DNA of 64,000 bases from Octopus vulgaris. Taxonomy: Eukaryota. Numbering within the stretch: the stretch's first letter is position 1; every line of letters starts with the position of its first letter. Both the position numbers and the translations under genes were made by a program. This document shows positions 1 through 64,000 of this stretch, piece by piece. Below the pieces are notes generated by a model that was given only the letters and a program-made list of their open reading frames with translations, was not told where the DNA came from and searched no databases. The stretch lies in NCBI GenBank assembly GCA_951406725.2, contig OX597818.1, positions 54,932,001-54,996,000 of the forward strand, given 5' to 3'.

Positions 1-12
1 ATTTGTGAAACC

Positions 13-149
13 ATGGTACTTATTCTATCTGTAACTCTTGCCGCACCGCTAGATTGCGGAGATGTAAATACTCCTACACTGGTTGTCAAGTGTAGGAAAC
101 ACACACACACACTAGTATGTGTGTATATATGTATGTGTGTATATGTATC

Positions 150-196
<47 letters not shown>

Positions 197-517
197 TACA
201 AAATTACAAAATGGAGAAACATACTTAAATCAATCAAACATCAACCATCAGATGATACCCAATCAATACTTTATTACACCATTACATAACAGCAAAGGCA
301 TTATACAAAATATATTGTAAATATAATTAGACAAGGAAATAGAAATATAAAATATAAAATATAATATATAATTACATCATATCTGACAGCTGTTTCGGCC
401 GTGAGGACAAGTATGCCTCATTTAACCTATAAGCCATATAAGGCAGGTATAAATGAGACATTAACAAGGATGTCCCACGGCCTCTTCAGAGAATTTAATT
501 TATTATAAGTATGAAAA

Positions 518-587
<70 letters not shown>

Positions 588-745
588 GGCGGACTTCTTT
601 CAGTTTCCGTCGACCAAATCTACTCATGGTTTTGGTCGGCCCAAGACCATAGTAGGAGACGCTTGACCAAGATGCCATGTTGTGCGACTGAACCCGGAAC
701 TATGTGGCTGGAAAGTAAACTTCTTACCACACAGCCACGCCTGGG
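13..745 (-). mobile_element. SINE family A copy (tRNA-like head, internal microsatellite, 3' tail), split by an insertion in its (TA)n
   Basis: Head at 587-745 and diverged tail at 13-110 match the reverse complement of the full copy at 3617-4035. Confidence 0.8.
381..493 (-). ncRNA. Type I hammerhead ribozyme with a very long stem II, inside a (TA)n-flanked insert (about 197-520)
   Basis: Minus strand reads UCU-CUGAAGA-GGCCGUG...(long hairpin)...CACGGCC-GAAAC-AGCU-GUC-AGA. All core residues are present and stem/loop III is palindromic (ACAGCUGU). Confidence 0.75.
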
Positions 746-944
746 CGAAAAAGGAAACTAACTACAGCAAGCTATAAAGACGGACATGTTGAGATGGGCT
801 TGATCGAGAGAATATTCCAGGAACCTGAGAATACAAGCAGCAACTCGTTTAAACCACGATCGACTTGACGTTGTTGTTTGGAACAACAAAAGACGGAAAG
901 TTCGCTTTACTTGGAATTCTCTTGATAATAACGTAAAGTATACT

Positions 945-1150
945 AGCCATCAGTATGGCTAATCACTTAGGGTGGGTGTTACTGTAGCTTTTAGCCCCAG
1001 GAGATCATCGTCTCCAGCTGGCTTTAGGCACACTATCTGTGCCCTTATGGTATTTGCGAAGGGAGGTCATCCCTTTCTCGTAAGCCTAAGTGATACGCAC
1101 GGACTGCAGTTTCGAGGTGTTTGCCTCTTGTCAACGCACGGTAATCACCG
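945..1150 (-). mobile_element. Family R hammerhead-bearing non-coding element, diverged copy
   Basis: Colinear similarity to 56330-56530. Hammerhead at 1096-1140: CGUGCG-UUGACAA-GAGG-CAAACA-CCUC-GAAAC-UGCA-GUC-CGUGCG. Confidence 0.8.
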
Positions 1151-1444
1151 GTTTACGATGAAAAGGAAGACCTGTTTGCAAATACTTATGGGTTTTTCTA
1201 GTAACTTCCGTCACTGGTTTCGAAAAACTGTCTGCAAGCCATAATAAATCTCTGAACGAGATGTTTCTGGATCATCGATGCCTGAAAGTCAAGTATTTAA
1301 AATATACATTCAGCTTTATGACCGTCATTTTGGGAGCGGTAGGATACGTACCAACCCGCCTGCTCTCAAAATATGGCCGATCCTGAAAAGATGGAGAGAT
1401 AACGTAGATCCGTAATTCTCACGCTTATAGAAATTAGAAGTGAC

Positions 1445-1762
1445 AGCATATAGCCTAGTGGTTAGAGCAACGGACTTGCGGTTGAAGGATCGCGGGTTCG
1501 AACATCAGACCGGGCGATGTGTGTGTTTATGAGCGAAATACCTATGCTCCATGCAGCTCCGGCAGAAGTTAATGGCGAACTTCTGCTGACTCTTTCGCCA
1601 CAACTTTCTCTCACTCTTTCCTCCTGCATCTAGCAGCTCACCTGCGACGGACCGGCGTCCTGTCCAGATGGGGAACCTATACACCAAGGAAACCGGGAAA
1701 CCGGCGGCCTTATGAGCTAGGCATGACTCGAGAAGGAACAAGCAACAATAACGACAACAACA
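1445..1762 (+). mobile_element. SINE family B with the alternative tail (CCTGCGACGGACCGGCGTCC..., ending in CAA repeats)
   Basis: A-box-like TAGTGGTTAGAGC and B-box GGTTCGAAC. Body shared with 4874-5254; tail shared with 47005-47310 and 61905-62190. Confidence 0.8.
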
Positions 1763-2265
1763 TACAGATTTGTAAGAACTTTTAAAATATAAAAAGTAAA
1801 GGATTGGGCAAAGAAAAACTGACGAATAAAACAGGAATCTATTTTGCTGAAAACAAAAATTGAAAAAAATGTTTTATTTATAATTCGCAGCCAAAGTGGA
1901 CGGTCAAAATATACTTTCAAACTCCTACACAAAAGAGAAAATTCATACATATTAACACACACACACACACACACACATAATATATATATTATAGAAATGT
2001 ATATATATATATATGTATATATATGTATATGATATTATATATGTATGTGAATATATGCATGTGTGCGCATGTGTCTGCTTGTGTGTATATGTATGTGTTT
2101 CTATACGAATGCACATAGATGCACGGTTCTAAACAGATTTTCGCACACTCCTACACACATATACAGGAAAGTAGGATTAACTTTGAGAATAATCAAAACA
2201 CAGAACCGACTCCCAAATCAGACGGTTTGCAAAAATCTTACTTCTCTGGTATGTGTACACACTCA

Positions 2266-2306
<41 letters not shown>

Positions 2307-2425
2307 CTACATACACAAACAATAAAACACACATACGTACGTATGGATCATTGTACATATGCATGTATGCATGTGTATATGTATGCATGTACATATATAT
2401 ATATATATATACATATATATGTATG

Positions 2426-2456
<31 letters not shown>

Positions 2457-2732
2457 ATATGTATATATATATATATATATGTATATATGCGTGTGTGTGT
2501 GTGTGTTTGTGTATATGTATATATATACGGCAATAAGAAAATGGAAGGGTTGAAGAGGTGGTATTCATCAACTTTTAGACGTTAAATTATGTCTATTTAT
2601 TTATTTATTTATTTAAAAAAAAACAATGATTACAACATACATATATGTATAACATTTTATGCTTTACATATATAAAAATACCAGTAATTATTAAAATATA
2701 TAACGTAGAACACGTTATATATTTTATTAATT

Positions 2733-3225
2733 CTCTTGGAGCTAATCACCGGCAGCATTCGTCCTCTTTTTCTGGACTGCCATGATAGCTTGACGATAAC
2801 TGTTAATACCTAGTACTGATGCTGTAGTCTCCTTTAGAGAGATTTAGAAATTATAATATTTTTAATTTTGAAAACAAGTGTATGTGTTCTACTGAATATA
2901 TTATCAGCCTTCCAACAGACAGTCAACAGCGACGCCTGTTGCGTTCGGCAATTCCAGATTCATAAGGGGCATATACCCCGAAACTAGTATGTGGATGCTT
3001 GGACCAGCATGGGGAAGCTGATGACCTACCCTGTTTGAAGGTTGTAATGGACACAGGTTTGTGTGTCACATAGCTAGCTAGATGCGATGGTCTCTTGGAG
3101 CTAATCAACGGCAGCATTCGTCATCTTTTTCTGGACTACCATGTTAGCTTGGCGATAACTATTAATGCCCAGTACTACTGCCATAGTCTTCTTTAGAGAG
3201 ATTTCGAAATAATAATATTTCTATT
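2733..3225 (+). mobile_element. Family R element, about 1.4 tandem units (direct repeats 2733-2860 and 3091-3220, period ~358 nt), with a hammerhead-like motif at 2954-2994
   Basis: TCTCTTGGAGCTAATCA...TTTAGAGAGATTT occurs twice. Between the copies lies CCAGA-UUCAUAA-GGGG-CAUAUA-CCCC-GAAAC-UA-GUA-UGUGG, followed by hairpins homologous to 56840-56930. Confidence 0.7.
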
Positions 3226-3482
3226 TATATTTGTTCCTAGTTTCAATAAGATCTCATGATGCATATAATATTAATTATTAAAAAGGTCTAAATTCGAGAC
3301 AAAGACTACGCGTAATTAGATAATGCCATTACTAGATGATATAACAAAATCTGCCCGGAAATATTGACTCCAAATTTATATAATTACGCTTAATTAAAAT
3401 CACTCAGAATTAATGAAAACAGAAAACTTGGATACGAGAAGTCTCAACACCGGGAGCGGGTTTATAGTAATTATGTAAGATT

Positions 3483-3507
3483 TTAGGTTAGGGTTAGGGT
3501 TAGGGCT
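3483..3507 (+). repeat. Short interstitial (TTAGGG)n tract
   Basis: TTAGGTTAGGGTTAGGGTTAGGGCTA. Confidence 0.8.
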
Positions 3508-3616
3508 ACGTTACCCTTGTAAGGAAATGGCGAGGGAGATATTAGTATTCTTGTAAGACAATATGAACACTGTGGGAGGATGTCCTTAAGCTGATGAAAG
3601 AAATTAGTCATTAAAT

Positions 3617-4035
3617 GCACAGGAGTGGCTGTGTGGTAAGTAGCTTGCTTACCAACCACATGGTTCCGGGTTCAGTCCCACTGCGTGGCACCTTGGGCAA
3701 GTATATTCTACTATAGCCTCGGGCCGACTAAAGCCTTGTGAGTGGATTTGGTAGATGGAAACTGAAAGAAGCCCATCGTATATATGTATGTATATATATA
3801 AGGGTGTGTGTATATGTTTGTGCGTCTGTGTTTGTCCCCCTAGCATTGCTTGACAACCGATGCTGGTGTGCTTACGTCCCCGACACTTAGCGGTTCGGCA
3901 AAAGAGACCGATCGAATAAGTACTGGGCTTACAAAGAATAAGTTCCGGGGTCGATTTGCTCGACTAAAGATGGTGCTCCAGCATGGCCGCAGTCAAATGA
4001 CTGAAACAAGTAAAAGAGTAAAAGAGAGTAAAGAG
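3617..4035 (+). mobile_element. SINE family A, full-length reference copy
   Basis: tRNA-like head (TGGCTGTGTGGTAAG ... GGTTCAGTCCC), CCTTGGGCAAG core-like segment, internal (TA)/(TG) microsatellite, tail ending in GTAAAAGA repeats. More than 15 related pieces occur in the window. Confidence 0.9.
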
Positions 4036-4447
4036 AATAAAACAATACTGCATTCCAACGTTGAATTGTTGGATATAATGTCTTGCGGCATTTGTTCCGA
4101 TTCGCTGCACTCTGAGTTCGTATCCTGCCAAGGTCGCCTTATGACTTTCTTTTCTTCAAGGTCGATAAATAAAGTACTTGTAAGTACTATGAGAAAAATT
4201 CTAATTCTCCTCTCTCTACCCCTCTCCCCCTCTCTCTCTCTTTCTCTATGTTTCTTTCAATATCTCACTTTCGTTTCTCGGGGTCGGCTACGTTTCTCCG
4301 TGAGAAGATGCAAGGAAGACTGCTCACACAATTGGGGTTTGTTTTTCACCGGAAATTAAAGACCTGAAGTAGAATGGAACAAGCGATAAACAATTTTTTC
4401 TCATAGAAAATTTACAGATATTTATATATAGACACATACACACAAGC

Positions 4448-4537
<90 letters not shown>

Positions 4538-4873
4538 GTGTGTATATGTATGTATATATATGTGTTTTTGTTAAAGGAATTAAGAGTATTATCGCGTAAA
4601 ACATTACTAATCAACCGATTAAAGTTGTTGTCGAAATAATTTGCAGCGTTTGTTAAGGCTCTTCACGTTTTGATTTCAAATCCTACTGATGTTTGATCGG
4701 CATTTTTTTTTCTTTCCAAGTACTATGATTAAAAGACCATCCTGTCCTTTTTTTCGCAGTATGTTCTTATGATGATACAGCATGACTCGAATGGTATTTA
4801 GCTACTAACTTCCATAGATCGAATGATTCTATAGTGGCTGCTTCCTTGACTCGATGTTTACACAAGGTCACAT

Positions 4874-5254
4874 GGAGGCGCAATGGCCCAGTGGTTAGGG
4901 CAGCGGACATGCGGTCATAGGATCGCGGTTTCGATTCCCAGACCAGGCGTTGTGAGTGTTTATTGAGCGAAAACACCTAAAGCTCCACGAGGCTCCGGCA
5001 GGGATGGTGGTGATCCCTGCTGTACTCTTTCACCACAACTCTCTCTCACTCTTACTTCCTGTTTCTGTTGTACCTATATTTCAAAGGACCGGCCTTGTCA
5101 CTCTCTGTGTCACGCTGAATATCCCCGAGAACTACGTTAAGGGTACACGTGTCTGTGGAGTGCTCAGCCACTTACACGTTAATTTCACGAGCAGGCTGTT
5201 CCGTTGATCGGATCAACCGGAACCCTCGTCGTCGTAACCGACGGAGTGCTTCCA
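4874..5254 (+). mobile_element. SINE family B, full length, with target-site duplication
   Basis: Head TGGCCCAGTGGTTAGG ... GTTTCGATTCCC. TSD CACAAGGTCACAT (4861-4873) / CACAAGATCACAT (5255-5267). Near-identical to 40442-40825. Confidence 0.9.
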
Positions 5255-5372
5255 CACAAGATCACATATATACGTGAACAGGAACGTCAGCCGTGTCTTT
5301 CTACAAAGCATTGGTAAAGCTAGACAAGACTGTTTCTTTGTTGCTCTCTGACACTTGCTAATATTTTCGGTT

Positions 5373-6010
5373 AAGGCGGAGAGTTGACAGAATCGTTAGG
5401 ACGCCGAGAAAAATACTTAGCGGCATTTCGTCTGTCTTTACGTTTTGAGTTCAAATACCTATTTCTTTACTACCCACAAGGGTCTACACACAGAGGGGAC
5501 AAACAAGGACAGGCATACGGATTAAGTCGACTATATCGACCCCAGTATGTAACTGGTCCTTAATTTATCGACCCCGAAAGGATGAAAGGCAAAGTCGACC
5601 TCGGCGGAATTTGAACTCAGAACGTAGAGATAGACGAAATACCTATTTCTTTATTACTCACAAGGGGCTAAACATAGAGGGGACAAACAAGGACAGGCAT
5701 ACGGATTAAGTCGATTATATCGACCCTAGTACGTAACCGGTTCTTATTTAATCGACCCCGAAAGGATGAAAGGCAAAGTCGACCTCGGCGGAATTTGAAC
5801 TCAGAACGTAGAGATAGACGAAATACCGCTAAGCATTTCGCCCGGCGGTATTTCGCCTGTCTCTACGTTCTGAGTTCAAATACCGCCGAGATCGACTTTG
5901 ACTTTCATCCTGTTGGGGTCGATAAATTAAGTACCAACTGAGCACTGGGATCGATGTAATCGACTCACGCCCTCCCCGAAACTGCTGGGGCTATGTCAAA
6001 ATTTGAAACA
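5373..6010. mobile_element. SINE family C composite: a minus-strand tandem dimer (5460-5846) inserted in a plus-strand copy
   Basis: The plus-strand head breaks at TTCAAATACC (5459) and resumes at ~5847 with ~38 bp duplicated. Two 184-bp reverse units lie between. Confidence 0.85.
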
Positions 6011-7207
6011 AATAATTTCCACCTGTTAGTGCTTAGTCCTTTCTCATGATCAAAAACATTCCACAAACGACCATCCAATCTCATTCTATCATTTTAGCCA
6101 TTATCCAATGTATCAGTTTCTTTCTGTAATGACAGGCGGTGATTTAACTTCAAATTTGGCACTAGAGGCCATTCAGTTAGATTTAGATTACTTTGTTTGC
6201 CTTTGATAAGATCGATAGCACACCTTATTTTCAATATATTTGAGGGAGAAACGCACTGTGATATCCCTGCCTTTACAAAGAGCATCATTAGCGGAAGTGA
6301 CGTAATCGATTTTGAACCCTTAATTGTTGTCGAAACCTTATCCTTCCTTTATGACACGATTCTCTCTTTTCTCTTGCATTTAAAATAAAATTTTATTGAA
6401 GTTAATGCGATCATCAGTTTCTTTCAGGTAATTAAATTTATCTTTTGAGGTGAAAAAGTGTTTTTATATTTACTTCTATCTTATGATTCGAAAGTTTTCG
6501 ATTTTCGATCGTCACGAGGTGATCTATTCGTGGATATGTACGTGTTACCGAACTAAATTCGAACACAGAACCTCTGTTTCTGAACAAATGGAAAAACGCT
6601 GTTATTCACCATGCCACACTGACACACGTACATTTCATTTAAGTGAGTTTTTTTCTCTTTTTTTCTATTTTATTTTTATTTTCTCTTCTCTTTCACAGTC
6701 GGCAATTTCAGTCTGTGTTAATCAACAACTGATAATCTAATAAACTGGGGTTATCTTTTGGATTATAAAATAAATTAAGCAAGAAAAGGAGGAAGAACAG
6801 AAAGAATAAAAAAAAACAAGACTAACTAGATAAAAAACGGAGGAAACAAAAACAAAAATGAACCTAAAAATACTTTAAAAACCCTTTCTTAAATGAAAGG
6901 GTTTAATAAAATTAGCAGAGCTTGTGAAACATGGGTGTCGAACAAATGAACGTTATTGTTAAAATGCAAATGCGATTTCCTGTCAACTTTGGGCAGGCGA
7001 AAGTAGGTAAAATTATGATTTCCGGTCATTGTGGCGACTAAATGCATCATGGGTAATTGATTATGTCAATGAAGTGTGATGTATCAGTTCACAGGTGCAA
7101 CCCCGCCTGACACGGAATGCATTGTTCGTAAGCAACTAACATAACAGATGGAGACATGTGCTCGGTTTGTTTCGGGGAAACAAGTGGATCACTTGTAAAC
7201 AGATTGC

Positions 7208-7293
<86 letters not shown>

Positions 7294-7297
7294 AATA

Positions 7298-7339
<42 letters not shown>

Positions 7340-7358
7340 CATATATATATATATATAT

Positions 7359-7428
<70 letters not shown>
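7208..7428. repeat. (ATCT)n plus (AT)n compound microsatellite
   Basis: Read directly from the sequence; accounts for the IYLS/IY ORFs. Confidence 0.95.
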
Positions 7429-7432
<4 letters not shown>

Positions 7433-7675
7433 GTAGGGAATATAATTCCAAAACTTACAGGGAAAAAGGGAAAAATTCAATTTAGCAATTTTAAATCAAA
7501 TTTCACAATATAAAATATAATGAAAGATGTAGAAAACATACTGTAAAAATTACTACTATTTACTATTTATTGTACTTTATTGATCTTTAGAATACGGTTT
7601 TTTATAGTATATGTTTTCTATATGGTATGAATACCATCTTTATTGAATTATTTAATAGATGGTTTTTCTCTAAAT

Positions 7676-7739
<64 letters not shown>

Positions 7740-7865
7740 GGAATCCTGCAGCAGATATATATATATATATATATATACATACATACATTCATTCATACAT
7801 ACATACATACATACATACATACATACATACATACATACATACATACATACATACATACATGTATA

Positions 7866-8083
7866 CGATGGGGGTGCTGTAAAGTTTCTGGGTTTAAGGG
7901 TGTTGCGAAAGTCCTGGCTGGAGGCCCAACCTTCTTAGTTCTTTTACAGTGCTCAGAAAAACTGAGGGACCGTTACAATAAGTGTGTGTATCTGAGAGGT
8001 CAAGACATGGAATAAATTCATAATTAACTGATCCTCCTGTATTTTCTTTTACACAAAGCCAGGAACTTTTCATCACCCTCTCG
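7866..8083 (+). mobile_element. Mariner-derived MITE
   Basis: Imperfect TIRs CGATGGGGGTGCTGTAAAGTTTCTGG / CCAGGAACTTTTCATCACCCTCTCG with TA on both sides. The interior translates as [18 protein letters not shown], resembling a mariner transposase C-terminus. Confidence 0.7.
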
Positions 8084-8123
8084 TATAAATGTATCTATAT
8101 GCACACAAGCACACACACACACA

Positions 8124-8170
<47 letters not shown>

Positions 8171-8537
8171 ACACATGTACTACTGCTTATGATCCCTGTC
8201 TTCGCTCCAACGAGTATTAAGGTTCAAAGAGCTGTAGTGTCCTTTTTGCTCTTAATCTTTCCGTCTAGCTTATAAGCAACATAGAATCTGTCTTCTTGGT
8301 TTATTGGCTTTGGACTGATTCGGATCCAGCAGTTATTTTGGATCTTTACCTTTTGACCAACAGATTTAAAAAATAATTTTTTGTAACTAAACACTTTGAA
8401 ACTTCGTATACTGGTAGAATGTGTCACATAAAACATCTTTTACTCTTAACATTTTTGAGAAAATTCTGTATTTTTGAAGTTATTTTTTGTCAAAGTTGTC
8501 GTATTTCGGTCATTTCTACCAATCAATGACGTGTATT

Positions 8538-9019
8538 CAGCTGAATAAAATTACTGCTGTTGTTTATCAACAACAACTTCCGGCGGTATATATGTCATTT
8601 GTCACTGTTATTTATGACATATTTCATCTCAGTTTCGTTCGTATGAATAATCGAGTGTATCTGAGGCATGTTTATTTTATGGCACCACCATACCATAATC
8701 GTTCGTGCTTCATTTTTCTTTTTTTTTTTCCGTAACTCTAACCTTAAAACCCCAACCCTAACCCTAAAACCTTAACCCTAACCCTAAACCTAACTCTAAA
8801 ACCCTAACCCTAAAACCAAGCCCTAATCCTAGAAACCTGTCCCTAAAACACTAACATTATCCATAACCCTAAACCCTTAAACCTAACACCCTAACCCTAA
8901 ACCCTTAAAGCTAAAACCAGTACAAACGCACGAACGATGTCAGAAATAACAGCGACAAACAAAAAATACACCGTCGATAGTTGTTGTTGACAAACAACAG
9001 CAGTAATTTTATTCAGCTG
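8538..9019. mobile_element. Foldback/MITE-like element with ~90-bp inverted arms enclosing a degenerate (CCCTAA)n array (8733-8917)
   Basis: CAGCTGAATAAAATTACTGCTGTTGTTTATCAACAACAAC matches the reverse complement of GTTGTTGTTGACAAACAACAGCAGTAATTTTATTCAGCTG. Inner inverted pair ATCGTTCGTGC / GCACGAACGAT. Confidence 0.7.
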
Positions 9020-9489
9020 TATTTGTGTGTATGTTTGTATTTACGTAGATATACATGTAATTTTAGTTGTGCGGTTTTATACATGTGTTCGTTTCGCAAG
9101 CTAAACGAAGTATCTAACCTTCTTTAGATACTTTTCGAATGCCATCATTTCACACCCTACTCCTATCTATTTCTTATATTTCCCTCTCTAATTTTCTGTT
9201 TCTCTTTCGTGTATTTCTTTTTTCTTCCTTTCCACGGTCTTCTCCCCCCCCCCACGCAAACACTTTTTATTCTCTGGTTTTTTCCTTCTCTTTCTTTCGC
9301 CTGTAACAACTAACTTGTATAAGCATAAGCCAGGATATTTTGTGCGCGTGAGCCTGTGTGCGTGCATACATATATGTGCATTTGCACATATATATGTCTT
9401 GCCTATATATGTCTGTATATGTATGTAGCCATGTTCCTGCATCTGTATGTTTAGTGTATATACGTATATTATAGAACGTTTGGTATCTC

Positions 9490-9850
9490 TCTCTTTTACT
9501 CTTTTACTTGTTTCAGTCATTTGAGTGCGGCCATGCTGGAGCACCGCCTTTAATCGAGCAACTCGACCCCGGGACTTATTCTTTTGTAAGCCCAGTACTT
9601 ATTCTATCGGTCTCTTTTGCCGAACCGCTAAGTAACGGGGACGCAAGCACACCAGCATCGGTTGTCAAGCAATGTTGGGGGGACTCACACACACATATAT
9701 ATACATACATATATACGACAGGCTTCTTTCAGTTTCTATCTACCAAATCCACTCACAAGGCTTTGGTCGGCCCGAGGCTATAGTTCAGTGGGACTGAACC
9801 TGGAACCATGTGGTTGGTAAGCAAGGTACTTACCACACAGCTACTCCTAT
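9490..9850 (-). mobile_element. SINE family A, near full length with an internal deletion
   Basis: Reverse complement of 3617-4035. Confidence 0.9.
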
Positions 9851-10497
9851 TGCTGCATGTATACGTAATCTAAGCGTGAAAAATTTTTAAACGGATATAT
9901 ATTTTAAGTTATTAATTCATTAATATTTTACAGCTAATTATTTACCCTGGGTATTCAGGCCTTTTCCTTCTTTATAAGCTATTTTTGATTTAAGGTTCTC
10001 TTCGATTTTTATAATAAAATGATTTTAAACCGCAATTTGTTATTGCATGCAACAAGTTATTGAAAAGACCGTTAACTGAAAGGACCAATGAAACAAAACC
10101 ATTTTCAAATATGTTTCTATCAAAGTAATTGTATATTTATGCATATAACCTTATTTTGATTCCATTTTAAACAAAACTGTCCGTCGAACGGGAACGTGAA
10201 AATCTGAGTAACAGTTTTTGTAATATTTTTGCTGCTTTTTAATAAAGTATATATATATGTTGTGTATATGTATATACACTGCCGTATGCACACGTGTTTG
10301 ATCATGTGTATCCTAAAGACTCTACGTTGCTGATTATTCTTTTCGATAAATCTTGTGTTTTGATCTCGTCACCATTACGTAGGCGCGTGCAGGATGTACT
10401 GAGGCGTACATCCATACCACTAATTGCTGAAAAAGACGATGTAAAATAGGGAGCGAGAGAGAGAGAGAGGTTGGGTTATAAAGGGCTTTTTTCTAAC

Positions 10498-10529
<32 letters not shown>

Positions 10530-10536
10530 GTATGTG

Positions 10537-10965
<429 letters not shown>

Positions 10966-11672
10966 TATATATATATATATATACATATATGTATGTGTGT
11001 GTGTGTATGTATATATGTATGTATATTTCCTCCGATCGTATCCTTTCTCTTCCAAAATTTACTTCCTCATCCTTTCCCCCCTCTATTCTCCATCTACTCG
11101 CGACTATTTCACTATTAATCTCTTTAACGTCCTCTAACGGATATTACACTTTCTCTGAGGAGCCCTAAACAGCTTTAACCAGTTCAGTGTTTATCGCTCG
11201 TGGTTCCGCATCTCCCCCGCTGCCGCCGCCGCCGACGCTGCCTTCGCCGCTGAAATCAAAGTCTTTGTTTTCCATTTCTCCTGCATCTGCACATTTTAGT
11301 TTGAAAAAGAAAACGAGTTTTGGAAAAAAAAATGTCGCCTTCCACTCAAAATTTTACTCCCCCCACCACCCATTTATTTCGTATGTTTAACTATAATTTT
11401 AAGCAGACGACCCCTTTCTCTCAGTTTAACTCTCGTCTATTGAGTTGATTAGAAATTATCATTACAATTATGCAAATTCTTTTAAAGTTTCACTTGTTTC
11501 AGTCATTAGACTGCGGCCTTGCTAGGGCAACGCTTTGAAGAATTTTTTAGACGAATGAACTGACCTCGATGCTTATTCTATCCATCTCATTTTGCGAAAC
11601 ACTAGTTGACGGGGATGTAAGCAACCCAACATCGGTTGGTAAGCAATGGTGGGAGAGAAACACACACACACG

Positions 11673-11724
<52 letters not shown>

Positions 11725-11726
<2 letters not shown>

Positions 11727-12251
11727 CCTCATTTTACGAGGGCCGGTTTTACGAGGCCCTGGGTTCACGTGTTTTAATTTTCAACTCACTTTTGTATGGT
11801 GAGCTGACATGTTTAAAGCACACGATCCAAATTTTGAACGAAGTGCAAAAGTTTCTATATCCATTGCAAATGCTTCTGCATTTTACCGAGAAATTTATAG
11901 AGAGCGGGAAAATAGCTTCTTCTAAGTAAACAACTCTATACTTGTTGTTTTAAAAGAAATCTACTGGTCCATCTACAAGTGCTTGTGAATCGGTGATCTT
12001 GTCTACATGTGATGGTGTGCGTGAATCTACTGCAAGTAAAAGTGATTCAGAAAATGATTATAATAATAATGATATTTTTTTATTATAATTAAGCTTGACA
12101 TTCTTTTTAATTTACATATATTCTTTACATTCTAATATTGTTTTATTGCCATTTATTTACGAGTATTATAAATTTCATAGGGGAACGAATTACGATTTAT
12201 AACATTGTTACTATGGGGAATTATTGTTCTGGTATATCGAGACATTACTGT
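11725..12251. mobile_element. Probable pogo/Tigger-like non-autonomous DNA element
   Basis: Right end CGAGACATTACTG-TA with a subterminal CTATGGGGA motif; the left end is eroded into (TA)n. Confidence 0.4.
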
Positions 12252-13034
12252 ATATATATCAATATATATATATATATATAAATTTAGACAGCGTTGAAGA
12301 GTTCTCAATCAAAAGTTGCTGATAAATGAGAAAATAAAGCTCCTAAGATATTCGTACTTGTTCTCATGCCAATTGACTGAAACCATAAGTGAGTGAAATA
12401 TCAAGTGAAATATACGACGGGCTTCTTTCAGTTTAGTGAAAGACAATTGCTCAAGGTGCCATGCAGTGGGACCCAACCCGGAACCATGTGTTTTGGAAGC
12501 AAACTTCGTTCCGCGTGCCACGCCTGCATTTAATTGTTTAGAAACATAAATGATTTTAAAATGTTCCATTTTCAAAAAAAAAAATTCTTTGGGGCATCTC
12601 AAACTCTTGGTCACCAGAATTCCTTTGTCACTGGTTTTTCTGATTCAAAGTTCTCAATGATGAAGCGTGTATGCGGTCACTCATCCTGTTAGAAAAAGCA
12701 GACAATTCTTCCTCATATTATATACCTTGTCGTGTTAAGAGGGGAGAGAAACATTAGATAACCCAGTCCGGAGTTACTGTCTGTGTCTAAAAAAATACGG
12801 TTTATTTCATGTCTCTCGAAGTTTCTAAATTCTTATTACACACACACACACACACATGCTCAGTGATGGCTGAAACTTCGAAGTCACTGTTAATTCTATT
12901 CCTGTTCCTTTTCCGTTAAAGAATGATAAATTTGTACTCTACAAAAATATGGAGTAATAATTCAAATTAATGTAAAATGTTTTTGTTATAACAGAACATA
13001 AAAGCAAACAGTTATACACACACACACACATATA

Positions 13035-13256
13035 GTGGGGGCGCGTGGCTTAAGGGTTAGGGCACTCGGCTCACGATTGTAATTCAAACGGCCAGCCATG
13101 CTGCATTCTGAGTCACTCTGAATCTTCCTGAGAACCACATAAAGGGGTACGTGTATTTGTGGAGTGCTCAGCCACTTGCACGTTAATTTCAAGAGCTGGC
13201 TGTTCCGATAATTGGATCAACTGGAACATTTGTCGTCGTAACTGACGAACTGCCAC
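13035..13256 (+). mobile_element. Internally deleted SINE (tRNA head plus family B tail)
   Basis: The tail matches 5100-5250. Confidence 0.7.
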
Positions 13257-13274
13257 TTATGTGTTTGTGTGTGT

Positions 13275-13316
<42 letters not shown>

Positions 13317-14396
13317 GAAGATTAGATACTGACGACTAAAATTCCTGTGATTACAGGGGTGTGCGCAACCAGTGCAACCACACCGTTGCATATTTAAACC
13401 CCGCCCCCCGAGAGAAATATTTAATAGTTGGCATATATTTTTCCAACTCTTTTTCTATTAAATTTTTTCGAAGACGGCGATGGTATCGAGGGACTTGGAT
13501 TAAGTCCTCAACACCACCGTTTTCTTTTCAACTTCTTCCAGACATCAACAGCAGTAGCAACAACAACTTGCGTGTTTGCCATCTTCATTAAGTCTGTCAA
13601 ATTAACAACCTCCAAGGAACCTCTTATTTTGGTCTACAATCAAACCAAGAGTAGCTACAAACGTAAGATTTCTCATCACGTCTCCTGTTAGAAATTTTCA
13701 ACGAATTTTGCTAACATCATTTTTTTATTCTCTCAAAGGTTTTTTTTTTCTCTCTCTCTCTCTCTCTTTCTACTTTCTGAGGAACACTCTAAGATTCCTC
13801 AAATCTTTGTTTGAGTTATATGCAAAGTAATAGAAATATTTTATATAAACACGAAACAATAAAAAGCCTAAGAATAGTCGAGAATGGTTATAAAACATTT
13901 TAGTGTTAATCAAGATATAGAGTCAAATATGGCTCTCTGCCGGACTGTGCTACTAATTCTATATATAACCAGAGTAACGAACTTGATATTTCACTCACTT
14001 ATGGTTTCAGTCAATTGGTATGATAAACGATATTACTAATATAACAAGCATAACAAATACGAACACCTTGGGAGCTTTATTTTCTCATTTATCAACAACT
14101 TTTGATTGAGAACTCTCCAACACTGTAGAAATTTAATCTAAATTCCATAAATACAATGTAATACGATTCTGAAAGTCGCATAAGAAATTCCCATAAATAA
14201 TCTCGGTTCATTTGTAATGAAATAGTAATTAGCATTCTACACAGAAGCTGTCAGTTTTTATCTCTCAAACTGTCAATATTTACACCTCCTAAACTAAACA
14301 GCTAAAAAAACTGATGAGGCAATGAAAGCATGTCTACTGTTACATAACATTTCCATCTCGGTGTTGAAAATCGTAAAAGAGAGAGAAGCTCTGGCC

Positions 14397-15148
14397 ATTC
14401 ATGATTCGACTTCTCGGATTCACGATTTGATTTCTTGGATTCACGATTCGACTTCTTGGATTCACGATTCGATTTCTTGGATTCATGATTCGACTTCTTG
14501 GATTCACGATTCGACTTCTTGGATTCACGATTCGACTTCTTGGATTCACGATTCGACTTCTTGGATTCACGATTTGATTTCTTGGATTCGCGATTCGACT
14601 TCTTGGATTCACGATTCGATTTCTTGGATTCACGATTCGACTTCTTGGATTCACGATTCGATTTCTTGGATTCACGATTCGACTTCTTGGATTCAAGATT
14701 CGACTTCTTGGATTCACGATTCGACTTCTTGGATTCACGATTCGACTTCTTGGATTCACGATTCGACTTCTTGGATTCACGATTCGACTTCTTGGATTCA
14801 CGATTCGACTTCTCGGATTCACGATTTAATTTCTTGGATTCACGATTCGACTTCTTGGATTCGCGATTCGACTTCTTGGATTCACGATTCGACTTCTTGG
14901 ATTCACGATTCGACTTCTTGGATTCACGATTCGATTTCTTGGATTCACGATTCGATTTCTTGGATTCACGATTCGACTTCTCGGATTCACGATTCGACTT
15001 CTTGGATTCACGATTCGACTTCTTGGATTCATGATTCGATTTCTTGGATTCACGATTCGACTTCTCGGATTCACGATTCGACTTCTTGGATTCCCGATTC
15101 GACTTCTTGGATTCATGATTCGATTTCTTGGATTCACGATTCAACTTC
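14397..15148. repeat. 21-bp tandem array (ATTCACGATTCGACTTCTTGG), about 36 copies
   Basis: Read directly: substitution variants but no indels. Produces the (RESKKSN)n, (IHDSTSW)n, (SRFDFLD)n and (VNPRSRI)n ORFs. Confidence 0.97.
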
Positions 15149-15302
15149 GCGTTCCAATTCAGTGATACAAATTATGCCCTTCCGATTGTCGACAACAATG
15201 AGGACAATCCCTCTATGACAGTCCATCAACTATAAATTTGAGACTTCTTGATTATAGAGATGTATTTACTTCAAGGTCACTTCTGAAATATTCTTTTATT
15301 CC

Positions 15303-15490
15303 TTTATTTGTTTCTGTCATTTGACTTTGGCCATGCTAAAGCACAGCCTTTAATCGAACAAATCGTCCCCAGGACTGATTCTTTTGTTATACGACTAGTA
15401 CTTATTCTATCGGTCTCTTTTGCCGAACCCGGGGACGTAAACACACCAACATCGGTTGTCAAGCGATGGTTGGGGAACAAACACAGACAA

Positions 15491-15500
<10 letters not shown>
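15303..15500 (-). mobile_element. SINE family A 3' half
   Basis: Reverse complement of the A tail. Confidence 0.8.
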
Positions 15501-15530
<30 letters not shown>

Positions 15531-15554
15531 TTATGTGTGTGTGCGTGATAATAT

Positions 15555-15760
15555 ATATAAATAATATATAAATATATGCATATATGCATACATATATGTA
15601 CATACCTACATATATATGTATATATACATGCATATATGGGCACAGGACAAAAAAATACGTTGAACAGAATGAGAAACGGAAACATAAAAACAAAAACATA
15701 GAAACGAACTTTTGGGGGAACAACGAAGAAAACAAACAGAGGAACGAGACATGCAACAGA
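15555..15760. mobile_element. Family E microsatellite-associated element fragment (also 22505-22762 and 23195-23870)
   Basis: CATATATGTAC.TACCTACA...ACAGGA...GAGAAACG.AAAC is shared by three loci, each next to or inside a SINE A microsatellite. Confidence 0.65.
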
Positions 15761-16004
15761 AAGGGTTGAGAAATAAGGCTCCAGAAAACCTTTCAGCAAG
15801 CGCTTGTATTTCATAACAAATACTAAATGTGAACAGAGAAAACATAATATACAACTGCATACAACATTTCAGTTTTCGTAAGCCAACAAGAAAACCGCTT
15901 TATAGTTACTCGACTTGCTAAGATTAATAGCCAAATTCTGTTAAGATAACACAGCAAACTGATTTTAAATGTAAAGACGATAATGTGTCGTCTTTACATA
16001 TTAA

Positions 16005-16172
16005 AGGAGTGGCTGTGTGGTAAGTAGCTTGCTTACCAACCATATGGTTCTGTGTTCAGTCCCACTGCGTGGCACCTTGGGCAAGTGTCTTCTACTATAG
16101 CCTCGGGCCGACCAAAGCCTTGAGAGTGGATTTGGTAGACGGAAACTGAAAGAAGCCCGTCGTATATATGTT

Positions 16173-16212
<40 letters not shown>

Positions 16213-16437
16213 TGTGTGTATGTTTGTGTGTCAGTGTTTGGTCCCCCCAGAATCGCTTGACAACCGATGTTGGTGTGTTTACGTCCCCGTAACTTAGCGG
16301 TTCGGCAAAAGTGACCGATAGAATAAGTACTAGGCTTACAAAGAATAAGTCCCGGAGTCGATTTGCTCGACTAAAGGCGGTGCTCCATCATGGCCACAGT
16401 CAAATGACTGGAACAACTAAAAGGGTAAAAGAGAGTA
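16005..16437 (+). mobile_element. SINE family A, full length
   Basis: Colinear with 3617-4035. Confidence 0.9.
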
Positions 16438-16956
16438 ATGTATTTATAGAGGCTTGGTTAAAAAAAATTGGGTGGGGGAAAAGGCAGGATGGTCAAAACT
16501 AGAACGCTTTTAAACCTAAGTCTGCTCAGTCGGAAATAATAAGCAACAACAGCAGCATCAGCAACATCATCAACATAATCATCACCATCATCATCATCAT
16601 CATCATCAAAATCATCATAAACGACAACAATCGTTATATTCTGGCAGCCATTTTAAAATTGTAGTCAGCTATCCAGAGCTTCAGTCAGCCTCGATTACTT
16701 AAGCGACCCCAAACACTTCGACACGCCAACTCTTTAAGCGTTGAGTTAGAGTAGATGAGAAACCCTCCAGATAATAATTTAGGAAGACTTTACGCCGACT
16801 TCCTCAGTTACATGACAAGTGTTAATCCTTCGTAATCCTCATCTTTCATATGTGAACTAAATGAGCATATAATTAACATAGAAATTTCTCATTACGGATT
16901 TAAGAAAAGAAATGAAAAAAGCGGAACGAAACCAAATTTCCTCTTGTCAATCTTAT

Positions 16957-16992
<36 letters not shown>

Positions 16993-17044
16993 CGTGTGTG
17001 TATAAATATGTATACACACACACACACACACATACATATATATA

Positions 17045-17215
17045 TCCGTTTTTTCTCTCCTTGTTTCTCTCATTGTTTTCTGTGTCCCTTTCTGTAGAAG
17101 AGCGTAGGCTCGAAATGTAAAAGACTTTTTTCTATTCCTGAGCGTTATACTAATACATCTGTTTGTTTTGTACAGCACCTGTCTTTGTCTTTTGTTGTTT
17201 TTTCGTAAACTCTCG

Positions 17216-17217
<2 letters not shown>
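17045..17217 (+). mobile_element. (TA)n-flanked PLE-type terminal fragment with a minimal hammerhead-like motif (17088-17123)
   Basis: CUUU-CUGUAGA-A-GAGC-GUAG-GCUC-GAAAUGUA-AAAG, followed by TTCCTGAGCGT as in the 60240-60441 element. Core A6 is mutated. Confidence 0.55.
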
Positions 17218-17254
<37 letters not shown>

Positions 17255-17256
<2 letters not shown>

Positions 17257-18515
17257 GGGGTTGGACAAAATAATGGAAAAACCTTAAAATTTCAAACAAG
17301 TATATTTTAATATAGGGTAGGACCGACTTTGGCAGTAACTACAGCTTGAATTCTACGAGGTATGGACTCGTACAAAATTTGAATTGTTTCCAAAGGAATT
17401 TTTGTCCATTTTCCAGCTAAAACAGTCTACAGTTCTTGTAGTGATGATGGTGGAGGATATCGACGCCTTACTTATTTTTCTAAAATGCACCATAAATGTT
17501 CAATAATATTGAGATCTGGGGACTGTGGTGGCCAGATAAAATGTTCAACTTTATTAGAATGTTCCTCGTACCATTCAGTAACAACTTTAGCTTTGTGAAT
17601 TGGTGCATTATCATCCTGAAAGATTGTGTTTCCCTCCGGAAACAGTTCCGCAACGATAGGATGAATTTTATCAGATATGTTGCTTAAATAATCTTGACTA
17701 TTAATTCTGCCATGAAGGGAAACTATTAGGCCGGCGGATTTCCAAGATATAAAGCCCCAGATCATCACAGATCCTCCTCTATGTTTAACAGTTGGAAGAA
17801 GGCAGCCTAGATCAAATGCTTCTTTTGCTTGTCTTCATGCGTATGCTCGGCCGGTTGTCGGAAATAAGGTAAAGGAAGACGCATCCGAGAAAATAACATT
17901 CTTCCACTGCTCAAGGGACCAATTCTGTAGGTGTTTACTCCACTCTAATAGCTTGCAACGTTTGTTTTTGAAAATAGTGGTTTTATGATTGCAGCTCTCC
18001 TGTAAAATCCGGCTTTGTGCAGCTCCCAGTGAACAGTTTTTGTGGAAATTGGGTTCTCGAGGTGGTCACTAAGCTCCGCTGTAAGTTTGGGAGCTGTACT
18101 TTTGTGATCCTTTCTAACAATTCGCGTAAGAGTCCGACGGTCCCTATCTGAAAGTTTTGGTTTTCTTCTGGAGTTTTGTTTCAATGAGGTGTTTTTACCT
18201 CTTTCTCAAAGGCTGTCTTTACTTTTGAGACAGTACTTTTTGATACATCAAACATTTCGGCTGTTTTTGTTACGCTAGCGCCAGCCATTCGAGCACCAAC
18301 AATTTGACCTCTTTGAAAGTCCGATAGATCTGTCATTTTAGTGAGTTTTAATTACCTTTTTCTGGTGACATCTGAAGAGAAACAACAATTTTAGCAAAAC
18401 ATATTAAGCAACGCTAATAATAAATCAAAAACATAAAAATATACAAGCTTTTGACGGTTTTATTGATATTTCAAAATTATGGTGCTATGATGCTAGGTGT
18501 CTCCATTATTTGGTC
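17255..18515 (-). mobile_element. Tc1-family DNA transposon, decayed
   Basis: TIR CAGGGGTTGGACAAAATAATGGAAA.ACC at 17255; truncated inverted copy GGTGTCTCCATTATTTGGTC at 18496-18515. Confidence 0.9.
17307..18336 (-). pseudogene. Tc1-type DDE transposase pseudogene (frameshifts and a deletion)
   Basis: MTDLSDFQRGQIVGARMAGASVTKTAEMFDVSKSTVSKV (HTH), KLSDRDRRTLTRIVRKDHK, MIWGFIS, FQDDNAPIH, WPPQSPDLNIIEHLW and YESIPRRIQAVVTAKVGPTLY*, spread over several frames. Confidence 0.92.
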
Positions 18516-18887
18516 TGGGAATCGAAACTACGATCCTACGACCGGGAGTCCGCTATCCTATCCACTGGGCCATTGCGCCTTCATTCATACATACATCCAT
18601 ATTTACACACATACGTATATATATATATATATATATGTATGCATATGTGTGTATGGGGGGGGGGGGCGAGCGCATGCAGGAAGGCACGTGATTGAGTGTT
18701 GCACTCACGAATATGAGATCGTAGTTTCGATTCCCAGCCCGGCGATGCGTTGTGTTCTTGAGCAAAATACTTCATTTCCCGTTGCTCCAGTCGACCTCAG
18801 CGGAATTTGAACTCAGAACGTAACGGCAGATGAAATACCGCTAAGCATTTCGCCCGGCGTGCTAACGTTTCTGCCAGCTCGCCAGCC
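18512..18887. mobile_element. Cluster of SINE heads: B (-), D (+), C (-)
   Basis: Matches to the heads at 4874, 28188 and 21704. Confidence 0.75.
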
Positions 18888-19108
18888 TCATATATAATGT
18901 ATTTATATATATATGATTGTATTTATTTATAATCACTTATACATACTGTACTTATTGTATCATATTACTCATTGATGTGCATTGTTTTGTTCTATACTAT
19001 TATGTTTGACCTTGATGTTCATATGTAGTGGTTTAATTAATTATGTGATTGGGTATTATCTGGTAGTTGATTATTGATTAAGATGTATTTCTCCATTTTC
19101 TTATTTTG

Positions 19109-19160
<52 letters not shown>

Positions 19161-19464
19161 TCCATTCCTGGACAGCGTAGTGTGTTGTGTTCTTGAGCAA
19201 AACTCTCACGTTTTCAATGTGATCAGTTCAACACCTCGCGTGTGGCATACCGTGCACCCGTTCAGGCAACGCCGATTCGAGGGAGGCAGTGAGCTTGTGT
19301 TCAGCAAGATATTGCAGTACAATTTTGTCATTCTACCAGAGACGACCGTCATTTATCGAACAGCTAAGATGCCTATCAGTTGCAAGTCCAGGTGCTGATT
19401 TATACAACAATACTCAAATACACACACGTATATACACATATCTATCTATCTTTTATATTCTATT

Positions 19465-19648
19465 TTTTTTACTTGTTACAGACAAGTGGCCATGGTGGGA
19501 CACCGCGTTGAAAATTTTTGTAAGCCTAGTACTTATTCTATCAAACTCTTTTGCCAAACCGCTGGTGTACGGGGACGTAAACACACCAACACTGGTTATC
19601 AAGCGGTGGTTGAGGAGAAGCACAGACACACACACACATACACATAAA

Positions 19649-19709
<61 letters not shown>

Positions 19710-19880
19710 GTACATGATGGGCTTCTTTCAGTTTCTGTGAACCAAGTCCACTCACAAAGCTTTGGCTGGCCCAAGGCTTTAATAGAAGACACTCGACCAA
19801 GGTGCCACGCAGTGGGACCGAACCTGGAATCTTGTGGTTAGGAAGCAAGCTTCTTACCACACAGCCACGCTTACGCCTAT
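19465..19880 (-). mobile_element. SINE family A, diverged full copy
   Basis: Tail, microsatellite and head in the expected order. Confidence 0.85.
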
Positions 19881-20355
19881 GTACATGTCTGTCTGTCTAT
19901 CTGCCGGCCTGCCTGTCTGTGTGTGTGTGTGTGCATGTGTGTATCTATCCATGCATGCATTCATCCATACATACATCCACCCATCCAAACATACGGGGTT
20001 GCTCTTGGTATGTGTAGGAGGCATTTTACAAGACACTACTCTCACTGTGCATAAAGAAGGTCAAGCAGGAAAGTAATAATAATAAAAAAGAAAAACGTTT
20101 GTCGCCGAAATTTTATCAATAAATCTACACACTTCTTCTTTGTACCGAGTATCTGTTGTTCATTCTTAACGTATCATTTCCCCGGCTTTGTCAATGGCTG
20201 AGCGCCGTTTAATTTATAATTATTCGTCGAAAACTTTTGTGAAAAATATATTGTGCGGACGAATAAAATTGTGATTATTCAAGCCTGCGCGTGTCGAGGT
20301 ACAATACACAATACGAACGTATATGTATGTAAATATGTAAGAGTGTGTGTGTGTG

Positions 20356-20467
<112 letters not shown>

Positions 20468-20769
20468 CTTATAGACACGTGCCCACACACGCATGCACGT
20501 ACACGCACACACACACACGCATGCACACTCACACGCACACGTACACACACAAACGAATCCTTGTTTTGTCACCAATGAAGATAGACCCCTTCTTGGCCCT
20601 AGCCTTCCCGCGCTTGACCAAACGATGCACCTATCTCACTCTCCTCCTTTCTCTCTCTCTTCTCAATCTGTCTATCTGTCTATATATATACACACTTACA
20701 TATATATGTGCTTATGTGTATATGTACGTGTGTATATATATACATATACATATACATATATATAAACAG

Positions 20770-20803
<34 letters not shown>

Positions 20804-21038
20804 TACATACATATATACATATATACATATATATAAACAGATATATATATATATATTAACAATAATAATAACGTGTAGTCAATTTAATGTTTAATTTAAT
20901 GATTTTTAGTATAATATTTATTATAATATATTTATATTCATTCTGTATGATTTAATATAGATAATAACTTTCACTATCAATTGAATTACTTAATAGAAGT
21001 TATTTCTCTTGATTATATATATATATATAATTTTATAT

Positions 21039-21100
<62 letters not shown>

Positions 21101-21114
21101 TTTTATATATACAT

Positions 21115-21271
21115 ACTCTTTTACTCTTTTACTCTTTTACTTGTTTCAGTCATTTGACTGCGGCCATGCTGGAGCACCGCCTTTGATCGAGCAACTCGAC
21201 CCCGGGACTTATTCTTTTGTAAGCCCAGTACTTATTCTATCGGTCTCTTTTGCCGAACCGCTAAGTAACAG

Positions 21272-21276
<5 letters not shown>
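21115..21276 (-). mobile_element. SINE family A 3' tail, 5'-truncated, within (TA)n
   Basis: Near-identical to 9490-9640. Confidence 0.85.
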
Positions 21277-21308
<32 letters not shown>

Positions 21309-21335
21309 CACACGTCTGTGTGTGCATATATTTAT

Positions 21336-21376
<41 letters not shown>

Positions 21377-21703
21377 ATTTATACCCCATGGGTACCATTT
21401 CTGTCTACCAGACGCTATTCACAAGGAATTTAGCCGTTGCTACAATATTCTCATTATCAAAGGAAATTGTCTAAAGCATCGCACATTGTAACAAAAGTAA
21501 AACAAAAATCAATTCAAGAACAATTTATTATATTTATAGAAGGGAGACAGTCGAGGATCGCTGGAAGGTTGGTTGGGGACCACATGAGGCCCTGGGGCCG
21601 CGATTGAGAACCGCAGCTGTAGATACTACTTATTCTTCCGGAGCTAGAGTGTAAAGAATGAAAACCCAACAAAACAAAACGTTACCATTATTCATCAGTT
21701 CTC

Positions 21704-22100
21704 AAGGCGGCGAGCTGGCAGAGTCGCTAGCACGCCGGACGAAATGCCTAGCCGTATTTCGTCTGCTGCTACGTTCTGAGTTCAAATTCCGCTGAGGTCG
21801 ACTTTGCCTTTCATCCTTTCGGGGTCGATTAAATAAGTACCAGTTACGCACTGGGGTCGATATAATCGACTTAATCCGTTTGTCTGTCCTTGTTTGTCCG
21901 CTGTATGTTTAGCCCCCTGTGGGTAATAAAGAAATAGGTATTTCGTCTGTCTTTACGTTCTGAGTTCAAATTCCGTCGAGTTTGACTTATCATTTCATCC
22001 CTACGCGATCGATAAATTAAATACCAGTTGCGCACTGAGGTCGATCTAATCGACTGGCCTCCTCCCTCAAAATTTCGGGCTTTTTACCTAGAATAGAAAA
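21704..22100 (+). mobile_element. SINE family C tandem dimer with TSD
   Basis: Head GGCGAGCTGGCAGA and B-box GAGTTCAAATTCC. Unit junction AAAGAAATA|GGTATTTCG at ~21936. Flanks ATTATTCATCAGTTCTC / ATTATTTATGAGTTCTC. Confidence 0.88.
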
Positions 22101-22451
22101 TATTATTTATGAGTTCTCGTATCGTTTATCACACAAAATTCCGCTGACGCATTACTTCCGGTTTCTGCATCACGTAGAGATTCAAGGAAGAATACTTTTT
22201 ATCTTTAACTTGTTTCCATCATTACACTGTAGCCATGTTGGGGCACGGCCTTGGGACAGATTTTAGTGGAATGAATCGACTCTAGCACTTTTTTAAAAGC
22301 AGGGTACTTATTCTATCGGTCTCTTTCACCGAAATGCTAGGTTACTGGGACGTGAACAAACCAACACCGGTTGTAAAGCTGTGGTTGGAGACAAACACTG
22401 ACACAAACATACGCACTCTCACACATACATTATATATATTTACATACATAC

Positions 22452-22509
<58 letters not shown>

Positions 22510-22771
22510 ACAATTTAATAAATAAAACATATGCATACATACATACATATATGTACATACCTACACCTATATGTATATATACATGCATATGTGAGTACAG
22601 GATATCACAAATAAACGTAGAACACAACGAGAAACGAAAACATAAAATCGAACAAGGAAACGGACTTTTTTCTAACAACGAAAAAACAGAGTACAAGACA
22701 AACAATACAAGAAATATTCCCCGTTATCAGCTGCTCCTGGTTCGACTCAATGCGTGTTTCGAATATATATA

Positions 22772-22841
<70 letters not shown>

Positions 22842-22847
22842 TTATAG

Positions 22848-23010
22848 GCGTAGGAGTGGGTGTGTAGTAAGAAGTTTGCTTCCCAACAACATGGTTCCGA
22901 GTTCAGTCCCACTGCGTGGCACCTTGAGCAAGTATCTTCTACTATAGCCTCGGGCCGACCAAAGCCTTGTGAGTGGATTTGCTAGGCGGAAACTGAAAGA
23001 AGCCTGTCGC

Positions 23011-23075
<65 letters not shown>

Positions 23076-23115
23076 TATATATATATATATGTATGTATGT
23101 ATATATATATAATTA

Positions 23116-23193
<78 letters not shown>

Positions 23194-23319
23194 TACTTGG
23201 AGAAAAGAAAAGAAACGAAACGACGCGAAGGCGCTCAGTCAAACAATAATTTAATAAATAAAATATATGCATACATACATACATATATGTACGTACCTAC
23301 ATCTACATGTATATATACA

Positions 23320-23363
<44 letters not shown>

Positions 23364-24072
23364 TACAGGATACCACAAATAGACGTAGAACTCAACGAGA
23401 AACGAAAACGTAAAAACGAACATGTAAACGGACTTTTTTTAACAACAAAGAAACAGAGTACAAGACAAACAATACAACGAATATTCCCCTTCATCAGTTG
23501 TCCCTTGTTCGACTCCATGCGTGTTTCGAAGGTAAGGACAGAACACGACCCGCCGAACTAATCCTTCCTGCGAAAGAATTAAATAAAATTCCTTTGCAGA
23601 GGGGTAAAAACAAGGAAAGAAAAAAATGTGACAAGAACAGGACGTAAAAGCAATACAAATAAAAATACAAATACAAAATAAAAATACAAATACAAATACA
23701 AAAAAATGCAGTACACATAAAGAATAAAAACAGGACAAAGAAACCAACATTGAGGGCTTTTTTTAAGCCTAGACGATAGAAAAAATTCAGAGCATGTATA
23801 TATACATGTAGCTGTAGGTACGTACATATATGTATGTATGTATGCATATATTTTATTTATTAAATTATATATATATATATATATGCATGTGTGTTTGTGT
23901 CTGTGTTTGTCCCTCCACCATCGCTTGACAACTGATGCGGTTCGACAAAAGAGACCGATAGGATAAGTACCAGGATTACAAGAATAAGTCCAGGGGTCAA
24001 TTTCTTCGACTAAGAGGCGGTGCTCTATCATGACCACAGTCAAAATGACTGAAACAAGTAAATGAATAAAAG
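22848..24072 (+). mobile_element. SINE A copy whose internal (TA)n carries a family E insert (23195-23870) with an inverted terminal segment
   Basis: A head at 22848-23010 and A tail at 23890-24072. Segment 23790-23867 is the reverse complement of 23246-23322. Confidence 0.8.
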
Positions 24073-24206
24073 AAGATATAGATATAACATATATATATAT
24101 ATATACAAACACACACACACACACGACGGGCTTCTTTAAGTTTCTGTCTACCGCATCCACTTACAATCCTTTGGTCGGCCCGAGTCTATAGCAGAAGACA
24201 CTTGCT

Positions 24207-24441
24207 GAAGGCGGCGAGCTGGCAGAAACGTTAGCACGGCGGGCGAAATCCTTAGCGGTATTTCGTCTGCCGCTACGTTCTGAGTTCAAATTCCGCCGAG
24301 GCCATTTTTTACCTTGCATCTTTTCGGGGTCGATTAAATAAGTACCAGTTACGCACTGGGGTTGATAAAATCGACTTAATCCGTTTGTCCGTCCTTGTTT
24401 GTCCCCTCTGTGTTTAGCCCCTTGTGGGCAATAAAGAAATA
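24207..24441 (+). mobile_element. SINE C monomer inserted in a minus-strand SINE A head (24123-24533)
   Basis: TSD AGAAGACACTTGC.GAAGG on both sides. Confidence 0.88.
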
Positions 24442-25109
24442 AGAAGACACTTGCCGAAGGTGCAACGCAGTGGGACTGAATCCGGAAACATATGGTTGGG
24501 AAGCAAACTTCTTACCACGCAGCCCCGCCTGCGCCACATTTGTATAATTTCTCGAAATCGCCTTCACTCATTTCCTCTAGAAAGTATGGAGGGCAATATC
24601 TAAAAACTAATGGTATTCTATAAATTTCGCCCATCAAAATTTGCTGGTTCTTGCATAAAATACAAGAGAATTCGTTACCCTCGTGTAGGTGATTTTGCTG
24701 TGATTTGACTAACAGTCGCCAACTAATCATGCTTCAGTGAATGGCCATTAAGCACTTCCTTATACACCCACACACATAACATGCTCCATACCTTACAAAG
24801 CCTACCCCCACGTCAGACATACCATAAGCCCACACCCGCATACCATATCCCACACTCCAAATAGCATAGTTCTACTGCTAATTTAATATAAATTCTGTTT
24901 TGAATGCGCTAGTTATGGCATGAAGTAATTTTTTAATTAATACTTTAAAGAGAATATTTTCAGTACAAATAGCATTTTAAAATAACATGCTTTCCTAAGT
25001 CACTGTTTGTGGCGGCTGGACGTATGAAACCTAAACTAGAGAGGCAGTTTTATTGTAAAATACCAAGAGAGGCATTATGAATTTTATAGATTATATTTTC
25101 CTAAACGTT

Positions 25110-25450
25110 TTTATTAATTATTTTTATAATTAGTCTGGCTTGGAGGAAGGGGTTGTGCCCAAAGCCATGTGAAGCATTTCAAGATCAGTGGAATCGACGC
25201 AGTTAACACTTCACTTGAACTCTTGTGAGTTGACGGTTTCAGACAAGAATAAGGAGAAGTAGGGAAATCCAGAGAAATGGCGTTTTTGAGGAAGGAAAAC
25301 CGGATGTAGTAATTGGTGCAACGGTTTAGCAGAACGCACATAATACCGTTGCAATAGTGCAGGGGTAATAGAATGAGAACAATCAACCCCTGGAGATTTA
25401 GTATAGGACTCCGTTGATAATTTCCAGAACGCTACTGAAACCAACAAGCA
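25110..25450 (-). mobile_element. Possible highly decayed CR1/L2-like LINE 3' end
   Basis: Weak translated resemblance (LLQRYY; FSFL-RTPFLWISL) and an A/T tail at about 25110. Confidence 0.3.
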
Positions 25451-25588
25451 CATCAGAGGGTATAACAGACGAAGTAATATCACCATAACAACCAAGATGA
25501 AAGCACGAGTTGGAATATATTTACTATAAAACAGTGATGTACTTTGTTTCATGTGCACGCTCTCTATCTCACTTTCTCTCTTTCTCTC

Positions 25589-25650
<62 letters not shown>

Positions 25651-25777
25651 GCGCACAAACGATATTCAGTTAGAAAAAATCACATTCCATTTTGAAAATC
25701 CCATCTCTGCACATATATTTCTTTGTGCACTAGTTGTAAAACGAAATCATATGTGATGCAAATAAATTTATATATAG

Positions 25778-25993
25778 TAGTGTGGAGCGACTGACCTCCC
25801 TTGTTCGAAGGTTATATGGATACAGTTTGTGTATCAAATAGCTAACTTAAGGCGATGGCCTCATGGAGCTAATAAGCGGACAGCTTTATTCTTATTTTTT
25901 ATAAGAATGCCATATTAGTATGGCGATAACTATTATTTTCCGGGAACGCTGCCGCTGTTCTCTTTTAGAGAGACTTAGTAATTTTAATATTTC

Positions 25994-26000
<7 letters not shown>
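25778..26000 (+). mobile_element. Family R 3' fragment (hairpin domain, no ribozyme) ending in (TA)n
   Basis: Colinear with 3010-3225: TGACCTCCCTTGTTCGAAGG, GATACA-GTTTG-TGTATC, GGAGCTAA, TTTAGAGAGA. Confidence 0.7.
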
Positions 26001-26035
<35 letters not shown>

Positions 26036-26089
26036 CAAGGAGAAAAGTCCGTTGGTCTTTATACACAAACACACACACATACACACGAA

Positions 26090-26242
26090 CACACCGACGA
26101 TGGCTAGTTTAACTAGCCGAAACTTCGAAGTCACTGTCAATGATATCCTTCTTTAAGAATAATAAATTTGTACTCTACGAAAGCATAGAATAATCCATCA
26201 GATTAATGCAAAATTGTTTTTTATTATAACTGAACATAAAAA
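26090..26242 (+). mobile_element. Family F element with a hammerhead-like motif; relatives at 12870-13002 (+) and 58410-58520 (-)
   Basis: CCGACGA-U-GGCUAG-UUUAA-CUAGCC-GAAAC-UUCGAA-GUC. GAAACTTCGAAGTC...AAGAAT.ATAAATTTGTAC is shared by all three loci. Confidence 0.6.
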
Positions 26243-27024
26243 CATTTATATGTGTGTACGTGCACACTGGCGTGTGTGGGTGTGGGTGTATACTTACATG
26301 CATACATACATATATGCATACATACATGCATACACACATGCAAACACATATACGCAAATACTGATATGCGAATCGCATGAAATAGGTTACCGATTCATAT
26401 AGTTGGCAAGAGTAGGTGTGCCACTCACATCTTTGGAACCAGAAAATAACCCAAACCCCATCCCCATCAAATTGTAAGCGACTACCGAGCTTGCATAAGA
26501 CCCGCTATGAAGTGACGCACCTACTTCATAGCTACTCATTTAACTAATTTAATCAGCATCTTATGACCAAAAGACTAAGTAAGATCAGATCAGCCATCAC
26601 CCGCAATTTCTGCTCAGTGATCCGAACAATTTAACCTTCTCCGTCTTTTGGTTTCATTTTGATCTTACACCGTGACTTTCTTACATATCTCGTTGCCAAC
26701 ATGAGCAAGAACTCATCTTTCAACCCAGCTCAGCTTAACACTAGAAGTTCAAGAACTGGCTCGATATTTTTGTAACTGCATACGCCCAAAAAACATCACG
26801 CGCGCACACACATACACGCACACACACACAAACATATCGTTTTCTTCACTTATACACATACCATGAATCTTGCCTCGCTAATACAATTCACTAAACACAT
26901 ACACTGACACAACTTACCAGAGCATCCATACAAATTTAAGATTCCGGCAAGAGATGAATGAACACCTTCACCATATACAGCTTACGCAGCTAACATCATA
27001 TACACGCAGAAAAGTCTCTAACTA

Positions 27025-27592
27025 TTGGGTTGTCCGGAAAGTTCGTGCCGATTCTTAAAGGAAAGAAAAAGGTCAATAAATATTTGCCATTACATTTTTA
27101 ATCAACCAAATATGAACCATTTTATTGCACAATGCGTCTCCATCTTTCCTTTAACTTGAAAATACCCTCTTCCCAGATTTGAGGTGGCTTCATGGCAAAG
27201 AATTCATCAAGGTATCTTTTTACGTCATCCAATGAATTGAAATTTTTACCATTTTAAGACTATTCTGCAGAGACCTGAATAAGTGGAAATCCGAAGGAGA
27301 AATATCTGGTGAATATGGAGGTTGGGGTAACACATCCCAGCCGAGCTATAGCAATTTTTGTCCGGTTCCCAAAGCATCAAGTGTAGAAAATGAACTTTCT
27401 TATCTTTCATTTTAAATGATTACAGAATTAACACAGGTTATAGGAACATAAACCTTCTTCCACGAAAAGACGGCTTAAACTGTCCTCTAAATGGAGGTGT
27501 AGTCAAATCCTATTTTATGGATTCAACCATGTTCTAAAATAAGTCGAAATTTAAGCTACTATAAATCGGCACGAACTTTCCGGACAACCCAA
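27025..27592 (-). mobile_element. Internally deleted mariner element with perfect TIRs
   Basis: TA-TTGGGTTGTCCGGAAAGTTCGTGCCGATT ... AATCGGCACGAACTTTCCGGACAACCCAA-TA. The minus strand gives MKDKKVHFLHLMLW fused to LGWDVLPQPPYSPDISPSDFHLFRSLQNSL...RWRRIVQ*NGSYLVD*. Confidence 0.93.
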
Positions 27593-28187
27593 TACTTACC
27601 ATCTTTGAACTTCTGTAAAATTCCTTTTGGTTTCATTACCGCATCTGTTCCTGCCTGCAACATGTTTGATTATAATTTAACATGAACGTGCTTATACTCC
27701 AGAATTAATTCCTCTTCTCCGTTCCTGCTTTTTTCTATTTTCCGTTCTTTTGTCCTTGAAAAACAAATGATCTAAAACATAAGACAATTCCTAGATTTTT
27801 TGTCATTACTGTATAAAACTAATATACCACTTTGTATAGTATCTCTGTCATTCATTTGTGTTGTTTAAAAACAGATATGCAAATTTAAATATAAATATGT
27901 AAATTAAGTTATCCAAATACGGTAGTTGTTTAATTCCTGTTTGCTTTATACTTGAGATGATTATTCTACGTCATCGATTAGGTGAAGGAAATCAGGTGAG
28001 TCTTCTCTGAGGAGCGTCCAAATGGGAAATGGTCCATCAGGAGACTCTCTTCTCTTTTCCTCGTATATTGAAAGCTGAGAGATATGTCTTTACATTATTT
28101 AAATTTCTGATAACAACAAAGGCTTTTCGATATTTAAATTTATATTAGTGCTCATAATTTACTGTGAATTATATGTATGTATGTTTG

Positions 28188-28530
28188 TGAAGGCGCATGG
28201 CTCCGTGGTTAGAGCATCGAGCTTACGTTCGTGAGGTTGTGAGCTCGAATCCCGGACCGGGCTGCGTGTTGTGTTCTTGAGCAAGACACTTTATTTCACG
28301 TTGCTCCAGTTCACTCAGCTGTAGAAATGAGTTGCGACGTCACAGGTGCCAAGCTGTATCGGCCCCTTTGCCTTTCCCTTGGATAACACTGGTGGCGTGG
28401 AGAGGGGAGGCTGGTATGCATGGGCAACTGCTGGTCTTCCATAAAAAACAACATTGCCCGGACTTGTGTCTGGGAGGGTAACTTTCTAGGTGCAATCCCA
28501 TGGTCTGTGTCGTGACCGAAGGGGGTCTCA
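28188..28530 (+). mobile_element. SINE family D (tRNA head, CORE-like domain, own tail)
   Basis: GGCTCCGTGGTTAGAGC, GAGCTCGAATCCC, then GTGTTCTTGAGCAAGACACTT...CACTCAGCTGTAGAAATGAG. Partial relatives at 18680-18790, 19158-19210 and 42440-42535. Confidence 0.8.
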
Positions 28531-28634
28531 AAATGTTTGTATGAAAGTATGTATGTGTTTCTATGTACGTATATATATGCACACACATACACACACACAC
28601 AAAACTGAATGAATAACATTCTCTTCACAATCTC

Positions 28635-29120
28635 CAATCTCTCTTTTCCTCCCTCCCTTTATCTCTCTCTCTTTCTCTCTCTCTCTCTGTATCTCTGTCT
28701 GTCTCTCTCTCTCTCTCTCTCACTCTCTCTCCCTCTCTCTCACTGTATCTCTGTTTCTTTCTACTGTTGACTGTAGGACAGAAACAATAAAGGAAAGAAA
28801 ACGTGAAGAAAGAATGGAAGAAGCAGAGACATGAAGGAAAGGCGGAAGAAGAGAAAGAAGGACAAAATGAAAGAAAACTGAAAAGAAAGAAAGAAAGAAT
28901 GAATGAATGAATGAAAAGAGAAAAAGAAAAGGAAAGTGAAGCGAAACAAGGCGGGCTGTGGGGGAGAAAGGAAAAAAAAGGAAGGAAAGAAGGTTAGTAA
29001 GGGAGGAATGGTAAGAGAGGAATGAGAAACGGAGGTCGAAGGGAGAAAGAAAGGTTGAAATGGAGAATGAAATGAAGGATGGCGGAGAGGAGGAGAATGA
29101 GGAGGGGATGCGGAGACAGA
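28635..29120. repeat. (CT)-rich tract followed by a purine-rich (GA/GAAA) tract
   Basis: Read directly. Confidence 0.9.
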
Positions 29121-29289
29121 ATCACCCCCTCCCTCTACCTCCCTGTAATAAAGTGTGGGAAATAAACGTGACAAGCGAGTTATGGCAGTAATAAAAAAAA
29201 ATTGTGTAAAAAAGTATAATTTGGGAAACGATGGCCTTTTAAAGACACGGCTAAAACATTAGGTTTTGTGATTTTGTCATTTCTATAGA

Positions 29290-31343
29290 CGTGTGTGTGT
29301 GTGTGGTGAGGTAGTAGGGGTTGTGGTGTGTAGCATGGTGGTTGTGGTAGCTGTGGTGTTGGTGGTTGTGGTGATAGAGGTGGTGGTTGTGGTGGTTGTG
29401 GTAGCTGTGGTGTGGTGTTAGTTGTGGTAGCTGTGGTGATGGTGGTGGTTGTGGTAGTGGTGATGGTTGTGGTGATTGTGGTGGTGGTTGTGATGGTGGT
29501 GATGGTGGTGGTTCTGGTAGGCTGTGGTGGTGGTGGTGTTGGCGGTGGTAGTGATAATTGTGGTTGTGGTGATAGTAGTGGTGGCGGCGGCGGTGGTGGT
29601 GGTGGTAGTGGTTGTTTTGGTGGTGGTGGTGCAAGTGGTAGTGGCAGTGGTGATGGTGGTGGTGGTGGTGATAGTGGTGTTGGTGGTGATAGTGGTGGTG
29701 GCGATGGTGGTGGTGATGGTAGCTGTAGTGGTGGTGATGGTTGTGGATGTGGCGACAGTGTTGTTCGTGATGATAGTTTTGGTAGTGATGGTGGTAGTTG
29801 TGGCTGTGGTTGCGGTGATGGTAGAGGTGATGGTTGTGGTGGTGGTGGTGATGGTGGTGGTTGTGATGGTTGTGGTAGTGGTGATGGTGTTAGTGATGGT
29901 GGTGGTGGTGGTGGTGGTTGTGATTGTTGTGACAGTGGTGGCGGTGATGGTGGTTCTGGTAGTTGTGGTTGTGTTGGTTTTGTTGTTGTTGTTGTTGTTG
30001 CTGGTGGTGGTTGTGGTGGCGTGGTGGTGGTGGAGGTAGTGTGCTGCTCAATGTGGTGATGATTATAGCGGTAATGATGCTGATTGAGATGTTGACTATA
30101 ATAAGGATAGTGGTGGTGGTGGTGGTGGTGGTGGTACAGGTTGTTGTTTTTGTAGTGGTGTTGGTAGTAGTAATGATTGTGGTGGTGATGTTGGCGGTGA
30201 TAGTGTTGATAATAGAAATTGTGGTTATGGTTGTAGTAGCGACGGTGGATGCCGTTGTCATTGTGGTGATTGTGGTGATGGTAGTGGTGGTGGTACTAAT
30301 GATTGTGGTTGAGGTAGGGATTGTAGTCGTGGAGGTGGTGGTGGTGGTTGTAGTGGTGGTGGTGGTGGTGGTTGTGGAAGTGGTAGTGGTGGTGGTGGTT
30401 GTGGTGGTGTGGTGGTGGTGGTGGTGGTGGTGGTGGTGGTGGTGGTGGTGGTTGTGGTGGAGATTGTTGTTGTGGTGGTAGTGGTGGTGGTGGCGATGGT
30501 GATGGTGGTGGTGGTTTAGATTATAGTGATGGTGGTGGTAGTGGTAGCTGTTGTGCTGATGGTGCTGGGGGTGCTAGTGCTAGTTGTGGTGGTGGTGCAA
30601 GTGGTAGTAGCAGTGGTGATGGTGGTGCTAGTGGTGGTAGTGGTGGTAATGGTGGTAGTGGTGGTGGTGGTGGTGGTTGTGGTGGAGATTGTTGTTGTGG
30701 TGGTAGTGGTGGTGGTTTAGATTATAGTGATGGTGGTGGTGGTGGTAGGGTGCTGTAGTGTGGTGGTGGTGCTGATGGTGCTGGGGGTGCTAGTGCTAGT
30801 GGTAGTGGCAGTGGTGGTGGTGGTGGTGGTGGAGGTGAGGGGTGGTGGTGCAAGTGGTAGTGGCAGTGGTAATGGTGGTTCTGGAGGAGATTGTTGTTGT
30901 GGTGGTAGTGGTGGTGGTGGTGATGGTGATGGGGGTGCTAGTGCTAGTGGTAGTGGCAGTGGTGGTGGTGGTGGTGGTTTTGGAGGTGGTGGTGGTGGTG
31001 CAAGTGGTAGTGGCAGTGGTGATGGTGGTGCTAGTGATGGTGGTGGTGGTTCTGGTGGAGATTGTTGTTGTGGTGGTAGTGTTGGTGGTGGTGATGGTGA
31101 TGGTGGTGGTAGTGGTAGCTGTGGTGGTGGTGCTGATGGTGCTGGGGATTGTTGTTGTGGTGGTAGTGGTGGTGGTGGTGGTGGTGATGGTGGTGGTGCA
31201 AGTGGTAGTGGCAGTGGTGGTGGTGGTGCTGATGGTGGTGGTGGTTCTGGTAATGGTGGTGGTGGTGTGGTGGTGGCGGTGGTGGTTTTGGTGGTGGTGG
31301 TGGTGGTGGTGGTGGCGCTGACAGTAGTGGTAGCAGTAGCGAT
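29290..31343. repeat. 2-kb degenerate (GGT)n block with internal higher-order duplications
   Basis: Read directly. Variants of GGAGATTGTTGTTGTGGTGGTAGT recur five times (30459-31170). Confidence 0.95.
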
Positions 31344-31949
31344 GTAAATTAATAGTGGGAGGACAGCGAGGAAAGAAGGAGTAGAAAGACCGAGATGTGA
31401 AGCGGTGGTTATCTTTTGCGGTTGTTATGGTGACAGCTGTAGAAATAAATGGCGATGACATTGGTATATAATAATGGCAGTGATTGAGTCAGTCGCAGAA
31501 AGAGGAGCGACCACAAGGAGGAGTGGGGGGGGGCAGAAAGGGTACAGGGGACGGGTGTCTGGAAGATACAGACATGAATGGTATAGTGACAGAGTCCCGT
31601 ATTATAGACAAAGAGGCACGTATGAAACGTTCCCACGGATTCATTCATGGGAAAAGTTCAATAATTATCCGCACCATTATTACAATATGACATTCCTTCA
31701 CATCTATTGGAGTTGTTTTTTGATGTGTTTTTTTAGTATTTATTTTTATTTTGTTTTATTTTGTTCGAGATTTTTTCTCTCTTTTTGTTTTTTTTTTGTA
31801 TTTTCGGGAGGGTCATTATGTCAATGATGAACACACGCACGGGTTCAATTTCACTTTGTTATTCGTCGGTAGGTTAACTGTTTAATCACTTAACTAAGCG
31901 ATTTATTACGGATAAATAGCAGTCAGACGTTTCATACCTGAAAAACCAA

Positions 31950-32737
31950 TGCGATCGTTGTTGCTGATGCTGTTGTTGTTGTTGTTCTTGTTCTTGTTGT
32001 TGGTGGTGGTGATGGTGTTGTTGTTATTGTTGTTGTTGTCATTGTTGTTGCTATTGTTGTTCTTGTTACTGTTGTTGATGTTGTTATTGATGTTGTGGTC
32101 GTTGTTGCTGTCGTTGTTGTTGTTCGTGTTCTTTTTGTTGTTACTGTTGTTGTTGCTGATGCTGCTGTTGCTGGTGGTGGTGATGGTGATGGTGATTGTG
32201 TTGTTGCTATTGTTGTTGTTGTTATTGATGTCGTTGTTGCTGTCATAGTTTTTGTTCTTGTTCTTCTTGCTGTTACTGTTGTTGTTGGTGGTGGTGGCGG
32301 TGGTGGCGATGGTGGTGATTGTGTTGTTGTTGTTGTAATTGTTGTTGTGGTCGTTGTTGCTGCCATTGTTCTTGTTCTTGTTGTTATTGATGTTGGTAGT
32401 GGTGGTGGTGATTGTGTTGTTATTTTTGTTGCTGTTAATATTGTTGCTGTCACTGTTGTTGTTCATGTCCTTCTTGTTCTTACTGCTGTTGTTGTTAGTA
32501 GTGGTGATAATGGTGATAGTGTTGTTATTGTTATTGCTGTCATTGTTGTTGTTCTTCTTGTTGCAATTATTGTTGCCATTGTAGTTATTGTTGTTGTTGT
32601 TGTCACCGAGGGCACTTGTTATTACTGTTACAGTTGTAGTTTTTTATGTTTCTGCTGTCTTCTTCTTCTTCTTCTTCTTCTTCTTCTTCTTCTTCTTCTT
32701 CTTCTTCTTCTTCTTCTTCTTCTTCTTCTTCTTCTTC
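31950..32737. repeat. Degenerate (GTT)n block followed by a pure (CTT)n tract (32659-32737)
   Basis: Read directly. Confidence 0.95.
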
Positions 32738-33129
32738 AATCAGGACTCACACCATTAGCCCCAAGGAATAATCTCTCATTCGAGCCTACTCTAAGCTACT
32801 AAGAATGTGTGTGGGTAACTTGAAGATCCGCCCACCACACGCGATAGACTGGCGGTTGCACGGGCGCGAAAGCTACGTTGTTATCCTCATTCCATAAACG
32901 GTGGCTTTTAACAGGTGGAGAATTGAACCATCCTGGGGGGTACAGAGGATTCGCAATCTAGACTAGGGTCTGAAAGTTTACCACACCATAGTGGGTTACA
33001 CCATGGTTCCTCTGCTTTGTGGCAGAAGTAGGAAGAACGAGTGAGAGAAAGTTGTGGTGAAAGAGTACAGCAGTTAAATTTATTCATTAGTCAGTCTAGC
33101 ATAAAACCATGAGAATATAATAAAATATT

Positions 33130-33728
33130 TTATTCTTTATTGCCACAAGGGGCTAAACATAGAGGGAACAAACAAGGACCGACAAAGGAATTGAGTCGAT
33201 TACATCGACCCCAGTGCGTAAATAGTACTTATTTAATCGACTCCGAAAGGATGAAAGGCAAAGTCGACCTCGGCGGAATTCGAACCCAGAACGTAAAGAA
33301 GACGAAATATATATTTCTTTACTACCCACAAGGGGCTAAACACAGAGAGGACAAACAAGGACAGACAAACGGATTAAGTCGATTATATCGACCCCAGTGC
33401 GTAACTGGTACATAATTTATCGACCCCGAAAGGATGAAAGGCAAAGTCGACCTCGGCGGAATTTGAACTCAGAACGTAGCGGCAGATGAAATACCTATTT
33501 TTTTACTACCCACAAGGAGCTAAACACAGAACGGACGAATAAGGACAGACAAACGGATTAAGTCGATTACAATGACCCCAGTGCGTAACTGGTACTTATT
33601 TAATCGACCCCGGAAGGATGAAAGGCAAAGTCGACCTCGGCGGAATTTGAACTCAGAACGTAGCGGCAGACGAAATACCGCTAAGCATTTCGCCCGGCGT
33701 GATAACGATTCTGCCAGCTCGCTGCCTT
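33130..33728 (-). mobile_element. SINE C tandem trimer
   Basis: Three ~184-bp units; only the rightmost carries the 5' head. Confidence 0.9.
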
Positions 33729-33792
33729 CTGACAAGTTAAATTATATTATAGAAAAGGTAATGCTATCACAGAGACTCAAGGATTCGTCGTG

Positions 33793-34165
33793 GCACTCTG
33801 TCGGTTACGACGACGTAGTTTCAACTGATCCGATCAACGGAACAGCTTGCTCGTGAAATTAACGTCCAAGTGGCTGAACACTCCACAGACACGTATACCC
33901 TTAACGTAGTTCTCGGGGATATTCAGCGTGACACAGAGAGTGAGAAGGCTGGGCTTTTGAAATGTGGGTACAACAGAAACAGGAAGAAGAGTGAGAGAAA
34001 GCTGTGGCGAAAGAGTACGGCAGGGTTCGCCACCATCCCCTGCCGGAGCCTCGTGGAGCTTTAGGTCTTTTCACTCAATAAACACTCACTATGCCCGGTC
34101 TGGGAATCGAAACCGCGATCCCACGACCACGAGTCCGCTGCCCTAACCACAAGGGCCATTGCATC
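33793..34165 (-). mobile_element. SINE family B, full length
   Basis: Reverse complement of 4874-5254. Confidence 0.88.
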
Positions 34166-34564
34166 CCCGTGATGAAAGGATTATATGACGGTAGAATAAT
34201 TGCTTTCGTTTGAAGGGAAATAGGTATAAAACAAGATCTAAGGGTAACCGTATAGTATATTTAACTGTCATTAGTTGACCTAGTGGCATGAGGTGGTGTT
34301 GGGGGTGGGGCGGTGGTGGTGGTGATGATGGTGGTGGTGAGACACATGAAAAGTGGAAATAATGTAAACATACACACACATACCCGCGCACACACACACA
34401 CACACGCACGCACATTCTTTTATTCTTTTACTTGCTTCAGTCATTTGACTGCGGCCATGCTTGAGCACGCCCTTAAGGGGTTTTGGACGAAAAATATCGA
34501 CCCCAGACTTCTTTTTTAAAGACTAATTTTTATTCTATAAGTGTCTTTTATTGAATCGCTAAAC

Positions 34565-34599
<35 letters not shown>

Positions 34600-34608
34600 C
34601 ATACTCAT

Positions 34609-34643
<35 letters not shown>

Positions 34644-34646
34644 GAG

Positions 34647-34814
<168 letters not shown>

Positions 34815-35359
34815 TTAGAGACAAAACCACTATTTTGCAATTAATATTATATTAATATTATATAATATTTTACTATAAAATTGGATTTAATCCTAAATCT
34901 GATTTTTTCCCTGTAAATTTGGATTTATTCCCTAATATTTATTATTATTATATATATATATATATATTATACAAAACAAGAGGGTAGTTGAAGATAAGAT
35001 TAATAAAAATTTATTAAAATTGACAAGACCAGACCTACACTTGTTTCAATTCATCACTTGCAGGATAAAAATTAACCAAATTTAATTTGATTTAACTAAA
35101 TTAATTTAATTGATTACTATAAGTGAGAATATCTCCAGGGAAGGACGTACAGAGAAATTTATCATATATTAAAAGAATGAAAACATAAAAACAGGAAGAA
35201 TACAGTCTACCATTATAGTTAAAAATATGTACAGAGTTATAAAAATATAGTTATAAAAAAATATAGTTAGTCGTAAATTAATTCAGATAATGATAATGCA
35301 GACATGGCCATACAAAAATATGAATAATGGTGTTTCGTAAAAAACAATACACAGGTTGT

Positions 35360-35930
35360 ATGTATTTGTGTCTGCTCCTACCCCATCCCCTGACAACCGA
35401 TGTTTGTGTGTTTACATCCCAGTAACCTCGCGGTTCGGCAAAAGGGGGTGATAGAATAAGTTGTAGGCTTGCAAAGAATAAGTCCTTGGCTCGTGTCTGC
35501 TCCTACCCCATCCCCTGACAACCGATGTTTGTGTGTTTACATCCCAGTAACCTCGCGGTTCGGCAAAAGGGGGTGATAGAATAAGTAGTAGGCTTGCAAA
35601 GAATAAGTCCTTGGCTCGAGTTGTTCGGATAAAGGCGGTGCTCCAGCATGGTCGTAGTGAAATGAGTGAAACAAGTAAAAGGATAAAAGCATGTGTGTGT
35701 GTGTGTGTGTATTGTGACTTTGTGTCTGTGTTTGTCCTCCACCATCGTTTGGTTACTGGTGCTGCTGTGTTTACGTTCTCGTAACTTAGCGGTTCGGCAA
35801 AAGAAACCAAAAAAAAAAAGTACCAGGCATAAAAAAAGAAATAGCTGGTATCGATTTTTTGGATTAAAATTCTTCAAGGCGGTACTCCAGAGTGGCCGCA
35901 GTCCAATGAGTGAAAAAGATAAAAGAACCA
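35360..35930 (+). mobile_element. SINE A tails, the first carrying a near-perfect 125-bp tandem duplication (35368-35492 / 35493-35617)
   Basis: GTGTCTGCTCCTACCCCATCCCCTGACAACCG...AGTCCTTGGCTC occurs twice. Confidence 0.85.
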
Positions 35931-36269
35931 TTAAATTCCCGAGGGAAACTTAAAGCTAAGGGAGGTAACTCTTGTATTTCTCACGGTCGCTTTACCTGCT
36001 AGAAATAGCAACTAAAATGCTTTTAAATCAGATCCAGTTCTGGATGTTTAAGAAACAAATAAAGGGCAGATTTGCAATCCTGGGATCATCCTGGTTTCAA
36101 GAAGGTATTGTACGTCTACGTATAGCAAATGGAGACTGAGATACAGGTGCCCCAGACAGACAGAATTTAGTTTTTATCAATATAGATTAAATGCATCCAA
36201 AAAGTATCCGATTTTATTTTTTCTGCCAAAATTAATGCTGCGAGGGCAAAAGTCGGATCCATTTTGAAC

Positions 36270-36520
36270 GCACCTTGCAATCTGATTCTCCTAGTCAATA
36301 ACAATACACAACTCGTTCGACAGATTCCTTACTCTCCCGACTTGGCACTACGTGACTTCTAGTTCTTTCCCAAACTGATAACGACGCTCAATGAGAAAGG
36401 ATTTGAGTCACGCGAGAATCGTTTGAGAAAAGCGACTGCGTAGCTTCATAGCATTCCAGATAAGGTGTTCCAGTAATGTTATCAGCAGAAACAAAGGGAG
36501 TATTTTGAAGGTGATGATAT
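36270..36520 (+). pseudogene. Mariner transposase C-terminal relic
   Basis: Translates as QIPYSPDLALRDF*FFPKL...KGFESRE and, further on, REYFEGD. Confidence 0.7.
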
Positions 36521-36579
36521 AAAATTTGTGAAATGCACAAATTTCTCACCACCACCACCATCACCATCACCACCAAAAC

Positions 36580-36928
36580 CGGGCTCGTGGTCATACGATC
36601 GCGGTTTCGATTCTTAGACCGCGCGTTGTGAGTGTTTATTGAGCAAAAACACCTAAAGCTACGCGAGGCTCCGGTAGAGGTTGGTGGCGAACCTTGCCGT
36701 ACTCTTTCACCACAAATTTCTCTCACTCTTTCTTCCTGTCTGTGTCGTACTTGAATTTCAAAGGGCCAGCCTTGTCACACGCTGTGTCACGTTGAATCTC
36801 CCCGAGAACAATATTAAGGGTACAAGTGTCTTTGGGTTGCTCTGTCACTAACACGTTAATTTCACGAGCAGGCTGTTCCGTTGATTGGATCAACTGGAAC
36901 CCTCGTCGTCATGACCGACGGAGTGCCG
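36580..36928 (+). mobile_element. SINE family B, 5'-eroded
   Basis: Colinear with 4900-5250. Confidence 0.85.
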
Positions 36929-37154
36929 TAGTAAGCGTTTGTGTTAGTGTGTGTATATACACACAGACACATGTGCATATTTAGCATAAATTTATGGCAG
37001 GTTTTTACTTTCTCGCTTTTGCAGTTCCCTTTCTTTTACCTTTCAACAGACCGCATAGAGACCCATCCATCGGTGAAAGTTTAACGTGATTGCTAATAAG
37101 AGCTGTAGCCATAAACGTTAAATTTCTTGGGGATTGAGAGCATACATCTCCATT

Positions 37155-37188
<34 letters not shown>

Positions 37189-37244
37189 TAATATATTATA
37201 TGTGCATATATACACACATATATATATATACATATTATATGTAC

Positions 37245-37276
<32 letters not shown>

Positions 37277-37309
37277 ATACACACATACACACACACGCAT
37301 ACACAAACA

Positions 37310-37428
37310 GAGGTGCAGGCATGGCTGTGCGGTTAGAAGCTTGCTTTCCAACCACATCGTTCCGGGTTCAGTTCCCCTGCATGGCACCTCGGACAAGCAT
37401 CTTCTACTATAGTATCGGGCTATACACA

Positions 37429-37465
<37 letters not shown>

Positions 37466-37486
37466 GCACAAAGGTGTATGTATATG

Positions 37487-37525
<39 letters not shown>

Positions 37526-37680
37526 GAGGCGCTTCTTTTAGTTTCCGTCTACGAATTCCACTCACAAGGCTTTGCTCGGCCTGAGGCTATAACAAAAAGG
37601 CACTTGCCTAAGGTGTCACGCAGTAGGATCTAATCCGGAACCCCGTGGTCGGGAAACTAGCTTCTTACTACACAACCACA
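37310..37680. mobile_element. Two oppositely oriented SINE A heads around a microsatellite
   Basis: Plus-strand head at 37310-37420; minus-strand head at 37525-37680. Confidence 0.75.
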
Positions 37681-38172
37681 AATGGACCTCAGCCCATTTG
37701 TATTATCATTTATACTACACCAAACTTGGAACTTTCCCTGTGTTGGATCTTGAACCTACAGTGGACCGTGGACTGCATGCCGGAGTACAGTACACTTGTG
37801 TGATTTTACGTATACATTGGGTGTATTTATTCTATATTTGTCGATGTTTGCGAAACTAGAAGTATAATCAGTATTTGCTATAATAGTTACATAAATACAC
37901 AGATATGCAATTCCCGACTCTACCTTGGTGCCTGTGTTATTAAAATTTTTTGAGTCTGTTGGATCTTGAACCCAGTACCATATGGTTGAGAAACAAACTT
38001 CTAACCACACAGCCACGCCTGCACCTATTGATGTTATAATGATTCATTCAGCAAGCACGTGAAGCTAACTTTGAATTTGTTTCGGTGCTATTAGACCTCA
38101 TTAGCGTAATATATACCTCATCATACTTACCGAAGTGGAGATGACAGAATCTACAATAAGTGTACAATACTA

Positions 38173-38930
38173 GTTTCAAATTTTGGCACAAGGCCAGCAA
38201 TTTCGGTGGGGTGGGTAAGTCGATGTCATCAATCCAAGTGCTCAGCTGCTACTTATTTTATCAACCCAGAAAGGACGAAAGACAAAGTTGACCTCGGCGG
38301 AATTTGAACTCAGAACGTAACGGCAGACGAAATACCTATTTCTTTACTACCCACAAGGGGCTACACACAGAGAGGACAAACAAGGACAGACAAATGGATT
38401 AAGTCGATTATATCGACCCCAGTGCGTAACTGGTACTTAATTTATCGACCCCGAAAGGATGAAAGGCAAAGTCGACCGACGGAATTTGAACTCAAAACGT
38501 AACGGCAGACGAAATACCTATTTCTTTACTACCCACAAGGAGCTAAACACAGAGAGGGCAAACAAGGACAGACAAACGGATTAAGTCGATTACATCGACC
38601 CCAGTGCGTAACTGGTACTTATTTAATCGACCCCGAAAGGATGAAAGGCAAAGTCGACCTTGGCGGAATTTGAACTCAGAACGTAACGGCAGATGAAATA
38701 CCTATTTCTTTACTACTCACAAGGGCTAAACACAGAGAGGACAAACAAGGACAGACAAACGGATTAAGTCGATTACATCGACCCCAGTGCGTAACTGGCA
38801 CTTATTTAATCGACCCCGAAACGATGAAAGGCAAAGTCGACTTCGGAGGAATTTGAACTCAGAACGTAGCGGCAGACGAAATACTGATAAGTATTTTGCT
38901 CGGCGTGCTAACGGTTCTGCCAGCTCGCCG
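38173..38930 (-). mobile_element. SINE C tandem tetramer
   Basis: Junctions GAAATACC|TATTTCTTTACTAC at about 38337, 38519 and 38703. The terminal unit has a different tail. Confidence 0.92.
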
Positions 38931-39313
38931 CTTTACAAGTTACAATGTTGGGCAATAATACGCTCCGGTATGATGCAGCCATTGGTGACTGGGTATAAAG
39001 CGCCGATCTCTCGTAAGGGCCTAACTCCTAAGTTAAACAAAGATGCATATTTGCGTTACTGTCAGACAAACCAGATAAGCAGGTGAATGCTTCATTTCGC
39101 CCTAAGTACAGTCACACTCTCATTTTCCAAAGTCGCAATGATTCTGTAATAAAAAGGGTTTATTTTGTCTTTCCTTTCCTTGCATTATCTTATCTTATCT
39201 TTTCTTCTTTACATCATCTTTTGAAGCAGCTGAGAAGATGCAGAAAATGTTTTGTTGACACCATGGCAACTGGTATCTTAGGCTATATAAATCGAAAGCA
39301 AGAGAGAAAGATA

Positions 39314-39370
<57 letters not shown>

Positions 39371-39379
39371 CAGACAGAC

Positions 39380-39422
<43 letters not shown>

Positions 39423-40441
39423 CAGACAGAGACACAGAGAGAGAGAGAGAGAATGGGAAAAGGAGAACATAGAAAGAGATGTTGTTGGCAGTGGTGGTGG
39501 CGGCGGTGCTGCTGGTGCTGGGGAGATACTTTTCCTCTGAAAGAATGTTTGAAAAAACAAAATCTTTCTGTGAAGCCAAAAGGAAAAGTTAGTATTATGT
39601 TTAAAGTGGAGCGAAATATAGATTAACCGGCGTTCAGTACAACTCTTAGTGTTTGACTTCAAAGAAAAGAGAGAAAAAAAATACACATATCTAATTTCAT
39701 TTTAAACAAAATATTACAGAGGGTGCTTTACTTTAAACAAACAGTTGTCCGACTAGGTTTCGCGTTAAACACCGTTTATGGATTACCTTTTATCATAAAT
39801 AAACTGTGCGTATATTAGAGTTGGCTTTGAAGACGTTGCTATGTTATGTTTTTATTTTAAATAAAACTTATTAACGTTTACAGTTTGAAGCCTATTACGT
39901 GCATAGTTTGTTTGAAGTACAACATGAAACCTATTATGAGCAATATTTGCTTTCTGACTGAATCAGTAGGTAAAGCCAGGCTGTGAGTAAGTAAGCTAGC
40001 TTGTACTACACAACAGTGAAGCAGCCACGGTTTCCAGTGGTCCTCTGTCCTAAACCTTATATGCAAATCGGTCTATCCACCACCCACAAGCACGCAAATA
40101 CACAGACACTTAAAAAAAAAAAGAAAAAGAAAACACACACCCGACTTACACCGGCTCAGTTCTGTTTACAAGGGTGGATTAAGATTTCAGATTTAAGGTA
40201 TAAAAATATAATTATCTCATATTATCAGTTCATTTTGTAAACATGTAATGTGTAAAAACTCTTTTAGTGTTGATATACTGGGTGCGGCGAAAACCGTCCC
40301 AGATTTCAGCAGTCTTGATGGGTAAAATATGGAAGGTTTTACTGACATAGCCTGTACATTTATTATAAACAAGCTAAGGTAACCAACTCCACTTTTATAA
40401 ACCATTCATAATTCTATGATCCGAAGCATAGCTAGTGCTTA

Positions 40442-40825
40442 AGTGGAGGCGCAATGGCCCACTGGTTAGGGCAGCGGACTCGCGGTCATAGGATCGCGGT
40501 TTCGATTCCCAGACCGGGCGTTGTGAGTGTTTATTGAGCGAAAACACCTAAAAGCTCCACGAGGCTCCGGCAGGGGATAGTGGTGATCCCTGCTGTACTC
40601 TTTCACTACAACTTTCTCACTCTTACTTCCTGTTTCTGTTGTACCTGTATTTCAAGGGGCCGGCCTTGTCACTCTCTGTGTCACACTGAATATCTCCGAG
40701 AACTACGTTAATGGTACACGTGTCTGTGGAGTGCTCAGCCACTTACACGTTAATTTCACGAGCAGGCTGTTCCGTTGATTCGGATCAACCGGAACCCTCG
40801 TCGTCGTAACCGACGGAGTGCTTCC
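40442..40825 (+). mobile_element. SINE family B, young full copy with a 12-bp TSD
   Basis: TSD AGCTAGTGCTTA at 40430-40441 and 40826-40837. Confidence 0.93.
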
Positions 40826-41032
40826 AGCTAGTGCTTAGTTCCTTCATTGAAAGTTCTGATTTTAAATATTTCCTGAGTTGATTGTACTGGAATGTGATCT
40901 TTGATAGAGGTACCAGTCATACATTGCGGGCACGTTCAATAGACTGAACACTCCACCCGTTAATGTTTCTGATCTAATGTTTATATATATATAAAATAAA
41001 TCGAACTATTTTTCATTATTAAATTAAAGAGG

Positions 41033-42389
41033 AAGGCGGCGAACTGGCGGAATCGTTAGCACGCCGGGCGAAATGCATAGTCGTATTTCGTCTGCCGCTA
41101 CGTTCAGAGTTCAAATTCCGCCAAGGTCGACTTTGCCTTTCATCGTTTCGGAGGTCGATAAATTAAGTACCATTTGCGCACTGGGTCGATGTAGTCGTCT
41201 AGCCCCTCTCCCACAAAAACATTTCAATGACTTATGCCTAGAATAGAAATAATTATTATAAAAATCAGAAAGGCGGCGAGTTAGTGGAGCCGTTAGCACG
41301 CCGGGCGAAATGCTTAACGGTATTTCGTCTGTCGCTACGTTCTGAGTTCAAATTCCGCCGAGGTCGACTTTGCCTTTCATCCATTCGGAGTCAATTAAAT
41401 AAGTACCAGCTATGCACTGGGGTCGATGTATTCGACTTAACCCCCTCCCTCAAGCTACTCATCTGGCAAAAATTTGAAATCATTATTAAAATAAGGAAAT
41501 TCCATCATATTGGTTTCAAATTTTAGCACAAAGCCAGCAATTTTGGTGAAGGGAGTAAGTCGATTACATCGTCCCCAGTGCTCATCTGGTACTTATTTTA
41601 TCGACTTCCGAAAGGATGAAAGGCAAAGACGTCCTTGGTTAAATTCGAACTCAGAACTTAAGGACGACGAAATGATGCTAAGCTTTTCATCCGAGGTGCT
41701 AACGATTCTGCCAGCTCGCCGACTTCATAATAATAATAATAATAACAATAATAATAATAATAATAATAATCCTTTCTACTGGAGGCACAAAGACTCAAAT
41801 TTGTGGGGAGATGACTAGTTGATCACATCGACACCAGTGTTTCAGTAGTACTTGATTTATCGACCCTGAAAAGAGGAATGGAAAAATCGACCACGGCGGA
41901 ACTTGAACTCAGAACGCAAGGATGGACGAACTGCCGCTGAACAATTTTCCCAGCGTACTAACAATTCTGCCAGCTCGCCACCGTTATAATAATCCTTTCT
42001 ACTATAGACACAAGGCCTGAAATTGAGGGAGAGGGGACTAGGCGATAACATTGACCCTAGTGTTTCACTGGTACTTAATTTATGGACCTCGAAAGAATGA
42101 AAGGCAAAGTCAACCTAGGCAGAATTTGAACTCTCAACGTAGTGACGGGCGAAATACCTATTTCTTTACTACCCACAAGGGGCTAAACACAGAGGACAAA
42201 CAAGGACAGACAAACGGATTAAGTCGATTATATCGACCCCAGTACGTAACTGGTACTTAATTTATCGACCCCGAAAGGATGAAAGGCAAAGTCGATCTCT
42301 GCGAAATTTGAACTCAGAACGTAACGGCAGACGAAATACGGCTACGCATTTCGCCCGGCGTGCCAACGTTTCTACCAGCTCGCCGCCTT
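41033..42389. mobile_element. Cluster of SINE C copies (two +, three -, the last a dimer)
   Basis: Repeated GGCGAGCTGGCAGAA heads and GTCGACTTTGCCTTTCATCC bodies. Confidence 0.85.
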
Positions 42390-42600
42390 AAAGTATTGAA
42401 TTAATAATGCTGTAAAGAAGTGTGGCTCATTATTTAGGTAAAGTCGTGTGTTCAGTTCCAGTCCGGGAAATGCATTGTGTTTGAGCAAACCAATTCGTTT
42501 CACGTTGCTCCGGTTTACTCAGCCGTAAATGAGTATCAATCGAGTACCAATACAACTCTGCCTGTTTGACTGTGTCTGTCTCTTCTCTCTCCTTCTCTCC

Positions 42601-42636
<36 letters not shown>

Positions 42637-44039
42637 CTTTCTCATTCTCTCTTTCCCCCTGTCTCCTTCCCCTCAACTGTCACATACTGGGTGTTCCGCT
42701 GGGATAGGGAATAGGAGAGCGAGATAGTGTCAACGCCTGCTTGCGACTGCGTAGATATCAAAAACAATTAGCGGAAGCTGGGTACATGTCACTAACCCAT
42801 TGCGCTCACGAGTGACTGCTTTCTGCATTGTGCTGTACTTATCTTAATAATGTGCTGCTATTAAAAATGATGTAATTTGTGCCAGATGGTGTTAGTCAAT
42901 GACACATAATCTTACTTGGTGCTATCAAGTAAGACATACACTGATGGTGTTTATTAATTAAGCCATAAACTGTGCCAGTTAAGGCTTCTAAATAAGATAT
43001 TACTTTAATGGTGGAATTGAATTATGCCCTGTCTTGCTTTAGGGACCTACAATTTCAGATATAATCATAGGAGTAGTTTCGTTATACATAGGCATCTAAC
43101 CATGGGGAACCCATCCCTCTGTCGTTGACCACGGGAAATTTTTTTTTTATAAAGCAAGTAATAAATAAATAGAGAAAGAAGAATTTGTCCGATTCCTGGC
43201 CTGGTACTTTATTATTAACCCCAAAAAGGGTGAGCGGCAAAGAATCTTGACGGGATTTATTAGCTGGTACCTATTATGTTGGACTATGTCTGGAAAATAC
43301 GCCTTGAGAAATTTCATCGTAGAGGGAAAATCGCCGTAAGGAAAGTTCTCCGCATGGACAATGATAAAGTGTATTTTATCAGCATTTAAAAGGAAAAAAT
43401 TAAAGGTTATATAAAAACGTTAAATAGGCAAGTCTTTATTCAACGACAAATATTGTCTCAGCAACATACTGCAGACACATAAATAAGACCAAATGTGTAA
43501 GTGAAGAACAAATCTTCAGAGAGCTGGAATAAAGCAAAACTAGTTATTTTATGGTTGGAGTGGTTAGAATTACATCCGGTTTGGTTTGGTTTGATGTGGT
43601 TTGATTTGGTGAGAGAAAGATGGATGACAGAAAGTTAAAGGGATCTACAGTGTGTATTCAAAAGGAAGTGGACTTTCCTCTAATAACATGAAAAATGTGA
43701 AAAGGTGCTGAAATCGTGATGATCTCCAGTCCGGTGCTGATGTAAGGAGTGTCTGTCCTTGTTTGTCCTCTCTGTGTTTAGCTCCTTGTGGGTAGTAAAG
43801 AAATAAGTATTTTGTCTGTCTGCACGTTCTGAGTTCAAATTCTGCTGAAGTCGACTTTGCCTTTCATCGTTTTGGAGTCGATAAATTAAGTACCAGTTGC
43901 GTACAGGGGTCATTCTAATCGACTACTACTACTACTCCTGCTGCTGCTGTTGGTGCTGCTGCTGCTATAAGAGAGATTCTTTCTGGTTTTTGCTAGTGTC
44001 TGGTGGGAAGTAAAATTGTTGATATAATAAAAAAAACTG

Positions 44040-44348
44040 GCTCTCCGTCGTTTACGGCGACGTGGGTTCCAGTTGATCTGATTAACGAAACAGCCTGCTC
44101 ATGAAATTAATGTGCAAGTGGCTTAGCAATTCACAGATACGTGTCCCCTCAACATAGTTCTCAGGGAGATTCAACGTGACACAGTGTGTGACAAGGCTGG
44201 CTCTTTGAAATACAGGTACAACTCATTTTTGCCAGCTGAATGGACTTTAACCACGAAAAATAAAGGGTCCTGCTTAAGGAGACAATGCGTCGCCGGAATC
44301 GAACTCTCGAGCGATCGCGAGCCGAATACCCAAACCACTAAGTCACGT
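44040..44348 (-). mobile_element. SINE with a D-type (CORE-like) head and a B-type tail
   Basis: 44040-44220 matches the B tail; 44221-44348 matches the D core and head. Confidence 0.7.
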
Positions 44349-44544
44349 GTGTTTTTTTGGGTTTTTTTAACCGTTTATACTAAAGAAGAAATGGCATAAG
44401 TTATGGCCTGTTTTGGAGTTTGAAAACGTACTTGACGGAGACTTTAGCAGTGACTTCATTGGATTTCATACACCAAAAGAATCAAGTTGTTGATGGGTTA
44501 CATAATACGCAAAAAAATCTGACATAAATGTGGTCCTAAGAATT

Positions 44545-44941
44545 TTTTCTACTCTAAGCAAAAGGCCTGAAATTTGTGGGGAGAGGACCAGTCGATTAGA
44601 TTGATCCCAGTATGCAACCGGTACTTAATTCATCGACCCCGAAGCGATGAAAGGCAAAGTCCGACTTCGGTGGAATTTGAACTCAGAACATGCAGACAGA
44701 CGAAATACCTATTTCTTTACTGCCCACAAGGGGTTACACACATAGGGGACAAACAAGGACAGACAAACAGATTAAGTTGATTATATCGACCCCAGTGCGT
44801 AACTGGTACTTATTTAATCGATTCCGAAAGGATGAAAGGCAAAGTCGACTTCGGTGGAATTTGAACTCAGAACGTAACGGCAGACTAAATACTGCTGAGC
44901 ATTTCGCCCGGCGTGCTAACGATTCTGCCAGCTCGCCGCCT
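44545..44941 (-). mobile_element. SINE C tandem dimer
   Basis: Same junction GAAATACC|TATTTC at about 44710. Confidence 0.88.
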
Positions 44942-45068
44942 TAAAGTGGTCCCATGAATATAAAAGTCCAGTTAATGTATAAATCTGGTAAAGTTAGCCA
45001 AATAACTATGATGAGATACCTGCTATGCGTCACTACAGGGTGGGTGGAAAGTAACTAGACATTAGAAA

Positions 45069-45578
45069 TCTATATTTATAAAACTGTAGTTGTGTGAGTG
45101 TCTGTCTCCTACGATTTAGATTCCTAACTCCTCCCACATTTTGCGGTGCAGTTTAACCAAATTCGGGTATCTTATAGTTGTGATTCATATCGAGCCCGTC
45201 TGAGTATTAGCGCGCGTCTACGATGAGTCTACGATTTTAAAAATAATTTAACATCATTTTTTATTCCATTTTCATGCTCAATTTTTCGTGTGTCGATGGT
45301 GGCGGAGTTGGCGTCCACGCTCACAGCTGCACCTGTTTACTTCTCCCCTTTCCCTCCCTCGTGAAGCTGTGGGGAAGGGAGTGTAAAGAAATCAACGTCG
45401 TAATGCGTTGTCAAGGAGACCAGCGTTCTTTTAGAACAACGACTTCATGGCTTGAAGACACCAAAACAGAAATGGCTAAGAAAGCCCGAATTGGCATCTA
45501 TAAAGGAAGTAACTCTCTAAAAATGCTTATATAGTTATTTCCCTTACAAACCCGAGCAACGCCGGGCGATACTGCTAG
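45069..45578 (+). mobile_element. Non-autonomous Helitron
   Basis: 5' TC, 3' hairpin CCCGAGCAACGCCGGG followed by CTAG, inserted between A and T with no TSD. Second copy at 52733-53129. Confidence 0.9.
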
Positions 45579-45694
45579 TTGCTTATAAAATTTTTAGTAT
45601 CACTGAAGTCATGACGAAAGCATTTTTTAAACAGACAACACTAATGGGGATTTAAAAAAAAAATTTTCTTATTGTCTTATTTCTTATTTTCCAG

Positions 45695-46573
45695 GTGGCC
45701 GGTCGCTTGCCTGTTCAGGAGCGAGCTAAGATAGCAGTGTACTATGAAGTGTGGGATTCCATTGTTTTGGATCCGAGATGGTGGCCTGCATGGACAGGTA
45801 AGCATACAACACTAAATCCAGAGACAATAAAAAGTTGTCATGCAAAGCTGTTGTCCACGGGTTCTGAGAACGATGCAAGAAGAAATGGCTGCCCAACCAC
45901 ATCCCGATCAGCGGAGAACGTGGCAACAGCACAGGAAATGTTTAATCGCAGCCCGCAAAAATCAACACGATAAGCATCTCGTGAAAGTGGACTAACAAGA
46001 CACACAATATGTATGGTGTTGCATAAAGAATTGAATTTTCGTCCGTGGAAACCCCATTATGTGCAGGAGCCAAAACCTGAAGACTGTGACCGCAGAAGGG
46101 AATATGGAGAGTTAATTGTATGAAGATTGGCCTGAATTATTTGTAAATATTCTCTGGAGTGACGAGCCTGGGATATTCTAATACCTATTTCTTTATTACC
46201 CACAAGGGGCTAAACATAGAGGGGACAAACAAGGACAGACATAGGTATTAAGTCGATTACATCGACCCCAGTACGTAACTGGTACTTAATTTATCGACCC
46301 CGAAAGGATGAAAGGCAAAGTCGACCTCGGTGGAATTTGAACTCAAAGCGTAGCGGCTGACGAAATACCACTAAGCATTTCACCCGTCGTGCTAACGTTT
46401 CTACCAGCTCACCGCTGGTTCTAATACCGATCGCACACTGGAGGACTTGGAGACACGGATTCAGAAGATTCTCAATCATATATCACAGACGACGTCCTTC
46501 ATAAGGTTGTTCATTCCATCCCCGGCCGTTTGAGGAAACTCGTTGACGCGACCGCTGCTTACGTTGAAATATG
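45695..46573 (+). pseudogene. Tc1/mariner-superfamily transposase relic (HTH N-terminus, catalytic core mostly deleted)
   Basis: KLLSTGSENDARRNGCPTTSRSAENV...SPQKSTR*ASRESGL...LHKELNFRPWKPHYVQ...ILWSDE, then RTLEDLETRI...HSIPGRLRKLVDATAAYVEI*. Confidence 0.8.
46186..46418 (-). mobile_element. SINE C monomer with a 10-bp TSD
   Basis: TTCTAATACC at 46176-46185 and 46419-46428. Confidence 0.9.
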
Positions 46574-47004
46574 AAGATTTACATTAATTTTTCCTTGTAA
46601 TAAAGAACATGTATCATTTATTTCAATAAATTTGTAAACGGAATATAGATTATATAACCAAATTGTGGTGAAAGAGTACAGCAGGGTTCGCTACCATCCC
46701 CTGCCGGAACCTCGTGAAGTTTTCGCTCAATAAACACTCACAACATTCGGTCCGGGAATCGAAACCGCAATCCTATGACCGCGAGCCCGCTGCCCTAACC
46801 ACTGGGCCATTGCGCCTCCACCATCGTATCATAGTGGGGATTTGATCAAAGACTTCTTGGTTAATTAAATATTAGGAGATAATTTTTTCAAATATAGATA
46901 AGGTGGAAATATGCAACAATAAATATTTTCCGTGTTGCAGTTTGAAAATTTCAAATTTCTTTCACATTTTATTCTATATTTTGAATTACATATATATGGG
47001 GTCG

Positions 47005-47321
47005 TGGAGGTGCAATGGCCAAGTGGTTGGAGCAGCTGACTCGCGGTCGGAGGATCGCGGTTTCGATTACCAGACCGGGCGCTGTGTGTGTTTATTGAGC
47101 GAAAACACCTAAAGCTCCACGAGGGTCCGGTAGGGGGGCGTAGCGACCCCTGTTGTACACTTTAGCCCCAACTTTCTCTCACTCTTTCTTCCTGTTTCTT
47201 GAGTAACGCTGCAATGGACTGGCGTCCCGTCCAGCTGCAGGGAACACATACGCCATAGAAACCGGGAAACCGGGCCCACGAGCCTAGCTAGGCTTGAAAA
47301 GGGCGCAAAATAATTAAAAAA
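47005..47321 (+). mobile_element. SINE family B with the alternative tail and a TSD
   Basis: TSD ATATATGGGGTC at about 46992 and 47322. Confidence 0.88.
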
Positions 47322-48355
47322 ATATATGGGGTCACCAAAATATTTTAAGCGGTTGGGTCCTCTGTGAGTCTTAATCCTGCCGGCCCTGTAGTCAAGAATA
47401 ATGTATCTTGACGCAACAAACTAATAACTCCAGTTCCTTCAACTTGGATGTTTCTTTGGCAGCATTTGACTTTTGTAATATAGCTGTCAGCCAATAACCC
47501 TGGCAGCCCCTCTCTTCCAGGCATATCTGATTATACAATAAAACATTGGGAGTGTTAGCACTGTAGAACATTCCGTATCTGTACAAAGCATGTGCTTATA
47601 GTTGCTTCTTTAAAGTTTTTATCAATCCACAATGCTTCAGAGGTGCAGGAAATTCTTAGTTAATAGGTCAGGGGTGTAATACGCCATGTTATTTATAACA
47701 TTCTTCGCAACTAAACCTTCAAGACACACCTTTGTCTATTCAGTAGATACCTATTATGAAGGCGGAAACTCTAACCCTTCCTCACAACTCGAATAAATAT
47801 GAAAACTATAATAAATATGAAAACCGCAAAACGTTTAAATCTAAATCTAACACCCTTTATACCTAATCGTCCTAAGGACCTTCTCTCAAAACATTTCCAT
47901 GAAGAGCCTTATTGTTAGATAATTTACCTTTGCAGAGGAGAGTACAGTGTCCCGGGATGAAGAAGGAAAAGGTAAATATATCCCGTTCATGATTATGTCT
48001 CAAGGGTGGGTCCAAGAGGGTCGGTTCGCCATAGGTTAGCAGATTAATGCATGGCGTTAGTTTTAGTTCTAAATATTTACGCTTTCATAGTTATTATGAT
48101 TGAAAGGTGGTGGCGGTGGTCGTGGTGGTCGTGGTGGAGAGCGTGTGTTTCTTTCTCCGTGATATCTTTTCTACTGAATAAACAAATGTGAGATGTGAAG
48201 ACTCGATAACGAAAAATTACTAATAATATGGCGGCAGTCTTCTAGGAATTTTAAGGTAAATTATTAGTTCTTGACCTTGCTAGTTCTGCAAAAGAAATAA
48301 CCAGGCATGGGTCTTGAATGAAGACTGTTGCAATAATGTTGGTGAACCAGTCAAA

Positions 48356-48436
<81 letters not shown>

Positions 48437-48492
48437 AATCAGTCTGTATATCTACCTGTACATATATATGGCTCTTTGTGTATGTGTGAATG

Positions 48493-48549
<57 letters not shown>

Positions 48550-48731
48550 GTGTACATATATACTTATAGATACATATACATATATATATATATTTATACA
48601 CACATGTACACACACGTACACCTGCGTATCGGTTTACGTATGCGTTAGATGAAAATGGATAAATATGTGGTGTAGCTGGATACGTTTGTATGTGTATGGT
48701 ATATGTATATATGTACATATATACAAATATC

Positions 48732-48836
<105 letters not shown>

Positions 48837-49087
48837 ATAGATATATGTACGCACACAATGATTGTCTTAACACACTCACACTTATGTATTTATATATACG
48901 TTTGTATGCATGTGTATACATATATATATATATACGTATGTGTATATGTAAAGGTGTAGAAAGTGTGGGATGTGGTGAGGGTGTATAATGTGACTGTAAA
49001 TAGCAACACACGGTGTGTGTAATGTAAAATACGAATTGAGTATTCCGTGTATTTCCGCTCACCTCTTTAGGTATGTATAATAAAGGG

Positions 49088-49469
49088 AATGGTGGTGATG
49101 GTGCTGGTGGTGATGGTGGTGTTGTTATTGGTGATGGTGGTGATGGTGGTGTTGGTTATGTTGGTGGTGGCATGCTGTTGGTAATGGTGTTGTTGATGGT
49201 GGAGGTGATAGTGCTGTTGTTGTTGTTGTTGGTGGTGGTGTTGCTGCTGATGGTGGTGGTGGGGGTAATGTTGTTATTGGTGGTGGTGGTGGTGGTGGTG
49301 GTAGTGGTGGTGATGGTGTTGTTATTGTTGTTGTTACTGGTGATGGTGGTGATGGTATTGGCCGTATATGTGTTCGTGTAGTATTTTGTGATGGTGACGG
49401 CGATGGAGTTATTGCCGGTGGTGATGGTGGTGTTAGTTGTAGTAGCCGGTGGTGATGGTGGTGTTAGTG

Positions 49470-49507
<38 letters not shown>

Positions 49508-50156
49508 GGTGGTGGTTATGATGGTATTTGTAGGTCGGTGATGGTGTCGGTGTTGGTAGTTGGTTGTTTTTGATGTTTTCTTGGTGTTGTTACTGCTGGG
49601 GATGGTGATGGTGGTAGTAGTAGTGATGGTGAGGGGATGGTGATGGTGGTAGTGGTGGTGGTAATGGTGGTAATGGTGTTGTTACTGCTGGGGATGGTGA
49701 TGGTGGTAGTGGTAGTGATGGTGAGGTGATGGTGGTGGTGGTGGTGGTGGTGGTGGTAATGGTGGTGGTGGTGGTGGTGGTGGTGGTCGTCGTCGTCGTC
49801 GTCGTAGTCGTGATTGCGATTGTAGTAGTAGTGATGGTGGTAGCGGTGGTAGTGATCGTGGTGCTGCTAATTGTAATGTATGATGACAGTGGTGGAGGTA
49901 ATGGTGTTGGTGGTAGTAGTGTTGGAAGTGGAGGTGGTAGTTCTGATTCTATGATAGCAGTGCCGATGGTGGTGGTGGTGCTAGTAGGGGCACCACTATA
50001 ACAATACTGGTAGTTATGCCGTGTTCGTGGAAGGGGGGGTAGCTGGTAAGAGAGAGGAGGGAGACAGAGAGGTGGTGGTGGCGGTGGTGGTGGTGGCGGT
50101 TGTGGCGGTGGTGGTGGTGGTGGTGGTGGTTGTGGTGGTGGTGGTGGTGATGGCAG

Positions 50157-50188
<32 letters not shown>

Positions 50189-51011
50189 GGTGGTGGTGGC
50201 CGTTGTAGTAGTGGAGATAGTTGAAGTGATAGTGATGAAACGGGTTGTGAGAGAGAGAGAAAGAAAGGGACAGAGAGATAGAGGTGAGAGGGAGGGTGAA
50301 AGTGAAGGAGAGAGGGGAAGAGAGGGAGTGAGAAGGAGAAGGAGAGAGGGGAGGGGAGGGGAGAGGAAAGGTGTGGTGTGAGGGGGAGAGGGGTGAAGAG
50401 ATGGGGAGAGGTGAAGAGATGAGGAGAGGTGAAGAGAGGGGGAGAGGTGAAGAGAGGGAGATAGGTGAAGAGATGAGGATAAGTGAAGAGAGGGGGAGAG
50501 GTGAAGAGAGAGGGAGAGATGAAGAGATGCGGAGAGGTGAAGAGAGGGGGAGAGGTGGAGAGAGGGGTAGAGAAGGTAGAGAGAGGGGAGAAGAGAGAAG
50601 GAGAGAGGGAGAATGATATGAAACTGACTGTGGGGAGTGAGAAGTGAGAGAGAGAGAGGGGGAGGAGAGAAAGAAAAAGAAGAGAATGAGTGAGGCAGAA
50701 GAAGTGGAAGAGAAAGAAACAAAGTAAAGGGATAGCGGTTTAAGGTATGATACAAAGACAAAAATGGGCGTGAAGAGAGAGAGAGGGAGAGAGAGTGATT
50801 GAGGTGAATTGAGAAGGAGAGAGAAGGAAGGGATATAGATAGACAGAGAGGATTGCGTAGTGATATCAAATGGCGTGTAAGAGCAAAGAGAGAAAATGAC
50901 AGAGACAGAGAGAGTCCGAGTGTGAGATAGATTAAGAGACAGAGAGAGAGGGGGAGATGGGGAGATGGGGAGAAGGGGAGAGGGGAGAGGGAGAGAAAAT
51001 GAGAGGGGGAC

Positions 51012-51061
<50 letters not shown>

Positions 51062-51192
51062 GAAGAGATTGCAGAGAGACAAGATGGCAAAGCAGAGATA
51101 AAATAAGTTTCAGAACGAACAAGAAGGATGCGAAAGAAAATCTGCAACAGAGAAGAGAAAAATGGAAATGCGAAAGAGACAACATAAAACAA

Positions 51193-51233
<41 letters not shown>

Positions 51234-51326
51234 CCTCTGTCTGTCTGTCTCTCTCTCTCTCCCTCTCTTTCTCTCTCTCTCTCTGCCTGTCTCTGTCTCT
51301 CTCTGTCTCTCTCTCTCTCTCTCTCA
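49088..51326. repeat. (GGT)n block, GA-rich block containing an 18-bp minisatellite (GAGAGGTGAAGAGANNNN, about 10 copies, 50388-50567), then (CT)n
   Basis: Read directly; source of the 531-aa and 377-aa low-complexity ORFs. Confidence 0.93.
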
Positions 51327-51769
51327 CTCTCTTGTAATCCGTTACTTGTTTCAGCGGTTCTCAACCGACTCCCATGAAACCCGTTGCTTCTTACTTTACT
51401 CAAGTAGACCCTTATAGCCATTCGATGGCTAAAACGCCCTGTTATATTTTTAGAATTAAATATCCTTTTCTACTCTAGGCATAAGGCCCGAAATTTTGAG
51501 GGAAGGGGCCCAGTGAATTAGATCTAGCCTAGTGCGCAACTGGTGCTTAATCTGTCGACCCCGAAAAGATGGAAGGCAAAGTCGACCTCGGCGGAATTTA
51601 AACTCAGAACGTAAAGACGGACGAAAAGCTGCTAAGCATTAGCAGGACCTAGTACAGGACCTAGTACAGAGAAATGGTCTAATAACAACTAAATGACCAA
51701 CATTTCCATAAAAAGTAAAGAAAAAGAAAGCAATGCAGATAAACAAACTGAAAAAAAATTAGTAAATTG

Positions 51770-52732
51770 ATGGATAAATGAAAAACGAGTTGGATTACTT
51801 GACTAATTTTGAGGTAAAAGCAACCAGCTTTTATTTTTCCTGCCAAAACTTTATAACTATAAAGAAATTCATAATAGCTTAAAGACCTCTATACACCATG
51901 TGTAAAATGTCCTAAATCCTCAGATTTTAAATTTCGTCCAATAGTCTCAGGGCCAACATTAAACACCCAAGGATTATGCAATTTACCTGACATAATATTG
52001 AAACCATTGAGCAAATTTGTCACAAGTTTCATCAAAGATGACATGCACTTCATAAAGCATGTTCCGGTAAGAGTAGATAAAACGGTGATCCTGGTTAGTT
52101 TCAAAGTAACCAGCCTCTACCCAAATATTCCTTATGGATTAGAATTTGAAGCAGTAGAATTCTGGATAGGCAAATAACCACATAGAACTCCGGAGAGATT
52201 CCCAAAAGAATTTACTCTAGAAGGGTTACGAATGGTACCAGAAAAGAACTACCTCTTTGATAACCAATATTACCTACAAATATAAGGGGTGACAATGAAG
52301 AGACGGCAATGAGAACAAAATTCGCACCAATGTTTGTGATACTGAAAATGAGATTCCTGAAAGAGAAATATTTCCAAACCTACGTTATAGGAAACTTGAA
52401 AAGATTCCTGGATGATTGCTTCATATTTCAGGACAAACGAAATGAGGACCTTACAAGATTCCTTAAATTAATAAATAGCATTCGTGAATCGATCCAGTTC
52501 ATTATGGAAATGAATGAAAACGAATTTCCTTTTGTGGACATCCTAATAATTTTTTAAAAATGAAAGTTACATCCGATCTCTACTGCAGCGACACAGATAG
52601 ATACCAATATTTAGATTTTGGACCTCGTCACCCATCACACACTAAAAAGAACATTGCATTTAATATAGCAAGGTGTATATGTTCCATAGTTACGGACACA
52701 AATAAATGAGAGGATCGACATGTATAACTAAA
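51770..52732 (+). pseudogene. Penelope-like element reverse transcriptase pseudogene
   Basis: Across frames: LPKL, FRPIVSGP, LKPL..FIKD..HF, LVSFKVTSLYPNIP, FDNQYYLQI*G, TAMRTKFAP, RFLDDCF, IQFIME..EFPFVD, QYLDFGPRHPSHTKKNI. This is the PLE RT and thumb motif order, with stops and frameshifts. Confidence 0.88.
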
Positions 52733-53129
52733 CTAGCAGTATCGCCCGGCGTTGCTCGGGTTTGTAAGGGAAATAACTATATAAGCATTTTTAGAGAGTT
52801 ATAGCCAAAAAATAGCAAAAAAATGCACTAAAAATGGAAAAAAAATTATGGTAAATTTTTTTTAAATCGTAGACTCATCGTAGACATTTTTAGAGTTACT
52901 TCCCTTATATAATAGCGAAAAAATGCATTAAAATGGAATAAAAAATGATGGTAAATTATTTTTAAAATCGTAGACTCATCGTAGACGTGCGCTAATACCC
53001 AGAAGAGCTCGATATGAATCACGACTATAAGATACCCGGTTTTGGTTACACTGCACCGCAAAATGTGGGAGTAGTTAGGAATCTAAATCGTAGGAGACAG
53101 ACACACAACTTGACTTTTATATATAAAGA
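52733..53129 (-). mobile_element. Non-autonomous Helitron (same family as 45069-45578) at the 3' end of the PLE RT relic
   Basis: CTAGCAGTATCGCCCGGCGTTGCTCGGG ... TATATAAAGA, flanked by A and T. Confidence 0.9.
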
Positions 53130-53592
53130 TATATTCTTTCAAAATCATAAATATCGCCAATATTCATTAAATCTTACCATAACCTAAGCATAAAAAAGAA
53201 ATTCCATTCTTTATCTTACTGAGAAACCCTCTTTATGTATTAACATAAACTACAATATATTTGGTCGTAAGTTTCCAATAGGATTAAACACGGATTCATT
53301 AGATTTAAGTTGACAACATCGAAAAATTAGAATGTAATTTGGACGGAATAAACGTTACATAGAACTTTTGCTCAATAACTGGTTTTTATTAGTTTTCTGG
53401 TAGATTTGTATATTTTCCATATACAAATACACTAACACGTGCGTGCGCAAGCGTATATATAAACACATAGTTTAGTAAACATTTTCTGTTTCAACTAGAA
53501 AGTCGGAAGCTGAAATGCAAGATGCGGAGTGTGAGGTTATATATAAAACTGTACACGCACACACACACACATACACACAACACGCGCACACG

Positions 53593-53628
<36 letters not shown>

Positions 53629-54029
53629 AATATATTCATACATACAACGAGCTTCTTTCAGTTTCCGTCTACCCAATCCATCCACTGACAAGGCTTTGGT
53701 CGGCCTGGGACTAAATAGAAAACACTAGTCCAAGTTGCCACGCAGTGAGAATGAACTTCGAACCATGCAGCTGGTGGGGGGGGGGTGCAAAAGCATCTTA
53801 GTACACTACTACCCCTGTGCGCGCGCGCGCGTATGTGTGTGCGTGTGTGTCAGTGTTTGTGTATACAAAGAGATGGGAGAGAAAGCGTGAAAAAGATGGG
53901 GAAAGGGGAGGTGGATATAGAACAGGATGCACATTTGAGCATGCACGTGAGGTGCACGTAAGTTTCACAATCTATAACTTCGAGTTTTTCGCTGACAATC
54001 TGAAGTTAATTAATAAACACTTTATCAAC

Positions 54030-54630
54030 AGAAGTGGCTGTGTGGTAAGTAGCTTGCTTACGAACCACATGGTTCCGGGTTCATTCCCACTGCGTGACAC
54101 CTTGGGCAGGTGTCTTCTACTATAGCCTCGGGCCGACCAAAGCCTTGTGAGTAGATTTGGTAGACAGAAACTGAAAGAAGCTCGTCGTATATATGTGTAT
54201 ATATATATATTACTCTTTTACTCTCTCTCTTTTACTCTTTTACTTGTTTCAGTCATTTGACTGCGGCCATGCTGGAGCACCGCCTTTAGTCGAGCAAATC
54301 GACCCCGGGACTTATTCTTTGTAAGTCCAGTACTTATTCTATCGGTCTCTTTTGCCGAACTGCTAAGTGATGGGGACGTAAACACACCAGCATCGGTTGT
54401 CAAGCGATGTTGGGGGACAGACACATAAACACAGACACACACACACATACATACATATACATATATACGACAGGCTTCTTTCAGTTTCCGTCTATCAAAT
54501 CCACTCACAAGGCATTGGTCGGCCCGGGGCTATAGCAGAAGACACTTGCCCAAGATGCCACGCAGTGGGACTGAACCCGGAACCATGTGGTTGGTTAGCA
54601 AGCTACTTACCACACAGCCACTCCTGCGCC

Positions 54631-54717
<87 letters not shown>

Positions 54718-54945
54718 GTGTTTGTGTGTCTGTGTTTGTCCCTCCCCCCAACATCGCTTGACAACCGATGCTGGTGCGTTTACGTCCCCGTAACTTATAG
54801 CGATTCGGCAAAAAACACCGATAGAATAAGTACTAGGCTTACAAAGAATAAATCCTGGGGGTTTATTTGCTCGACTAAAGGCGGTGCTCCAGCATGGCCG
54901 CAGTTAAATGACTGAAACAAGTAAAAGAGTAAAAGAGTAAATGAG
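54030..54945. mobile_element. Plus-strand SINE A with a full minus-strand SINE A (54212-54630) nested in its microsatellite
   Basis: Plus head 54030-54190, complete reverse copy, plus tail 54715-54945. Confidence 0.88.
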
Positions 54946-55753
54946 AGTTTCGAAAAAAACTAATTCTGATTCGTTTATAATCATAACAGAAATTCCATCG
55001 CATAATCGTCAAAAATACCGTTACAATCGTATAGTGAGCAAAAAAGTATTCGGTGCTTAAGACACAAACAACATAGCGCCCAGGATACAACCTATCATTA
55101 CAGAACACGCATCAAATTACATACCTGGAAATGTTCCTTGTATCTTTGTTTCGCTGAGAAATTCGATATTTTCTAAAGAAGAAATCCAAATTTGTGATTT
55201 CCTGCAGATAATATAATAAATGTTTGTTTAAATGTTTTATATTTCCTACTAATGTAATTCTCTTCTTCCGGTAGTGTAAGTAACGGAAATCTTTTTAATC
55301 TAATATTAATTGTAATATTCCAAAGTAAATATTATATGCAAGTAGGCTCCCTTGCATAGCATTTTAATATAATTTTTCAAGAATTATTTTTTCTAATAAA
55401 TATTAATTATATATTTTTGTGTGGGTATGACAGCTAAAGTTTGATTATTGTTTAGTTTTCAATATTTTTTGCAAGCTTTAAAGAATTTTCAATTATAAAT
55501 TCCGTTCTCTCTTTAAAATAAAATTGTCTGTTATAATTATTAACCAATTAGAACTTGTCTGCTTTTTTCTAAATTGTTTACTGTAATGTGGTGTATCTGA
55601 AACCGTAATTATAATTTGGGCCTTGAGTACAAGACGATAGAAATATAACCCGATGATACCAGCGAAAACCAAAGAAATCGTTTTACTTGGATAACACTTG
55701 CATTATAACAATCGACAGAACGATAAGGTCTATATTATAAGAATCGGCAGAGG

Positions 55754-55788
<35 letters not shown>

Positions 55789-55975
55789 CTGAAACCAGTA
55801 AAAGGTAAAAGATACATAATATAATTATATAGATATCTATATAGATATACATAAATATATATGTATGTGTGTGTATCTGTATGTGTTTTATCGATGGCCA
55901 ATTTGTTGTCAATAAGCAATTATTAACTTCATAATTTCCAATTTCTTTTCTTCTTTTAAATGGATATAAGCTATA

Positions 55976-56053
<78 letters not shown>

Positions 56054-56197
56054 CAGCATATTGGCAAATAAAATCTTTACTTTTTGCCCTTATTTATAAT
56101 TGTATTTAAAATTTCACCCTAAAAGGTATTTTTCATATGCTGACCATTGATAAATGTTTTAATAAAATTTAATCTTTATATTAGAATTATATGTGCG

Positions 56198-56273
<76 letters not shown>

Positions 56274-56481
56274 GATAAATATCAAAGTGAGTTATATACA
56301 GTAGCGGTAACACATCGTGACGTATTTTTGCCATTTCAATATGGCTAACCCCTAAGGGTGGATGCTACTGTAGTTTTTAGCCCCAGGAGGACACACTCCT
56401 CCAGCTGGCCATAGACACACTTTCTGTGTCCTGTCAGTATTTGCAAAGGGAAGTCATCCTTCCCGTCTTCAACTTATGATA

Positions 56482-56526
56482 CACACGGACTCGAGTTTCG
56501 AGGTATTGACCTCTCTTCAGCGTGTG
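56482..56526 (-). ncRNA. Intact type I hammerhead ribozyme (family R)
   Basis: CACACG-CUGAAGA-GAGGU-CAAU-ACCUC-GAAAC-UCGA-GUC-CGUGUG. Stem I extends (UAUGAU/AUCAUA) beyond an internal loop. Confidence 0.9.
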
Positions 56527-56556
56527 ACAATCATAGTTGTCGGCGAGAACATAGTT

Positions 56557-56984
56557 GTCCTCCTGGGGCTAAAAACTACAGTAGCATCCACCCTTAGGGG
56601 TTAGCCATATTGAAATGGCAAAAATACGTCACGATGTGTTACCGCTACTGTATATAACTCACTTTGATATTTATCATTGTTTGATTTCACTTTTTCAATA
56701 TCAGCGACAGTGGACGCTGGAAAAAGTATAAGTATTTGTGAAGGAAATCTAATTCTCGGCGACAACTATGATTGTCACACGCTGACGAGAGGTCAATACC
56801 TCGAAACTCGAGTCCGTGTGTATGATAAGTTGAAGACGGGAAGGATGACTTCCCTTTGCAAATACTGACAGGACACAGAAAGTGTGTCTATGGCCAGCTG
56901 GAGGAGTGTGTCCTCCTGGGGCTAAAAACTACAGTAGCATCCACCCTTAGGGGTTAGCCATATTGAAATGGCAAAAATACGTCA

Positions 56985-56988
<4 letters not shown>
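56557..56988 (+). mobile_element. Family R element, about 1.2 tandem units, period 353 nt
   Basis: GTCCTCCTGGGGCTAAAAACTACAG...GTCACGAT occurs at 56557 and again at 56910. Confidence 0.85.
56776..56820 (+). ncRNA. Intact type I hammerhead ribozyme (family R)
   Basis: CACACG-CUGACGA-GAGGU-CAAU-ACCUC-GAAAC-UCGA-GUC-CGUGUG; predicted cut between 56814 and 56815. Confidence 0.9.
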
Positions 56989-57046
<58 letters not shown>

Positions 57047-57057
<11 letters not shown>

Positions 57058-57673
57058 CGCACATATAATTCTAATATAAAGATTAAATTTTATTCAAACA
57101 TTTATCAATGGTCAGCATATGAAAAATACCTTTTGGGGTGAAATTTTAAATACAATTATAAATAAGGGCAAAAAGTAAAGATTTTCTTTGCCAATATGCT
57201 GAACAATAGACGTTAAATCGTCTAACCACATAAAATATTTTCACTTGTATTATTACACCACGTGACGAAACGAGTAAAGCGGCTAACAGAGATTCATAAA
57301 AATATAGTTATTCCTGAATCGGTTCCGATTTCTGGATTAATCCAAAAAGGATTTTTCCTGCGTCAGCGGGGGACACAAAAAGAAAATAAATAAATGAAAT
57401 CCTTAAACATACCCACGGAAAAGCACATTTAAGTACCCTAAATATATCTAAATCGAAATTCCGTAGCAAACTTCGGCACAAGTGTAGTCGGTCGGGAAAC
57501 GCACACAAGTGGTTAACCCGTCCAGAAGTGATTGAGAATTTACTTCTAATATAAGGATAAAATTTTATTAAAATAATAATATAAGTGAAAATAGTTTATG
57601 TAGTGAGACGATTTGGCGTGTATTTTTCAGCATATTGGCAAAGAATCTTTTTCTTTTTGCCTTTATTTATAAT
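57047..57673 (-). mobile_element. Family G element: partial direct repeat (57069 / 57545, period ~476) plus an inverted terminal segment, PLE-like layout
   Basis: TTCTAATATAA.GAT.AAATTTTATT occurs twice; 57574-57673 is an imperfect reverse complement of 57156-57254. Confidence 0.6.
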
Positions 57674-57814
57674 GTGTGTGTGTGTGTGTAAATGAGTAAG
57701 ATGTACAGATATCAATTCATGAACTGACACTTGTCCATCTTTGTTATTCATTTCTATTTTATTCACCTACCCTGGTATCTGCTCTTCGAAAATATTAAAG
57801 AAAGTATTTTTTTT

Positions 57815-58083
57815 ATACAGTTCTATATTTAAGAGATGAGGAATTCTGTACATTATTTACGTTATTTACATTCGACGGATATTTGCCCTCATCTTGTTTG
57901 TTGTTAACACAACGTTTCGGCTGATATACCCTCCAGCCTTCTCCTGCTGTCTTCCTGAAATTTCGAGAACCCAGCTTCGAATTTTTCCCCAAGACACCTG
58001 ATGAAGAAAACAACAAACAAGATGAGGACAAATATCCGTCAAATGTAAATAATGTAAATAACGTAAAAGTAAATAATGTACAT
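57815..58083. mobile_element. PLE-type terminal fragment in inverted arrangement with broken hammerhead halves
   Basis: 57848-57903 recurs inverted at 58011-58083. The minus strand has GGCUG-GAGGGUAUAU-CAGCC-GAAACGUU-GUGUU; the plus strand has GACAC-CUGAUGAAG at 57993. Confidence 0.65.
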
Positions 58084-58353
58084 GTCTGAACAACCAAGAG
58101 CCGATATCTTCAATAAGTTGGGTCGTGTTATCTGCGTACGCTGCAAAAATTTCAAGTGTAAACACTTTTGCACAGAGTTTGATATTCACCTGATATTCTT
58201 TGGGTATGCAAATTAGATTGACCCAACAAGGTGCCTCAATTTAAGTACTTAATTCAACTGAATCTTAATTATATATATATTACGTATATATATGTGTGTA
58301 TATATATATAGAAATAGAAAGATAGATAAATATAGATATATTACGTATGTATT

Positions 58354-58412
<59 letters not shown>

Positions 58413-58552
58413 ATGCATAACTCAATACATTTGCGGGGTACAAATTTATTATTCTTTAAGAAAACTTGTATTGACAGCGACTTCGAAGTTTCGGCCGGCT
58501 AAGCCTTCTTCCGATGATTTATATACATATGTGTATGTGTGCGTGTGCGTGT

Positions 58553-58645
<93 letters not shown>

Positions 58646-58668
58646 ATGTATGTATATATATATATATG

Positions 58669-58777
<109 letters not shown>

Positions 58778-59284
58778 AGAGAGAGAGAGAGAGAGTGTGT
58801 GTGTGTGTCTTCGTGCATGTGTTTTTCTCGTAACCCAGCGGTTCGGCAAAAGGGCCGATATTGTAAGTACTTGGCTTAAGGAGATTTAGCACTGGAAATG
58901 ATTTGTCTGGCTAAATCACCCAAGGATGAATCCCAGAATGGGCGCAGTTCAATGACAGAAACAAGTAAAAAGTAGGTGAAAAGCATATTTTAATGCCTCA
59001 AAATCTTTATTTTCACCAGAAGTTTCTAAGATTATTTATTCTTTTCTACTCTAGGCACAAAGCCCGGAAATTTAGGGAGAGGCTCAGTCAATTAGATCAA
59101 CTGGTACTTAATTTATCAACTCGGAAAAGATAAAAGGCAAAGTCGATCTTGGCGGAATTTGAACTCAGAACGTAGCGGCAGACAAAATACTGCCAGGCAT
59201 TTCGCCCAGCGTGCTAACGTTTCTGCCAGCTCGCCAGGGACACGGAGTGAAAATAGTAAAAGAAAATCATTTTCTTTAAATTTC

Positions 59285-59336
<52 letters not shown>

Positions 59337-59782
59337 GTTCGTACATCCATCTGTCTGTCAGCGTGTCGGTTTGTCTGCCTGCCTGTCTATATAGCTATCA
59401 ATTGGCCTCTGTATATGGATATATATACATGTGTGAGTATGTACTTGCGCATGTGTGTGCGCGTGTGTATCGTGCGCGCGCGTGCGAGGGTGCGTGCGTG
59501 CGTGTGTATGTAATATAATGTTAAATGTACACCGGGGAAAGGTGTATTAAATCCAGACGTCTCCTTCGCTTGTTTTCATAATTTGCTTCTTTATTTATTC
59601 ACGTTTGATAATCATTTATTACTTTATTATCATAATTTATGTACTAATTTATACATATATTATTGGAAGTTTGCACATCTCGTTAATGAATTAATTACAT
59701 ATAAACACACGCACGTACGCACGCGCACGAAAGGCTTACGCTCTCGTCCACACTCTCTCCTCACACACAATGAATATATTCG

Positions 59783-59840
<58 letters not shown>

Positions 59841-60119
59841 TGTGTGTGTGCGTATGTACTCTGACTCGTACTGACTCTCAGGCGAGTACATAGGTGCAAA
59901 CCAAGGTGAAGAGAATGTACTCGTACACCAAAGGCAGATCAAATTATATCGTATGTAGGGGCCAGGCGTAGCTTTGTGGTAAGACGTTTGCTTCCCAACC
60001 ACTTGGTTCCAGGTTCAGTCCTGCAGCATGGCATCTTTGTCCAGTGTCTCCCACAGTGTCGTCAGGCAGGTCAGAACTTTGTGATTGAATTTGGCAGACG
60101 CGAACTGAAAGAAGCTCCT

Positions 60120-60441
<322 letters not shown>

Positions 60442-60715
60442 CATATATATATATATATGTAATCATTATAGTTATAGGGTAAAAAATTATTATGTAGACA
60501 AAGGGAATGAATTTTTATAATTCTAATCCAGAAACGCGTCTATAATTAATCGAAGACTCTTTGATTTCACTGTTTTCATTCTTTTTACCTATGTGAGTTA
60601 CAGATATTGTTATCTGTGGAGTCATATTTTGTAGTGAAAAGAAATAACGGTCTTTTGGCTGCTATTTCTAAATTTTCGGTATGTGGTGAAGCAACTTGTT
60701 GATTAATTATTGTTA

Positions 60716-60784
<69 letters not shown>

Positions 60785-60837
60785 ATGTTTATATATATTG
60801 GCTAAGATCAAGGTCTAATATCTACTCTTATCAGTTC

Positions 60838-60897
<60 letters not shown>

Positions 60898-60901
<4 letters not shown>

Positions 60902-61076
60902 AGATGTACTCGCATAGCAAGTAATTTGATCTGAGATGCAGCACGGATTTTTGTCAGTGAACAGGTCACGGATTTTAGCGACGAAAATATTTTGACAAAT
61001 TAAACTTAAATGTTGAAGTGAATCGAACGGCTTTTGTGTGTTTCTTAAATGGCTTATAGACACCTTCCACGCTGTA

Positions 61077-61080
<4 letters not shown>
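60898..61080 (+). mobile_element. (TA)n-flanked element with a decayed hammerhead (60949-60999)
   Basis: UUUGUCA-GUGAACA-GGUC...GAC-GAAAAUAUUU-UGACAAA, with a 7-bp stem I. Confidence 0.55.
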
Positions 61081-61115
<35 letters not shown>

Positions 61116-61904
61116 TCATACACATACATATATGTATACAGTGTTTAAGGTGGTGTACAGATATTGTATATTGAGGAAAAGGAAACAAAATTTTGGATAA
61201 TTCTTTATTAGTACTTTTGTTCGTTATTTCGTCTCGAAGAGTTCGGTTAACGAACGGAAGCGCTAATAAAGAATTATCCAAAATTCTGACTGCCTACTTT
61301 ATACTCACACACACACACACACACACACATACATATATATGTATATATACATGTATATATATGTACGTATGTATGTATTATATTTACATATATTTATGTG
61401 TGTGTATGTGTGTCTGTGTGTCTGTCTGTCTGTCTGTTCCCTGCCACCACTTAGCGGAAGCGCGTGGTTTAGTGGTTAGGGAGTATGACTCTTGATCCTA
61501 AGATTGTGCTTTCGATTCCTGAACCAGGTGATGCGTGCCCCAGTCCAGCTGGCAAAAAGGAAAAATCCTGCGACGGACCAGCGTCATACCCCATGGAGAC
61601 CAGATAAGGGGCACTTATGAGTCAGCATGATTCGAGAAGGTAACTTTACTTTTCTACTTAGCATCGCTTGACAACCGGTGTTATTGTGTTTACGTCCGCA
61701 TAACTTCATGTTTCCGCCAAAGAGATCGATAGAGTAAATACCCAACTTTACTGGAGGCGGGGTCGATTAATTGGCCTAAAATATTAAGGCGGTGCAGCAG
61801 TCTGACGGGTCAAACAATTACACAGTTAAAGACGTTTTGCTAAAGCTGAAAATCTTCACAAGTCCCAAACAATAGTTTATGTAAAAAAAAACACCGTGTA
61901 TATG

Positions 61905-62191
61905 TGTTTTGTTCCTTCTCGATCGACACCTGGCTCATTAAGGGCCGGTTTCTGGGTTTCCTTGGCGTATAGGTTGCCCACCTCGACGGGACGCCAGTCC
62001 GTCGCAGGGGAGCCGCAAGATGCAGGAAGAAAGAGTGAGAGAAATTTGTGGCGAAAGTGTCAGCAGAAGTTTTGCCATTACCTTCTGCCGGAGCCGCGTG
62101 GAGCTTAGGTGTTTCGCTCATAAACACACACATCACCCGGTCTGAGATTCGAACCCGCGATCCCTCGACCGCGAGTTCGCTGCTCTAACTA
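61905..62191 (-). mobile_element. SINE family B with the alternative tail
   Basis: Reverse complement of 1455-1745. Confidence 0.85.
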
Positions 62192-62208
62192 ATATATATA
62201 TATATATA

Positions 62209-62934
62209 CAGTATTCTAGGGTGTTATGTTCCAAAAACACCCGGGATAGGTGAAAATCTGCAAAGTAGAAACAGTACTGAACCGTATTTATTATTATTCT
62301 TATGAATTGTATATATTTATTATATTATAAATGCAAAACACCACCACGCACTCGCCTCCCGACTTTTGTTTTCCATACAGTATGTGCGATCCTTTGCTTA
62401 CTCATCCACGGTACACTACGTATTTCCTTTTAATATATTTTAATTAATGGGTTATACAGTGCAGTACTGTACTGTATTTTTATTTATTAATTTGTTAATT
62501 CTTGGGTGTGAAAATGCTTATTTTACCACAGGAATAATCAAAATTTAAAAAAAAAACGCCAACGGTTGCAGAAGGCCGCGATATACTGAGGAGTCCACGA
62601 TATAAATTTACATATATTTATTTCTTTATTGCCCGCAGGAGGCTAAACATAGAGAGGACAAACAAGGACAAGTAAAGGGATTAAGTCGATTACATCGACC
62701 CCAGTGCGTAACTGGTACTTATTGAATCGACCCCGAAAGGATGAAAAGCAAAGTCGACCTCGGCGGAATTTGAACTCAGAACGTAAAGACAGGCAAAATA
62801 CCGATATGTATTTCGCCCAGCGTGCTAACGATTCTGCCAGCTCGCCGTCCTCTAAATTTATATACATTAACCAGAAACATCCGCGATGTACTGAGGGCGC
62901 GATAGGTGAACCACGATATGCCGAGTGATTACTG
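62209..62934. mobile_element. Probable pogo/Tigger-like MITE containing a SINE C (62620-62848, -)
   Basis: Ends TA-CAGTA ... CGAGTGATTACTG, with a repeated subterminal GATAGGTGAA. Confidence 0.5.
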
Positions 62935-63289
62935 TTTATATATATACGATATTAGCAATCATTATTAATAATTGTTATAAGGCAGTGAACTAGCAGATTC
63001 GTTAGCACACCGGGCGAAATGCTTAACGGCATTTCGTCTGTCTGCACGAGTTCAAATTCCGCCGGGGCTGTCTTCGTCTTCCATCCTTTCGGAGCCGTTA
63101 AATTAAGTGCCAGTGAAACACTTGGGTCGCTGTAAAGGACTAGTTTCTTCCCCACAAAATTTCAGGCCTTGTTTCTATGGTAGAAAGGATTATTTTTCAT
63201 TGCTATACAACACATACATACACATGCAACAACACACGCACACGTATTTATGTGTATGGGTTTGTATGTCTATATATATCTATACATGT

Positions 63290-63649
63290 CTTCGTCATCG
63301 CCTGAAACTCCGGCCCCTCTCTTCGGTGCTTTTACAACGGTGCTTAAGGTGGTTCGGTCATGCGGCCCGGCGTCCAGAGGGTGAGCTGATTCGCGATGTC
63401 CTCCTCCCACCTCCACTTCCCAGCTGGCGCAAACGTACGGCCGGGCAGCTGAAGACCTGGACAACGACGATAAAGGAGGACCTCTTCGAACTATCAAGTT
63501 CTCAGATGGAACCGCGAATGGCTCGCTATCTCCAGTGACCTCGCACGAGACCGTCGAGCGTGGGCCGCCATGGTTCGTGATGCAGTTAGGACCAGAGAAG
63601 AAGCCAGCTCAACCCGCCCTGGGTGAACGCCGTCACAAGTCCAAGTAGG
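63290..63649 (+). mobile_element. 5'-truncated RTE-clade LINE with an 11-bp TSD
   Basis: LRWFGHAARRPEGELIRDVL...GQLKTW...DLARDRRAWAAMVRD; tail CAAGTCCAAGTA; TSD TCTATACATGT at 63279-63289 and 63650-63660. Confidence 0.9.
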
Positions 63650-64000
63650 TCTATACATGTTGTGAGCATTCTGAAGGTGATACTATTTGTAAAGGTCGAT
63701 GACATTTATCAATCGACCGATTGAGTAAACGGAACTATGAACAATAAGAGAAATAGCTTAAGTCTAAGAGACACAAATAAATAAAAGCGTAAAGCCCACT
63801 ATTCATGTGTGTGTATGCAGGGCTTGTGGAGGTGGTGGTGGTGGTGGTTTTAGCAGTGGTGTTAGTATTAGTGGTGGTGGTAGTGGTGATAGTGATTGCG
63901 GTGTTGGTGGTGGTTCCATGTGGCAGGTTTGATAATTGTTGAGAGACTCTCCTCGCACGAAACCGATGGTAGCCTTAAATTTATCCAAACAATACAGTAT

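Follow-up and report, generated by a model that had tools for sequence, protein, structure and literature searches.

An abundant subfamily of a non-coding, retrozyme-like repeat mostly carries a U3-A8 hammerhead core

Results

Repeat copies in the window

The window, that is, the complete stretch of 64,000 nucleotides analyzed here, comes from an animal, has a cephalopod-like appearance and contains many microsatellites and SINE-like repeats. Its 37 open reading frames of at least 150 aa include none that is convincing and no Penelope reverse transcriptase plus GIY-YIG frame, and no frame of at least 150 aa runs across the element copies described below. These are copies of a repeat with monomers of 353, 359 and 371 nt and a GC content of 42-44% (Table 1). 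Copy B is 76% identical to the element at 56 kb over 213 nt (blastn, E 3e-36), and copy C matches copy B at E 1.9e-6 (nhmmer). The duplicated 136 nt of copy C differ at 17 sites, so that each unit has diverged by ~6.8% after insertion, provided that both were identical at that time. Copy D is 75% identical to copy C over 214 nt (blastn). Only partial tandems are found in the window, of 1.2 units in A+ and 1.4 units in C, with B amounting to about one unit, and at no locus in the window do two hammerheads stand in direct tandem. The predicted folds of the monomers, in which the hammerhead sits atop a long stem, beat those of all 100 shuffles (z -6.1 for A+, -5.0 for B and -2.8 for C).

Table 1. 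Positions of the repeat copies, their hammerhead elements and other features of the window.
Feature	Position	Strand	Description
Copy B	928..1298	(-)	About one monomer, 371 nt, GC 44%; aligned locally with the monomer at 56 kb
Type I hammerhead of copy B	1090..1148	(-)	Coordinate map, monomer and dimer folds
Copy B, outer stem I	1148-1144/1094-1090	(-)	
Copy B, loop I	1143-1141	(-)	TAC, opposite T1095
Copy B, stem I	1140-1135/1101-1096	(-)	
Copy B, core	1134-1128	(-)	TTGACAA; U3 = 1134, A8 = 1129
Copy B, stem II	1127-1124/1117-1114	(-)	
Copy B, GAA	1113-1111	(-)	
Copy B, stem/loop III	1110-1103	(-)	Palindromic
Copy B, predicted cut	after C1102	(-)	
Copy C	2732..3226	(+)	Distantly related; 1.4 units, monomer 359 nt, GC 42%; period scan
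Degenerate hammerhead of copy C	2953..2995	(+)	Stem II GGGG/CCCC, stem/loop III ACTAGT, A2989 at the cut position
Copy C, core	2959-2965	(+)	TTCATAA; U3, G5C at 2961, A8 at 2964
Family of ~184-nt units	5453-5936, 21687-22107, 33159-33788, 38146-38994, 41782-42394, 44667-46478, 59038-59245, 62612-62911	both	Dispersed, short tandem runs
Minisatellite	14250-15220		21-nt units, ~45 units, 93-95% alike; several reading frames open
Copy D	25782..26003	(+)	3' part of a C-like element, without hammerhead; ends at a TA microsatellite
Near-perfect palindrome	56047-57208		~1.15 kb
Copy A-	56272..56549	(-)	Inverted, 5'-truncated arm of the A+ insertion; ~40 nt extra tail; ends at a TA microsatellite
Hammerhead of A-	56482-56526	(-)	
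A-, core	56520-56514	(-)	CTGAAGA, C3-G8
Copy A+	56556..56988	(+)	1.2 units of a 353-nt monomer, GC 42.5%; duplicated 80 nt identical
Hammerhead of A+	56776-56820	(+)	
A+, core	56782-56788	(+)	CTGACGA, C3-G8
Flank-like piece	begins near 57627		

At 56 kb, A+ and A- form an inverted repeat of 99% identity, with 3 differences in 236 nt. The two motifs found there are the arms of one inverted insertion and therefore represent one data point; that is, the window contains three independent motifs, not four. This locus combines a partial tandem with an inverted, truncated arm, carries a ~40-nt tail and has its ends at TA microsatellites. A TA-run end is also seen in copy D, and copies B and C are without one. 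Besides the retrozyme arms, ~220 nt of flank are likewise duplicated in inverted orientation, at 99%, so that a near-perfect palindrome results; because the arms differ by the 40-nt tail, this palindrome is either a recent inverted duplication or a fold-back of the assembly.

Immediately upstream of copy B but on the other strand, ~1430-1750 is occupied by what we take to be a tRNA-like, SINE-type repeat. A motif scan found no hammerhead in the dispersed family of ~184-nt units.

Architecture of the hammerhead motifs

The core letters, and the coordinates 1096-1140(-) and 2954-2994(+), that a preliminary description had given for these motifs are all present in the sequence. A+, A- and B each show the three-stem, type I arrangement, with an open-ended stem I, an A15.1-U16.1 pair and a nucleotide other than G at position 17. 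Their cores are either of the form CUGANGA/GAAA or, in B, carry a compensated 3-8 pair; the core of copy C departs from this form by its G5C change. As potential partners of a loop I-loop II tertiary contact, stem I contains a 3x1 internal loop and loop II has six bases; the majority loop II of the copy B subfamily, CAAAUA, is the Rfam consensus loop. In line with the preliminary description, Perreault et al. 2011 (PMC3088659) state that C3 and G8 pair and that U3-A8 cores occur naturally and are active.

Covariation of the stems, also proposed there, is borne out in part. Stem II is GAGG/CCTC in the 56-kb copies and in copy B, and GGGG/CCCC in copy C, so that it covaries in copy C, at one pair, and is unchanged in copy B. 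For outer stem I, A- has TATGAT/ATCATA and copy B has GTGAT/ATCAC, a compensated difference; A+ has a mismatch in this stem. Stem III consists of a 2-bp stem with a palindromic loop, and the stem/loop III sequences (ACTCGAGT, ACTGCAGT and ACTAGT) are palindromic, as had been noted. In two-strand folds, the predicted form of B and A- is a double hammerhead in which stem III has 8 bp and whose energy is ~10 kcal/mol lower than that of two monomers; in the dimer folds of A+ and C, the hammerhead is not the lowest-energy form.

The expectation that strict searches overlook such variants is confirmed by Rfam. A+ and A- match RF00163 (Hammerhead_1) at E 4.6e-6 (32.2 bits) and E 8.8e-6 (31.4 bits), respectively, both below the gathering score of 34, and at the gathering threshold there is no hit anywhere in the window. 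These E values, together with the similarity of B to the 56-kb element and of C to B, speak against a chance resemblance of the motifs to hammerheads. A scan of 900-3300 (2.4 kb) at E up to 10 returned 45 matches, nearly all of them located on microsatellites and none to a hammerhead; that is, both B and C were missed.

Alleles at positions 3 and 8 in the copy B subfamily

Contigs from 4 public runs (of 24 listed; three organism labels) were aligned at 80% likeness to 1030-1230, a stretch that spans no unit junction. The alignments comprised 559 contigs from X1 (organism A), 498 from X5 (organism B), 325 from X8 (organism D) and 117 from X12 (organism A), a run only guessed to be RNA; the contigs show no ends or strand, and alleles were listed at 5% of depth or more. 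At position 8 (1129), A accounts for 80-94% of depth in all four runs and G for 6.3, 9.8, 6.6 and 20.2% in X1, X5, X8 and X12, respectively, with the other letters below 5%. At position 3 (1134), no allele other than U reaches 5% in any of the four runs, and C3 is therefore below 5%; the allele table for 1134 is complete, as the per-run counts of A>G places are fully explained by other sites. No other core position of the copy B motif shows a change at 5% in these runs, and the CpG sites 1114/1113, 1136/1135 and 1101/1100 show no decay at that level either.

Given A8 at 80-94%, C3 below 5% and undecayed CpG sites, U3-A8 is the subfamily state for B. It prevails in an abundant subfamily, seen under three organism labels, and does not reflect decay of one copy. 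Summed depth over the depth of the listed contigs puts the number of A8 copies at roughly 150-700 per run, a figure to be read as "abundant" only, since depth is no copy number. Had U3 and A8 arisen copy by copy from a C3-G8 consensus, with G8A produced by CpG decay, this majority would not be expected in four of four runs, with U3 above 95% of listed depth, nor would the three other CpG sites have stayed undecayed at 5%; moreover, C3 does not lie in a CpG. Decay of this kind has on its side that C7-G8 is a CpG in A+ and that copy C, with three core changes (P 0.06 for three or more at its divergence), is visibly decayed. We regard it as highly improbable overall, and for copy B we reject it unless the contig alignment is badly biased. 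Nor, for copy B, do the four runs refute the earlier reading by the condition that the preliminary description had set against it, a subfamily consensus of C3-G8 with U3 and A8 occurring independently.

Alignment onto copy B favors B-like sequence, and its effect can be bounded. If all contigs lost between 1120 and 1129 are counted as G8, this allele amounts to 13.5, 9.8, 12.0 and 23.4% in X1, X5, X8 and X12. In X5, depth is flat over 1120-1142, and thus the value of C3 below 5% is not excused by clipping there. In X1, X8 and X12, 21-23% of depth is lost between 1129 and 1137, and so C3 could reach ~27% in these runs. The depth of the B-type core is 22-34% of that over stem III, the remainder being clipped at 1113-1118.

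The G8 alleles beside U3, at 6-20%, imply that U3·G8 wobble copies exist, as judged from each of the two columns separately and not from linkage within single contigs. Positions 3 and 8 are therefore not strictly linked: the earlier statement that they change together holds for copies B and C and fails as a rule of strict linkage. This minority may be a stepping stone between the two paired states, or A8 may have turned to G later within one sub-lineage, through ordinary mutation or through A-to-I editing of the paired RNA ahead of reverse transcription. The latter is a serious possibility, though we hold it to be somewhat the weaker one: T>C changes of the plus strand, which are A>G changes of the hammerhead strand, form the largest of the listed classes, with 6 places per run, and G8 peaks (20%) in X12, the run guessed to be RNA; yet the reverse-strand A>G class has 2-4 places, so that the excess is small, and G8 also stands at 6-10% in the DNA runs, the kind of X12 being itself a guess. 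The predominance of A-to-G on the hammerhead strand among the listed changes is common to all four runs, and this small excess is possibly a trace of RNA editing before reinsertion.

At stem I position 1137, three alleles are found (9-76%), of which the commonest converts a G·U pair to A-U; hence, several sub-lineages share U3-A8. The subfamily is young, with 239 of the 559 X1 contigs at least 95% alike to copy B. Since N7 is as invariant in it as the catalytic bases, the invariance of the core within B is weak evidence of selection.

Sister subfamilies

Among the loose ends listed at 1113-1118, those that are well agreed carry C3-G8, the loop UCAAUA and other stem II pairs. Stem II is CGGG/CCCA in X1 (5 contigs, agreement 0.93) and X8 (6 contigs, 0.88), and its 5' side is UAGG in X12 (2 contigs, 0.98). 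At 1118, those of X1 and X5 mix several sequences (agreement 0.64 and 0.57) and are left out of this reading. The closest relatives of B thus keep C3-G8, and by parsimony U3-A8 is likely to be derived in B.

One of these sisters is an abundant subfamily with C10.1·A11.1 at the base of stem II, where the pair is usually conserved, together with an intact C3-G8 core; A at 11.1 (position 1114) makes up 45-61% of depth. In X12, a loose end at 1100 contains another perfect palindrome, ACCGCGGU.

Copy C

The hammerhead of copy C matches a degenerate hammerhead pattern with 1 mismatch. In addition to the G5C change, stem I is interrupted by a G·G mismatch (2957/2991), and the cleavage position is an A. 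This hammerhead is probably inactive, in agreement with the earlier view of the 3-kb copy as probably dead, with its extra G5C change, which is indeed present. The probability that C3U and G8A both arose by chance since insertion is ~0.002-0.006, compared with 0.59 for one or more core hits and 0.06 for three or more. The divergence of copy C itself (~7% per unit) thus makes a chance double change unlikely. The simplest reading of its sequence, in this one copy, is that U3-A8 was in the source and that G5C came by later decay.

The GGGG/CCCC stem II, the ACUAGU of stem/loop III and A17 are no signs of decay, since an unrelated metagenome locus, L003, has all of these as copy C does, along with an intact CUGAUGA core.

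Proposed origin of the U3-A8 subfamily and comparison with known elements

The explanation that we favor, and consider probable, is that these are hammerhead-shaped cores in a non-coding repeat of 350-370 nt, likely a Penelope-dependent retrozyme, and that the U3-A8 majority state was likely inherited from self-cutting sources. The repeat looks like a non-LTR retrozyme or a solo Penelope pLTR. Multimeric transcripts would pair two units via the palindromic stem III; the paired units would be cut after C17 and circularize, and a Penelope reverse transcriptase and endonuclease would return copies of them to the genome. If only sources with a paired 3-8 contact pass that step well, a lineage that had lost C3 may have become fixed as U3-A8, probably via a U3·G8 wobble that survives as the 6-20% minority. 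Copy C would likely derive from a second, distant U3-A8 source and have decayed since, as its G5C and stem I mismatch suggest.

Selection for catalysis in B is likely because A and B, over the 13 conserved core positions, differ at just the two that pair with each other, and in a compensating way. A hand estimate of such a coincidence, ~1 in 78 position pairs multiplied by the chance of the right letters, comes to less than 0.01. In addition, the stems covary around the core, and the sister loose ends keep an intact core. These observations argue against a neutral swap, in which a source had acquired U3 and A8 by chance and then spread, without cutting itself, through Penelope proteins or as a component of a Penelope terminal repeat. 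Such hitchhiking is improbable in our assessment, even though a single founding event is no proof of selection: in a subfamily as young as this one, any fixed letter is accounted for by its founder, and the uncompensated U3·G8 class has also spread. Furthermore, Naiad Penelope elements are reported to multiply without canonical hammerheads (PMC8557442), and minimal Penelope hammerheads to cut poorly in vitro (PMC4209133).

As regards a self-cutting, Penelope-dependent origin, the closest counterparts are the metazoan non-LTR retrozymes of Cervera and de la Pena 2020, which include a mussel family of ~350-390 bp (PMC7229834). As described there, they share with the present repeat a canonical type I hammerhead, a monomer in the range of the 353-371 nt found here, GC below 45%, the lack of an ORF, a strongly self-paired monomer and insertions of more than one unit. 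The general description of these elements, non-coding, ~170-400 nt, GC below 45% and highly self-paired, applies to the repeat. Unlike them, each locus in the window has a single hammerhead and extends over 1.0-1.4 units, short of a full dimer. The main text of that paper mentions no U3-A8 subfamily, octopus or cephalopod. A 2026 preprint derives non-LTR retrozymes from Penelope terminal repeats and reports that 8 of 9 Xenopus retrozyme dimers failed to cleave in vitro (10.64898/2026.07.22.740005). The 56-kb locus shares an inverted truncated copy, a partial tandem, a tail and TA targets with Penelope insertions as described in PMC8557442.

The U3-A8 swap itself is already published, for animal Penelope elements, since 2014: according to Cervera and De la Pena 2014 (PMC4209133), the pLTRs of Cercyon in Schistosoma mansoni contain ~1,300 minimal hammerheads with U3-A8, which only a changed descriptor brought to light. 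In both cases, U3-A8 replaces C3-G8 in a high-copy animal retroelement, and a palindromic stem III provides for dimers. The Cercyon hammerheads are minimal, with a stem II of 7-8 bp, whereas those studied here are canonical, with a 6-bp stem I bearing an internal loop, a 4-bp stem II and the loop CAAAUA. Unlike in Cercyon, no ORF for a reverse transcriptase and endonuclease is attached in the window, and the accessible text of PMC4209133 mentions no U3·G8 minority. Natural U3-A8 cores are published for phages. "Several" natural examples, active in vitro, are given by Perreault et al. 2011 (PMC3088659); these variants have the compensated 3-8 pair in common with ours, and that text, as accessible, holds no census of subfamilies inside one repeat family. 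In the pDo500 satellite of Dolichopoda crickets (PMC2837043), C3 and G8 are conserved, being changed in 4 and 2 of 198 sequences, respectively; a conserved core with compensatory stem changes, also seen here, was read there as constraint, but pDo500, unlike the copy B family, is a tandem satellite that keeps C3-G8. The accessible parts of PMC3884650 and PMC6257768 add no cleavage rates for 3-8 exchanges. A literature search, reaching beyond neither main texts nor, for the most part, freely readable papers, found no description of this repeat family or of a canonical U3-A8 retrozyme subfamily.

As population-scale data confirm, most copies of an abundant subfamily of an animal retroelement can have a U3-A8 hammerhead, here in a canonical motif, and strict CUGANGA descriptors and Rfam undercount such families. 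The series of core variants offers a natural test system for whether self-cleavage is needed for the spread of retrozymes; the gain lies in this test system and in an annotation fix, not in a new principle or kind of element. A more far-reaching proposal, which we regard as speculative and rather unlikely, is that a compensatory path has been kept as amplified subfamilies, from C3-G8 to U3·G8 and then to U3-A8, reached at least twice (B and C), with C10.1·A11.1 and U10.1-A11.1 variants. If this were true, copy numbers would report on how fit the different hammerhead core variants are in vivo.

Pair counts and pattern searches

A pair count over the four rows of motifs gave 5 of 17 pairs changed on both sides, a score reached by 1 of 500 shuffles. 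This count is weak: two of the rows are near-identical, copy C is two bases out of register after stem III, and a slide of -2 scores nearly as well. The number of matches to the degenerate hammerhead pattern in the window, 4 against 0.03, was discarded as evidence, the comparison being circular, as the pattern was drawn from the same copies. Elsewhere, this pattern matched a single locus among viral contigs and 16 loci among metagenome contigs; these 17 were rejected as family members, since 0 of 17 match the family beyond the motif itself. Three of the metagenome loci, L003:420-480(-), L004:165-230(+) and L010:430-500(-), are well-formed type I hammerheads with a CUGAUGA core and a palindromic stem III, unrelated to the family outside the motif, and L003 also has a 109-nt direct repeat with a spacing of 633.

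Follow-up and report, generated by a model that had tools for sequence, protein, structure and literature searches.

The insertion at 56271-56988 of the sequence analysed here, a 64,000-nt window of Octopus vulgaris DNA, is in our judgement likely to be a copy, young and truncated, from a retrozyme family with a 353-nt unit that is non-autonomous and probably mobilised by Penelope-like elements; it lies in a (TA)n run. It is built of two head-to-head arms, each carrying one type I hammerhead motif, and its features are collected in Table 1. Below we describe the locus, follow the unit through public sequencing runs and an older copy, and weigh how the insertion may have arisen.

Table 1. Features of the insertion, its flanks and an older family member (window coordinates)
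Feature	Position	Strand	Remarks
Inverted duplicate of right flank	56047..56205	-	98.1% identity over 159 nt
Left (TA)n run	56209..56271		
Inverted 5′-truncated arm	56271..56549	-	unit 56753-56988 plus 43-nt tail (56313-56271), then (TA)n
Second copy of hammerhead	56482..56526	-	RF00163, 31.4 bits, E 1.1e-5
Inversion junction	56550..56559	+	10-nt re-copy of 56532-56541
Plus arm	56556..56988	+	433 nt: full 353-nt period (56556-56908) plus 80 nt
Putative 43-nt tail	56636..56678	+	interval separating the two 3′ termini of the insertion
Type I hammerhead	56776..56820	+	RF00163 Hammerhead_1, 32.2 bits, E 5.5e-6
Right (TA)n run	56987..57046		
Right flank	57050..57208	+	overlaps older inverted-repeat element
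Old decayed family member	932..1298	-	68% identity over the period; tail and seam colinear with the unit

Layout of the insertion and its hammerhead motifs

The 353-nt spacing is exact, as 56556-56635 and 56909-56988 are identical at 80 of 80 positions. The left arm (56314-56549) matches the reverse complement of 56753-56988 at 233 of 236 positions, leaving three differences between the arms, and 56271-56393 matches that of 56556-56678 at 123 of 123. Both arms run across the ribozyme cut site, and neither 3′ end of the insertion (the equivalents of 56635 and 56678, 43 nt apart) coincides with the cut. The plus arm meets (TA)n without the 43-nt segment that ends the inverted arm; by analogy with the insertions described in PMC11167929 and PMC8557442, we read this segment as a putative tail. 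The re-copy at the inversion junction ends in TGTC, the four letters with which the plus arm begins, a microhomology of 4 nt. The centre of the insertion is thus asymmetric, with a 203-nt spacer, a 10-nt templated re-copy and a tail on one side only. The unit has a GC content of 42.5%. A coding role was rejected, given that the longest ATG frame on the circularised unit has 38 codons and that a 66-codon sense frame gave only spurious matches.

Both hammerheads were scored by cmscan of 56200-57050, and each match covers the full model (1-45). A scan of the whole window at the gathering score returned nothing because both scores lie just under that score, which is 34. A strict descriptor (core CUGANGA/GAAA/UH, stem I of at least 6 and stem II of at least 4) found a single site on each strand of the window and no site in any of 60 dinucleotide-shuffled windows. 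Each copy has the conserved core, three stems and open stem I of the type I class, with predicted cuts after GUC between 56814 and 56815 (+) and between 56488 and 56487 (-). The plus hammerhead has a stem I of 6 bp, a stem II of 4 bp closed by the loop UCAAUA, and a 2-bp stem III whose loop, UCGA, is palindromic. Beyond an internal loop lies a distal stem I helix of 6 bp (56767-56772/56822-56827), one pair of which is broken in the plus copy by a private G.G mismatch (56770/56824); position 56824 is C in ~100% of the depth in all four sequencing runs compared below and G in the plus copy of the window. The minus hammerhead has A at N7, a free position, and an intact distal stem I. In Vienna folding, the active hammerhead is not the lowest-energy structure, the predicted cost of opening being 3.1-5.4 kcal/mol, and stem III is unformed. 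Predicted folds of this sort are usual for such motifs, which can act as dimers. The motif shares with RF00163 Hammerhead_1 the core, the stem lengths, a loop II ending in AAUA and the palindromic stem III, and differs from it in stem sequences and in scoring under the gathering score. We take the RF00163 consensus to resemble the Schistosoma SM-alpha ribozyme. Judged by the forms described in PMC4209133, the hammerhead here is the canonical metazoan one and not the minimal PLE (Penelope-like element) one. Viroid-like ambisense ribozymes were ruled out, as the unit contains a single motif.

The sequence-only reading of this DNA had proposed complete hammerheads at 56776-56820 (+) and 56482-56526 (-), and cmscan places them at exactly those coordinates; the GUC cut positions that it gave coincide with the predicted ones. 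The 353-nt head-to-tail period, the inverted copy and the (TA)n at both ends, which it had also claimed, are borne out by the comparisons above. Two of its descriptions stand in part. Hammerheads do occur on both strands, but as one motif in two inverted DNA copies and not as both polarities of one RNA. The unit does repeat, but the term tandem covers just 433 nt, or 1.23 units, with a single hammerhead. The "active retrozyme" of Li et al. has two or more consecutive units with complete hammerheads, and the present locus, with 1.23 units and one hammerhead per strand, is a truncated, monomer-type retrozyme copy.

The inversion extends outside the insertion, since 56047-56268 and 56987-57208 match over 222 nt at 99%, a duplication that the sequence-only reading does not mention. 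The inverted duplicate of the right flank stops at an ATA microhomology in another (TA)n run (55978-56049). The older element that the right flank overlaps is MITE-like, with inverted repeats at 57155-57255 and 57574-57673 (87%, 318-nt spacer); separately, 57538-57573 repeats 57063-57098. One could envision that the duplicate, the (TA)n and the right flank form a MITE with its own terminal repeats. We judged this less likely because homology of the right flank continues 47 nt beyond the end of the duplicate.

The surroundings of the insertion are animal DNA rich in repeats and microsatellites. Elsewhere in the window, a 21-nt minisatellite of 35.8 copies (14397-15148) is open in several frames, and a degenerate telomere-like (TAACCC)n array occupies 8733-8918. 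A SINE-like repeat of 182-184 nt, which presumably resembles octopus tRNA-derived SINEs, forms tandem arrays at 5453-5827, 33143-33679 and 38216-38884 (2.0, 2.9 and 3.7 copies). A SINE-like inverted pair (54029-54208 and 54447-54626; 180 nt, 90%, 238 nt apart) is accompanied by a further inverted pair nearby (54227-54306 with 54858-54937). At 17475-18205 (-) lies a broken Tc1/mariner transposase, with DDE_3 and HTH_Tnp_Tc3_2 matches in separate frames; a Tc1 protein search aimed at the host gave generic animal matches, and another protein search gave none. Judged by what octopus repeats are like, the cephalopod host proposed by the sequence-only reading is plausible. The frame at 63107-63538 (+) has no Pfam match; it resembles the C-terminus of a LINE protein of RTE type.

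The 353-nt unit in sequencing runs and in an older copy

Twenty of the 24 listed public runs (11 studies, nine organism labels) contain 0.79-0.91 of the monomer's words; none is recorded as RNA. Four of the 20 (X2, X3, X15 and X17, of which X3 and X17 are of DNA type) were compared with 56556-56908, yielding 183, 4419, 6 and 3249 matching contigs, respectively. The contig counts in X3 and X17 show a high copy number. Summed depth divided by the typical single-contig depth (~45-60) would suggest thousands of copies, summed depth not being a copy number in itself. All 30 bins of the monomer are covered in each of the four runs, as is the seam between 56678 and 56679, and head-to-tail joints at or near 56908 to 56556 occur in all four. 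Contig 1 of X15 is 383 nt long (353+30); its first 30 letters equal its last 30, so that it forms a closed cycle, which contains the seam and differs from the window at two positions. Contig 15 of X2 spans both seams with no differences, on short anchors of 23 and 19 letters. The joints and the closed contig are compatible with multimers, with circles or with many 1.2-unit copies. Multimers with at least two hammerheads were not seen in the contigs of the four runs, and copies of 1.2 units would likewise produce a closed de Bruijn cycle.

A common 3′ end at ~56632, running into AT-rich DNA, was found in 22 contigs of X3 and 38 of X17. Among the loose ends listed, there was no family-wide 3′ end at 56678 and none that led upstream into an ORF. 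Contig depth peaks near the 3′ end, as many 5′-truncated copies would give, with the proviso that contig depth cannot rank the parts of the unit.

The ribozyme variants listed for the DNA-type runs (56782-56814, frequency at least 4%) are confined to N7, loop II and stem II, and the catalytic core is, on this comparison, apparently spared by family variation. Within stem II, A56790G and U56801C have frequencies of 14 and 15% in one DNA-type run and 10 and 10% in the other, and G56789U and C56802A have 16 and 13%, and 6 and 7%. The changes thus appear to track in frequency as compensatory pairs in these runs. This interpretation does not fit X2, where C56802A reaches 42% and its partner G56789U is not among the variants listed; partner changes on one molecule were not seen in any run. 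The spared core and the apparently covarying stems suggest selection for cleavage.

Several further observations concern the diversity of the family. Loose ends before 56829-56838 in X2, X3, X15 and X17 reveal one or more diverged sister subfamilies, in which the hammerhead has a 3′ half of its own and stem III a different palindrome; X15 includes a 351-nt contig of this kind. Subfamily allele proportions differ between X2 and X3 despite the same organism label. RNA editing is not claimed, as the A>G excess in X2 accompanies U>C partner changes or diverged contigs. Horizontal transfer was likewise set aside: the nine organism labels are coded, and X3 and X17 carry the same variants, so that close kinship or relabelling suffices. 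A conserved 22-nt motif had no match in metagenome_contigs or in viral_contigs.

The window itself contains an old, decayed member of the family (Table 1). Across tail and seam, it aligns with 49 identities (85 versus 88 nt, p 0.0005; tail alone, p 0.035). Its hammerhead core is broken, with UUGACAA in place of CUGACGA, and its stems are kept, with 17 of 18 hammerhead stem pairs retained. Over the unit, it retains 79 of 102 predicted pairs against 63.2±4.3 expected (p 0.0004), a count that comes from two informative sequences and is biased towards retention, since one of the two supplied the structure. At the locus, the palindrome of stem III reads ACUCGAGU; in the old copy, where a double change preserved it, it reads ACUGCAGU, and in a loose-end consensus ACCCGGGU. 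The fold of the monomer has z = -5.86, and 0 of 100 shuffles were as stable. Taken together, the family-wide period, the colinear old copy and the kept pairs argue that the 353-nt period characterises the family as a whole, is seemingly old and structurally constrained, and did not arise by local truncation of a long element. The locus, by comparison, looks young, as the sequence-only reading had claimed: the closed X15 contig is two letters off the window, and the arms have hardly diverged.

Probable mobilisation by a Penelope-like enzyme and its alternatives

Animal non-LTR retrozymes are hammerhead repeats of 150-450 bp, whose circles have been reported from coral, mussel and axolotl and for which PLEs have been proposed as helpers (PMC7229834). 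PLE insertions are described as partial tandems that include an inverted 5′-truncated copy, carry at one end a tail of 30-40 bp and favour microsatellites (PMC8557442; PMC3846280), and Arkhipova et al. 2013 (PMC3846280) also argues for self-priming. Purified protein of Poseidon, a PLE of Anolis, cuts AT-rich DNA on both strands and extends each of them (Frangieh et al. 2024, PMC11167929). Its reverse transcription begins at two sites inside the RNA, the stretch between them being the tail, and does not depend on ribozyme cleavage (PMC11167929). The present locus resembles these insertions (Craig et al. 2021, PMC8557442; PMC3846280; PMC11167929) in its microhomology junction and in 3′ ends internal to the RNA. 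The footprint, a partial tandem with an inverted 5′-truncated copy and both ends in (TA)n, is there as well, in keeping with the PLE-type insertion layout (partial tandem plus inverted 5′ segment) that the sequence-only reading had recognised. Its putative tail measures 43 nt against the 30-40 published (PMC8557442), and an inverted flank duplicate of ~220 nt replaces the short target-site duplication of PLE insertions. Unlike PLEs, the unit has no ORF with RT and GIY-YIG, its period is 353 nt and not kilobases, and its hammerhead is canonical and not minimal. None of the 74 filtered frames of the window (at least 75 aa) matches an RT or GIY-YIG Pfam family. We retain the earlier view of the unit as retrozyme-like or dependent on a PLE, and as the carrier of a type I hammerhead of canonical form.

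We envision the following course of events. Source loci with at least two units would be transcribed, and each unit would be cut once by its hammerhead, acting singly or as a dimer paired through the palindromic stem III; a host ligase would then close a 353-nt circle. A PLE protein would nick AT-rich DNA and use the unit RNA in trans, reverse transcription starting at internal RNA sites, here at two sites 43 nt apart. The arms would then be joined head-to-head through a template jump and the 4-nt microhomology. The template would have been a circle or an uncleaved multimer, because both arms pass the cut site and the plus arm, at 433 nt, is longer than one unit. That the flank duplicate came from the same event, by fold-back copying into the primer-side flank, is an attribution that we find plausible and put just short of probable; a mis-join or an older palindrome would be the alternatives, and the fold-back model additionally requires that the tail was lost or added on one side. 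More doubtful is the full sequence in which the Penelope enzyme copied a circle of retrozyme RNA for more than one lap from internal starts, folded back on its cDNA and copied ~220 nt of flank. Equally doubtful is the part of that sequence by which an inverted target duplication was left instead of a target-site duplication.

One alternative is that the unit is merely the pLTR of an autonomous PLE, the locus being an ordinary 5′-truncated insertion and the 353-nt period accidental. Every feature of the layout is indeed a PLE hallmark (PMC8557442; PMC3846280), 190 Penelope-like families are catalogued for Octopus vulgaris (PMC13282606), some PLE hammerheads have a small palindromic helix III (PMC4209133), and 297 loose ends beyond those listed could lead into an ORF. 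We nevertheless consider it unlikely. An accidental period does not agree with a seam covered in four of four runs and lying inside the closed 353-nt contig of X15, nor with the same permutation in an old copy of 68% identity. The hammerhead has the canonical size and not the minimal PLE form, and the 11 weak hits of the 66-codon sense frame were to unrelated repeat proteins, with no RT or GIY-YIG Pfam domain among them. A different question is whether circles are involved at all, for the family might spread via linear tandem transcripts or as a DNA minisatellite, with the hammerhead as a passenger. PLE reverse transcription in vitro takes uncleaved RNA, hammerhead activity being dispensable (PMC11167929); an uncleaved multimer explains read-through of the cut site in both arms equally well, and a preprint (10.64898/2026.07.22.740005) favours local tandem amplification from PLE ends. 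However, the spared core and the covarying stems of the family suggest selection for cleavage, and circles were found in three of three animal retrozyme hosts tested, namely coral, mussel and axolotl (PMC7229834), so that spread without a circle seems to us quite improbable.

The last alternative accepts the family and questions the locus: the palindromic layout, above all the flank duplicate, could be an assembly mis-join at (TA)n. This sequence is self-complementary and borders every segment, inverted structures of PLEs are said to trouble assemblies (PMC8557442), and five of six arm mismatches are transversions. Yet the asymmetric centre, with its spacer, re-copy and one-sided tail, is unlike a fold-back read, and each arm has substitutions of its own, the family allele lying on opposite arms at different sites. 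A mis-join is, in our view, very improbable, and we retain the reading of a truncated retrozyme copy, probably mobilised by a Penelope-like element.

Probable fate of the locus and its resemblance to known retrozymes

Whichever strand is transcribed, the predicted fold of a read-through RNA of 56047-57208 has 451 long-range pairs, in which both ribozymes pair with the antisense arm and would take 73-75 kcal/mol to open. The minus ribozyme would be buried at once, as the antisense arm is transcribed first, whereas the plus ribozyme would stay free until the transcript reaches ~56910, in a model that ignores pseudoknots. The earlier proposal that the locus self-cleaves whichever strand is transcribed is doubtful in light of these folds, since the predicted hairpin of ~450 bp buries both ribozymes. 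Cleavage would require a transcription start between the arms; failing that, the locus more likely gives double-stranded RNA. Release of a monomer is impossible here because each strand has one ribozyme (1.23 units). The locus is probably a dead end, because of the single ribozyme per strand and the long hairpin predicted for its read-through RNA.

In size, the 353-nt unit is like the retrozymes of Cervera and de la Peña 2020, for example those of Mytilus galloprovincialis (~350-390 bp) and Rtz_353 of axolotl, a likeness drawn from features. As in the metazoan retrozymes of PMC7229834, it has a GC content under 50%, is non-coding and self-paired, occurs in high copy number and carries a canonical type I hammerhead whose 2-bp stem III has a palindromic loop. 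Unlike them, the locus holds little more than one unit, with one hammerhead per orientation; its head-to-head inversion, tail and TA target are not described for retrozymes in the available portions of PMC7229834. Li, Clavereau and Pollet 2026 (bioRxiv 10.64898/2026.07.22.740005) regard animal retrozymes as non-autonomous PLE derivatives that arose from PLE terminal repeats, and in most of their families solo, monomer-type copies occur, as at the present locus. According to the portions of that preprint available to us, 35 genomes were covered, with no mollusc, the evidence was co-occurrence and pLTR phylogeny and not the anatomy of insertion junctions, and one of nine predicted Xenopus retrozyme dimers was cleaved in vitro.

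Whether the family had been described before was raised by the sequence-only reading, which called it possibly undescribed. This holds weakly. Our literature searches turned up no account of a retrozyme family from a cephalopod, and the supplements of PMC7229834 and 10.64898/2026.07.22.740005 could list one. But hammerhead and Penelope-like loci of cephalopods are already catalogued: 235 hammerhead-1 loci were counted with Rfam in the giant squid genome (PMC6962438), and Penelope-like families are in the Octopus vulgaris repeat library of a study whose main text and one supplement do not mention ribozymes (PMC13282606).

Retrozymes of animals have been described from corals, mussels, amphibians and many further groups, with PLEs as the proposed agents of their mobility. 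The present case adds a new family with a clear anatomy to a kind of element that is already known. A young family that keeps the marks of PLE insertion would lend junction-level support to PLE mobilisation and may serve as a substrate for in vitro tests. If the proposed mechanism is true and general, then this abundant family would provide a natural test set for the partnership of retrozymes with PLEs and for the self-priming model of PLE inversions. It would also seed the genome with hairpins of ~450 bp, which would be double-stranded RNA substrates for editing or silencing.
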